Assembly (NCBI RefSeq): GCF_032444005.1
Contig: NC_091291.1
Span: 129,952,001 to 130,016,000, forward strand
Origin: Ranitomeya imitator
Lineage: Eukaryota
Length of the DNA stretch: 64,000 nucleotides
Direction of reading: 5' to 3'
In this document: piece by piece, positions 1 through 64,000 of the stretch
Position numbering within the stretch: position 1 is the first letter of the stretch
How the letters are laid out: each line of letters opens with the position of its first letter
Notes under the pieces: model-generated
What the model saw: the letters and a program-made list of their open reading frames with translations, nothing else
Databases searched by the model: none
Told to the model about the DNA's origin: nothing
Translations under genes and position numbers: made by a program

Positions 1-15
1 AGTATGGAACGACTA

Positions 16-615
16 CTATGCCCCTGGAGTGCAGGACGTCCATGATGGCTGCCATGACTTTGGTAAACACTCTGGGAGCCGTGGTGAGTCCGAACAGGAG
101 AGCCACAAACTGGTAGTGATCCTGGTCGAATGAGACCTGAGAAATCTCTGATGGGCGGGTGCAATAGGTATATGCAGGTATGCATCTTGTATGTCTATGG
201 AGGCGAGATATTCTCCCTTCTCCATGGACACAATGATGGACCGAAGGGACTCCATGCGGAAGTGATGGACCCGTACATATTTGTTGAGTTGTTTTAGGTC
301 CAGTATGGGCCTCACGCTGCCTCCTTTCTTGGGGACTACGAATAGATTGGAGTAGAACCCTCGGAAGCGCTCGGCCGTGGGGACCGGTACTATGACTGCT
401 GCTTGAAAAAGCGAGGAGACTGCTTGTCGGAAGGCACGAGCCTTGGCTGGTGGTTTTGGGGGGACAGCGAGGAAGAATCGGTCCGGTGGGTTGGAGGTGA
501 ACTCTGTCTTGTATCCGGAAGACACTAGTTCCCTGACCCACCTGTCTTCTGCAATAGGCAGCCAGACTTGATGAAAGAGCAAAAGTCGGCCGCCTACGGG
601 TGTGGTGTCTTCCAA
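16..615 (-). pseudogene. DIRS reverse transcriptase, N-terminal part, frameshifted
   Basis: Motifs FYSNLFVVPKKGGSVRPILDLKQLN and LASIDIQDAYLHIPI are DIRS-type RT. Similarity is lost after HQRFLR, implying a frameshift. Confidence 0.85.
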
Positions 616-625
616 AGTCCGTGAG

Positions 626-2191
626 TCATGATGAGGAGAAAGTCTGAGATTTTCCTCCTCTGGGCTTAGACTGGCCTGCTTTTGACTGCCAGGTCTTGTC
701 TGACCTTTGTGTCGATCGTGAGTTGTCTCTGCGTGGGGAACGCTTACGATTTTGTGCTGGACGCGAGACGGACCAGCCCGAAGAATTACGAAAGGATTGG
801 AATTGAGTTTGGTTACGCTTCTTGTAAGTGCGTTTAGGTTTCAGTTGGGGAAGAGAGGTACTCTTACCCCCGATGGCGTTGGATAGCATCGTGTCCAACT
901 GTTCACCGAAAAGTCGCCCACTGAGGTAGGGGAGGTGCGTGAGGGACTTTGAGGCTGCGTCCGCTTTCCATTCCCGCAGCCAGAGGATACGCCGAATTGT
1001 GATGGCGTTTGATGCTATCCCCGCTACGCCCCTTGCTGAATCCAGAGCTGCATGAAGCATGTAATCTGCTACAATGGCTATTTGAACCGCTTGGTCCGAC
1101 AGCTCAGGAGCGGATGCTTGGAGGCCAGCTTGTAAATTTTTGGCCCAGGCCAGAATGGCCTTGGCAGTCCAAACTGAAGCGAATGCGGAGCCAGGGATGC
1201 CCCTGCGGCCTCGAAAATTGAACGAGCCATGCGTTCTACCTGCCATTCTGCTGCGTCCCTGAGGGTTGAGCTATCTGGCAGTGAAAGGAGGGTCTGCGCT
1301 GCTAGTCTAGAGACTGGGGGGTCCACTTCAGGTGGATCTGTCCATTCCTTGGTATCCTTCTGCGGGAAGGGGTACCTCGCCTCCAGATATTTGCAATTAG
1401 CAAATTTTTTCTCAGGCTGTGAGAGCTGCTTTTTAAGGATCGCCTTAAACTCTGGGTGGTTAGAGAAACCTTAGGCGGCTTCAGAGGTCCTTCAGAGGAA
1501 ATCTTGTGTTCTGGGGCCTCTGGTGGCAGATCGGAAATGTCCAGCACCCGATGGATGTCCTCAACTAGCGCTGTATTGCTGGGGGGATTGGGATCAGGGA
1601 CCCCTCTGTTTCCTTGTCTGAGTCGAAGTCACAGATGCCTTCCGAATCCTGTGTATCACCGAGGTGTCCCCTGCTGGGTGAGCTGGGGCGGAGGCCTTCT
1701 CTGGTGGGGGATTGCGGATATCTGCATTGTCTGCCCCTGGAAGGGGACGGTCTAGATGACCTGGAACTACGGTGTCTCTCCCTAGAAGGGGATGACCTTG
1801 TGCTATGGGATGACGCAGATGAACGTGACCTGTGGGTTCGCTTGCGTCCTGACCTAGATGTGGATGTGCCAGGGTCGTCCTGTTCCTGAGTCAAGCTCTC
1901 CCTTTGCTGGGCAACGGTCATAGCTGAGGCATGACTCTGCAGAGCCTGAAGCAATGTGGAGGTTAGGTTATCTATAGACTGCGTCATAGATTGCGACATC
2001 TGAGTGACCCATTCCGGCGAGGCATTAGACACTGAAGCATTGGCAGGGGCTTCTTGGGGCTCTGACGCAGTAGTCTGGATGCAGTCCTGGCAGTGCGGGT
2101 ACGTGCTGCCACTGGGGAGAGTGGTCCTGCAGGCTGTGCAGAATGCATAATAGCAGTCCTGCCTGGTTCTCTTGGACCTTGAGCCCAGCAT
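626..2191 (-). pseudogene. DIRS ORF1 (gag-like), split across three frames
   Basis: N-terminal C-x2-C-x12-C-x2-C (CTACRTTLPSGSTYPHCQDC) and an S/R-rich linker. The C-terminal block ASNAITIRRILWLREWKADAASK...LFGEQLD is typical of vertebrate DIRS ORF1. Pieces are 1565-2191, 1302-1547 and 626-1246. Confidence 0.75.
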
Positions 2192-3539
2192 AGTGCACAG
2201 AGTGCAGAAGGGCTGGCTATGCAGAGGACCTTACAGGGGGAGCTATGCAGAGGAACCTATAGGGGAGCCTTATAGGGAATATAGATTCACAGTCGAGTAA
2301 AACAACCCAGCTGTGATCTTACCCCACCAGTTTGCCCCTAGGTCCAGCGCCGAAGAACCACAGTCCTGTGCTCCCCGGAGACTGGCTGGCCTGGTCCTGG
2401 TCCTGCTGACCGGGAGATGCAGGGTTAATCCTTGCTGCAGTAGAAATGGCCGCCGAGGAGAAGAGGCAGGGGGAGAAGGGGGTGGAGAGCAGAAAAAAAG
2501 GCGGCAAAGCTGTGTAAAAAAACGCGCCCTTTCTGTCTCAATCCGCCCCCTCTATGACACTGTAGCGTCATATTTGTCATCCGGGGGGCGGGCCGGGGGG
2601 CGGAGAGGAGCTGGCGGCTTCAGCTAGGCCGAAGCCGGGGCCTAAATTAGATGCCTGATGCCCAGAAAGGCTCCAGGCCAAAGTCCGGGAGGGGGTCGGA
2701 TCTGAACTGGACCCCCCCGGATTTAAAGGCAGGATAGCGGTGGGGCTATAAGTGGAAGGGGGGCCCTGTGAGGGGTCCCCCTGAGGCAGTATAGAGCTGG
2801 TGCTGCCGCAGAGACAGGGGCGCAGGGAGCCCTGTGTCTCTATTGTGCCATGCCTGCCTGCACTCCCCCAGCCCCGACAGGAGCCCGCAGCTGGGCTGGG
2901 GACCCTGGATGCAGCCGCAGTGTGCTGGCCCATTGCTGGGAGCTGCAGAGTGCTGCCTGTACAGGCCCTACCTGAGGCGTCTCAACCTAATGGCCACAAA
3001 GGGGGATTAGGAAGGGTGCTGCTGTCACCATCAGGGGGCTTTATCTTCGCCTCGACCTCAACCCAGAAACCAAAAGGAATTGGGGAAGGAGGGGGGTCTC
3101 GACTTCGAACCAGCAGCCGAGGGACTGGGGAAGGAGCGACATGGGGAATAGCCATCTCGACTTCAACCGGGCACCCCGTAATAGGGGACCGAGGAAGGAG
3201 CCATGCCGGGAGTCTCACAGGAGACCCACTTTTCTTCATCTGTAATCCGTTGGAAAAAAACGGAGTAAAAAATCTTAGGTGTGCCTCCTATGCGACACTA
3301 AGCAAAAACTGGAGGAGGCTGACGCCGTCCAGGGGTGTATACTGCAGAGGAGGAGCCACGGTTAATCTATTTCAGATTATGCATAGTGTCGCCTCCTAGT
3401 GGACAGCAGCATAACACCCATGGTCCTGTGTCCCCCAATGAGGCGACAGAGTAAATACAATAAAGAGAAACAAAAAAATATATATATACACTTTTATACA
3501 GTATATAAAAGCCCCATAAAGCTCGATCAACTAAAAATA

Positions 3540-3924
3540 ACAGTAACAGGTCTTGAAAAGCAGTGGCAAACCAAATTTATTTTTTATATCAAGTTCAGAA
3601 TTTGAGATACTGAAATAATAAAAAACACAAATAATTAAGTTTGGGATCATCGTAAATGAACAAGAGAATTACATTGCTGTTTTAATCACACTATGAAAGC
3701 TGTAAAAACAAGACCCCAAAATAATGATTTTTTTTTTTTTACATTTTAACACATTGTATTGTAAATTATATAATTTAAAAAAAACACGTCGAACAAAAAA
3801 AAAGACAAAAAAAAGGTCTTTGCCAGCTATGCACATGGAAGAATGGAAAGTTTTGGCTCTTAGAAGGGAAAAAAAAAAATCAATAGTGCAAAAATGAAGA
3901 ATGGCGGCGTCCTTAAAGGGTTAA
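3540..3924. mobile_element. Degenerate non-autonomous DNA transposon fragment, piggyBac-like end
   Basis: Ends in AAAGGGTTAA (CCC terminus plus TTAA on the other strand). AT-rich body resembles fragments at 8.4, 18.4 and 26.2 kb. Left boundary approximate. Confidence 0.4.
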
Positions 3925-3961
3925 GAAATGCAGCAAAGGACGTAAATCCGGCGATACTCAC

Positions 3962-4135
3962 TGTTGTCCAATGTGATGAGGAAGATTCTCTGAATCATGT
4001 GGTTTATGTTCAGCTGCTCACAGATCTCCTGCTGAGAACGGAACGAGCGACTTATTTCCGCCACGGAGTCGTCGCAGTCGTCCAGGCTTTCGGAGACGCT
4101 GTTGTCAGAGTCGTCCTGACTCTCTCCTGCATATT
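3962..4135 (-). CDS. UBE4A: UBE4A (U-box E4 ubiquitin ligase) coding exon 2 (gene exon 3)
   Basis: tag|AA...A|gtgagt, 174 nt, phase 1-1. Encodes [58 protein letters not shown], nearly identical to the human UBE4A N-terminus as recalled. Confidence 0.95.
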
Positions 4136-4934
4136 CTACACGGGTCAGAGGGATAACTGCTTAGTTACTGGACTAGTGAAATTTTGCATTAATTTTTTTG
4201 TATTGTTCATCTGCTTTCTAAATGTGAAGATGAGCAATTTTCTAAATAATCTTTGGTTGCAGCAGAGTAATTTATATAAGCTGCAAAATCTGACAAAAAT
4301 CCACCTGAGATCCTCCTGGCTCTGAATTTTCCCTCTGATCTCGCCCTCTCTTCTCAGTGAGTGGGGAAAAGATGGTTGTTGTACGCAGTAGATCAGGAAT
4401 TAAGAGTTGGAGGAAAGCACGTACAGTCTCGGGGAGGGCAGCTCAGTTAGTTTGTGGATAGGGAGGAAAGCGCATTATCTTTCATGAGCTCTAAATAGCA
4501 AATAAAGCTGCGCTAACGCATAGGGTCCAGCGCAGACAGCAGCATCCTGGACATACAGTTTTACTGGGAAGAACACATTCACATGAGAAAAAGGAGCAGT
4601 TTGGAAACTGCTTATCGGGGGATTGCAGAACTGAACCTAGTGCAAGTTTTTAACTAAAAATCAAGCTAGACATGTAGCACTGCAGTTCCTCCACCGCTTT
4701 TGTCAGGACCCCATGTCCGGTCCTCATTTTTACATGCTTGCTATGGTGACATTGACGTAGTAATACAGCGAAAGGTGGCAACTGGTGGCTGCTGTCACAA
4801 GGCTCATGACCAGTATAGGCTACACGTAGAAGGAAAATGAAGGGGTAACGACATGGCCAAGTTTCTATTTTTCCCATTGTAGGATTGCAGACATTTTTTA
4901 CCCTTGGAACAACCTGCTGTAATAGGTTACTTGC

Positions 4935-5055
4935 CATTTTGCTGTCGTTGCTGATCCTTTTGCCCAGCGACAAACTGCCGAGCTTCTGCGATCGACCCAA
5001 AGAGAGCGGCAAACGGGTTTGTCGAGATGCTGTTGTTGTTCTCTTGATCCGTCAT
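4935..5055 (-). CDS. UBE4A: UBE4A first coding exon (exon 2; whole exon 4935-5104)
   Basis: Acceptor ttctccacag at 5105. ATG at 5055 gives [40 protein letters not shown], 121 coding nt, ending at a G|GCAAGT donor. Confidence 0.95.
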
Positions 5056-5059
5056 TTCG

Positions 5060-5077
5060 CTAAGCAGCAGGGTCCAT
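5060..5077 (-). other. Short uORF (MDPAA*) in the UBE4A 5' UTR
   Basis: ATG GAC CCT GCT GCT TAG ends 4 nt before the main ATG, within exon 2. Confidence 0.6.
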
Positions 5078-6205
5078 GTAGTGTGTGATGTGGAGGCGTC
5101 TTATCTGTGGAGAAGGAACAGGAGCCCGGTTATGTACATGGGCGTTATGGTTTTACAGTTTTAAGGGGTTGTCCGCATTATAATATTTAAAAAATTGGTT
5201 CATGGCGCTCTTTTTTAAAAAAAATAATAATAGCAAAACTCACCCATCGGATATTACTACTACCTACATCTTCCACCTGCCAATTGTCACTGGTTGGCTG
5301 CAGCGGTCTTGTGCCTTCCAAGATGGAAGAAGCCGTCTCCTTGCTTTCTTTTGTGACTTTGGATGGCACCTAAACGCTGCAGCCAAACAGCAGCAGCTGA
5401 TTGACTGCAGTGGTCACGAGACACCCCTGCTGGAAAAGGAAGAAAGGACACCTGAGGTGGACATCGGCACTAGTACCAAGGGGTGGTGAGGCTCCTGCGG
5501 GTGAGATTAGGCTGTCTTATAAAGAATAGAGTGCGGCCATCATACAGACTCTTCATGGCGGTGGGAGTTGGGAAGATCCCATTAAATCTCTTCTCTACCC
5601 AATGTCAAATCACCATCATAAAAAACTAAATAAATAAAAATGGTGTTATCCCAAAAATCTAATATTTCTGGAGGTTTAAAGGGCTCAATTTAGTAATTTT
5701 CTGGAACATTATTTCATTTTTTTTTTTTTCAGCTGCAGGCGTCCACAGCCACGGGTGCATAAAAAAAAAAAAAAAGCAGTGAATTTTCCTGTGTGGATTT
5801 GCACTGGTATACATTAGTTGGCAATCGGATACTATTTTAACAAGAGATCCGCAAGGAAAAAAAAAAAAAAAGATCTATTGAGCGGATTTTTTTTTTTTTT
5901 TTTTAATAAAACAAAAAGTTGCAAAATTAATTTCTGTCGCAGATTTTTTTCTGCTGAGTTCACATGCAGTTTATAGCTCATGTTCTGCCCACAGTCTCCT
6001 GTCAATTTTAAAGTGAAATCTGAGATAGATTTATGTTTATCCTCATACAGATTTAAAATCAGTGAGGCAAAAAAAAAAATTAAGAAAAATAATAAGTTTG
6101 GTGACTTAAAAGTGAACAGAGGCACGTCTCTGCATAGCCAGCGGTGCAAAGCAAGGTTTGTTCTCAAGATTTCAGGAATTTGTGGTCTATCCTGTGTATA
6201 ATGCA

Positions 6206-6296
6206 GACTGTGAGCCCCAATGGGGACAGTGATAATTATGTCAGTAAAGCGCTGCAGAATATGATGGCGCTATGCAAATGCAGCATAATAAATAAA
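6206..6296 (+). mobile_element. L2/CR1-type LINE 3' tail
   Basis: GACTGTGAGCCCC...GTAAAGCGCTGCAGAATATGATGGCGCTATGCAAAT followed by an AATAAAT tail, matching the recalled L2-type 3' stem-loop and tail. Confidence 0.6.
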
Positions 6297-6477
6297 ACAA
6301 AAAAGGGGGAAAAGAAAAACTTTCTTTAATATGAAGGACTCTAGGAATTTTGTTTTCATACTGCTGTGTTTGCTGTTTTAAAACCAGCGGAAGACCGGAG
6401 TGAGCTCAGATTGCTGCTGTTTAACTATCAAGTAGTTGCTATCAAGTGGCATTTAAATGGATGATCAGTTGCAGCGC

Positions 6478-7910
6478 GACTGAGGCCCACCGACACCCCC
6501 ACGATACACGGCTGAGGCCCACCGACACCCCCACGATACACGACTGAGGCTCATCGACACCCCCACGATACACGACTGAGGCCCACCGACACCCCCACGA
6601 TACACGGCTGAGGCCCACCGACACCCCCACGATACGCGACTGAGGCCCACCGACACCCCCACGATACGCGACTGAGGCCCACCGACACCCCCACGATACG
6701 CGACTGAGGCCCACCGACACCCCCACGATACACGACTGAGGCCCACCGACACCCCCACGATACACGGCTGAGGCCCACCGACACCCCCACGATACACGGC
6801 TGAGGCCCACCGACACCCCCACGATACACGGCTGAGGCCCACCGACACCCCCACGATACACGGCTGAGGCCCACCGACACCCCCACGATACACCACTGAG
6901 GCCCACCGACACCCCCACGATACACAACTGAGACCCACCGATACCCCCACGATACACGACTGAGACCCACCGACACCCCCACGATACACGACTGAGGTCC
7001 ACCGACACCGCCACGATACACGACTGAGGCCCACCGACACCCCCACGATACACGACTGAGGCCCACCGACACCCCCACGATACACGACTGAGGCCCACCG
7101 ACACCCCCACGATACACGACTGAGGCCCATCGACACCCCACGATACACGACTGAGGCCCACCGACACCCCCACGATACACGACTGAGGCCCATCGACACC
7201 CCACGATACACGACTGAGACCCACCGACACCCCCACGATACACGACTGAGGCCCACCGACACCCCCACGATACACGACTGAGGCCCATCGACACCCCCAC
7301 GATACACGACTGAGGCCCACCGACACCCCCACGATACACGACTGAGGCTCATCGACACCCCCACGATACACGACTGAGGCCACCGACACCCCCACGATAC
7401 ACGACTGAGGCCCACCGACACCCCCACGATACACGACTGAGGCACACCGACACCCCCACGATACACGACTGAGGCCCATCGACACCCCACGATACACGAC
7501 TGAGGCCCACCGACACCCCCACGATACACGACTGAGGCACACCGACACCCCCACGATACACGACTGAGGCCCATCGACACCCCACGATACACGACTGAGA
7601 CCCACCGACACCCCCACGATACACGACTGAGGCCCACCGACACCGCCACGATACACGACTGAGGCCCATCGACACCCCCACGATACACGACTGAGGCTCA
7701 TCGACACCCCACGATACACGACTGAGGCTCATCGACACCGCCACGATACACGACTGAGGCCCATCGACACCCCCACGATACACGACTGAGGCCACCGACA
7801 CCCCCACGATACACGACTGAGGCCCATCGACACCCCCACGATACACGACTGAGGCCCATCGACACCCCCATGATACATAATTGAGGCCCATCGTCCACCC
7901 CCACGATACA
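6478..7910. repeat. 32-bp CpG-rich minisatellite (about 45 copies) in UBE4A intron 1
   Basis: Unit GACTGAGGCCCACCGACACCCCCACGATACAC; period 32 checked at 6481 and 6513. Confidence 0.97.
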
Positions 7911-8379
7911 ATCACAGAGGGGGGCAATGTATTATCATGGCAGAGGTGGGAGGAGGGGGCTTTAATTGCCGCCATCTTGCTACACCCACGACGTAAAGCC
8001 TTACTTGCTTTTACTATATACTTGCAACATTACAGCATATAATACAAGCAACCAAAAGAGCACAGGTTCAAGACGCAAAAAAGGGAGTAAATAAGATTAA
8101 GAATTTGTAAAAGAAAAATAAAACCTAACTTTAAAAATATATATTTTTAAATATCCATTGGTAACTTAAACCTGGACTTTTGCGCTACGATAGTGAACAT
8201 ACGACTGTTCTAATTGTCCTGTAACCTCTCCCTCTTTTTTTCAGTTTTTGTTATTCTTCTTCTTTTCAAAATTTACTAAAAATTAGTAATTACCGTACTA
8301 TATTATTAAAATTAAAGTATAATTAAGAAGCGAAATAGATAAAACAATAGTTGGTCACCCAATTTTTCCCTCCATCTAA

Positions 8380-8915
8380 AAAAAAAAAAAATTATTGAGG
8401 CTGTGAAAATATTAAATTTTTTGTCCGGTAAACATTAAATATTGAGACACCAGAATTGCCCTTTTTTTCAGTTGCCGCACCTCTCCCTAAAAAAAGATCA
8501 AACTGTCGTATGTACCCCGAAATGGTGTCAATAAGAGTCAGATCGGCGCAGAAACAACAAGCGCTCGCGTGGAGGCAACCGCGGAAAAACTAAAAAGCTG
8601 CGGGTCTCGGAAAAACACCGACAAGTTATGATGACAGAGATAAACATTTTATTTTTTAACCACTAACATTTTTTTAACGAAATAAAGAACATCAAAAAAT
8701 AAAATAAAAAAATATTAAAATAAAATAAATAGAATGTGAAAAAAAAACACGCAGGACAACCCCAATAAAGACAATGGTGGAATCGCGGTTTTTCCCCCAT
8801 TTCACCACATTTGGATTATTTTCCTCGCCCCCCCCCCCTAAAAAACAATGGGGGAGAATAATAAAGTTATGGCTCTTGGAAGGAGGGGGGGGGGAAACAG
8901 AAAGGGAAGGGGTTA
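8380..8915. mobile_element. Degenerate piggyBac-like non-autonomous fragment
   Basis: Ends in AAGGGGTTAA; same repeat family appearance as the other TTAA-CCC fragments. Left boundary approximate. Confidence 0.4.
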
Positions 8916-9151
8916 ATGATCAGGTGACGTCACACCGGGCCAGGAGATGGGGAAGACCCCACTTGTCAGGTGACCAGGAGTGGAGTACAATGCTGCAGTC
9001 CCATGTAAAGCACTGTGTGATACCAGCAGGTGACACGCTCAGCTCTGCTGCATCCTGCCGTGTAGTGGGAGCCCCCGCGATACGTGACACACACGGATAC
9101 ACGGCCGCGCCATACGGACAGCGCGCACACAGCCCGCAGCCTCTGACTCAC

Positions 9152-9300
9152 CGCTCTGCCTTCCTGACACTTCCGCTTCCGCCAACACACAGGCGGCGCC
9201 GAAAGGGTTACAGACGGTCATGTGACCGATCAGGAAGAGGCGGGACTTACCCTGGAGTGTCCCTGTGGAATGGGGCGGAGCTAGAAGCTGCGGCTGCGCA
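9152..9300 (-). promoter_or_regulatory. UBE4A: UBE4A non-coding exon 1 and CpG-rich housekeeping promoter
   Basis: Donor GCG|gtgagt at 9151. Tandem ETS/GABP sites CGGAAGCGGAAGTG (9168-9181), E-box-like GGTCATGTGACC (9216-9227), GC boxes near 9238 and 9271. A CRE TGACGTCA lies at 8925-8932 in intron 1. The TSS is not determined. Confidence 0.75.
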
Positions 9301-9351
9301 GTGCTGGGCTCTGCAGGGAAGGACGTTGAACTTGTACATGTACAGGGGTCG

Positions 9352-12300
9352 GGGAAATGCTCTGCACATGGGAGGAGGAGAGGGGAGATGCAGTGCACAG
9401 GGAGGAGGAGAGGGGAGATGCAGTGCACAGGGAGGAGGAGAGGGGAGATGCAGTGCACAGGGAGGAGGAGAGGGGAGATGCTGTGCACAGGGAGGAGGAG
9501 AGGGGAGATGCTGTGCACAGGGAGGAGGAGAGGGGAGATGCAGTGCACAGGGAGGAGGAGAGGGGAGATACTGTGCACAGGGAGGAGGAGAGGGGAGATG
9601 CTGTGCACAGGGAGGAGGAGAGGGGAGATGCTGTGCACAGGGAGGAGGAGAGGGGTGATGCTGTGCACAGGGAGGAGGAGAGGGGAGATGCTGTGCACAG
9701 GGAGGAGGAGAGGGGAGATGCTGTGTACAGGGAGGAGGAGAGGGGAGATGCTGTGTACAGGGAGGAGGAGAGGGGAGATGCTGTGTACAGGGAGGAGGAG
9801 AGGGGAGATGCAGTGCACAGGGAGGAGGAGAGGGGAGATGCTGTGCACAGGGAGGAGGAGAGGGGAGATGCTGTGCACAGGAAGGAGGAGGAGGGGAGAT
9901 GCTGTGCACAGGGAGGAGGAGAGGGGAGATGCTGTGCACATGGGAGGAGGAGAGGGGAGATACTGTGCACAGGGAGGAGGAGAGGGGAGATGCTGTGCAC
10001 AGGGAGGAGGAGAGGGGAGATGCTGTGCACATGGGAGGAGAGGGGAGATGCTGTGCACAGGGAGGAGGAGAGGGGAGATACTGTGCACAGGGAGGAGGAG
10101 AGGGGAGATGCTGTGCACAGGGAGGAGGAGAGGGGAGATGCTGTGCACAGGGAGGAGGAGAGGGGAGATGCTGTGCACAGGAAGGAGGAGGAGGGGAGAT
10201 GCTGTGCACAGGGAGGAGGAGAGGGGAGATGCTGTGCACATGGGAGGAGGAGAGGGGAGATACTGTGCACAGGGAGGAGGAGAGGGGAGATGCTGTGCAC
10301 AGGGAGGAGGAGAGGGGAGATGCTGTGCACATGGGAGGAGAGGGGAGATGCTGTGCACAGGGAGGAGGAGAGGGGAGATACTGTGCACAGGGAGGAGGAG
10401 AGGGGAGATGCTGTGCACAGGGAGGAGGAGAGGGGAGATGCTGTGCACAGGGAGGAGGAGAGGGGAGATGCTGTGCACAGGAAGGAGGAGGAGGGGAGAT
10501 GCTGTGCACAGGGAGGAGGAGAGGGGAGATGCTGTGCACATGGGAGGAGGAGAGGGGAGATACTGTGCACAGGGAGGAGGAGAGGGGAGATGCTGTGCAC
10601 AGGGAGGAGGAGAGGGGAGATGCTGTGCACAGGGAGGAGGAGAGGGGAGATGCTGTGCACAGGGAGGAGGAGAGGGGAGATGCAGTGCACAGGGAGGAGG
10701 AGAGGGGAGATGCAGTGCACAGGGAGGAGGAGAGGGGAGATGCAGTGCACAGGGAGGAGGAGAGGGGAGATGCTGTGCACAGGGAGGAGGAGAGGGGAGA
10801 TGCTGTGCACAGGAAGGAGGAGGAGGGGAGATGCTGTGCACAGGGAGGAGGAGAGGGGAGATGCTGTGCACAGGGAGGAGGAGAGGGGAGATGCAGTGTA
10901 CAGGGAGGAGGAGAGGGGAAATGCTGTGCACATGGGAGGAGGAGAGGGGAGATGCTGTGCACAGGAAGGAGGAGAGGGGAGATGCTGTGCACAGGGAGGA
11001 GGAGAGGGGAGATGCTGTGCACAGGGAGGAGGAGAGGGGAGATGCTGTGCACAGGGAGGAGGAGAGGGGAGATGCTGTGCACATGGGAGGAGGAGAGGGG
11101 AGATGCTGTGCACAGGGAGGAGGAGAGGGGAGATGCTGTGCACATGGGAGGAAGAGAGGGGAGATGCTGTGCACAGGGAGGAGGAGAGGGGAGATGCTGT
11201 GCACAGGGAGGAGGAGAGGGGAGATGCTGTGCACAGGGAGGAGGAGAGGGGAGATGCTGTGCACAGGGAGGAGGAGAGGGGAGATGCTGTGCACAGGAAG
11301 GAGGAGAGGGGAGATGCTGTGCACATAGAGGAGGAGAGGGGAGATGCTGTGCACAGGAAGGAGGAGGAGGGGAGATGCTGTGCACAGGGAGGAGGAGGGG
11401 AGATGCTGTGCACAGGGAGGAGGAGAGGGTGATGCTGTGCACATGGAAGGAGGAGAGGGGAGATGCTGTGCACAGGGAGGAGGAGAGGGGAGATGCTGTG
11501 CACATAGAGGAGGAGAGGGGAGATGCTGTGCACAGGGAGGAGGAGAGGGGAGATGCAGTGCACAGGGAGGAGGAGAGGGGAGATGCTGTGCACATGGGAG
11601 GAGGAGAGGGGAGATGCAGTGCACAGGGAGGAGGAGAGGGGAGATGCTGTGCACAGGGAGGAGGAGAGGGGAGATGCTGTGCACATGGGAGGAGGAGAGG
11701 GGAGATGCTGTGCACATGGGAGGAGGAGAGGGGAGATGCAGTGCACAGGGAGGAGGAGAGGGGAGATGCTGTGCACAGGGAGGAGGAGAGGGGAGATGCT
11801 GTGCACAGGGAGGAGGAGAGGGGAGATGCTGTGCACAGGGAGGAGGAGAGGGGAGATGCTGTGCACAGGGAGGAGGAGAGGGGAGATGCAGTGCACAGGG
11901 AGGAGGAGAGGGGAGATGCTGTGCACAGGGAGGAGGAGAGGGGAGATGCTGTGCACATGGGAGGAGGAGAGGGGAGATGCTGTGCACAGGGAGGAGGAGA
12001 GGGGAGATGCTGTGCACAGGGAGGAGGAGAGGGGAGATGCAGTGCACAGGGAGGAGGAGAGGGGAGATGCAGTGCACAGGGAGGAGGAGAGGGGAGATGC
12101 AGTGCACATGGGAGGAGGAGAGGGGAGATGCTGTGCACATGGGAGGAGGAGAGGGGAGATGCTGTGCACAGGGAGGAGGAGAGGGGAGATGCTGTGCACA
12201 TAGAGGAGGAGAGGGGAGATGCTGTGCACATAGAGGAGGAGAGGGGAGATGCTGTGCACAGGAAGGAGGAGGAGGGGAGATGCTGTGCACAGGGAGGAGG

Positions 12301-15300
12301 AGGGGAGATGCTGTGCACAGGGAGGAGGAGAGGGGAGATGCTGTGCACATGGAAGGAGGAGAGGGGAGATGCTGTGCACAGGGAGGAGGAGAGGGGAGAT
12401 GCTGTGCACATAGAGGAGGAGAGGGGAGATGCAGTGCACAGGAAGGAGGAGAGGGGAGATGCTGTGCACATGGGAGGAGGAGAGGGGAGATGCAGTGCAC
12501 AGGGAGGAGGAGAGGGGAGATGCTGTGCACAGGGAGGAGGAGAGGGGAGATGCTGTGCACATGGGAGGAGGAGAGGGGAGATGCAGTGCACAGGGAGGAG
12601 GAGAGGGGAGATGCTGTGCACAGGGAGGAGGAGAGGGGAGATGCTGTGCACAGGGAGGAGGAGAGGGGAGATGCTGTGCACAGGGAGGAGGAGAGGGGAG
12701 ATGCTGTGCACAGGGAGGAGGAGAGGGGAGATGCTGTGCACAGGGAGGAGGAGAGGGGAGATGCTGTGCACAGGGAGGAGGAGAGGGGAGATGCTGTGCA
12801 CATGGGAGGAGGAGAGGGGAGATGCTGTGCACAGGGAGGAGGAGAGGGGAGATGCTGTGCACATAGAGGAGGAGAGGGGAGATGCTGTGCACATAGAGGA
12901 GGGGAGATGCTGTGCACAGGAAGGAGGAGGAGGGGAGATGCTGTGCACAGGGAGGAGGAGGGGAGATGCTGTGCACATAGAGGAGGAGAGGGGAGATGCT
13001 GTGCACAGGAAGGAGGAGGAGGGGAGATGCTGTGCACAGGGAGGAGGAGGGGAGATGCTGTGCACAGGGAGGAGGAGAGGGGAGATGCTGTGCACAGGGA
13101 GGAGGAGAGGGGAGATGGTCTGCACATGGAGGAGAGGGGAGATGCTGTGCACAGGGAGGAGAAGGAGGGGAGATGCTGTGCACAGGAAGGAGGAGGAGGG
13201 GAGATGCTGTGCACAGGGAGGAGGAGAGGGGAGATGCTGTGCACAGGGAGGAGGAGAGGGGAGATGCTGTGCACAGGGAGGAGGAGAGGGGAGATGCTGT
13301 GCACAGGGAGGAGGAGAGGGGAGATGCTGTGCACAGGAAGGAGGAGGAGGGGAGATGCTGTGCACAGGGAGGAGGAGAGGGGAGATGCTGTGCACAGGGA
13401 GGAGGAGAGGGGAGATGCTGTGCACAGGGAGGAGAGGGGAGATGCTCTGCACATGGAGCAGAGGGGAGATGCTCTGCACAGGGAGGAGGAGAGGGAAGAT
13501 GCTGTGCACAGGGAGGAGGGGAGATGCTGTGCACAGGGAGGAGGAGAGGGAAGATGCTGTGCACAGGGAGGAGGAGAGGGGAGATGCTGTGCACAGGGAG
13601 GAGGAGAGGGGAGATGCTGTGCACAGGGAGGAGGAGAGGGGAGATGGTCTGCACATGGAGAAGAGGGGAGATGCTGTGCACATAGAGGAGGAGAGGGGAG
13701 ATGCTGTGCACAGGAAGGAGGAGGAGGGGAGATGCTGTGCACAGGGAGGAGGAGAGGGGAGAGGCTGTGCACAGGGAGGAGAGGGGAGATGCTGTGCACA
13801 GGGAGGAGGAGAGGGGAGATGCTGTGCACATAGAGGAGGAGAGGGGAGATGCTGTGCACAGGAAGGAGGAGGGGAGATGCTGTGCACATAGAGGAGGAGA
13901 GGGGAGATGCTGTGCACAGGAAGGAGGAGGAGGGGAGATGCTGTGCACAGGGAGGAGGAGGGGAGATGCTGTGCACATAGAGGAGGAGAAGGGAGATGCT
14001 GTGCACAGGAAGGAGGAGGAGGGGAGATGCTGTGCACAGGGAGGAGGAGAGGGGAGATGCTGTGCACAGGGAGGAGGAGAGGGGAGATGGTCTGCACATG
14101 GAGGAGAGGGGAGATGCTGTGCACAGGGAGGAGAAGGAGGGGAGATGCTGTGCACAGGAAGGAGGAGGAGGGGAGATGCTGTGCACAGGAAGGAGGAGAG
14201 GGGAGATGCTGTGCACGTGGGAGGAGGAGAGGGGAGATGCTGTGCACAGGGAGGAGGAGAGGAGATGCTGTGCACAGGAAGGAGGAGAGGGGAGATGCTG
14301 TGCACGTGGGAGGAGGAGAGGGGAGATCCTATGCACAGGGAGGAGGAGAGGGGAGATGCTGTGCACAGGGAGGAGGAGAGGGGAGATGCTCTGCACATGG
14401 AAGGAGGAGAGGGGAGATGCTGTGCACAGGTAGGAGGAGAGGGGAGATGCACTGCACAGGAAGGAGGAGGGGAGATGCTCTGCACAGGAAGGAGGGGAGA
14501 TGCTCTGCACAGGGAGGAGGAGAGGGGAGATGCTGTGCACAGGGAGGAGGAGAGGGGAGATGCTGTGCACAGGGGGGAGGAGAGGGGAGATGCTGTGCAC
14601 AGGGAGGAGGAGAGGGGAGATGCTGTGCACAGGGAGGAGGAGAGGGGAGATGCTGTGCACAGGGAGGAGGAGAGGGGAGATGCTGTGCACAGGGAGGAGG
14701 AGAGGGGAGATGCTGTGCACAGGGAGGAGGAGAGGGGAGATGCTGTGCACAGGAAGGAGGAGGAGGGGAGATGCTGTGCACAGGGAGGAGGAGAGGGGAG
14801 ATGCTGTGCACGTGGGAGGAGGAGAGGGGAGATGCTGTGCACAGGGAGGAGGAGAGGGGAGATGCTGTGCACAGGAAGGAGGAGAGGGGAGATGCTGTGC
14901 ACGTGGGAGGAGGAGAGGGGAGATCCTGTGCACAGGGAGGAGGAGAGGGGAGATGCTGTGCACAGGGAGGAGGAGAGGGGAGATGCTGTGCACATGGGAG
15001 GAGGAGAGGGGATATGCTGTGCACAGGTAGGAGGAGAGGGGAGATGCTGTGCACAGGGAGGAGGAGAGGGGAGATGCACTGCACAGGGAGGAGGAGGGGA
15101 GATGCTCTGCACAGGAAGGAGGGGAGATGCTCTGCACAGGGAGGAGGAGAGGGGAGATGCTGTGCACAGGGAGGAGAGGGGAGATGCTGTGCACAGGGAG
15201 GAGGAGAGGGGAGATGCTGTGCACAGGGAGGAGGAGAGGGGAGATGGTCTGCACATGGAGGAGAGGGGAGATGCTGTGCACATAGAGGAGGAGAGGGGAG

Positions 15301-18300
15301 ATGCTGTGCACAGGGAGGAGGAGAGGGGAGATGCTGTGCACAGGGAGGAGGAGAGGGGAGATGCTGTGCACAGGGAGGAGGAGAGGGGAGATGCTGTGCA
15401 CATAGAGGAGGAGAGGGGAGATGCTGTGCACAGGAAGGAGGAGGAGGGGAGATGCTGTGCACAGGGAGGAGGAGAGGGGAGATGCTGTGCACAGGAAGGA
15501 GGAGGAGGGGAGATGCTGTGCACAGGGAGGAGGAGAGGGGAGATGCTGTGCACGTGGGAGGAGGAGAGGGGAGATGCTGTGCACAGGGAGGAGGAGAGGG
15601 GAGATGCTGTGCACAGGAAGGAAGAGAGGGGAGATGCTGTGCACGTGGGAGGAGGAGAGGGGAGATCCTGTGCACAGGGAGGAGGAGAGGGGAGATGCTG
15701 TGCACAGGGAGGAGGAGAGGGGAGATGCTGTGCACATGGGAGGAGGAGAGGGGATATGCTGTGCACAGGTAGGAGGAGAGGGGAGATGCTGTGCACAGGG
15801 AGGAGGAGAGGGGAGATGCACTGCACAGGGAGGAGGAGGGGAGATGCTCTGCACAGGAAGGAGGGGAGATGCTCTGCACAGGGAGGAGGAGAGGGGAGAT
15901 GCTGTGCACAGGGAGGAGAGGGGAGATGCTGTGCACAGGGAGGAGGAGAGGGGAGATGCTGTGCACAGGGAGGAGGAGAGGGGAGATGGTCTGCACATGG
16001 AGGAGAGGGGAGATGCTGTGCACATAGAGGAGGAGAGGGGAGATGCTGTGCACAGGGAGGAGGAGAGGGGAGATGCTGTGCACAGGGAGGAGGAGAGGGG
16101 AGATGCTGTGCACAGGGAGGAGGAGAGGGGAGATGCTGTGCACATAGAGGAGGAGAGGGGAGATGCTGTGCACAGGAAGGAGGAGGAGGGGAGATGCTGT
16201 GCACAGGGAGGAGGAGAGGGGAGATGCTGTGCACAGGGAGGAGGAGAGGGGAGATGCTGTGCACAGGGAGGAGGAGAGGGGAGATGGTCTGCACATGGAG
16301 GAGAGGGGAGATGCTGTGCACAGGGAGGAGAAGGAGGGGAGATGCTGTGCACAGGAAGGAGGAGGAGGGGAGATGCTGTGCACAGGGAGGAGGAGAGGGG
16401 AGATGCTGTGCACAGGGAGGAGGAGAGGGGAGATGCTGTGCACAGGGAGGAGGAGAGGGGAGATGCTGTGCACAGGGAGGAGGAGAGGGGAGATGCTGTG
16501 CACAGGGAGGAGGAGAGGTGAGATGCTGTGCACAGGAAGGAGGAGGAGGGGAGATGCTGTGCACAGGAAGGAGGAGGAGGGGAGATGCTGTGCACAGGGA
16601 GGAGGAGAGGGGAGATGCTGTGCACAGGGAGGAGGAGAGGGGAGATGCTGTGCACAGGGAGGAGGAGAGGGGAGATGCTGTGCACAGGGAGGAGGAGAGG
16701 GGAGATACTCTGCACATGGAGCAGAGGGGAGATGCTGTGCACAGGGAGGAGGAGAGGGAAGATGCTGTGCACAAGGAGGAGGAGAGGGGAGATGCTGTGC
16801 ACAGGGGGGAGGAGAGGGAAGATGCTGTGCACAGGGAGGAGGAGAGGGGAGATGCTGTGCACAGGGAGGAGGAGAGGGGAAATGCTGTGCACAGGGAGGA
16901 GGAGAGGGGAGATGGTCTGCACATGGAGGAGAGGGGAGATGCTGTGCACATAGAGGAGGAGAGGGGAGATGCTGTGCACAGGAAGGAGGAGGAGGGGAGA
17001 TGCTGTGCACAGGGAGGAGGAGAGGGGAGATGCTGTGCACATAGAGGAGGAGAGGGGAGATGCTGTGCACAGGAAGGAGGAGGGGAGATGCTGTGCACAT
17101 AGGAGGAGAGGAGATGCTGTGCACAGGAAGGAGGATGAGGGGAGATGCTGTGCACAGGGAGGAGGAGGGGAGATGCTGTGCACATAGAGGAGGAGAGGGG
17201 AGATGCTGTGCACAGGGAGGAGGAGGAGGGGAGATGCTGTGCACAGGGAGGAGGAGAGGGGAGATGCTGTGCACAGGGAGGAGGAGAGGGGAGATGCTGT
17301 GCACAGGGAGGAGGAGAGGGGAGATGGTCTGCACATGGAGGAGAGGGGAGATGCTGTGCACAGGGAGGAGAAGGAGGGGAGATGCTGTGCACAGGAAGGA
17401 GGAGGAGGGGAGATGCTGTGCACAGGGAGGAGGAGAGGGGAGATGCTGTGCACAGGGAGGAGGAGAGGGGAGATGCTGTGCACAGGGAGGAGGAGAGGGG
17501 AGATGCTGTGCACAGGGAGGAGGAGAGGGGAGATGCTGTGCACAGGGAGGAGGAGAGGGGAGATGCTGTGCACAGGGAGGAGGAGAGGGAAGATGCTGTG
17601 CACAGGGAGGAGGAGAGGGGAGATGCTCTGCACATGGAGCAGAGGGGAGATGCTCTGCACAGGGAGGAGAAGAGGGAAGATGCTGTGCACAGGGAGGAGG
17701 AGAGGGGAGATGCTGTGCACAGGGGAGGAGAGGGAAGATGCTGTGCACAGTTAGGAGGAGAGGGGAGATGCTGTGCACAGGAAGGAGGAGAGGGAAGATG
17801 CTGTGCACAGTTAGGAGGAGAGGGGAGATGCTGTGCACAGTTAGGAGAGGGGAGATGCTGTGCACAGTTAGGAGGAGAGGGGAGATGCTGTGCACAGTTA
17901 GGAGGAGAGGGAAGATGCTGTGCACAGGGAGGAGGAGAGGAGAGATGCTGTGCACAGGGAGGAGGAGAGGGGAGATGCTGTGCACAGGGAAGAGAGGGGA
18001 GATGCTGTGCACAGGGAGGAGGAGAGGGGAGATGCTGTGCACAGGGAGGAGGAGAGGGGAGATGCTGTGCACAGGGAGGAGGAGAGGGGAGATGCTCTGC
18101 ACAGGGAGGAGAGGGGAGATTCTCTGCACAGGGAGGAGGAGAAGGGAGATGCTCTGCACAGGGAGGAGAGGGGAGATGCTGTGCACAGGGAAGAGAGGGG
18201 AGATGCTGTGCACAGGGAGGAGGAGAGGGGAGATGCTGTGCACAGGGAAGAGAGGGGAGATGGTGTGCACAGGGAGGAGGAGAGGGGAGATGCTCTGCAC

Positions 18301-18350
18301 AGGGAGGAGGAGAGGGGAGATGCTGTGCACAGGGAGGAGGAGAGGGAAGA
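9352..18350. repeat. About 9-kb 30-bp G-rich minisatellite (roughly 300 units)
   Basis: Unit GGGAGGAGGAGAGGGGAGATGCTGTGCACA with 27-31 bp variants. The unit has no stop codon, which produces the kb-long ORFs on both strands. Confidence 0.99.
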
Positions 18351-18414
18351 TTTTTTTTGTAGCCTTTTCATTGAACAGTGTCTAATCTGAAGAGGTTTCC
18401 TTTCAAGATCTGCT

Positions 18415-18860
18415 TTAAACCCCTTCACCCCCGGGTGGTTTTTATTTCATTTCTGTTTTTTCCAGGAGCCACAACTATTTTATTTTTTTTACATCAGTCT
18501 TGCTGTATGAGGGCTTGGTTTTTTGTGGGACAAGTTGTACTTTTCAATGACACCACTAATTTTACCATACAATCTACTTGAAAAACGGAAAAAAAATCCA
18601 AGTGTAGTGAAATAAAAAAAAAATGCAATTCCACAATTGTTTTTTGGGTTTTTTATTAACCATGTTCACTATATAGTTAAACTGAGATATTATGATTCCC
18701 CAGGTCAGTACGAGTGCGCAGATACCAAACATATACAGGTTCTTTATTTATTTATTGCTTAAATAATTTCGAAACTTAAATAAAAAAAAAGTTTTTGCAT
18801 TTGTCGCCATTTTCCGAGAGCCGCAGCGTTTCCATTTTTCTGGGTCTGGGCGAGGACTTG
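18415..18860. mobile_element. piggyBac-like non-autonomous DNA transposon fragment abutting the minisatellite
   Basis: Starts TTAAACCCCTTCACCCCC; body resembles 22.9-23.3 kb. Right boundary approximate. Confidence 0.45.
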
Positions 18861-19216
18861 TTTTTCAAAAGTTAGATTAAGTTAAAAATAAAAATTTCTC
18901 TTATGAACATTAAAGTGAATTTGCCATAGAAATAAATTGGAAGAGATTTCTGAGAGTTTTTGAAGCAGTTTTTTTTTTTAGTTGATGGGAGATGATCTAC
19001 TGAAAAAAAAATCTTTTGAAAAACGCTCAATGTGAACAGAGACAGTAAATCCAAAGGGTAAAACATTTCTAATGAAGCGTAATTGCAACAAAATGTGCTG
19101 TAAAAATAAACAATATCTTCTTAAGGGTCACATCAGACTGTGAGGAGGTGTCTGATAGATTTTTTTTTTCAGGCTCTAGCCTAGATGTAGTCAGAAACAT
19201 CCTACGAGGATGCTAA

Positions 19217-19440
19217 GGCCTGTCTCACACGTCCAGATAATTCCGGTACTGGAAAAATCGGTACCGGAGTTATCCGTGTGTTCACGTGGCACATCAGTGT
19301 GGCACACGTGCTGCAGCCGTGTGCCGACTGGGTACCACACGGACCGTGCAGGAGACAGCGCTACAGTAAGCGCTGTCCCCTGCTTTGGGTGCTGAATCCA
19401 GAATTCATTCATTCTTCCCAGCAGCGTTCGCTGGAGAGAA
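19217..19440 (+). mobile_element. Harbinger-type MITE, left part
   Basis: TAA|GGCCTGTCTCACACGTCCAGATAATTCCGGTAC terminus; inverted homologue at 21368-21735. Confidence 0.6.
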
Positions 19441-20214
19441 GGAATGAAAAATCAGGGATGGGGGGTTTTGTGTGTGTTTAAGTTCCCGGTCAGCTCCCGC
19501 CTCCCTCACCCTGTGCGCCACCCGCTGGCATTAAAATACTTACCCAGCTCCCTCGATGCTTCCTCTCAGCGTCGCAGCTTGTCCTGTATGAGCGGTCATG
19601 TGGTGCCGCACATTACAGTGATGAATATGCGGCTCCACCCCTATGGGGTTTAATCCATTTTGATTGGAAGCAATGATGACTGCATGTGCAGAAGAAAATG
19701 ATGATTTCAAGCATCGGCGCCCTTTTAGAGCAACCAGTCTGCTCTTAGAATTCAATCAGAATGATATCAGTTGCCTTGTCCTTGTTAAAACTTTCTCCTG
19801 AGTTAACGAGACGATCGCTGAAGTTGTGTAAGCAAGTCATTTTGTGGCAGGGCTGAATTTCAGTGGAAATAGGGCGTTTCTCATTAAGTTAATTTTCATG
19901 GCAAGTAATGACTCAATTTTTTTTTGCAATCCGCTACAAAAACTGAAGCAGCAAACTTTGAAAAAACCAAAATTTGTGACAAGTCCCATAACTTTTGGCC
20001 ACAATCGCACATCTTCTCTACACTGTATTGTCGCCAGTGCTGGGTATTGTCATTGTTCCTCCGAATAGAAATCATGATGCGAATGTGATCAGACTAGTAG
20101 TGCCCCAAGAAAGGCCTTGGGGTTGCAATCATGACCATGATGCCAAAATATCATTGTACTTCATATCCAGTGCAAGTTAAATGCCAGACATTTAAAAAGA
20201 TGACAGGCAGAGAA

Positions 20215-20295
20215 ACACACAGGAAGACGCCAGCGTCAGCTGCATTTACTTGTTTCCTGCACAGAAAAGGTAGAGGAGCGTTCATTACTGATCAT
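20215..20295 (+). promoter_or_regulatory. Putative CD3gamma/delta proximal promoter
   Basis: ETS cores CAGGAAG (20220-20226) and TTCCTG (20254-20259) lie directly upstream of exon 1, with no TATA box. Based on motifs only. Confidence 0.4.
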
Positions 20296-20328
20296 ATGCA
20301 GCGCTGGGAATCAACACGACACATCATC

Positions 20329-20386
20329 ATGGTCACCTTTTATTTTGGGCTTGTTGTTGCTTTCCTCGTTAAGGGCGCATTTTCAG
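20329..20386 (+). CDS. CD3G/D: CD3gamma/delta exon 1 (signal peptide MVTFYFGLVVAFLVKGAFS)
   Basis: ATG in Kozak context (atcATGG), hydrophobic leader, phase-1 donor CAG|gtcagt. Confidence 0.8.
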
Positions 20387-20584
20387 GTCAGTAGAGGGGA
20401 CATGGAAAGTGGTGCAAATTAGTTTTTTTTTTTTTTTAAATATTGCAGATATTAAACTAAATGTTGGGGGGATGCAACTGCAGATAAAATGGAAGCTGTA
20501 CACTAATTCGAGGAAAACAAATACTGCAATGATCACTTGTGATGACTTATTTTAATTTATTTTTTTCTGTCATTCTTTCCAAAG

Positions 20585-20632
20585 ACCCTGCCCAAGATAA
20601 AGACCCTGCCAAAGATAAAGACCCTGAAATCC
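20585..20632 (+). CDS. CD3G/D: CD3gamma/delta exon 2 (DPAQDKDPAKDKDPEI)
   Basis: Long pyrimidine tract with ccaaag| acceptor and |gtaagt donor; 48 nt, phase 1-1, in frame with exons 1 and 3. Confidence 0.75.
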
Positions 20633-21160
20633 GTAAGTAACCTCTCATTACATGTGATTGTTACTGTCTTGGATTTCTTTATGCCAGTGCTGCACGGCTC
20701 TGTGATTTTCTTTTCCGCGGCTATTTAATTGTTGCAAGAGAATAAAATAAAATGCCAGCACATAATAGCCAGTTTGCAAGCTAACCACAGTCCAAAAATT
20801 GATTCAATTAGAATTTTTGGTTTCATTTTTTTTTTTTACAGTTATTTTAAATTTTGCACTACACCATCACTTGTTCGATGCAATGCGACATGGCCATCTG
20901 TGTCGTGCAAAAGTCAGCGCGTGGACGGAGCCCTAATCTGAAGGCATAGTACCACAGAGGGGAATCTGCTTGTTGCTGGGTTTTTCTTCAGTGATTATAT
21001 CCTAATTTATGGCTATATTTTAGGGCCGGTCAAGTGAAGATAATATTCAGGGTATGTGCAGAGTCTTTAGGAGTCGTTCACAAGTTTTTCCATTGTAAAC
21101 CATTTCAGGAAAGCTCCTACTAGGCATCTTTTTTGCCTTGAAGCGTTGTATGGTACGGTA

Positions 21161-21295
21161 ATTATTATTTATTATTATTATTATTTATTTATAAAGCACC
21201 ATTAATTCCATGGTGCTGTACATGAGAAAAAGGTTACATACAGGGTTATAGATATCGTTTACAGTAAACAAATTTACAATGACAGACTGGTACAG
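21161..21295 (-). mobile_element. L2-type LINE 3' tail
   Basis: Minus strand reads TGTACAGCACCATGGAATTAATGGTGCTTTATAAATAAATAATAATAA (stem-loop plus TAA tail). Confidence 0.6.
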
Positions 21296-21367
21296 TGGGT
21301 TTTTATTTTCTTTCATATTATTATTATTATTTTTTTTTAAATATGCCCCCCAAAACATTCACAAAAT

Positions 21368-21735
21368 GCCGGTTTCACACGTCAGTGGCTCCGGTACGTG
21401 TGATGTCAGTTTCCTGACATGTCGGTGTTCGTGGGAGCGCACGGACCCATTAAAGTCAATGGGTCCATGTAAACACGTACCGCACACGGATGCTGTCCGT
21501 GTGCCATCCGTGTGCTGTCCGTGTGCGTTTTTCCTGCCATAGGGTTAAAATTGTAAAAATTGTTGCAAGACACAGACAGCACACGGACAGCACACTGACA
21601 GCACACGGACCCTAAAAAGGTACTCGCGGACATCACACGGATCCCACACGGATGGCCTACGTGAGCACACGGCCACGGATAACTCCGGTACCGTTTTCTC
21701 CGGTACCGGAAATATCTGGACGTGTGAGACTGGCC
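21368..21735 (-). mobile_element. Harbinger-type MITE, same family as 19217
   Basis: Terminal inverted repeats GCCGGTTTCACACGTC ... GACGTGTGAGACTGGCC. Confidence 0.65.
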
Positions 21736-23458
21736 TGAAACACTTAACATTTTGGGAAACCTGAAGCAGATCAAAAATAATCCAAAACTTGAACGTATGA
21801 ACAGCAATAGAAATGAATAGGAAAAGTATTTCAAGTATTTTTTTTTTTGAAGTTTTTCTGTTTTTTTTATGAGCAGACACGTTCCACAAAATACCTAATA
21901 AAAAAAAAAAAATCTGAGTAAATATAGTCGAAGACTTCTTAGAACCCTTTGTTGACAAAGCCATTCTTTCCGTCAAAATTTCTGGGACCCCAACAAAAAC
22001 CTCAAAGATCCTTATAAATCAATGACATTTGACAGAATTCAATGGGATCCATTCACCATCGCTCCGATTTTCACGTATATGTGAGATCCTAAGTGTGTGT
22101 GTGAATTTGGTCCAATTTGCTGATTAACGTACATGAACTATATGGAGAGATCTATGTGCCCCATCCACATTACACCTACAGGAACTTTTATCATTTTTTG
22201 TCCTAAATCCATAGATATTTATATGGAGTCCATCCCCCCGTTTGTTATGAGACAAGTTTAGGACAGGGATTGTTAATAATAAAAATGTAAATTTGATTAA
22301 TTACATTTTTTACTAATCAGTTTACTTATAAAAAAAAAGAGAGAAATTAGGGGCAAATTGAGCAACATCCTGTAAAAGAAAAACTGTTGCCCATAGCAAC
22401 CAATCACAGCGCAGCTTTTATTTTACCAGGGCCATTTAAAAAATGAAAGCTGCTCTCTGATTGGTTGCTATGGGAAACAAGGACAGGTTTTCTTTTCGGG
22501 CCTATAAAAGATTTGTATATTAAAGCAGATTCTTATCTTCCAGTTTTCAGTCTCCAATTGGCTTTCTCTGAGCCGTCAAAATGGAAATGATTATATTATA
22601 TATAAAATAATAATAATAACAATTATCATTATTAGAATACACATGTATTATATATTTTTTCTTTTAAGTGCGGCTGATGTCGCACAGTCAAAGGGGTCTA
22701 TACCCCTGAATATTAAAATTATTATTATTCATTTTTCTAATTACTCAGTATACTTGAAAAAAAAGTATAATCAGCATCAGGGCCGACTCCAGGTTTATCC
22801 CCTAGGGACACTGTTCACTTTGGATTTTTCCCCTTCGTCTTGCAAAAGCTGTAAAAAAAAAAATTAGATTTTTCAATTGGTAGAGTTGCATCAGGGCTTA
22901 TTTTTGCATTTTGCCATTTTTATCGTTACCATTTTGGGGTCCAAACGACTTAAGGATGTCTTTATAGTTTCTTTTTGAGGTGCAAACTGAAAAAAAAAAC
23001 ATTGATTTTGCCACTTTTTAATTTTTTTTCTTCAATATTCATTGTATGGGATATAAATATTATGCTTTTTGATTAGTTTAGTCAGTGATGGCAAACACTT
23101 TTATTTTTTATTTTTTTAGAGTTTATTTTTTTACTCTGGGAAAGGAGAGGAGGATTTGAAATGTAATATTTATTTTTTTTATATTTTTTTTTTTTATTTT
23201 TTTTATTGTTTCCTCTCGGGGAACTTGAACCTGCAGTCACTTGATCACTTGTACAATGTACTGGAATAAAGCAGCCTCCCACGCCGGCTTCAATGGCAGT
23301 GTCACTGGCAACTCGCAATCATGTTGAGGAGCGGTCGATGGGCATCCGGAGGGACCCCTTGCCCCATTTCCAGTCTCTTAAATGCCGCTCTTGTGATTGA
23401 TAGCAGCATCTAAGGGAGCCCTATCTCCAATCACAGCAGCCAACACCCGCTTAGTATG

Positions 23459-23501
23459 GACCCGTAGAAGCGCTCATGTGTAGCGCGAAACGGCCGTCGT
23501 C
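23459..23501 (+). ncRNA. Degenerate Penelope-type (type I) hammerhead ribozyme motif
   Basis: GAC-CCGTAGA-A-GCGC(loop)GCGC-GAAA-CGGCCG-TC-GTC. Stems I, II and palindromic III are intact; the core is CCGUAGA instead of CUGANGA. Confidence 0.55.
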
Positions 23502-23839
23502 TCATCTGCCGCACTCCCACCCCTCTTTTTCTACTCCCCCGTGCTGTGAAGATGTACCGCATGGTGTTTCAATAAAGGACACTTGAAACTGCAGATTTGG
23601 CGAGTGCTGTTGCGTTCTTCTACTTTTTTGGTATGGAGCAGGCTCGGCTCATGAGCCTGCTCCATACATCAATGTGCACCTCTGTTGTCAGACTCGGACT
23701 GGCCCACCAGAGAACAGGAGAATCCTCCGGTGGGCCATCATGTAGGGATGGGCTCTCCATGCCACTTATATGAGAAGTAGGTGGCACAATATATGTTTCA
23801 CTATGTACAGACAAGGGCATCACCTCAACATTCATCTAA

Positions 23840-24880
23840 TAAAATACCCCATTTATCATAACATAGAAATATAGGAAAATTTGTGTGTGAGGGTAATGTG
23901 ATATTTTCATCAAACAGTGGGCCCCGATCAATGTTACCGGGGGGCCCTTGGCACCCTTGTCTGACACTATCTGCTGAACGTAAGTTAAAATCTGTGCAGT
24001 GTAGGCAACATGGGCCCCACTTGGGTTTGCCAGGTGCTTCGAGTTCTGCTGCTTTACAAGGGGCTGCCATGTTTTTTTCCAGTAATACCAAAATGCAAAG
24101 TGTAAGTACAGGTACTTTCCAGTATGCCATTCCTTCCTTTTCAGTGACCCTGATAGATCCCATATGGCGCTGTCTGTCTTCATACTAGTAGGTCACGTGC
24201 CGACCATCCAACCATGTGATCTATTGCGGTTGGTTTCGCCCACCAATTTATATGTGCTCCCTAACAATACACACATGGGACAGCTCCATCACTGCATTTA
24301 CCATAAAAGCTTCCCCTTGAAAAAGCAAACATATTGGAAGGCGAAACGCGCGTCGGGGTCTCTGTTGGTAGGATCCGACCCGGTGTATACTGCCCTATTA
24401 TTCAATACTGGTAAGCGCCGTTCATTACTGTTATTTTAGGCTGTGGGATATTTTTTACCCACTGGTTCACTTTCACAATTGACTTCGGGCTGCTTTTCCT
24501 TTTTGGCATCATGCATGTTATATAGGGGCAGTTCACGCCGGGGGATGCTCACCCTTTTAACTATCCTTATGCACTTTATTGTATATTGACTTGTTATGCA
24601 CTTTGTGCTTGTTAACTTAATACAATTTACTATCTTTCATTACTTTTATGCTCCCTTGGTACTCCTTTTTTAGTTATTTACTATAAAAGCGCATGCACGC
24701 AAATTACATACCATGCATACGTGGTCCGAGACCCAATATTGACCCATAAGATTGCATTAGAGTAAAGCATGCACTTTCTGAGATCCCTGTAGGCATTTAG
24801 TAAGGCAGATAAATTAATTATTGACAATGAAATTCTATATTTGTTTTACTTTGCATAAATCAATAGTACAAAAATACACG
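23840..24880 (+). mobile_element. Penelope-like element remnant (pseudo-LTR region)
   Basis: Inferred from the embedded PLE-type hammerhead; no RT or GIY-YIG ORF recognised. Boundaries approximate. Confidence 0.4.
24313..24358 (+). ncRNA. Type I hammerhead ribozyme, U3-A8 core variant
   Basis: CCCC-TTGAAAA-A-GC(aaacatattggaag)GC-GAAA-CGCGCG-TC-GGGG. Stem I is CCCC/GGGG, stem III is palindromic, and the predicted cut follows GUC at 24354. Confidence 0.7.
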
Positions 24881-24962
24881 TAAAACTTTCCAATATATTT
24901 TGAGTGAGATTTGTGGGTTTTTTTTCCATTTATGAGCCACTTCTTCTCATCCTTCTGCTTCC

Positions 24963-25472
24963 TTAAAGGGAACCGGTAACTAGAAAAAAAACCACTATTA
25001 ACCTGCAGATATGGGGTTAATCTGCAGGATAATAGCCTTATTAACCTGCCCGGTGCCTACACTTGGCCGAACGTTGCTGTGAGAAGATGAACTTTATTCT
25101 CCCCGGCAAAAGTTCAGCTTTCAGTCATAGCAGTAATGCCGGCGCGCAGGTTCAATCACTGCTCTGTGCATGGAGAACGGCGGCTCTGACCCAACATTGA
25201 CTGACAGCCGGCCCTAATGTTGATCCGCTGTCAGTCATGTTCGAGGGCGTAGATACAGAGCGGTGACTGAACCCGCACCGGCGCTGCCCCATGACTGGAA
25301 GCCGAACACTGCTGGGGAATAAAATTAATTTTCTCCACCCCCCCCCCCCCCCCCCCCCCAGCATTCAGCTAATTGCAGGCGCCGGGCAGGTTAATAATGC
25401 TATTAACGTGCAGATTAACCCCATATCTGCGGGTAAGTAGCGGTTTTTTTTTCTGGTGACAGGTTCCCTTTC
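24963..25472. mobile_element. T2/Kolobok-type MITE
   Basis: TTAAAGGGAACC ... GGTTCCCTTT termini with long subterminal inverted repeats (TTAACCTGCAGATATGGGGTTAATCTGCA). Confidence 0.7.
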
Positions 25473-25935
25473 ACTCATTTTTAATTCTAAAAAAAAAATA
25501 GCTAAAATCACTTTTAGTCAAAACAAGATCGACTGCCTGCTTATCGAGGGATCAGATTATTGAAGTCTATTGACTGGGAAGAGGGAGGAGCAAAGTGAAT
25601 GAGAGAAAGACAAAGACACTCACAGACACTATTTCTGCTTTCTAGTAAGTGTTTATCTCATCCCAGGTCTGGATTCACAGCTATTCTGCTCAGTAGCTGC
25701 AAAATCTCCTTTATAAACATGTGTTATGTAGAGACAGGGAAGCAGGTATCCCTCATGTCTGTATGTGCTGTGTAAAGGAGACATCATAACAGGTAGTCTA
25801 CACCCACTAGCTCAGAGACCACTGAAGATTGCAGATAGAGGCTGCAGAGGGGAAAACTGGTGAACACAAAATCAGGATGCAAGTTATAGAATGACCAGTG
25901 ATACTGTTATTAGTTTGATTTTTCTTCTATAACAG

Positions 25936-26133
25936 ATGTAAATGATGACATCTTGTACCTTAAATGTGCTAAGGATTACAACTGGACAAAGCTGGATGGT
26001 GAAACAGTGGCTAGTGGTAAGGACCTGAATTTGGGCTCCTTATGGAATGATCCTCGCGGTATCTATGCCCTCAAAAAAGCTGATGGCTCTGAAGACCATT
26101 TAGAACCTAAATATCTCCATGTGTTTGTGAGAA
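25936..26133 (+). CDS. CD3G/D: CD3gamma/delta exon 3 (Ig-like domain)
   Basis: cag|...|gtgagt, 198 nt, phase 1-1. Encodes VNDDILYLKCAKDYNWTKLDGETVASGKDLNLGSLWNDPRGIYALKKADGSEDHLEPKYLHVFVR with the CD3gamma/delta signature LG..W.DPRGIY. Confidence 0.92.
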
Positions 26134-26230
26134 GTGAGTACACACTGTCATTTGTGCTGTGGGGAGAAACTTGGTGAAGTTGGAAGATGTAGATTTTATA
26201 GAGTTTTTTCTTTTAGCTGGGTTACAAAAC

Positions 26231-26745
26231 ATTAATCCCTTCATGTTTATGTATAGGTACGTCATAGCTGATTTGATTAACTGCCATGTGTCCCTAACAG
26301 CCACAGGTGGAATAGCAGTCCACCCACGGCTGTTAACATGTTAAATGCCACTGTCAATCTCTGACATCGTCATTTGACTTGCGCTTACAGGAAGCCCGTC
26401 ACTAATCCTGCCCATCGTTGCCCCTGTCATATGATCGCAGGGCGCCGATAGGTTGTCATGATAGCCGGGGATCTGCAGAAGACCCTTGTGCTTGACACTG
26501 CAGATGTATGAATGCCAGTGTTCATAGGAGATGATGATTTGTGCTTCTGTGTAGCACAAGCGATCGGATAATCACAGCTTCAAGTAAGCAAGTAAAAAGT
26601 AGAAAAAAAAATGAAAGTTCAAATCACCCCCCTTTTCTCCCATTCAAAATAAAACTATAACAAAAGAATAAAAAATACACATATTTGGTATTGCCGCGTT
26701 CAGAAATACCCAGTCTACCAAAACATAAAAACAATACAGACAATA
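26231..26745. mobile_element. piggyBac-like non-autonomous fragment leading into a minisatellite
   Basis: Starts TTAATCCCTTCATG; degenerate body. Confidence 0.4.
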
Positions 26746-28190
26746 CATACAGATCCTACACCAGATCTCCTCTGCGTATATACTATAGAGAATACCCTCT
26801 CTGCGTACAGACCCTATACCAGATCTCCTCTCCTTACAGACCCTAGACCAGATCTCCTCTGCGTACAGACCCTAGACCAGATCTCCTCTCCATACAGACC
26901 CTAGACCAGATCTCCTCTGCGTACAGACCCTATACCAGATCTCCTCTGTGTACAGACCCTATACCACATCTCCTCTGTGTACAGACCCTATACCAGATCT
27001 CCTCTCCATACAGACCCTATACCACATCTCCTCTGTGTACAGACCCTATACCAGATCTCTTCTCCATACAGACCCTATACCACATCTCCTCTGTGTACAG
27101 ACCCTATACCAGATCTCCTCTCCATACAGACCCTATACCACATCTCCTCTGCGTACAGACCCTATACCAGATCTCCTCTCCGTACAGACCCTATACCAGA
27201 TCTCCTCTGTGTACAGACCCTATACCAGATCTCCTCTGTGTACAGACCCTATACCAGATCTCCTCTGTGTACAGACCCTATACCTGATCTCCTCTGTGTA
27301 CAGACCCTATACTAGATCTCCTCTGTGTACAGACCCTATACCAGATCTCTGCGTACAGACCCTATACCAGATCTCCTCTGCGTACAGACCCTATACCAGA
27401 TCTCCTCTGTGTACAGACCCTATACCAGATCTCCTCTGTGTACAGACCCTATACCAGATCTCCTCTCCATACAGACTCTAGACCAGATCTCCTCTCCATA
27501 CAGACTCTAGACCAGATCTCCTCTCCATACAGACTCTAGACCAGATCTCCTCTCCATACAGACCCTATACCAGATCTCTGTGTACAGACCCTATACCAGA
27601 TCTCCTCCGTGTACAGACCCTAGTCCAGATCTCCTCTGCGTACAGACCCTATACCAGATCTCCTCTGTGTACAGACCCTATACCAGATCTCCTCTGTGTA
27701 CAGACCCTATACCAGATCTCCTCTGTGTACAGACCCTATACCAGATCTCCTCTGTGTACCGACACTAGGCCAGATCTCCTCTGTGTACAGACCCTAATCC
27801 AGATCCCCTCTGTGTACAGACCCTAGTCCAGATCTCCTCTGTGTACCGACACTAGGCCAGATCTCCTCTGTGTACTGACACTAGACCAGATCTCCTGTGC
27901 ATACAGACCCTAGACCAGATCTCCTCTGTGAACAGACCCTACACCAGATCTCCTCTCCATACAGACCCTAGACCAGATCTTCTCTACATACAGACCCTAG
28001 ACAAGATCTTCTCTGCATACAGACCCTAGACCAGGTCTTCTCTCCATACAGACCCTAGACCAGATCTTCTCTACATACAGACCCTAGACAAGATCTTCTC
28101 TGCATACAGACCCTAGACCAGATCTCCTCTCCATACAGACCCTAGACCAGATCTCCTTTACATACAGACCCTAGACCAAGCTTCCCCTTT
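26745..28190. repeat. 29-bp minisatellite (about 50 copies) in CD3gamma/delta intron 3
   Basis: Unit CCAGATCTCCTCTGTGTACAGACCCTATA; period 29 checked at 27182 and 27211. Confidence 0.97.
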
Positions 28191-28670
28191 TCACAGACCG
28201 TAGACCAGTACTCTGCTCTGTGCTGACCCAAGACTAGTTCTCTGTTTCACATGCCCCATACAAGTCCCTTCACTGTTTGCAGACTCCAAACCATATGTAT
28301 CTGGATTTGGTCCTGGGCAGGTCTCTAGAGAGTAGAAAAATGCCAGAATGGGTATAGATGGCAGTATGGGGCATGTGGGAGTTTTGTGGCTATTCTGACA
28401 GTCCAGGAGAGCCCTCCATTGCTGGGAGTTACCAGACATAACAGAAGAGTTGGGGCATACACTACAATCACTTCTACTAGACTAGGCTACACATAGACAA
28501 ACATGAGACCAAAGAACAAAAACAATGCTCAGTATTTAAAAGTAACTCAAAGATAGGAATGTACGGTAATCGTTTGATGCCTACGGACAAAAGATATTAT
28601 AACCACCTTTTGCATATCCCATTTTTTATAGCAACTTACCATATGAGCATATACTTTCTCTGTTTGTCAG

Positions 28671-28802
28671 GATGCATGAACTGCATAGAGCTGAACCCGG
28701 GAACCATTGCTGGCTTCATCGTAGCTGATGTAATTATGATTGGTCTTATCGCCATGGCTGTATATTTTGTTTCTGGATCAGAAATGCGTCGCCCAGCACG
28801 AG
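28671..28802 (+). CDS. CD3G/D: CD3gamma/delta exon 4 (CxxC stalk plus transmembrane)
   Basis: 132 nt encoding RCMNCIELNPGTIAGFIVADVIMIGLIAMAVYFVSGSEMRRPAR: CxxCxE motif and an intramembrane Asp. Confidence 0.96.
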
Positions 28803-28954
28803 GTTAGATGATAGTTTCTTAGATTTTGGGTATATTGCGTATTTCAGATATTGTGCAGTTGTATGCAAACATGTAGCCAAATTTCACAAGGTAGATTACA
28901 TGTATTATTATGTTGCTCATTTTTAAAAATGTAAACTCAATCTCTGTCCACTTT

Positions 28955-29735
28955 GCCTGATTGACAGCTCCTCAGTGTCCCTCCTCCTTGCTGATTCTGA
29001 ATCTCTGCCCATCCAGTCTGATTGACAGCTCCTCAGTGTCCCTCCTCCTTGCTGATTCTGAATCTCTGCCCACCCAGCCTGATTGACAGCTCCTCAGTGT
29101 CCCTCCTCCTTGCTGCTGCTGAATCTCTGCCCATCCAGCCTAATTGACAGCTCCTTAGGGTCCCACCTCTCTGCTGCTGGTCTTCCATCCTTCTGGCCCA
29201 ATTGACAATTCCTCAATATCCCTCCTCATTGCTGCTGCTGAATCTCAGCCCAACCAGTCTAATTGACATTTCCTTAAGGTCCCCCTCCCTGCTGCTGATC
29301 TCCTAGCCTGATTGACAATTCCTCGGTGTCCCTTCTCCTGCTGCTAAATAATTTTCCACCAAAACTGGATTGACAGCTCCTCACTGTCCCTCCTTCCTTC
29401 TGATTCTCTGCCTTGATTGACAGCTCTTCACTGTCCCTCCTCTCTGCTGCTGTATCGCCACCCAACTATCCTTGATTGACAACTCCTTCGTGTCCCTCCT
29501 CCATGCTGCTGCTGAAGCTAGTATGTTTCACAGCTCTGTGTTTTTCCTCCCTGCTGCAGCTGAATGTCCACCCAACTAGCCTGATTGACAGCTCCTCAGT
29601 GTCCCTCCTCCTTGCTAGTAAATCTTTGCCTGCTTATCCTGAGTAACAACTACTCAAAGTCCTTCCTCCCTGCTACTGAATCTCTTCCTGACTAGCATGA
29701 CTTACAAACCCTCAGTGTCCCTCCTCCCTGCTGCT
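28955..29735. repeat. Degenerate tandem repeat, unit about 61 bp
   Basis: Recurrent TGATTGACAGCTCCTCAGTGTCCCTCCTCCTTGCTG; period 61 checked at 28961 and 29022. Confidence 0.88.
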
Positions 29736-30126
29736 ACTTTAATCTCACACTGCTCAGTATAAGCTGCAACAATCAGGCTGTGTGGTGGAGAGGAATATAC
29801 TTGGACTCACGAGTTCTCTTACTCTACATTGAGGCATCGAGGAGTCATCATAAAGTGTTTGTTTTAATACCAGGACACTTTTTTTTTTGCAAATGTGAAA
29901 AATAAAATCACTTTATTGTGAATTTGGCCTTATAGCCTGTTATAGCAGAGACTAGATTGGACTTTTAGAACGGATAATGACCTGATCAGATCATGTAATC
30001 TTTTTGCATAAATCACGCGGATTATCGACTGCTTGTGACCCCAGCCCTCTGTACATTAAAGTCCAAAATACACCAAACTCAAAATGAGATTCATTTCATC
30101 AATATGTTTTTCCCACCTTTTTTTAG

Positions 30127-30170
30127 CTTCTGACAAACAGAATCTGATTGAAAACAATGCTGACTATCAG
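30127..30170 (+). CDS. CD3G/D: CD3gamma/delta exon 5 (ASDKQNLIENNADYQ)
   Basis: tttttag|...CAG|gtgagt, 44 nt. Contains a DxxxLI motif like human CD3G SDKQTLL and the first ITAM tyrosine. Confidence 0.95.
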
Positions 30171-30259
30171 GTGAGTAGTAATACGGACGGTGAGTAATAG
30201 CGCAGCATTAGTGGAAGACACGAAACTGATGGCGGAAATTGAATAAATTACTAATTTTT

Positions 30260-30945
30260 GTTAATAGTATTGGGGGACACAGGACTGGGGGTCTAGGCGT
30301 GGCCACTAGGTGGATAGCCACGGAATGTATCCGAATGAACAACTGTGGGTACCGGAGGCAAAGTGGCCAGGAAGGGACCCTCAAGAACTGGAAAAGGACC
30401 TCCATAAGAGCGGAAAACCAGCAGTATGAGGAGGATTCATTTGAGGTGGTCAAAATAATGGGCTCCCGGGAAATTGTGGAACAGAGAGGAAGCCCAAAGG
30501 GGAATAACAGTAGGGTAGTCCGATAAATAGGAAACTTTCAGAAAAAAAGAAGGAACGGGACAGGCTGAGATAAGCCATAACAGACATCTTCGAACATCCC
30601 TTTTAGTGGTCTTTCACAACGGTGGTGACACTGGCACCCGCAGGGAAGTACACTATGGTGGAGATTACCTGGTTTCCACCCTGGACTAAGGTAATCAAAG
30701 TGCACCACCTAAAAAAATAAAACGTCTAAAAGTAAAAAATAAAGAAGTGAAGCGGACTAAAGGTCATGTCTGCCTCCTACAGACACTAAACTAAAAACTG
30801 AGCTGCCCACTGTCCTAGGGGAGGGTATAGTCCACTGGGTGGAGCCAATAGTGTCACGCCACTTAGCGGCAGGGCATGTATCCCATGGTCCTCCAACGCA
30901 TTCAAGACAGGGATTTTACGGCAAGTACAAGAATCCAGATATCTC
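30260..30945. mobile_element. Internally deleted non-autonomous DIRS element (about 0.7 kb)
   Basis: Left end ATTGGGGGACACAGGAC (30269-30285) is identical to the terminus of the DIRS at 3455. 30765-30900 resembles that terminal repeat in the opposite orientation. Ends with GGATTTTACGGCAAGTACAAGAATCC. No ORFs. Confidence 0.6.
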
Positions 30946-31061
30946 TGAAACACTACAATCAAGTGGCCAGAATGCAACTCTCTAAAATACGTAATTAATC
31001 AATTCTTCAGAGTTTGCAAGACCTCTGCATACTTTCCTTGAATAGAAATATTTATGTTTAA

Positions 31062-31557
31062 GGCCTCATTAATGCCAATTATTTTGAGCCGACTTTGATC
31101 AAAGTGTGGTCCGAGTGTCATCAGCTTTTCTCATACGTGGAGAAGAAAAAAAGAAAAGTTTCTACATCTTCTGTGTCACAATCTGTGAAAATGTGACTGC
31201 ACTCGGAAGCCATCGGAGTGCTGTCCGATTCTTTTCACAGACCCATAGACTTAAATTGACCATGTGGATCCAACGCTTGGATTAAAATCAGACTTGTCTT
31301 TGCCATCGGACGTGTCTCCGCCATTGGACGTGTCTCCGCCATTTGACGTGTCTCCACCATTGGACGTGTCTCCGCCATTGGACGTGTCTCCACCATTGGA
31401 CGTGTCTCCGCCATTGGACGTGTTTCCGCCATCGGACGTGTCTCCGCCATCGGACGGGTCTCCGCCATCAGATGGGTCTCCGCCAAAAAATCATGTATAT
31501 GTGAATAGCCTTTTAGACTATGACAGATGCGCTAAAATCATATATGTGAATGAGGCC
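31062..31557. mobile_element. Harbinger-type MITE carrying an internal 18-bp tandem repeat (31304-31486)
   Basis: TAA|GGCCTCATT ... AATGAGGCC|TAA; internal unit CCGCCATTGGACGTGTCT, about 10 copies. Confidence 0.75.
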
Positions 31558-31630
31558 TAATTGACATTTTTTTTCAAGAGGAGACTTCCTATTAAGCAAA
31601 TGTTAGATATTCTTTGAAAAATCTAAACAA

Positions 31631-32387
31631 TAAAGGTACCGTCACATTTAGCGACACTGCAGCGATATAGACAACGATGCCGATCGCTGCAGCGTCGCTT
31701 TTTAGGTCGTTGTGTGGTCGCTGGAGAGCTGTCACACAGACAGCTCTCCAGCGACCAACGATGCCGGAGTCCCCGGGTAACCAGGGTAAACATCGGGTTA
31801 CTAAGCGCAGGGCCGCGCTTAGTAACCCGATGTTTACCCTGGTTACCATTGTAAAAGTTAAAAAAAACAAACACTACATACTTACATTTCGGTGTCTGTC
31901 CCCCGGCGTCAGCTTCCCTGCACTGTGTCAGCGCCGGCCGGCCGTAAAGCAGAGCACAGCGGTGACGTCACCGCTGTGCTCTGCTTTATGGCCGGCCGGC
32001 GCTGACACAGTCAGTGCGGGAAGCTGACGCCGGGGGACAGACACCGGAATGTAAGTATGTACTGTTTGTTTTTTTTTACTTTTACAATGGTAACCAGGGT
32101 AAATATCGGGTTACTAAGCGCGGCCCTGCGCTTAGTAACCCGATGTTTACCCTGGTTACCAGTGAACACATCGCTGGATTGGCGTCACACACTCCGATTC
32201 AGCGATGTCATCGGGTGATCAGCAACCAAATAAAGGTCCTGATCATTCCCCAGTGACCAACGATCTCCCAGCAGGGGCCTGATCGTTGGTCGCTCTCACG
32301 CATAACGATTTTGTTAATGATATCGTTGCTACGTCACAAAAAGCAACGATATCGTTAACGAAATCGTTATGTGTGAAGGTACCTTTA
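31631..32387. mobile_element. Palindromic MITE with nested hairpins
   Basis: Ends TAAAGGTACC...GGTACCTTTA; 33-bp-stem hairpins at 31776-31847 and 32089-32160; central palindrome on TGACGTCA (31963-31970). Confidence 0.85.
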
Positions 32388-32717
32388 GGTAACAGTTGTG
32401 CCTATTAAATTGTGCCTAGAGGTGTCATAATTTTAGGCTGGTTTCGCATATCTGAGTTTCATGGTCCTAGTACCGACCTGATGTCCTCAAGGGACACAGG
32501 ACTCTTGACCTAAACACAAGAGCCTCATTGGTTTATATATATGAGGGTGAGTTTTGGGTATGGAGACCCGTGGCCGGTCCCGTCTGTTTTCGGAGTGTGA
32601 AATTTGGATATGTGAAGTTGACCTTACATGGGACCCTAACGAGCACTGATTAACAATATAGCAAGTCCCCCGATCCTCGTTTTCTTGCCTATAATGATCT
32701 TTATTCTCTTTTCTCAG

Positions 32718-32786
32718 GTGTTAGGCCGGCGTGATAACGATCAGTACAGCCACCTTGCTCCTCGCCCTAAGAGAGGAGGCTTTTGA
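32718..32786 (+). CDS. CD3G/D: CD3gamma/delta exon 6 (VLGRRDNDQYSHLAPRPKRGGF*)
   Basis: ttttctcag| acceptor; completes the ITAM YQVL-x7-YSHL; TGA stop. Confidence 0.95.
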   Translation: MLGRRDNDQYSHLAPRPKRGGF

Positions 32787-32911
32787 GATCGCAGGGATCT
32801 GTCCGTCTTTGCGTTTTGGGGCATTTGAGAATATCGGCGCTGACTTCATTACACGATTTTAACCTCCAGCAATGGAAAATATTCTCTGCCTTCATCTGTT
32901 TCTCTGTGCTG

Positions 32912-32917
32912 AATAAA
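32912..32917 (+). terminator. Polyadenylation signal of CD3gamma/delta
   Basis: AATAAA 125 nt after the stop codon. Confidence 0.6.
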
Positions 32918-33419
32918 TGATTGAAAACAACGGAAATCCTGTGGGGTTATTTTGCTGACGGGGGGGGAGAATCTCCCACCTGCGATTTTACATGTTCAAA
33001 GTCGAGCACGAAAAGGCTGAATGAAAAGGAAGTGGAGACAAGAATGTAACTGAAAAACTGAGTGTGAGAGAGAGAAATAAGAGTGCAAGGTGTAGAAAAG
33101 GAGGGGAGAATAAAGTATACAGTAATGGACGCTTATATTAGCATATGGTCAATCCAGTCCATGGGGCTGCATGAAATAAAAGTGCAATTAATGGAGAACT
33201 GACCACCGGGACACTCATCAGTTGCCCATTACAAGAAGTCACATGGCCACATTACCCTCCATCTGCCGTAGTACAGGTAGTAATCTAGATGTTGCAAGGA
33301 AGTCTATCATTTGCCTTTGTACTCGTTTTTTTATGACTCTTCCAATGTGTCAGGTTGCTGCTGATGAGGTTTCTTTGGAGATTAGAGGGCCTCTATGGAA
33401 AGACTTTGCAATAGCTACT

Positions 33420-35000
33420 CTGCTTGAGGTCAGGAGGAAAGTTAGGGTCAGAAATGGGAGGACGGTACTAGAAACAAAGCCAGCAGGCAGGAACGAGGTC
33501 AGGAGGATAGCCGGGGTCAGAATGGGAGGACGGTACCAGACTCAAAACCAGCAGGCAGGAACGAGGTCAAGAGGATAGCCAGGGTCAGGAATGGGAGGAT
33601 GGTACCAGACTCAAAACCAGCAGGCAGGAACGAGGTTAGGAGGATAGCCGGGATCAGGAATGGGAGGACGGTGCCAGAGTAAAAACCAGCAGGTAAGAAT
33701 GAGGTCAGAAGGATAGCCGGAGTCAGAAATGGGAGGACAGTACCAGAGTCAAAACCAGCAGGCAGGAACGAGGTCAGGAGGATAGCTGGGATCAGGAATG
33801 GGAGGGCAGTACCAGAGTAAAAACCAGCAGGCAGGAACGAGGTCAGGAGGATAGCCGGGGTCAGGAATGGGAGGGTTGTTCCAGAGTAAAAACCAGCAGG
33901 CAGGAATGAGGTCAGGAGGGTAGCCGGGGGCAGAAATTGGAGGACAGTACCAGAGTCAAAACCAGCAGGCAGTAACTAGGTCAGGAGGATAGTTGGGGTC
34001 AGGAATGGGAGGACAGTACCACAGTCAAAACCAGCAGGCAGGAACGAGGTCAGGAGGATAGACCGGATCAGGAATGTGAGGACAGTATGAGAGTCAAAAC
34101 CAGCAGGCAGGAACGAGGTCAGGAGGATAGTTTGGGTGAGAAATGGTAGGATGGTACTAGAGTCAAAACCAGCAGACAGGAATGAGGTTAGGAGGATACT
34201 TGGGGTCAGAAATGGGAGAATGATAACAGGCATAACAAAGCAGGCAGGAATGAGGTCAGTAGGATAGCCGGGATCAGGAATGGAAGGACGGTATGAGAGT
34301 CAAAACCAGCACACAGGAACGAGGTCAGGAGGATAGTTTGGGTGAGAAATGGGAGTACGGTACCAGAGTAAAAACTAGCAGGTGGGAACAAGGTCAGGAG
34401 GATAGTTGGGGGTCAGAAATGGGAGAACGATACCAGAGGCAAAGCCAGCAGGCAGGAATGAGGTCAGGAGGATAGCCGGGATAAGGAATGGGAGGGCAGT
34501 ACCAGAGTAAAAACCAGCAGGCAGGAATGAGATCAGGAGGATAGTTGGGGTCAGAAATGGGATAAAGTGTAAAGGAACAAAACCAGCAGACGGAAACAAG
34601 GTCAGAGGGATAGCCGGTGTCAAATTAAGAGGTACAGAACAAAGACAAAAACCATCAGAGAGGAATGAGGTCAGGAGGAAAGCGGGGGGGGGGGGGTGAA
34701 CAGAGTCAGGATGGTACCAGACAAAGCCAGCATGCAGGTACATTTTCAGGACAATAACCAGTGTCAGAACAGGAAAGACAATACAAAAAAACAAAACCAG
34801 CAGGTGTTGCTGATGTTAGGAGGATAGCCAATGTCAAAACAGGAATGGGATCAGACAGGAACTAGCTTAGGAGGATAGCCGAGGGCAAACCCACAGGCAC
34901 AGAACCAGGAGGATCGCAGGGGTCAGACACAGGAGGACAGTACCGCAGACAAAACTAGCGAGCAGGGATGACGTCAGGAGGATAGCCAAAGACAATATAA
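33420..35000. repeat. 68-69-bp tandem repeat (about 22 copies)
   Basis: Unit CAGCAGGCAGGAACGAGGTCAGGAGGATAGCCGGGGTCAG(A)AATGGGAGGACGGTACCAGAGTCAAAAC; periods 68 and 69 at 33481, 33549 and 33618. Confidence 0.93.
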
Positions 35001-35029
35001 GAGGGGTGGGACATTCTAACATAACCTTA

Positions 35030-35560
35030 TCTAATATATAATTGCCTAGAATACTACTTCCTGCAATTTGTGCCAACTTCCGTGGCTTTGTCCGGAGCTA
35101 ATGTCCGGAGCTAATGTCCGGAGCTAATGTCCGGAGATAAGTGACGTCAACAGTGTCCAGTGTCTGATTGGTTGCCGCCTGCTGCGAGCGACCAATCAGA
35201 AACGTGCCGTACTGTGACACACTCCGCCCGCCATTTTGGTGTGATTTTTGAATTTTTACCTCACAGCAAGTTTCTACTGCGTGGAGGCGGGCCCAGTGAC
35301 GTTGCTCTTCAAGCTCCTGCCGAATTTCGTCAAAAAAATGATAATACCATTTACCAAAACTAGATATATTTAGTTGTGAAGTGGTTCAGTGACATTTTCA
35401 CACCAATTTTGAACTTTTGTTTGGTGTTTTCTCCATATACTGCCTATTATTTTTGTTCTTTCTTACTATTATTTATTAATTGTATTATTCTTACATTTGA
35501 ATAAATAAAGTATATATGGATTCTAGACTCCCGATTCTTTAGAATCGGGCTGCCATCTAG
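35030..35560 (+). mobile_element. Non-autonomous Helitron
   Basis: A|TC start (TCTAATATATA), subterminal hairpin CCCGATTCT-tt-AGAATCGGG (35530-35549), CTAG|T end, no TSD. Confidence 0.8.
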
Positions 35561-35788
35561 TTTAACCAATAAGTAATTCTCCAGAGTAGCATTGCACTTA
35601 TGCACATTCATCACATACAAACTGAGTTGTCCTGACAGCCCCTAAAGCTGAAAATTAGAAAAACTGGGTAGAATCCAGAATCGGGGAGACAAGTTTTCCT
35701 AAGACTTTGTAAGTCGTGTAAAAAAAATAAAATACACAAACACAAAATAACAAATTTGAAGAATTTTTAAACTTCAATTTTCAGTTCA

Positions 35789-35794
35789 TTTATT
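35789..35794 (-). terminator. Candidate CD3E polyadenylation signal
   Basis: AATAAA on the minus strand about 285 nt after the stop codon. Confidence 0.4.
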
Positions 35795-36077
35795 TTGATT
35801 TTCCATTACAACAGGTTTCATTTTTCTCCTCCGTTTTCCAGCTGTTTTATATAACAGCGCTTCACACCATTTTCCTTGAACAGTTATTAAACATACATGA
35901 GTTTTCCATATAAAGTTATATTTGTATGTGCAATTTTCCCAGAGTTTTGTTTTAACAAATAAACTTTTCTAAAGTAATGGGTTTCAATATGGAAAAAAAG
36001 GGATGTCCAAAAATCTAATTCACACAAATAAGACATGAAAAAATAAGGGATGCTGAAGCACCAGAGGGCTGGCGAAA

Positions 36078-36134
36078 TCATTTTGAGTTTTGATTTAATC
36101 CATCGTATAATTCTTGCCTTTTTTTCTGGATTGG
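36078..36134 (-). CDS. CD3E: CD3E last coding exon (PIQKKRQELYDGLNQNSK*)
   Basis: ttgttgcag| acceptor; completes the ITAM YEPI-x7-YDGL. Confidence 0.93.
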   Translation of the reverse strand, partial: PIQKKRQELYDGLNQNSK

Positions 36135-36950
36135 CTGCAACAATAAAAGATAAAAAAAAAAAAAGCGTTTATTAACTCGAAACAAACAGTACAGCCATTC
36201 TAGTCCTTCTGGAAGGGTGAAAAATGTTGGATGAGTCCGAAGCTAACAAGTCCAAAGTGCTTTTGTCTCAAATTCTACCCTTCATGAAAAATTGTGTGTA
36301 TGTCCCTTTAAGAAAGTTTATTCTTACTTTTGCGGTTATGTGTTATGTGGTGCGTCCTCTGTTTTTTTTTTCTGCAGGTGTCAATCTGGAGGCCTAGATG
36401 TACATGGAGAAGCCACAATACCCTGTCTGAGCTTCTTGGTGGCCAGCTTGTAGTAGGCTGTGCCCTGAATCAGTACAAGACGGGGCTGGTGTTGGTATGA
36501 AAGGGCAGAGGGGAGTCTATAAAAGGGTAATATTTGATGTAAAATATTATCCACTTTGTCACCTTTCGTGCCAATTTTATTTTTTCTTACTTAATTGTGT
36601 GTATTTTTGGCTAAATTTTGCACCATTTGCATTCTGTAACCCGTTGGTTGCAAAATGAGTTAACTGAGGATCTATCAGTGAGCTCATATTGACGTCCAAT
36701 GGTTCCAACTCATAATTTTGTCTAAAAATGGCCTTGAGTGGAATAACCATGGGTAACGAGTCACTAAGAAGTGTGCTGGTAGATTACAGGGAGACAGTGT
36801 GTCAAAGAGAATGGGTGTCGGTGAGATTCTGGGGAAATCAGAGGAAACAGGAATCAAACAATCTCTGCATTTTAGATATTGGAATATTAAATAAGATCCG
36901 CCGCAGTCATTTCCATTCCAAATGTGCGCATTGTGTTCTTCTATATTTAC

Positions 36951-36994
36951 CTCGTAATCGGGATTGGGAACAGGGGGAGGACGTTCTTTGTTGC
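36951..36994 (-). CDS. CD3E: CD3E proline-rich exon (GNKERPPPVPNPDYE)
   Basis: Diagnostic CD3epsilon RPPPVPNPDY motif; cag|...GAG|gtaaat; 44 nt. Confidence 0.97.
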
Positions 36995-37464
36995 CTGTAT
37001 GAGCAAAAATTTTAAAAATCATAGTGTTTACACTCTGTATGTAGAAATTAAAGAGGACCCATCATTTGCCAAAAACATGATTTATTTATTACCCGGTGTA
37101 AATGCCGCTGTTCTCCTGAATCTGGCGATGTTTTTCTTATGTTCCTGTCACTCTCCATTCCTGAGATATGGCCCCTTCTTTCCCATTTGTAAATTTAGTC
37201 TATTTAATCAAGTGGGCGTGGTCCTCAACTCTTTTTTTGTGGGCATCTTCTTAAGGATCTCGCCCAGTTGTCTAAAAAAAAAACTATAGGGAAAAAAGGG
37301 CCCATATCTCAGGAATGGAGAGGCGCAGGAACAAAAGGAAAACGGTGCCGGATTCAGGAAAACAGCGGCATTTACACCAGGTAAAAAAAATACTTGTTTA
37401 GGGCAACTGAAAGGTCTTATTTAAATCCAAAGAGATTTACTTTTGTGCCTTATAGGATGGGTAC

Positions 37465-37626
37465 CTTTTTTGCGAGCTCCTTTTGCAAATCCATTTTCTC
37501 TGATCTGACCAGGTTTTTTCTTGCAGAACATATACACAAAGACACAAACTCCAATGGTGATCAGGCAATCAGCGATCACAACAGAGGCCACCATGAGAAA
37601 GGAGACCTCCGTGCAGGTCTCACATA
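37465..37626 (-). CDS. CD3E: CD3E stalk, transmembrane and basic-rich exon
   Basis: 162 nt encoding VCETCTEVSFLMVASVVIADCLITIGVCVFVYMFCKKKPGQIRENGFAKGARKK: CxxCxE and a TM Asp; donor G|gtaccc. Confidence 0.95.
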
Positions 37627-37849
37627 CTGCAACAAAGGAGGACATGACATCAGACGGGCTACATGAACATCACACTGTGCAATGAAAAACGAGGGCAATA
37701 CTCCGGCCCATTGTTACATGATTAAAAAAATGTTTGAGGTTTTGTAAACATGTTATATCTCAATATTTATACATTACTGATATCTTAGATCTATATGTAT
37801 AGTTTCCTGTGGGTGAAGCCTTCCTCCCTAAGGTGGTTTGCCACATTGC

Positions 37850-38089
37850 GCCTGGGAGGAGGTGAGCTGTGAGATCACCTATTGTGGATGGTGGTTGGAT
37901 CCTGTGTTATCTACTGTATATAGAGGAGTTATCTGTCATTATACAGGAGGAGGAGGAGGTGAGCTGTGACATCACCTATTGTGAATGCTGGATCCTGTGT
38001 TATCTACTGTATATAAAGGAGTTATATGTCATTATACAGGAGGAGGAGGAGGTGAGCTGTGATATCACCTATTGTGAATGGTGGATCCC
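37850..38089. repeat. 90-bp tandem repeat, left part (split by the Gypsy insertion)
   Basis: Unit GAGGAGGAGGTGAGCTGTGACATCACCTATTGTGAATGGTGGATCCTGTGTTATC...; continues at 43861. Confidence 0.9.
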
Positions 38090-38871
38090 TGTTGTGAATT
38101 CTGTTGTCGGGCTCCCTCCTGTGGTCATGAATGGTACTTCAGCTGGTTCTGTCCATGGACTTCCTCTGGTGGGTGTTTCTGAGTTTCCTTCCACAGGTGA
38201 CTAGGTTAATTCGTTAGCTGCTGCTCTATTTAACTCCACTTAGATCTTTGCTCCATGCCACCTGTCAATGTTCCAGTATTGGTTTAGTTCACTCCTGGAT
38301 CGTTCTTGTGACCTGTCTTCCCAACAGAAGCTAAGTTCCAGCTTGTATTTCTTTGGTTTGCTATTTTTCTGTCCAGCTTGCAATTTTTATTGTTGTCTTG
38401 CTTGCTGGAAGCTCTGGGACGCAGAGGGAGCGCCTCCGCACCGTGAGTCGGTGCAGAGGGTCTTTTTGTAGGTTTTGTGCTGATCGCAAAGTAACCTTTC
38501 CTATCCTCAGTCTGTTCAGTAAGTCGGGCCTCACTTTGCTAAATCTATTTCATCTCTGTGTTTGTATTTTCATCTTACTCACAGTCATTATATGTTGGGG
38601 GCTGCCTTTTCCTTTTGGGAATTTCTCTGAGGCAAGGTAGGCTTTATTTTTCTATCTTTAGGGCTAGCTAGTTTCTTAGGCTGTGCCGAGTTGCATAGGG
38701 AACGTTAGGCGCAATCCACGGCTATTTCTAGTGTGTTTGATAGGATTAGGGATTGCGGTCAGCAGAGTTCCCACGTCCCAGAGCTCGTCCTTTATTATCA
38801 GTAACTATCAGGTCATTCCGTGTGCTCTTAACCACCAGGTCCATTATTGTCCTGACCACCAGGTCATAACA
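38090..38871 (+). repeat. 5' LTR (782 bp)
   Basis: TG...CA; about 98% similar to 43057-43860 by eye; TATTTAA at 38227-38233. Confidence 0.95.
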
Positions 38872-39006
38872 GTACAGGTGGCCAAAGTACTAATGCATCT
38901 CAATAGAGGGATAAGAGAAGTTCTGAGACCATTTTTTTTTCTTTGCAGTGTGTTTTGTCTCCTTTTTCCCCTTTACCTCTGGGTGGTTCAGGACACTGGT
39001 GTAAAC

Positions 39007-42000
39007 ATGGACATTCAAGGTCTGTCCTCTTGGATGGATAATCTCACTACAAGAACATTCAAGATTTTGTGGTTCAGAATCCAATGTCTGAGCCTAGGAT
39101 TCCAATTCTTGATTTGTTTTTTGGTGATAGATCTAAGTTCTTGAATTTCAAAAATAATTGTAAATTATTTCTTGCCTTGAAACCTCGCTCCTCAGGTGAC
39201 CCTGTTCAACAAGTAAAGATCATTATTTCTTTGTTACGTGGTGACCCTCAAGACTGGGCATTTTCCCTTGCGCCAGGAGATCCGGCATTGCATGATGTTG
39301 ATGCGTTTTTCCTGGCGCTTGGATTGCTTTATGACGAACCTAATTCAGTGGATCAGGCAGAGAAAATCTTGCTGGCTCTGTGTCAGGGTCAGGATGAAGC
39401 GGAGATATATTGTCAGAAGTTTAGAAAGTGGTCTGTGCTCACTCAGTGGAATGAATGTGCCCTGGCAGCAATCTTCAGAAAGGGTCTCTCTGAAGCCCTT
39501 AAGGATGTCATGGTGGGGTTTCCCATGCCTGCTGGTTTGAATGAGTCTATGTCCTTGGCCATTCAGATCGACGCTTGCGTGAGCGTAAAGCTGTGCACCA
39601 TTTGGCGGTACTATCTGAGCATGGGCCTGAGCCTATGCAATGTGATAGGACTTTGACCAGAGCTGAACGGCAAGAACACAGACTTCGGAATGGGCTATGT
39701 TTTTACTGTGGTGATTCCACTCATGCTATCTCCGTTTGTCCTAAGCGCACTAAGCGGTTCGCTAGGTCTGCCACCATTGGTATGGCACAGTCTAAATTTC
39801 TATTGTCCGTTACTCTGATTTGCTCTTTGTCATCCTATTCTGTTATGGCATTTGTGGATTCAGGCGCTGCCCTGAATTTGATGGACTTGGAGTATGCTAG
39901 GCGCTGTGGTTTTTTCTTGGAGCCCTTGCAGTATCCTATTCCATTGAGGGGAATTGATGCTACGCCTTTGGCCAAGAATAAGCCTCAGTACTAGACCCAA
40001 TTGACCATGTGCATGGCTCCTGCACATCAGGAGGATATCCGCTTTCTGGTGTTACATAATCTGCATGATGTGGTCGTTTTGGGGTTGCCATGGCTACAGG
40101 TTCATAATCCAGTATTGGACTGGAAATCTATGTCTGTGTCCAGCTGGGGTTGCCAGGGGGTACATGGTGATGTTCCATTTTTGTCTATTTCGTCATCCAC
40201 CCCTTCTGAAGTTCCAGAGTTTTTGTCGGATTATCGGGATGTATTTGATGAGCCCAAAGCCAGTGCCCTACCTCCTCATAGGGATTGCGATTGTGCAATT
40301 AATTTGATTCCTGGTAGTAAGTTTCCTAAGGGCCGATTGTTCAATTTATCTGTGCCAGAACATGCCACTATGTGGAGTTATATAAAGGAGTCCTTGGAGA
40401 AAGGCCATATTCGCCCGTCGTCATCACCGTTAGGAGCAGGGTTCTTTTTTGTGGCCAAGAAGGATGGTTCTTTGAGACCTTGTATTGATTACCACCTTCT
40501 TAATAAAATTACAGTCAAATTTTAGTATCCTTTGCTGTTGCTATCTGATTTGTTTGCTCGTATTAAAGGGGCTAGTTGGTTCACCAAGATAGATCTTCGA
40601 GGGGCGTATAATCTTGTGCGTATTAAACAAGGCGATGAATGGAAAACAGCATTTAATACGCCCGAGGGCCATTTTGAGTACCTGGTTATGCCATTCGGGC
40701 TTTCCAATGCTCCATCAGTATTTCAGTCCTTTATGCATGACATCTTCCGAGAGTACCTGGATAAATTCCTGATTGTGTATTTGGATGATATTTTGGTCTT
40801 TTCGGATGATTGGGAGTCTCATGTGAAGCAGGTCAGAATGGTGTTCCAGGTCCTTCGTGCGAATTCCTTGTTTGTGAAGGGGTCAAAGTGTCTCTTTGGA
40901 GTTCAGAAGGTTTCATTTTTGGGGTTCATTTTTTCCCCTTCTACTATCGAGATGGACCCTGTTAAAGTCCAGGCCATTTATGATTGGACTCAGCCGACAT
41001 CTGTGAAGAGCCTGCAGAAGTTCCTGGGCTTTGCTAATTTTTATCGGCGCTTCATCGCTAATTTTTCTACTGTTGCTAAACCATTGACTGATTTGACCAA
41101 GAAGGGTGTTGATGTGGTCAATTGGTCTTCTGCAGCTGTAGAGGCTTTTCAGGAATTGAAGCGTCGTTTTCCTTCTGCCCCTGTGTTGTGCCAGCCAGAT
41201 GTTTCGCTCACGTTTCAGGTTGAGGTTGATGCTTCTGAGATTGGAGCAGGGGCTGTTTTGTCGCAAAGAAGTTCTGATGGCTCGGTGATGAAACCATGTG
41301 CTTTCTTTTCTAGAAAGTTTTCGCCTGCTGAGCGTAACTATGATGTTGGTAATCGTGAGTTGTTGGCCATGAAGTGGGCATTCGAGGAGTGGCGTCATTG
41401 GCTGGAAGGAGCCAAGCATCGCGTGGTGGTCTTGACAGATCACAAGAATTTGACTTATCTTGAGTCTGCCAAACGGTTGAATCCGAGACAGGCTCGATGG
41501 TCGTTATTTTTCTCCCGTTTTGATTTTGTGGTTTCGTACCTTCCGGGCTCTAAGAATGTGAAGGCTGATGCCCTATCAAGGAGTTTTGTGCCTGACTCTC
41601 CGGGTGTTCCTGAGCCGGCGGGTATTCTCAAAGAGGGGGTAATTTTGTCTGCCATCTCCCCTGATTTGCGGCGGGTGCTGCAAAAATTTCAGGCTGATAG
41701 ACCTGACCGTTGCCCAGCGGAGAAACTGTTTGTCCCTGATAGATGGACTAGCAGAGTTATCTCTGAGATTCATAGTTCAGTGTTGGCTGGGCATCCTGGA
41801 ATCTTTGGTACCAGAGATTTGGTGGCTAGATCCTTCTGGTGGCCGTCTTTGTCACGGGATGTGCGTTCTTTTGTGCAGTCCTGTGGGACTTGTGCTCGGG
41901 CTAAGCCCTGCTGTTCTCGTGCCAGTGGGTTGCTTTTGCCCTTGCCGGTCCCGAAGAGGCCCTGGACGCATATTTCTATGGATTTTATTTCGGATCTCCT

Positions 42001-43050
42001 TGTCTCTCAAAAGATGTCGGTCATTTGGGTGGTTTGTGATTGCTTTTCTAAGATGGTCCATTTGGTACCTTTGTCTAAATTGCCTTCCTCCTCTGATTTG
42101 GTGCCATTATTTTTCCAGCATGTGGTTCGTTTACATGGTATCCCGGAGAACATCGTTTCTGACAGAGGTTCCCAGTTTGTTTCGAGGTTTTGGCGATCCT
42201 TTTGTGCTAGGATGGGCATTGATTTGTCTTTTTCCTCGGCTTTCCATCCTCAGACAAATGGTCAAACCGAACGAACTAATCAAACTTTGGAAACATATCT
42301 GAGATGCTTTGTTTCTGCTGATCAGGATAATTGGGTGTCCTTTTTGCCTTTGGCTGAGTTCGCCCTTAATAATCGGGCCAGCTCGGCTACTTTGGTTTCA
42401 CCGTTTTTCTGCAATTCTGGTTTCCATCCTCGTTTCTCTTCAGGGCAGGTTGAGTCTTTGGACTGTCCTGGTGTAGATACTGTGGTGGATAGGTTGCAGC
42501 AGATTTGGACTCATGTGGTGGACAATTTGACATTGTCCCAGGAGAATGCTCAACGTTTCGCTAACCGCCGGCGCTGTGTGGGTCCCCGACTTCGTGTTGG
42601 GGATTTGGTTTGGTTGTCGTCTCGTTATGTTCCTATGAAGGTTTCCTCTCCTAAGTTTAAGCCTCGTTTCATTGGTCCGTATAAGATTTCTGAGGTTATC
42701 AATCCTGTGTCATTTCGTTTTGCCCTTCCTGCTTCTTTTGCCATCCATAATGTGTTCCATAGGTCGTTATTGCGGAGATACGTGGCGCCTGTGGTTCCAT
42801 CCGTTGATCCTCCTGCCCCGGTGTTGGTTGAGGGGGAGTTGGAGTATGTGGTGGAGAAGATTTTGGATTCTCGTGTTTCGAGACGGAAATTCCAGTACCT
42901 GGTCAAGTGGAAGGGTTATGGTCAGGAAGATAATTCCTGGGTTTTTGCCTCTGATGTTCATGCTGCCGATCTGGTTCGTGCCTTTCATTTGGCTCATCCT
43001 GGTCGGCCTGGGGGCTCTGGTGAGGGTTCGGTGACCCCTCCTCAAGGGGG
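39007..43050 (+). pseudogene. gag-pol of the Gypsy element, with frameshifts and in-frame stops
   Basis: Zinc knuckle CFYCGDSTHAISVC, protease AFVDSGAA, RT YLDDILV, RNase H, integrase H-H-C-C and core, chromodomain EYVVEKILDSR...YLVKWKGYG. Premature TAG at about 39994 and 40525; gag frameshifts. Confidence 0.93.
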
Positions 43051-43056
43051 GGGTAC

Positions 43057-43860
43057 TGTTGTGAATTCTGTTGTCGGGCTCCCTCCTGTGGTCATGAATG
43101 GTACTTCGGCTGGTTCTGTCCATGGACTTCCTCTGGTGAGTGTTTCTGAGTTTCCTTCCACAGGTGACGAGGTTAATTCGTTAGCTGCTGCTCTATTTAA
43201 CTCCACTTAGATCTTTTCTCCATGCCACCTGTCAATGTTCCAGTATTGGTTTAGTTCACTCCTGGATCGTTCTTGTGACCTGTCTTCCCAACAGAAGCTA
43301 AGTTCCAGCTTGTATTTCTTTGGTTTGCTATTTTTCTGTCCAGCTTGCAATTTTTATTGTTGTCTTGCTTGCTGGAAGCTCTGGGACGCAGAGGGAGCGC
43401 CTCCGCACCGTGAGTCGGTGCGGAGGGTCTTTTTGCGCCCTCTGCGTGGTTTTTTTGTAGGTTTTGTGCTGATCGCAAAGTAACCTTTCCTATCCTCGGT
43501 CTGTTCAGTAAGTCGGGCCTCACTTTGCTAAATCTATTTCATCTCTGTGTTTGTATTTTCATCTTACTCACAGTCATTATATGTGGGGGGCTGCCTTTTC
43601 CTTTGGGGAATTTCTCTGAGGCAAGGTAGGCTTTATTTTTCTCTCTTCAGGGCTAGCTAGTTTCTTAGGCTGTGCCGAGTTGCATAGGGAGCATTAGGCG
43701 CAATCCACGGCTATTTCTAGTGTGTTTGATAGGATTAGGGATTGCGGTCAGCAGAGTTCCCATGTCCCAGAGCTCGTCCTTTATTATCAATAAATATCAG
43801 GTCATTCCGTGTGCTCTTAACCACCAGGTCCATTATTGTCCTGACCACCAGGTCATAACA
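43057..43860 (+). repeat. 3' LTR (804 bp)
   Basis: Follows the PPT; carries a 22-bp segment absent from the 5' LTR. Confidence 0.95.
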
Positions 43861-44590
43861 GATCCCGTGTTATCTACTGTATATAGAGGTGTTATCAGCC
43901 ATTGTACAGGAGGAGGAGGTGAGCTGTGACATCTATTGTGAATGGTGGATCCTGTGTTATCTAAAGTATATAGAGGTGTTATCAGTCATTGTACATGAGG
44001 AGGAGGTGAGCTGTGACATCACCTATTGTGAATGGTGGATCCTGTGTTATCTACTGTGTATAGAGGTGTTATCAGTCATTGTACAGGAGGAGGAGGTGAG
44101 CTGTGACATCACCTATTGTGACTGGTGGATCCTGTGTTATCTACTGTGTATAGAGGTGTTATCAGCCATTGTACAGGAGGAGGAGGTGAGCTGTGACATC
44201 TATTGTGAATGGTGGGTCCTGTGTTATCTAAAGTATATAGAGGTGTTATCAGTCATTGTACATGAGGAGGAGGTGAACTGTGACATCACCTATTGTGAAT
44301 GGTGAATCCTGTGTTATCTACTGTATATAGAGGTGTTATCAGTCATTGTACATGAGGAGGAGGTGAGCTGTGACATCACCTATTGTGAATGGTGGATCCT
44401 GTGTTATCTACTGTATATAGAGGTGTTATCAGTCATTATACAGGAGGAGGAGGTGAGCTGTGACATCACCTATTGTGAATGGTGTATCCTGTGTTATCTG
44501 CTGTATATAGAGGTGTTATCAGTCATTATAGAGGAGGAGGAGGTGAGCTGTGACATCACCTATTGTGGATGATGGATTCTGTGTTATCTA
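43861..44590. repeat. 90-bp tandem repeat, right part (about 8 copies)
   Basis: Period 90 checked at 44006 and 44096. Confidence 0.93.
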
Positions 44591-44702
44591 ATGTCTGTAT
44601 AGATATATGTATATTTACAGTATATGGATTACCTGAATATACAAATCGCAATCTTTACTATAATACTATGTGGTAAATCTTTGTGCATCTTTTCGTGCTT
44701 AC

Positions 44703-44867
44703 CGTATGCATGTAGATAGAGGAAGTCATTGCTGCACTTGTATATCCCATTTTTATCTGAAGAATAATTTTCCAGGATTTTCTGGTGTTGATTATCTTTG
44801 AAATGTTGACCACTGGGACAGGTAATTGTCACTGTAAGTCCTGTGATATCCACCTGGAAATTGTGAT
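44703..44867 (-). CDS. CD3E: CD3E Ig-domain exon
   Basis: gtcag|AT...G|gtaagc, 165 nt. Encodes HNFQVDITGLTVTITCPSGQHFKDNQHQKILENYSSDKNGIYKCSNDFLYLHAY and joins in frame to VCETC, like human KVSISGTTVILTC...YLYLRARVCENC. Confidence 0.9.
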
Positions 44868-45637
44868 CTGACGTAACACACAGAAAAGTGTTAAATTTAC
44901 AAACAGAACTGAATTCCTGCTCCCGGAGTAATTACCATAGTGATATGCTGCAAACTTCTATAATCTGATTAACATGTTACAATAATTTATACAGAGGAGC
45001 TTCATTAATTAGCCTCGGCTCATTGTATCCCAGGTCTGCACGATTGGCAATGGATTTGTAATATTTGCTAGGTAAGTTTTTCTTCCTTATGCTGCGGCTT
45101 GGTTGGCTTGCGTTACATAAATATTTTCTGACAAAATATCGACACAAGCCATTAATAAATCCGTAATATTTTATGATTCCTTTTTTTTTTCCTAGACGCT
45201 TTTAAAACCTGTCACACAAAGGTGGGAATTTGTCAGGGTCTGGCCTCCAGTTTTCTTGGCGTAAAAAAAAGTTGCAAATTTTGGTAAACGCCAAAAAAAA
45301 TAAAAAATTGGGGGGAAGGGGCATTTTTACTGTTTTTCACAAAACACTGAGTAAATGATACCACAAATCAAAGCTCGTGTAAATGTCATTTTCTAGCTCA
45401 GAAGCCGGCAAAGATGCGCCAAATTCAAGAGGCATGAACCTGTTAAAAAATGTGACACATTTTAATAGATCATGGGATACACCGGAGCATAAAATTTCCC
45501 CCCAAAGTGTTTAAAACCTATATCTGGCACATCCCTGTAAACGTTAAGTCCTGGCAAATTTTGCAGCACAAATTGTTCCTTCCATCCCAACAACGCCCGC
45601 TCCGGGTAATGCAGGTACTTCCATTTCCATCGGTATC

Positions 45638-45848
45638 TACAGCGTGGGCCATGTATATGGAAAAACCTAAATAAAATGGGAATAGTTGGTGATATCAACT
45701 TCCTGTTTGTGGCACATTGGTATACGGGAGGGGGAAAACTTTTCAAGATGGGTGGTGACCATGGCGGCCATTTTGAAGTCGGCCATTTTGGATTGCATCT
45801 TTATAAATGGCCCACCCAGGTGTATTAAAATAAATGGCCCACCCTGTA
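45638..45848. mobile_element. Tc1/mariner MITE
   Basis: TA-flanked TIRs TACAGCGTGGGCCATGTAT ... TAAATGGCCCACCCTGTA. Confidence 0.75.
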
Positions 45849-46049
45849 CCATAATTCTGCTTAGACCTGAGGCCAAAACAGCTGCTGTCAGTGATTACTT
45901 GACGTGAGTGGGGTGGGGGAAGCAACATGGGAATAAAGGGGAGCAGTTTTGCTCTGCGTCGTCGAGAAGCCATAAAAGAACATGACCTACGTGACTTCTA
46001 AGCATACAGTGCTGGGGTTCACGTCTTAGAACAAAGGTAAATTTCTATA

Positions 46050-46800
46050 TTTTTTACTTACGAGTCAATCGATAAATGATTTTGTCTTGCTGGACAACCA
46101 CTATTTGGATTCTGTTCAGAGGAATCCATGGGTGAAGGCATGAAAACTCCAGAAACCATGGGGCAACCATTCTCTTGAATTGTGCAAATGGCCCCCGGTA
46201 GAAGGAGATGCTTCCTGGACTCTAAGATGGGTTAGCAAATCTCCCGGAAACTACCTAAATTTCCCAAAACCTTCCAAAAAGCAGGTTTTGTGGGTCTAGA
46301 AAAGCACCCAAATTCAGGGAGCATTCACACCACGGAGAGAGGACTTGATTGAGAAAAAGGAGGCACAGGGAGCTTTGAGCTCTGAGACGTCAGCCCAAAA
46401 AGGTTGGCAACAAAATGTGCAATTGGTGGAGAAAGGTTGAACTTGATGGACCCAGGTCTTTTTTTCAGCCTACAGTACGTAGCTATGTAACTATTCCAAC
46501 CTGCTTGAGTGCACTGGCTCTTTAGGTTTGTGTACTTCAGCACGGCACTGAATCAGGAGATATTTTTCCCTAGAATAAGTACGGTCACTGGATTTACCTT
46601 CATATTAAATTGGTGGCGTAATGAGGTACAGTAGATACCCTTCAATTTCTACCAGTGCCAGCCTTGACCAACGCAAAGCTTTCACCAAGATGTTTTTTTT
46701 AGCAGTGGCACAATCCCTTTGACATGGGCACAAGTATAATAGAGATAATTAAAGAAGCACCATAGGGGGTGAATTTTGAGATTTTTTATAATGACCGGCA
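46050..46800 (-). mobile_element. Degraded L1/Tx1-like ORF2 3' fragment
   Basis: Minus-strand remnants such as IATYCRLKKRP, LDPQNLLFG and DKIIYRLTRK resemble L1 ORF2 C-terminal motifs; many stops. Confidence 0.35.
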
Positions 46801-46923
46801 TTAGGAGTTACAAGAGATCAATAGATATTAAAATGCATTCTTTAAAAAAAAAAAAACATCATGGACATGTAATGATCATGTTCAGCCAAGTAACGTTGGG
46901 TGCAGAAACGTGAACCACATTTA

Positions 46924-48198
46924 CAGTGAGGGAAAAAAAGTATTTAGTCAGCCACCAATTGTGCAAGTTCTCCCACTTAGAAAGCTGAGAGAGGCCTGTA
47001 ATTGGCATCATAGGGAGACCACAACTATGAGAGTCAAAATGAGAAAACAAATCCAGAAAATCACCTTGTCTGATTTGTCACTATTTTTTTTGCAAATTAT
47101 GGTGGAAAATAAGTATTTGGTCACCTAAAAACATGCAAGATTTCTGGCTCTCACAGACCTGTAAGGCTTCTTTCACTTCCGTTTTTACAATCTGCACAGG
47201 ATCCGTCAAAATGTCGAAATGACGGATCCTGTGCAGATTGTAAAAAACAGGTGCACTGGGCCCGTTTTTCTGACGGACCCGTCTAGGCTATGTGCACCTG
47301 TTGTGTATGCGTCTTCGCAGCGGTTTTCCACTGCATAAACACATACACAACAAAACCCAGGTTAAAAATATTTTAAAAAATTAAAGAAAAAATCACAATA
47401 TTCTCACCTTCCGACATCCCGCACAGCGTTACCGATGCTCCCGGCAGCTAGCGTTTCCAGTAATGCCTTGCGTGCAATGACCTCTGATGACGTGCGGTCT
47501 CGCGAGACCACGGCATCATCGGGTCATTTCGCAATGCATCGGTAACGCTGGGCGGAATGCCGGAAGGTAAGAATATTGTGATTTTTTTATATATTTATTT
47601 TTTTAACATTATATCTTGTTACTATTGATGCTGCATAGTCAGCATCAATAGTAAAAAGAGAGAGCGAGCGAGAGATAATTTCCCGGACTGGAAATTCTTC
47701 TAGGCATGCTCAGTTTCAAAAGACGGAACGCGTTGCTGGATTCCTGCTTTTGACAGTCAGCGACGGATCCTGCGTCCATAGGCTTCCATTATAGCCAACT
47801 ACGGACAGCGCAGGACCCGTCACTGAACGATTTTCCGACACGCAGAAAAAAACGTTCCTCTGAATGTTTTCTCCGCGCCGACGGACAGCGATTTTCCGAC
47901 GGATCCAGTGCACGACGGATGAAACGGATGGCCATCCCTCACAATCCGTCGCTAATAAAAGTCTATGGGAAAAAAACAGGATCCAGCAGAAAAATTTGCT
48001 GGATCCTGTATTTTCAAAAATCGACGGATTTCGACGGGAGCTAAAAGACGGAGGTGTGAAAGAGGCCTAACTTCTTCTTCTTTAAGAGGCTCTCTGTCCT
48101 CCACTCTTTACCTGTAGTAATGGCACCTGTTTGAACTTATCAGTACAAAAGACGCCTGTCCACAATTGGTGGCTGACTAAATACTTTTTTCCCCACTG
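46924..48198. mobile_element. Internally deleted Tc1-like transposon
   Basis: TA|CAGTGAGGGAAAAAAAGTATTTAGTCAGCCACCAATTGTG ... CACAATTGGTGGCTGACTAAATACTTTTTTCCCCACTG|TA; no transposase. Confidence 0.9.
47165..48067. mobile_element. PIF/Harbinger-type MITE nested in the Tc1
   Basis: TIRs GGCTTCTTTCAC / GTGAAAGAGGCC with a TAA target duplication (47162-47164 and 48068-48070). Confidence 0.85.
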
Positions 48199-48200
48199 TA

Positions 48201-48946
48201 TGTAGCACTGGCATCCAGCATGCTGCCCATCTACCCGGCAGGGACGCCAACTCACTCACTACTGCGGCCCCTGTCCTGCACTTCCTTTTCCTTCCTCGTC
48301 AGCTGCTGCCCATGGTGCAGGCACTGTGCTTAGGGTGCGCTCTCCTTCCTTCTTAAAAGGGCCGCATGCGCCGTCCTAAAGTGTCCCCAGCCAATAGCTG
48401 GGAAACACTTATTATTTAAGGCACCTCCACCTACATGGAGGTGCCTGTGCAATGTTGTTAGTCTGTTCCCAAACACGCTTGCAAGTTCTCAGGTCCCTGT
48501 CCACCAGTATTTTTCCGTTCCTAACCTCCTTGCTAGAACTTGCCTTGTCAGTCTGTATAACAGCCGAACCTGCCTGCACCTACCGTATCAGTCTGTATAA
48601 CAGCCGGATCTACCTGCACCTTCTGTGCCAGTCTGTATAACAGCCAAATCTACCTGCACCTTCTGTGCCAGTCTGTATAACAGCCGGACTTGCCTGCACA
48701 TGCCATGCCAGTATGTATATCAGCTGGACCACTACGCACCTGCCAGGGCCTGCCTGCATCAGCTGTCCTTTCCCTCAGGGCCATTCCAGCTGCCAGTCCC
48801 TTGGGGGTCAGCTGCTGTGCGTCCATGGTCTGTCCTGGAGTGGCACCTGGTGTCCATCTAGAGCCAAGTCTAACCTCACCATCAGGGGCTCTAGTGAAGA
48901 GTCAGGCACTTACCTAGTCACGTCCCTTCATGGCACTCCCATTACA
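48201..48946. mobile_element. Solo LTR (746 bp) with short internal tandem repeats
   Basis: TGTAG...TTACA. The 5-bp TSD ATTTA is recoverable at 46919-46923 and 48947-48951 once the Tc1 is removed. Confidence 0.75.
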
Positions 48947-49115
48947 ATTTACACGGCAAATCTACCCATCAGTCCTCCTGCGCTCCTTGCAAGGGCAGAT
49001 GCATGCTGTATGGAGGCCCACAATAAATGATAAGGTCCTCGTACAGACGGCAGCACATACCGCTGACACAAGGACCGACGATGATTATATAGTAGATGGA
49101 TCATGAGCATCTTAC

Positions 49116-49145
49116 CTGCAATAGTATCGTCGGCCGAAAAGTGAT
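49116..49145 (-). CDS. CD3E: CD3E small exon (DHFSADDTIA)
   Basis: Strong acceptor tttgtgtttcag and donor CAG|gtaaga; 30 nt, phase 1-1; completes the signal peptide and an acidic N-terminus. Confidence 0.7.
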
Positions 49146-50644
49146 CTGAAACACAAATGAACACATTCTGTCACATAATAATATATGAGTGAACGCTTAT
49201 CCCATCTGAGCCCACATCTTAATAAATGATCCAAAAAGTAATGCAATATCTGATAATTGTCAGATCAGCTGTGAAATATTCCCTACGTCTTCTAAAAAAT
49301 AAAGATTATTTTCCAAGTTATATACGGAAAAGCAAAATAAAGAGTTGGACAAAATATTTTGGTGTAAATGTTTCAAACTTTTTCCGTAACGTTTATCCAT
49401 TATTACTTCTATTTATGTTCCATTTTTGCTGGTGGAATGTTCGCATTCAATAAGATCATTTTGGGATCACATTTTAAACTTTTTCAATTTCAATATATAG
49501 ACAGATTATTATTTCTTATTATTATCCTTTTTTTTATTATTTATAATTCTACCTTGACACAGATTGGAGAAAACTTATTGGATCAGGAGGCTCATTTCAG
49601 TCTCTTATAGGGAGAAGAAGACAATTATCGTCCTTCTAACGGATTTTTAGATGGATCGACCTTGGCACTATCTAAGCACCGTTCGATTATACAGAAGTCG
49701 ATCAGCCTCTTTACACAGACTGACGGACATTTGTGCAAATGGTTAATATGATCGCTCTATCCCCATACGGTATTATGTTTTCGGCAGCACATTTTTGCTT
49801 ACAAAGGATGATGTGCTGCCGATAAATATGAAGTTTATGCTGGCATAAACAATCTGAACTCCTGACCATCAAGCTTTTTTTTTTTTGCTCATCCGGTGAT
49901 CACGGACAAGTTTACGTGTCGATTATTATTATCGGCTCGTCTAAGTGGGATTTTAGAATGTTCAATAGTTTACAATTAAATCCTTTGGTTTTAAGAGGAG
50001 CCGTCATCTCTTCCTCTCTCCTTTAAAAAAAAAAACCATGAATACTCTCATTACTATTGGGGAGTCAGAAGAAATCGCTGTTGACAGTGTCGGACTGGAG
50101 GGCGAAGGACCCACCAGTACCATTAACACTGGGAGCCCACTGTTCATCTACATGCAAATTTTAGATTATCCTCATTCGCAAATATACCAATATACCTATT
50201 CTTCTCTAGAATAATAGACTGCGTAGTTCGTTGAATGAGAAGATGCCAACTTTATTTATATATGGTGAATCAAGAATATTGTGACAACTCCGGCAAAGAG
50301 GCCTACCAGGTCATTTACCTGTTGGCCTGTGGGCCAGTCCTAGCCTGACTGTTGGCTAAATCTCTTGTACATGGGCGCCTTAAGAAAAGAACACCTACAT
50401 CTTGATGTAGTTTGTTTATTTGATATATTGTGAAAGCAAAAGCTTCTTTAATGGGGTTTCCCATATATGAACATCCCATATATATGCCCTAGAGGTGTAT
50501 GAAGATTTCAGCTTCCAGTAACCCTGTTTTCCAAATTACCAAATGTCCACTGAAGTTCATAAAGAAGTGGTGATTCTTCCGCGCGACTATCTCCTTTAAA
50601 GTTCATGGGAGTTGCAGAAAAATGTAATTCTTATGTGGTATATC

Positions 50645-50685
50645 CTGATGAAGGAGTTCTTTGAAACTCAAAAACGCGTTGAATA
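50645..50685 (+). ncRNA. Decayed Penelope-type hammerhead motif
   Basis: CTGATGA-A-GGAG(ttctttgaaa)CTC-AAAAACGCGTT; the essential GAAA is mutated and stem I is weak. Confidence 0.4.
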
Positions 50686-51319
50686 AAGACCACTTTTAAT
50701 AATACCTTTGGACTAAAATGATTCAGCAATGCAAAATTTGACCACGTTCTCCTATATAGAAACATTGAAGCAAGACGTGCCTGTCCAAACCAAGAGGGTT
50801 AATAAAATTGTCATAAAGTCACACATACAAACATAGGCTTCTTAATGAAATATTTGGGTGAAAATAAGTCAGTAAATTAGTATAGAGCGAATTCCCACCT
50901 CTACGTACTCCTCAACCCCTTACATGAAGTTTCAGGTTTCTCAGAAGAGAAGGGGAAGTAATTCCAAGAAACCTGACTATGATCATACTGGCAGTTGTGG
51001 TAAACTGGGAAATCTAGAAGATAGAAAAATCACTCAAAGATGTAGCCGATGAGCTTTATGGTATTTTAAGCTTTCTCTGAAAAGTGTTTTCCTCCTTTGA
51101 TCCATTGAGTAAAAAAAAACAAAAAAACGAGGCACTAGAAAGCATTCATAGTTTTTGGCCTTGGAGATATAAAGGAGCTGTGGACACAAATGATAGCACA
51201 TTCTTAGTGGAGACCATTGTTTTTAAGTTTTTGTCAAAGAGTTGTGTTAAACATTTTGTCTTTTGGGGGATCTGGGTACGGAGACCCCAACAATCTCTAA
51301 AACAAAGGGACAGAAGCAC

Positions 51320-51850
51320 TTAAAGGGAACTTGTCACCTGAATTTGGCGGGACCGGTTTTCGGTCATATGGGCGGAGTTTTCTGGTGTTTGATTCACCCT
51401 TTCCTTACCCGCTGGCTGCATGCTGGCCGCAATAATGGACTGAAGTTCATTTTCTGTCCTCCGTAGTACACTCCTGCGCAAGGTAATCTTGCCTTGCGCA
51501 CACGCAGTATGCTTTGCCCAACTGCGGGCAAAACCGAAAAGCATTAGTGTGCATGTGCCGGCGCACTATGTCCCGAAACACAGCTAAATACTTCCGGGAC
51601 ATAGTGCGCTGGCGCATGCGCACTAATGCTTTTTGGCTTTCCCCGCAGTTGGGCAAAGCACACTGCGCGTGCGCAAGGCAACATTGCCTTGCGCAGGCGT
51701 GTACTATGGAAGACAGAGAATGAACTTCAATCCAATATTGCGGCCAGCATGCAGCCAGCGGGTAAGGAAAGGGTGAATCAAACACCCGAAAACTCCGCCC
51801 ATATGACCGAAAACCGATCCCGCCAAATTCAGGTGACAGGTTCCCTTTAA
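51320..51850. mobile_element. T2/Kolobok-type palindromic MITE
   Basis: TTAAAGGGAACTTGTCACCTGAATTTGGCGGGA ... CCCGCCAAATTCAGGTGACAGGTTCCCTTTAA; almost the whole element is an inverted repeat. Confidence 0.88.
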
Positions 51851-53232
51851 AGTTAGGTCTATACATGTCTCATGCAACAAAGAAGCTTGGACAAGTCTTG
51901 TGGCTGAAAAACAACTTGCCTCAACTTTTTTTTCGAGCTGTGATTTCAATGTGAGTCAACAGTAACTTTTTTCCCTAATTTCCACTATCATATCCCCTCT
52001 GTGGAATAATTCCCACTCTTGTCCTTCAAGTGCATGAGAACACGTTGGGCACCCATGACCCTGTCACCAGGTGTCCTTCCATGGACCATTCTTAGTAGCT
52101 ATTAACCATACAAGGAACATCCCAAAAAACCTGTTTAAAATAAGTTTATCCTTCCATATATGTATTTAATATTTGACCGTAGACATATCCTATAGAGTTA
52201 TATAAAAAAAGTTTATCAGCAGTTTAGGAAGATGAATTTTCTTTTTGTCGCAGTAAATTTTGTCATCTTATTGTTTTGCGAATTTGTCTTATTGCTTAGA
52301 AAAGAAAAAAAAAAACAAAGTTACAAAAAATGAACATTAAAGAAAGAAACATACAAGAAGAACATGATATAAAATGACAAAGAACCCGTTCACATATATA
52401 ACATGGTTCTTGTACTTTTATATTATGTTCTTCTTGTATATTTCTTTCTCTAATCTTCTTTTTTTTTTACTTTGTTTTATGTTTTTCCAAGTGATCAAAC
52501 AAGTTCACGAAGCAATAAGACAAAAAAGTATATAATATTGTTTTGTTTGTTTTTTTAAACAGCTAATTAGAAATTTAAGTCATACTAAAAATCCAATAGT
52601 TAATAGTTAGAAAACATTTTTATTTTGCAGGTTATTTATTTAATTTGTATATTAGACATTAAAAAAGAGACATTAAAATCAAAACGAGCAAATTGTGACA
52701 AAACCAAAATTGAGGTCTGGAAATTGCTAGTTTCCTGGATAATATGGATCAGGTGCAATAAAGTAATAAAACTGGCCTAAGAAATGTACTTATAAATTAA
52801 TGGACTTATTTACGGGTTGTATATTTTTTAATCTTTTTATTTACAAAAATATCATTGTATTTTAATAAAGAAAAAGGGAAACTTTTTTTTTCTTAAGTTT
52901 CTTAACTTCTTACGTTAATTTCAGCTTCTGGCAAAGAAAAAAAAATAGTAATGGCAACACAGGTCTTAACTAGTCAAGAATTGTGAAAGGTAAAAACATA
53001 TATATATTACCAAATGTTATGTGTTAGAACATATTATTAAGAGATACAACCTGCCCATAGATCAAGCTGAACAAATATGCAGCCTGTCGCAAGTACCACT
53101 ACATTTTTACTGCAGCCTTTACGGCACACATCTGTGATTGAGATATATACTTTTTATTCTTTAAATATATTGTATTTCTTATTTTTTTCTGCTATATTTG
53201 AATGACGTTTTAGGACTCATCTGTTTACTCAC

Positions 53233-53281
53233 CAACACAAAGTCCAACCAACAGCAAAGAAAGTATGACCCTCGGACTCAT
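53233..53281 (-). CDS. CD3E: CD3E signal-peptide exon (MSPRVILSLLLVGLCV)
   Basis: ATG, hydrophobic core and G|gtgagt donor; 49 coding nt, phase 1, same length as recalled for human CD3E. Confidence 0.85.
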
Positions 53282-53600
53282 CGTATACAACTTTTTGTTT
53301 CGAACAGTGATGTGAATTGATCCAGTATTCCTTACGGCCAGCTATTTTTCTATTTTCCTTGCGTATTTTCTTCTTTTCACATTTCTCTACTTTCTGTTTG
53401 CTGAACTGAATCTCTTTGATGTGTCAATCTCCTTGTCTTTGGGCTTCCTGTCTCTCGGAGGGGCATTGCTTCTCCTCCCCTCTTCTAGATCACTCTACCA
53501 CCCCTATCTACACAATTCGCATTACGAACACTTCACCTGCACTTCTCATATACGCGCAATACTAAAACCCACAGTTACAACCACATAGATTTTCCGATGC
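53282..53600 (-). promoter_or_regulatory. Putative CD3E promoter or 5' region with T-cell factor motifs
   Basis: TCF/LEF CTTTGATGT (53414-53422), ETS CTTCCTGT (53444-53451), E-box CACCTG (53534-53539), RUNX AACCACA (53579-53585). Motif evidence only. Confidence 0.45.
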
Positions 53601-54009
53601 CATTTTTTAAAAATAGGTCTTTCCGGAATCAAAAAGCAACAAACGCTGCATAAGCAGGCCCTCCGAAAAACTCACCACCAATTACTAAGCCATAGATTTT
53701 CGTAGCATTCTTTTATTTACTGCCTCCCAATTGAGATTGATTTACTTTAAAGAGGTTAACCAATTTCTGCAAAAGAAAGAAAAAAACAACAGCGAATAAG
53801 GAAACACAAAATAAACACTACTCACATATTCAAACACCCTGAAGATCCAATGCACACACTCCGGAGGTCCACCCGGTCTTTGTTTGCAAGCAGTCAACAT
53901 GTGACGACAGCCTAGAACTGATAAAGAGATTTCACTAGGCTAAAATCCTTGTGATTTATCATTATCCTTTTGGTTAGCAATTAAAAGTGATCATCAGCTG
54001 ATACCTGTA

Positions 54010-54798
54010 TGTGGCACCCCAGGAGTCCGGTTGCCACATTGACATTGCCTCCCTCACAGGAAGTAATGTCATGCCTGGAAGCAAGGAGGGGTTCCCTTAC
54101 CAGGTGTCAGTAGGAGAGAAGTAGAGCAGAACCTGAGGAGTGGAGCTGTGATTAAACTCGCCCCAGAGCTGAGTGCTAGGGACCTGATACCAGAGTCCGT
54201 GTTTGCGTGGGTACTGAAGTCCAGGCAGCTATATCCAGAGGGCAGGGGACTGCAGGTCTCCTGGTCCGATCTAATACCCAGTGGCACAGCAGCATACCAG
54301 AACCTGGAGCCGACACAAAGGAGCAGCACCTGTGATAGGCTCGAGCTGCCTGCCATGCGGGCAACAGTTTGTTTTTAAAAACAGAGAGACAGCAGCAGGA
54401 GGGTTTGCTGTTAGGCAGCAAGAAAAAAGGGAGGACAGCGCAGAAGGAAGGCCTCTGTACCGACCTGGCCAGTTGTATCCAAAATTGCTTCCATGCTGCC
54501 CGGCTCTCCATCACGATCTGTTACCAGTGCCACGATCTGTTACCAGTGCCCCGCTCTGTACTATCAACCATAAAGTAAAGGAAAAGAAAACTACAGCCCT
54601 TGTGTCCTCCAGTGATCTCTTGCATCCTGAGTCCTGCACTACAAGGTACACGAAGCCTGATATAAACAGAATCGGTAGCCCTGGGGCCCCGCTCCACCTG
54701 TTGGGAGCAGAACCATCCCAGCTGCATCACCATGAGCCCCAGTGGTCTCCTTCAGCAGCTTCAGCCCTCCGTTGCCAAACACCACAGGTGGCGTCACA
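54010..54798. mobile_element. LTR-like remnant
   Basis: TGTGGCACCCC ... GGCGTCACA ends; no TSD found. Confidence 0.45.
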
Positions 54799-54823
54799 TT
54801 AAATCCCATATACATATTCCCTG

Positions 54824-55182
54824 GTTACGCTGGTGGGCGAGGACCCACTGTGCCACGGGTTGAGATTACCCCGGAGGGGTGTAACTAAGCGACTACCTGG
54901 TTCTTCACTAGAGCCTCTGATGGTGAGGTTAGGCTTGAGCTGAAGGTAACTGCCAGATACCACTCCAGGGCTGATACTGCATCAGGTGGCCTCAATGGTC
55001 CGGGAGGCAAGTACAGACTCGGAGTGTCAGGCAGGACAGAATCAGGATCACAGGCAGTATGGATACTGGTGCTGTTTCAGACAGTACGGGTTCAGGTTCG
55101 GACAGAACGGGTTTAGGTTTGTGATCACTGGACAGGTACTGGTACAGAATCGAACAACGGGGTCAGGAACAGGAACCTGACA
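54824..55182. mobile_element. Second LTR-like remnant
   Basis: GGTTACG ... CCTGACA ends with CAGG-rich internal repeats; no TSD found. Confidence 0.35.
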
Positions 55183-55945
55183 ACGAACTAGTAGGCTGCA
55201 CATAGCCTAAAATGTTTTTCTAAATAAAAAATGCTGTAAAAAAAGCACCGCGCCATGGATGTTAGCTGTGTTTTCCTATTGAAATGAATAAGAAGCTTAT
55301 TCAAAGAGTATTTGAAGATGTTTTTATTTGAGTTTTGGAGCAGAATTCGCTCCAAAATGCACATAAAAGATACCCTGTGTGAAGACGTCTTTAGGCCCAG
55401 TATAACATGTCCGTGGCACGTGGACCATACTCGGATCAGAAGACCTGGACAACTCCCGTAAATACCGACTGGGATTAACTGCCTCTCATAGGCAGTGTGA
55501 AACCGGCCCAAGGCAGAAGTCATAAAAATGGCAAAAATAAGTTCCCGCACTAATTTCACAATGGGTGTGATGAGACGTGGAATTGTGGTTGCCAGTGCCC
55601 ACACCACCAAGTAATAATGTCCACCCCAAAACAAAAAAAAGTTAACATTGAAAAGTTTTTAATGCCTTCTAAAAAAAAGAGAAAATGAAAAAATGTCCCC
55701 TAATTAATCTTTAAAACAAATAATGCCTCCTTTAGAACTTTTTGATTTCAACTTGGTGTCCTATTAGATGTAATTATGACTGTAAAACTAATAATGCCAC
55801 TCATTGCAAGAAAGTAAAGTTTATACTCTCTTAATCTGAGCGCCCGAGTGTTGTTCTCCTCCCCGTGCACAAAGTGGGCCTGGCACAGGTGGCACAATGC
55901 AGTGACATCATTGCACCGCCTGCGCGGGGACGCTGACATCTCTAA

Positions 55946-56763
55946 GGCTACTTTCACACTTCCATGTTTATAAAGACGTTGCAATGCGTCGTTCTGTGCA
56001 AAATACGCATCCTGCAAAGTTGCCCGCAGGATGCGTTTTTTGCACATGGACTTGTATTACCGACGCATCGCGACGTATGGACACACGTTCCATACGTCGT
56101 GCACTGGATGCGTTGGTAATTGGTGGACCGTCGTCACAAAAAAAAATTAATGTAACTTTTTTTGTGCAACGCATCCGCCATTTTCAACCGCGCATGAGCG
56201 GCTGAAACTCCTCCCCCTCCTCCCTGGAACTCATAATGGGCAGCGGATGCATCTGAAAACTGCATCCGCTGCCCACGTTGTGCACTATTTTACACAACGT
56301 CCATCGGTACCACGGGCCGATGGTTTGCGACGGCCATGTACCGACGGAAGTGTGAAAGGAGCCTTAGGCTTCTTTCACACTTGCGTCGTCTGGTAGCCGT
56401 TACAATGCGTCGGCACGACGTACCGACGGACGTTGTGAAAATTCGGCACAACGTGGGCAGCGGATGCAGTTTTTCAACGCATCCGCTGCCCATTCTAAAG
56501 TCCCAGGGAGGAGGGGGCGGAGTTCCGGCCACGCATGCGCGGTAGGAAATGCAGGTCAGGACGTACAAAAAAAGTTCCCTTGAACGTTTTTTTGTGATGA
56601 CGGTCCGCCAAAACACGATGCATCCAGTGCACGACGGACGCGACGTTTGGCAATACAAGTCTATGGGGAAAAAAACGCATCCTGCGGGCACATTTGCAGG
56701 ATGCGCTTTTTCCCAAAACGACGCATTGCGACGGAGTCAAACGATGCAAGTGTGAAAGTAGCC
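55946..56763. mobile_element. Two same-family Harbinger-type MITEs abutting in inverted orientation (55946-56363 and 56367-56763)
   Basis: Each has GGCTNCTTTCACAC TIRs. Junctions read TAA, TTA, TTA. The second copy is the reverse-complement homologue of the first. Confidence 0.8.
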
Positions 56764-57620
56764 TTAGGCTGTCAGGATGGAAAGTGTTGGGGCACAGTGC
56801 CTATGGCTCCCGCTCAACCACAGGATACAAATGTCTCGGCATCAAATTGACTCTTGATACAGTATAAGAAGAGCTTGCCCAGAGATTCATCTGAGACATG
56901 TGCACTGCCCCAAATCATGGTGCCAGCGATGCCCCTACTACTTTTTTTTTCTTTTGAAATTTTGGAACCAGGTCAACAACCCCTTGCACTTCCCCAACCC
57001 AAACGTTACTCATCTGTTATCCATATACTATTAGTATAAGGGAAATTTTAAAAATTAATTCACAAACACAAGCCTGACCGGAATACATTAGCACCGGGTC
57101 GTAGAGGTGAAACATTTCAGTAGGCTTTATACGTGGGATTTACGCAGCTGCGATGTCTGAATACCGCCTTGCAAACATCCCTTGATTTTTTTGCACCGAG
57201 TCCAGATAAAATGCATAAAAATCATGTACTCGGTGTCGTCTAAAATAAGCATTTGATTCTTATGTGCTTTATCTGGTTTCACTGTAAACCCGCAGCATTT
57301 CGAGGACTGTTTTGCAAACTTTCCAGGAATTTACAGGCAGTCGACAGCTCCACAAATGAAGAGCTGATTTTTTTTAAATGCTAAATAATCAGTCACCCCA
57401 TACGAATTAGGTGATCCAGCCGAGAACTATGTGGCCAAGTTCCTATGACAAACTATTTCCCAGATTGCATTCAGTCCTTCTCGAGTCCGTCACGCCTGCA
57501 TTTGTCTGTAAGTAGTAACTCCACCCAATGTAATAGGAGCTAGGGCTACAGGTGGGAACACCACTCCCCTGAACCTGTGCAGACATTCCTCTGGAAGGAC
57601 AGGCTTCCAAACTCACAACC

Positions 57621-57675
57621 ATGCCTGCTCTCGGCTCCTTTGGCTTAGCCATCTGGATAGCCCTGGTGGCTGCAG
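57621..57675 (+). CDS. MPZL2: MPZL2 exon 1 (signal peptide MPALGSFGLAIWIALVAA)
   Basis: accATGC start, hydrophobic leader, CAG|gtaagt phase 1; in frame with the exon at 60247. Confidence 0.85.
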
Positions 57676-60246
57676 GTAAGTCCATACAACTTCTCCGTCC
57701 TACCAGTTGAGATCCATGGAAAGAAAAGATTCAAGAACATTCTCGTGAGGTCATTAGCCCAAATAATTGACTTGGGATTATTAACACTATCATTACTCTT
57801 GGGCTCGGCCCTCTACGCTGTGACTCATTGTGGGTAGAGTAGTTGCACTCTGACTATTGGGTGTAGTGGCCAGATTGGAGTCTTGATCGTGGTCGTTGTG
57901 GCCTCTCGTTGTGTTTCTCCTTTCTGACGTCTGTCCGCTGATACGTCTCGTCTTGCCCTTTGCATATACATGTCTAACAGCTGATACGTCAGACAGTTAT
58001 GCAACACGGTGGCTCTAAAAGGGGCCCCCTAGATTGCTTTCTACATTAGAAAACAGAAGTTTCCCAGTTAACGCGTAAGGGGTCCGTTCGGAAAATCGTG
58101 TTGAAGTTGTGCAAAAATTGCGGGTGCAGCTCCGTGTGTTCCCCTGCATCACAGATGGGTGCAAACGCCATGTGCCCTCAGTCAACACAACTAAAGCTAG
58201 CCATGTGTCATCTGCAACACGGGCAAGACTCGTGCACGCCGTGATTTTTTTTTTCGGACACATGTGGCGATTCAAATGGAAAATCGTTCATGTGAACTTG
58301 CACCTCGAATTACGCCGCTCTGTGTGCGACTGACTAAACTTCTGTCCATCTGAACGAAGCACTTTGCCTGTTTTTTACACATATAACACTTACCCGTTAC
58401 AGTCTATTGGCATGTTTTTTTGTGTTTTTTTTTTAGAAAATGTTTTAAAAAAATTTAACTCTACCCCCTCACCACCCTTCAAAAAAGGGGACACGTCTCA
58501 ATGCAAATCAGTGGGTCTGTGAAAAAAAAGAAATGGACAGCACACAGAGGGCATCAATGTGTCTTCTGAGTGCAGTCCGTTGCACTTGGGATATTTTAAT
58601 TTTTTGCATATGTGAAAAAATAGATGCCATAAAATGGATGAAAATCGGATGAAGCACACTGGTGAAAAAAATGGTCCATTTTTCCTTGTATGCAAAAAAA
58701 AATGGGCTTGCTGAACCCAGAATCAGGCTGCTTGCGACCAGCGAAACATTTGCTCCTTTGTATCACGGTCGCCGTTTGCTGCTCATAAGAAATCATAACA
58801 TCCAGCATCGCAACGTGTCCCCATGATTAATACCGCATTGTGCGATACGCGGCACCTTGTCGGGTTTTGTCTGAAATATCTGCAGATCCTGATCTCTGAC
58901 CTGCTGAAATATAGCAATGGGTCAGCGAGGAGGGTGCAGGATATTGGTTAATCTGTGACTCGGGTTAGCTGACCTATTAATTAGATATCGTAGATTTGAA
59001 GCCACGACTTGTCACTCATTATCCAGCTGTACTGGATCTACTCCTGGGGACATCAATTTTTTTTACGAAAGAAAGAAGGAATGTAAAGTATGAGCCTCTG
59101 GTTACGTGGAGGTTTTTGACATCGATTTTTCTGGCGGAAAAATCCACATCTAAAAACTGCTCCCAAAAGGACAGGTTTTGGAAGCACTCGCGTTTTACGC
59201 CATTTTTGTGGCATTTTTTAAGTGTGCTTTTTCATGCTTTTTTCATTACAATATGGCGTTTAGGATGAGTTTGTGTTTTTTGGGAAAAAAAAACAAACAA
59301 AACTTTGCATCAAAAGCTGTAATAAAAACCGTTATTTAAGCTTGGGAAATGTGTTGAAGAATGGACATGAAGCTTTTTTTTGCACTTGTAAAAAAAAAAA
59401 AAAAGCGTGCCATGCACAAAAAAATAAAAAGCTTTTTCTCATTCAAATCAGTGGGAAGCAGATTTGAAGTGTTAATTGATGCAGATTTTAGAGAGGAATC
59501 CATGGCAAAAACCACATAAAAAAACTGTGTCTGTACTGGTAAAGATCTATTTCCTCTCTTTTGTATCCCCTCTTTTTGTGGTTGCCGGACTTACATCCAG
59601 AAATGAAATGTGTGAATCCGGACTAAAGATCTGACACTTGTGACTGGAGGATAATCTGAATCCCATGCATGTGAATAAGGTTTTCGCAGTGGTAAACCCC
59701 TTAAATGACAATGGGGCTAATTCTTGTGCAGATTTCGTGGACACACAGCCTCATATTTGTGGCACAATAGTCTCAGCATGAATTTATGCCGCCTACCACT
59801 AAGGGCAGAGTCACAGTAGGTATTTCTTCACCCGGGCCTAAGGCTATGTTCCCACAGTTGAGTTTTTGATGTTGCCGATTTTCTGCACCCATTAAGTAAA
59901 ATAGGGTATTTACATTTTTTCAAAAATACAAAGTAAAAAGTAAAAAAACTCACCATAAACTCATCGTAGGAACATAGTCTAAGATTTCCCCCCAAAAAAA
60001 CTTGCCATCGCTCCCTCCACCATCAATGAATGGATCCCACTATACAGGGATTCCATTTTAGAAAGAAACCAGGACACCATATTTGCGATGTAGATGACGG
60101 CACAGACACGTGGGAATGTTTTGTATGTGGCAAGCACCGTGGCTAATGTGGGGCGGGCAGGGACACCATTGTTTTTGCGGGTCAGTTGTAACCTGGGTTT
60201 GTGTATCTCCTGTAATTCATAGATATTATTTCGACTTTCCCAACAG

Positions 60247-60401
60247 TCTCATCAATGGACGTGTTTACTTCAAAGGAGCTCCAGGTTCGGAATGGAACAG
60301 ATCCCCGGCTGAAGTGTACGTTCAGCTCTTACGTGGCGCTGGGTGACGACGTGTCTGTATCATGGACGTTTCGCCCTCTTTCAGGGGGCAGTGATGAGTC
60401 T
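60247..60401 (+). CDS. MPZL2: MPZL2 exon 2 (first half of the IgV domain)
   Basis: 155 nt encoding [51 protein letters not shown], matching recalled human MPZL2 [25 protein letters not shown]...TWNFRPLDGG. Synteny next to CD3E agrees. Confidence 0.9.
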
Positions 60402-61056
60402 GTAAGTAGCCAATGATTGGAGCTGGATATCTGTAATTATTCTTAGTGCTCATCCTAATGATCCCTCTTTTGGAGGCGGGTGAGACGTGGTGAACTAGTC
60501 AGACTTGTGAAGTCATTCCAGGATTCTGTTCGGTTTTCCCCTTCCTTTGCATGTGAGTACACGTGTCACACAGCGATGGCGCAATACTTACTCACTGAGA
60601 GCAGATGCCGGCACGGCCGCCAGCCTGCCAATTACACAGAAATGTACATACAACTGGATAGAAAACATGGAAAAATACAACGAGATACAAGACATGGAAA
60701 AATAGAGAAAAAACTGAATCTACTGCCGCCATATTGAGTACACCCTCATATATCAGACACTACTGGATCATATGGTGGCATCCAAAGCGGTTACAGCAGC
60801 AATTCTGGCGTTTCATTTCTTTACAGTATTGATCGTACAGATTGAATAATTTGATATGTTGATAGATTGGATTTTTACAAATGCGGCGATACCAAATATG
60901 TGTATTTATTTATTATAAGTAAAAGGGGGGTAATTATGGTGCTTGAACCCTCTAAGTCCAAGCAACATATTGTAATCCGATTTCTTTTATTTTATTATTA
61001 TTCTACTTCTTCTTCTCCGCGTTTTCCGCAATTAATGGGCCCGAACCGCTCGGCGC

Positions 61057-62090
61057 AGAGACCCTGTTCAGGCGGCCTTTCGAAGCCCTCGGTGGGGACA
61101 GGTGTGCTATGTATTTTTGGAGTCGATCCGATTTGTAGGTGTTTTTTTTTTTTAAATCGCATTTTAAGCAAAAAGTTTCCCATAGGAATTCATGGCGACC
61201 TTTCCATGACCCCCAACTGACATGGATTGAAGCCAAAGCGCAGGTGCACTGACCTTACAAAGACAGCAGCTATGCAAATGTACGGTGTCCATTTTAGGAC
61301 ACGATCATTTATCAAAGTCAAACATCAGAATAATGTGTCTGTGACTTCTGACTGACTCTGACTCGTGACTACTGAGGGGCCGAATGTGCCAAAGTGGCTA
61401 CCAAGTGGCTATCGAGGTGCCGAATGTGCCAAAGTGGCTACCAAGTGGCAAAAGTGGCTACAGAGGTGCCGAATGTGCCAAAGTGGCTACCAAGTGGCTA
61501 CAGAGGTGCTGAATGTGCTAAAGTGGCTACCAAGTAGCAAAAGTGGCTACCAAGTGGCAAAAGTGGCTACCGAGATGCCGAATGTGCCAAAGTGGCTACC
61601 AAGTGACAAAAGTGGCTACCGAGGTGCCGAATGTGCCAAAGTGGCTACCAAGTGACAAAAGTGGCTACCAAGTGGCAAAAGTGGCTACCGAGGTGCTGAA
61701 TGTGCCAAAGTGGCTACCAAGTGACAAAAGTGGCTACCAAGTAGCAAAAGTGGCTACAGAGGTGCCGATGTGTCAAAGTGTCTACCAAGTGGTTAACGTG
61801 GCTACCGAGGTGCCGAATGTGCCAAAGTGGCTACCAAGTGCAAAAGTGGCTACTGAGGTGTCGAATGTGCCAAAGTGGCTACCAAGAAGCACCTGCGCTG
61901 TGGCTTCAATCCATGTTAGTTGGGGGTCATGGAAAGGTCGCGATTAATTCCTATGGGAACATTTTTGCTTAAAATGTGATTTATTTTTTTTTTTTTTTTT
62001 TTTTTAAACTACAAATCGGATCGACTGCAAAAATACATAGCACACCTGTCCACACCGAGGGCTTCATAACGCCGCCTGAACGGGGTCTCT
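61057..62090. mobile_element. Foldback-like element with long terminal inverted repeats (about 180 bp)
   Basis: 61057-61236 is the reverse complement of about 61900-62090 (AGAGACCCTGTTCAGGCGGC / GCCGCCTGAACGGGGTCTCT); no TSD seen. Confidence 0.75.
61372..61890. repeat. Compound tandem repeat inside the foldback element
   Basis: Alternating modules AAGTGGCTACC, AAGTGGCAA and GAGGTGCCGAATGTGCCA. Confidence 0.9.
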
Positions 62091-62957
62091 ACATGACTGC
62101 AAAAATCAGTGACACAGTTGACACATAGACTACAATTTCTTACATACAGACTCTGCTTAGGACAGTCTGCCTGTTCTTCACAAGTGTCCGGACCCCGCTC
62201 ATTTCATCACTGTGGGTCCCAGTGTCCCCTTGAAGCAAATGGTGGTGACATCACACAGGTCCTTTAGCCTGCACCCAATATTATATGATGGTGACATCAC
62301 TACATCACTCCCATTGGCTGCATATACAACCCATCCCAGGTTGTGCCATCGCTATACACAACAGTCATATTCTAACGTTACTTTCTTACAGTCGCCACCT
62401 GATACACTGCTGTAAAGCCGGCAGCGCTGTTCAAGCACCATGTATTTCCTTCAGGAAATGCCCATCTAGTTTAAAATGTTTTTCTTTTTTACACTTTTAA
62501 AAACTTTTTTTTTATTTTGTTGTGTGACTCTACCCAAAAGGTATGTTTACACTGATTTTTTTTTTCTTTTGGAGCAGAAAGTAAATGGAAACTCTCAATC
62601 TCCCCCCTCCCCTTCCCGAAAAAAAACTTGGGAGTTTAAGCTCTGTTTCCGCTCCAAAAACAAAGCAAAAAAGACTCAATGTGCACATACCCCAAAAGGC
62701 TAGCTGATGAGTAGGAAATCTTACGCTTCTCTAGCTGCCCGGTTGTTTTATACAAATGTTCCTGATGATAAAGGGAACATTTATATGATAACATATTAGG
62801 AAATTATACTATATGGATCCAGCTATGGCGTGAGATAAAACACTTACAAGAAAGCAGGTGCAGGACTCTATGTCTCTCTCACTTTGCACTTCCCTCTTCA
62901 TAGACTTCAATAAGTAGCTGTAATCTGATCCCTCACTGAGCTGGCAGGCCGTCTTAA

Positions 62958-63195
62958 GGCCCCCATACACATTAGACTAGTGTTGGCCAAAACTCGCTGA
63001 TATCGAGGAGTTCGACCAATAGTCTAACGTATATCGGAGCCCAGACAACTGTTTATCGGGGAAGATGTTGATCCGATTTTGGACCTCCATTCCATTTGTT
63101 TTCCTTGAGCTAAACCGCTCACAGTCATGTTAGGTGACGGACCACAAATAACATAGCAGCGCTTGGCCAAACGAGCTCTCATGTGTACGGGAGCC
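62958..63195. mobile_element. Short Harbinger-type MITE
   Basis: TAA|GGCCCCCATACAC ... GTGTACGGGAGCC. Confidence 0.55.
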
Positions 63196-63398
63196 AAGAT
63201 AGCTGCCGTCCAAATGATCAATGGAACTATCGGATGGCTGTTGAGAAAACAGCTAAAATCCTTTATTCTAAAGCGGATTTTAGCTGCTTTTCAAAGTGAA
63301 TGATGAATACAGGAGGAAGAGTTGGGAGAAGTGGCTCATGAGTGTTGAAAGCAGCAAATCTGTCTCATAAAATATTTTACATAGTTTCTTATATTTGC

Positions 63399-64000
63399 TT
63401 TTTTCCCGTCTCCCATGACAGCACACCTGAGAGAGGGATCCGCCCAGTCGGGACAGGAAACCTACTGAAATAAAAGGGCGGTACCTCTCCCTCGCTTCAG
63501 TTGGGTTTCCTGTCCTGACGGGAACCCTTGTGCTGAATCACGGCGGGGGAGCGCTGTGGAACGACCCCTTATTAAGGGGGTGGCTGCAATAGATCGCTGC
63601 TCATTCCCATACAGTCCAGAGATGGAGGGTATGGAGCAGCAGCAGCAACAGCTATTACAGCAGCAGCAGCAAGAGCCCTTATCAGGCGATACATCTGCTC
63701 GTCATCATCCTAAGAAGAATAGCCGCTCAAATGGAAGGAGCAGCAATCATCCTAGTCGGACGTCTCAGGACTCTTCGACATCCAGGAGGAATGTTCCCCG
63801 TGCTCCCAGTCCGCCTCGGAATCCGGTACCCTTTATGGTCAGCGGGTGGTGAGTGATCTACGTGAATGTCACCCTGGTGGTAATGGGCTACATTTTCTGT
63901 TTACTTGGCAGGCGCCGAGGAAGGCTAGTTCCAAGACAAAGAATAAAGAATGTGCCCTCTGTAATGTCCCATTGGCAGTTCAGTGGCAGAAAAGTCTTTG
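63399..64000 (+). mobile_element. 5' end of a second-family DIRS-like element in MPZL2 intron 2 (runs off the right edge)
   Basis: T-run start TTTTTTCCCGTCTCCCATGACAGCAC; internal IR GACAGGAAACC/GGTTTCCTGTC (63452-63462 and 63504-63514); Q/S/R-rich ORF followed by C-x2-C-x12-(C), as in ORF1 of the DIRS at 2191. Confidence 0.65.

What the first reader, a model, noticed from the sequence alone, without database searches (positions are those of the whole stretch)
25936..26133. CD3gamma/delta Ig domain lacks the second canonical cysteine
The F strand reads DPRGIY-A-L (GCC CTC) where CD3gamma and delta have DPRGxY-x-C. The B-strand Cys (LKCAK) remains, so the intradomain disulfide cannot form and one extracellular Cys is unpaired besides the CxxC stalk. 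The F-G loop is also long (KKADGSEDHLEPK). The rest of the gene is intact, arguing against a pseudogene. CTC is not one step from TGY, so a single base-call error is unlikely.
Basis: partly seen in the sequence, partly recalled or inferred. Interest (0 to 1): 0.7.

Follow-up and report, generated by a model that had tools for sequence, protein, structure and literature searches.

The report
Frog CD3 chain lacking Ig disulfide
The CD3gamma/delta signalling chain of the mimic poison frog's T-cell receptor has really lost the cysteine that normally staples its outer domain; many related frogs (not Xenopus or Rana) share the loss, the gene is otherwise intact, and its outer domain evolves unusually fast.

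Summary
Window 25936-26133 (+) is the Ig exon of the only CD3gamma/delta gene found here. The window matches Ranitomeya imitator: all exons are 100% identical to NCBI XP_069597398/XP_069597399.

The F-strand Cys position is Leu (CTC, 26070-26072). The only Cys in the domain is the B-strand one (TGT, 25965-25967).

It is not an error or a pseudogene. R. variabilis and Dendrobates tinctorius carry the same CTC. The transmembrane and cytoplasmic exons show almost no amino-acid change among dendrobatids. AlphaFold gives a confident Ig fold that best matches human CD3gamma.

The loss is not private to this species. Of 105 tetrapod CD3gamma/delta sequences, 94 keep the Cys. The 11 without it all come from 10 non-hylid hyloid frog species.

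Relatives carry Arg (CGY) at this position.

Other hyloid lineages carry new Cys pairs. Only Ranitomeya and Dendrobates are left with a single Cys. Their CD3epsilon has no spare Cys.

Within Dendrobatidae the Ig exon has dN/dS of about 2.7-3.9, against 0.43 in other hyloids.

I found no paper describing any of this.

The parts
20329..20386 (+). CD3gamma/delta exon 1: conserved ATG and signal peptide (MVTFYFGLVVAFLVKGAFS), phase-1 donor
   Evidence: Other hyloid orthologues start at this Met.
20585..20632 (+). Exon 2: acidic and Pro-rich N-terminal extension of the mature chain (DPAQDKDPAKDKDPEI), encoded by 2.6 copies of an 18-bp tandem repeat
25936..26133 (+). Exon 3: the whole Ig-like ectodomain (the finding)
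   Evidence: Pfam PF16680. AlphaFold model pLDDT 87.9.
25965..25967 (+). TGT, the B-strand Cys and the only Cys of the Ig domain
26070..26072 (+). CTC (Leu) at the position of the canonical F-strand Cys
26017..26018 (+). Internal GT (G|GTAAGG) used as a donor in NCBI isoform X2. That isoform drops the last 38 residues of the Ig exon but stays in frame.
   Evidence: P0005. Based on annotation only, not verified with reads.
28671..28802 (+). Exon 4: stalk CMNC plus the transmembrane helix with Asp (GFIVADVIM)
30127..30170 (+). Exon 5: SDKQNLI motif and the first ITAM Tyr (ADYQ)
32718..32786 (+). Exon 6: second half of the ITAM (VLGRRDNDQYSHL...) and the stop codon
44703..44867 (-). CD3epsilon Ig exon, the partner chain. 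It keeps both canonical Cys (ITC ... YKC) and has no extra Cys.
37463..37626 (-). CD3epsilon stalk (CETC) and transmembrane exon. The 3' end is approximate.

Best explanation
This exon encodes the Ig-like ectodomain of the single CD3gamma/delta chain of a dendrobatid frog. The window matches Ranitomeya imitator.

The canonical B-F disulfide was lost in an ancestor of the non-hylid hyloid frogs, by Cys TGY > Arg CGY. In the dendrobatid line Arg then became Leu (CGC > CTC).

A second Cys at the end of strand C' is still present in Phyllobates and Anomaloglossus. It was lost in the common ancestor of Dendrobates and Ranitomeya. In these two genera the domain therefore has one Cys and no possible intradomain disulfide.

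The chain is still a working CD3 subunit.
- It folds as an Ig domain (inferred from the model).
- It pairs with CD3epsilon through its G strand and the CxxC stalk (inferred from the mammalian structures).
- It docks to the TCR through the transmembrane Asp and signals through an intact ITAM (these motifs are shown in the sequence).

The remaining B-strand Cys is most likely a buried free thiol. It would pack against the Leu that replaced its partner and against the C-strand Trp, as in other Ig domains that lack the disulfide. This point is inferred.

The ectodomain is not decaying neutrally. In Dendrobatidae it changes faster than synonymous sites, while the membrane and cytoplasmic parts are frozen.
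For: Sequence and gene model. P0042 and P0005 are 100% identical to every window exon.

Clade-level loss: 94 of 105 CD3gamma/delta sequences have the F-strand Cys. The 11 without it are all non-hylid Hyloidea.

Codon path:
- TGC/TGT in Mixophyes and Dendropsophus
- CGC/CGT/CGG in Rhinoderma, Bufo, Eleutherodactylus and Anomaloglossus
- CTC in Ranitomeya (both species) and Dendrobates
- TTC in Phyllobates

The gene tree gives Anomaloglossus,(Phyllobates,(Dendrobates,Ranitomeya)).

Function retained: among dendrobatids the transmembrane and cytoplasmic exons show 0-2 nonsynonymous against 5-10 synonymous differences. Pfam PF16680 scores 41.4 bits against a cut-off of 30.1. AlphaFold gives pLDDT 87.9 with strands A-G, and only the FG loop has low confidence. 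The best PDB matches are human CD3gamma chains, with TM 0.64-0.65 and probability 1.00.

No second Ig exon for this gene exists in the window.

No partner Cys in CD3epsilon: the mature ectodomain of P0122 has only ITC, YKC and CETC.

Fast ectodomain evolution: omega is 3.9 (LRT p about 0.001), or 2.7 without the FG loop (p = 0.024). Other hyloids give 0.43.
Against: Burial of the lone Cys is inferred from Ig-fold topology. The tools return no model coordinates, so it was not measured. The AlphaFold model also leans on an alignment made mostly of disulfide-bearing homologues.

The Pfam score is much lower than for Xenopus (41 against 73 bits). NCBI also annotates an isoform that lacks half the domain. 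Both facts fit a weakened ectodomain.

The omega estimates rest on 51-61 codons and 3-4 species, with a single-omega model.

The base of Hyloidea is unresolved in the gene tree. One loss plus hylid retention or reversal cannot be told apart from several independent losses.
Confidence: 0.75

Rival explanations
1. The unpaired B-strand Cys makes a new intermolecular disulfide, for example with a TCR chain, a second CD3gamma/delta or CD3epsilon. This would change how the complex is held together.
For: There is an odd number of ectodomain Cys in Ranitomeya and Dendrobates. In CD3 chains the B-strand Cys lies at the membrane-distal end of strand B (review PMC4558533). In the model it sits just past strand B, so it might be reachable.
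Against: CD3epsilon of the same frog has only the two canonical pairs in its mature ectodomain. The same holds for Dendrobates tinctorius. The canonical B-strand Cys side chain points into the core (established Ig-fold knowledge). The replacement at the partner position is a hydrophobic Leu, which fits core packing. TCR constant regions were not examined.
Confidence: 0.1
2. The ectodomain is becoming dispensable. After the disulfide was lost, constraint relaxed and the Ig domain is degenerating. The chain would work mainly through its stalk, transmembrane helix and ITAM, and the truncated isoform would be a sign of this.
For: Ig-exon omega is not below 1 in Dendrobatidae. The Pfam score is low. 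Isoform X2 lacks 38 Ig residues.
Against: Omega is significantly above 1, not merely equal to 1 (p about 0.001 for the whole exon, 0.024 without the FG loop). There is no stop or frameshift in five dendrobatoid species. Long blocks stay invariant in four dendrobatids: LNLGSLWNDPR and the end of the G strand, VFVR. The Ig fold is confidently predicted.
Confidence: 0.13
3. It is an assembly or sequencing artefact, or a pseudogene copy.
For: None found.
Against: Two annotation records and 20 runs from 7 studies carry the exon. The same codon is present in two other species' assemblies. The ORF is intact, the splice sites are canonical, and the gene lies next to CD3epsilon. There is strong purifying selection on exons 4-6.
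Confidence: 0.02

Closest known systems
Xenopus laevis CD3gamma/delta (Dzialo and Cooper 1997, cited in PMC4536121; P0035 here)
   Same: It is a single gamma/delta-type chain. It has one Ig exon, a CxxC stalk, a transmembrane Asp, an SDKQNL motif and an ITAM. It lies beside CD3epsilon.
   Different: Xenopus keeps both canonical Cys (LTC ... YVC). It scores 73 bits on PF16680, against 41 for the window's protein.
Human CD3gamma and CD3delta in solved TCR-CD3 complexes (for example 6JXR and 8ES7)
   Same: They are the best sequence matches (E = 7e-28) and the best fold matches (TM 0.64). The DPRGxY motif, the stalk, the transmembrane helix and the ITAM all align.
   Different: The human chains have the B-F disulfide, which a review (PMC4558533) says stiffens the top of the domain. 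The frog has Leu at that position, an FG loop five residues longer and a shorter BC loop.
CD3gamma/delta of other non-hylid hyloid frogs (Bufo bufo, Engystomops, Eleutherodactylus, Rhinoderma, Pristimantis, Phyllobates, Anomaloglossus)
   Same: All lack the F-strand Cys. The gene structure is the same, and exons 4-6 are nearly identical.
   Different: They carry other Cys combinations:
- F-1 plus G strand in Bufo, Engystomops and Eleutherodactylus
- B plus the end of C' in Phyllobates and Anomaloglossus
- B plus the C-x-W position in Rhinoderma and Pristimantis

Only Ranitomeya and Dendrobates are left with a single Cys.
Ig-superfamily domains that naturally lack the B-F disulfide (for example CD2 domain 1 and CD58; from general knowledge, not tested here)
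   Same: The Ig fold is kept by hydrophobic core packing alone.
   Different: Those are adhesion domains that belong to families long known to lack the bond. Here the bond was lost inside a family where it is otherwise conserved in every other sequence sampled (94 of 105).

Membership tests
CD3gamma/delta chain (Pfam PF16680 Ig_4 ectodomain) | Ectodomain matches the CD3 gamma/delta Ig profile above the curated cut-off | tested here: met
   P0042 residues 67-248 score 41.4 bits against a cut-off of 30.1. The exon alone scores 26.1 bits, E = 1.3e-5.
CD3gamma/delta chain (Pfam PF16680 Ig_4 ectodomain) | Canonical intradomain disulfide between the B-strand and F-strand Cys | tested here: not met
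   The F position is Leu (CTC 26070-26072) and the domain has a single Cys. This feature is typical of the family rather than essential to it. All other defining features are met.
CD3gamma/delta chain (Pfam PF16680 Ig_4 ectodomain) | Membrane-proximal CxxC stalk motif | tested here: met
   CMNC at the start of exon 4. It is invariant in the anuran alignments.
CD3gamma/delta chain (Pfam PF16680 Ig_4 ectodomain) | Acidic residue in the transmembrane helix | tested here: met
   GFIVADVIM in exon 4. The Asp is invariant in the hyloid and myobatrachoid alignment A2.
CD3gamma/delta chain (Pfam PF16680 Ig_4 ectodomain) | Cytoplasmic ITAM (YxxL-x7-YxxL) and a CD3gamma-type SDKQxL[LI] motif | tested here: met
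   YQVL-GRRDNDQ-YSHL spans exons 5 and 6, and SDKQNLI lies in exon 5. The Pfam ITAM hit is weak, 15.2 bits.
CD3gamma/delta chain (Pfam PF16680 Ig_4 ectodomain) | Fold like solved CD3gamma or CD3delta ectodomains | tested here: met
   AlphaFold pLDDT 87.9. The top Foldseek hits are human CD3gamma chains, with TM 0.64-0.65 and probability 1.00.
CD3gamma/delta chain (Pfam PF16680 Ig_4 ectodomain) | Linkage to CD3epsilon | tested here: met
   CD3epsilon exons lie on the minus strand at 36.9-44.9 kb, convergent with this gene.
CD3gamma/delta chain (Pfam PF16680 Ig_4 ectodomain) | Expression in T cells and assembly with TCR and CD3epsilon | not testable with these tools
One search lists runs that look like RNA but are unconfirmed.

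The most novel reading that the evidence does not exclude
In the hyloid frog radiation the otherwise conserved B-F disulfide of CD3gamma/delta was lost. It was then replaced, lineage by lineage, by different new disulfides near the membrane-distal end of the domain:
- an F-G staple in Bufo, Engystomops and Eleutherodactylus
- B to the end of C' in Phyllobates and Anomaloglossus
- B to the start of C in Rhinoderma and Pristimantis

In Dendrobates and Ranitomeya nothing replaced it, and there the ectodomain has since been under positive selection (omega about 3-4). This would be a natural experiment on how much the rigidity of the CD3 ectodomain matters for TCR triggering. It may be driven by co-evolution with CD3epsilon and the TCR, or by a pathogen ligand.
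Probability: 0.35. Interest if true: 0.7.

Novelty: new variant of a known kind. Interest (0 to 1): 0.55.

Why it matters
The B-F disulfide at the top of each CD3 ectodomain is described as one of the elements that stiffen the CD3 heterodimers, so that force on the TCR reaches the membrane (PMC4558533).

A large frog clade that lives without it, and poison frogs that have no intradomain disulfide at all, give a natural test of that idea. They also give a set of ready-made variants for assembly and signalling assays: Arg, Leu, Phe or Ala at the F position, and three alternative Cys pairs.

The signal of positive selection on an invariant signalling subunit is unusual. If it holds, it points to co-evolution within the TCR complex or to an external ligand.

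For annotation, it shows that a missing canonical Cys in this gene is a clade character and not an error.

Tried and rejected
Local scripts did use the stored window file as a tblastn subject.

2. A second Ig exon that could supply the Cys. tblastn with eight anuran CD3gamma/delta proteins, six of them Cys-bearing, found only 25938-26132. Rejected.

3. A partner Cys in CD3epsilon. None in the mature ectodomain.

4. Intron divergence as a neutral yardstick. It is usable only for the closest pairs, for example K = 0.14 for R. imitator against D. tinctorius. Global alignments of more distant introns are unreliable.

5. The gene tree as a way to decide whether hylids kept or regained the Cys. The base of Hyloidea is an unresolved polytomy. 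Reversal from CGY to TGY would be a CpG transition, so it cannot be excluded.

6. Literature. Five full-text searches and three papers gave no mention of the loss. Dzialo and Cooper 1997 is not in the library.

7. The first representative search with the 65-residue exon returned mostly spurious repeat proteins. Only P0003 and P0005 were real hits.

Searches used the single exons by reference, or the database proteins P0042, P0005 and P0122, which are identical to the window's exons.

9. The human isoform P0120 returned was left out of alignment A3.

Full report
**1. What is at the coordinates**

Window 25936-26133 (+) is one exon bounded by ...acag| and |gtgagt. In frame it gives 65 residues without a stop. 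It contains LYLKC (B strand), YNW (C strand), LNLGSLWNDPRGIY-A-L (E to F) and YLHVFVR (G strand).

The only Cys codon is TGT at 25965-25967. The position where CD3gamma and CD3delta have the F-strand Cys is CTC (Leu) at 26070-26072. HMMER alignment to human CD3gamma places this Leu opposite the human Cys. It also shows an FG loop five residues longer than the human one.

**2. The gene and the organism**

Pattern scans and tblastn located the rest of the gene on the + strand.

| Exon | Coordinates | Content |
|---|---|---|
| 1 | 20329-20386 | ATG and signal peptide |
| 2 | 20585-20632 | N-terminal extension |
| 3 | 25936-26133 | Ig domain |
| 4 | 28671-28802 | CMNC stalk; transmembrane helix with Asp |
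| 5 | 30127-30170 | SDKQNLI; first ITAM Tyr |
| 6 | 32718-32786 | rest of the ITAM; stop |

All junctions are AG/GT and the phases agree.

Two NCBI proteins of Ranitomeya imitator match every exon at 100%. They are P0042 (XP_069597398.1, also CAJ0930438.1) and P0005 (XP_069597399.1). The window is therefore from that species or something indistinguishable from it.

I did not type or search a joined model. I used these database proteins and the single exons by reference.

CD3epsilon lies convergent on the minus strand. Its Ig exon is at 44703-44867, its stalk and transmembrane exon starts at 37626, and its proline-rich and ITAM exon is near 36.95 kb.

**3. Not an artefact and not a pseudogene**

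- Twenty runs from seven studies hold at least 94% of the exon's sampled words.
- R. variabilis and Dendrobates tinctorius, from separate assemblies, have the identical CTC codon.
- Only one Ig exon for this gene exists in the window.
- Pfam PF16680 is passed, at 41.4 bits against a cut-off of 30.1.
- AlphaFold with a 94-sequence alignment gives pLDDT 87.9 and pTM 0.73, with strands A, B, C, C', E, F and G. Only the FG loop has low confidence.
- The best PDB matches are human CD3gamma chains in TCR-CD3 complexes, with TM 0.64-0.65.
- Among dendrobatids, exons 4-6 show 0-2 nonsynonymous against 5-10 synonymous differences. That is strong purifying selection.

**4. How general the loss is**

Two homology searches gave 31 anuran species plus reptiles, birds and mammals. 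In a 105-sequence alignment the F-strand column is Cys in 94 sequences. The other 11 sequences, from 10 species, are all non-hylid Hyloidea:

- Ranitomeya imitator
- Ranitomeya variabilis
- Dendrobates tinctorius
- Phyllobates terribilis
- Anomaloglossus
- Rhinoderma
- Pristimantis
- Eleutherodactylus
- Bufo
- Engystomops

All 19 non-hyloid anurans keep the Cys. They include Ascaphus, Bombina, Discoglossus, the pipoids including Xenopus, the pelobatoids, the ranoids and the myobatrachoids. The two hylids, Hyla and Dendropsophus, keep it too.

The loss is therefore a clade character. It is neither private to this frog nor general to frogs. Five full-text searches found no description of it. The Xenopus paper on these genes does not mention CD3gamma/delta cysteines.

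**5. Codon history**

I fetched eleven orthologous loci and extracted the Ig exon from each. The codon at the F position is:

| Codon | Residue | Species |
|---|---|---|
| TGC, TGT | Cys | Mixophyes, Dendropsophus |
| CGC, CGT, CGC, CGG | Arg | Rhinoderma, Bufo, Eleutherodactylus, Anomaloglossus |
| CTC | Leu | Ranitomeya (both species), Dendrobates |
| CTG | Leu | Pristimantis |
| TTC | Phe | Phyllobates |
| GCT | Ala | Engystomops |

The path is TGY>CGY>CTC.

The gene tree gives Anomaloglossus,(Phyllobates,(Dendrobates,Ranitomeya)) but leaves the base of Hyloidea unresolved. I therefore cannot say whether hylids kept the Cys or regained it. A change from CGY to TGY is a CpG transition.

**6. 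Cysteine bookkeeping**

Counts are for the Ig exon.

| Species | Cys in Ig exon | Positions |
|---|---|---|
| Bufo | 2 | F-1, start of G (B-strand Cys lost) |
| Engystomops | 3 | F-1, start of G, C-x-W position (B-strand Cys lost) |
| Eleutherodactylus | 4 | B, end of C', F-1, start of G |
| Phyllobates, Anomaloglossus | 2 | B, end of C' |
| Rhinoderma, Pristimantis | 2 | B, two residues before the C-strand Trp |
| Ranitomeya, Dendrobates | 1 | B only (Ser or Thr at the C' position) |

The F-1 Cys and the G-strand Cys always occur together.

Judged from the strand order in the model, all these positions lie toward the membrane-distal end of the domain. I infer that the other lineages have replacement disulfides and that the Dendrobates plus Ranitomeya lineage has none. 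This is an inference from co-occurrence and topology, because no coordinates were available.

**7. Where the lone Cys goes**

The mature ectodomain of R. imitator CD3epsilon (P0122) has only its own canonical pair (ITC, YKC) and CETC. D. tinctorius is the same. There is thus no partner Cys in epsilon.

The canonical B-strand Cys points into the core, and Leu is a core-compatible replacement at the partner position. The most likely state is a buried free thiol. An intermolecular bond to a TCR chain is not excluded.

**8. Rate of evolution**

| Comparison | Measure | Value |
|---|---|---|
| R. imitator / D. tinctorius / P. terribilis, pairwise | Ig exon dN/dS | 1.4-3.3 |
| Same pairs | exons 4-6 dN | 0-0.011 |
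| Same pairs | exons 4-6 dS | 0.10-0.21 |
| Four dendrobatids, codon-model fit | omega | 3.9 (2dlnL = 11.1, p about 0.001 against omega = 1) |
| Same, FG loop removed | omega | 2.7 (p = 0.024) |
| Seven other species | omega | 0.43 (p about 1e-6, below 1) |

Long blocks remain invariant: LNLGSLWNDPR and the end of the G strand, VFVR.

This looks like positive selection on parts of the domain rather than decay. The data set is small (51-61 codons, 3-4 taxa, one omega for all sites and branches), so I rate it as suggestive.

**9. FG loop**

The loop has thirteen residues between the F position and the G-strand aromatic residue. That is five more than human CD3gamma. Anurans range from 5 (Pristimantis) to 15 (Mixophyes), and Aquarana also has 13. 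The loop is not exceptional.

**10. Limits**

- No reads could be laid. Expression, the choice between the two exon-3 donors, and the codon in cDNA remain untested here.
- The AlphaFold model depends on an alignment made mostly of disulfide-bearing homologues.
- TCR constant regions were not examined.

**11. Verdict**

It is a new variant of a known kind: a CD3gamma/delta chain whose Ig domain has no disulfide. It is one endpoint of a clade-wide remodelling of the cysteines in hyloid frogs. I found no description of it in the searchable literature.

Noticed in passing
window 26017-26018 (with 28671): NCBI isoform X2 (P0005) uses an internal donor G|GTAAGG inside the Ig exon. It joins ...GETVASG directly to CMNC in frame, which removes 38 residues (strands E to G). 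It rests on annotation only. R. variabilis has no such annotated isoform.
   Followed up: partly
window 20131-20328: The NCBI models of both Ranitomeya species start 43-66 codons upstream, in an open frame continuous with the signal peptide. All other hyloid orthologues start at the Met at 20329. The annotated N-terminal extension is probably not translated, or it would bury the signal peptide.
   Followed up: partly
window 20581-20626 (exon 2): An 18-bp tandem repeat (2.6 copies) encodes a DKDPAK-like acidic and Pro-rich N-terminus of the mature chain. The repeat number and sequence differ between R. imitator, R. variabilis and Phyllobates.
   Followed up: no
P0051 (Mantella aurantiaca): This ranoid poison frog keeps the F-strand Cys but has Tyr at the B-strand Cys position, plus two other Cys. 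It may be an independent break of the canonical pair. It rests on a single annotated model and was not checked at DNA level.
   Followed up: no
P0026, P0044 (Lithobates, Aquarana): Ranid CD3gamma/delta has four Ig-domain Cys: the canonical pair plus C-x-W and a Cys just before strand E. This suggests a second disulfide. Pyxicephalus and Gastrophryne have only the first extra Cys.
   Followed up: no
window 26748-28178 (intron 3): A 29-bp minisatellite of about 50 copies with 89% matches. It blocked the laying of reads.
   Followed up: no
window 9351-18351: A 9-kb array of a 30-bp unit (302 copies, 92% matches) upstream of the gene. GC is about 0.62 and GC skew about +0.67.
   Followed up: no
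window 33426-34688: A 69-bp tandem repeat (18 copies) between the 3' ends of CD3gamma/delta and CD3epsilon. On the minus strand it reads as a repeated YPPDLVPACWF-like frame.
   Followed up: no
window 24100-24600: The scan's note s1-279724 claims a hammerhead ribozyme at 24313-24379 in intron 2. No Rfam family reaches its gathering score in this stretch. The more permissive E-value mode was not tried.
   Followed up: partly
window 44703-44867 (-) and 38-43 kb: The CD3epsilon Ig domain is very short, with 33 residues between its two Cys. It also differs a good deal between R. imitator and D. tinctorius. The intron between its Ig exon and its stalk exon carries retroelement sequence (an RT-like frame near 40.5 kb).
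   Followed up: no
Nothing is known about why.
   Followed up: no
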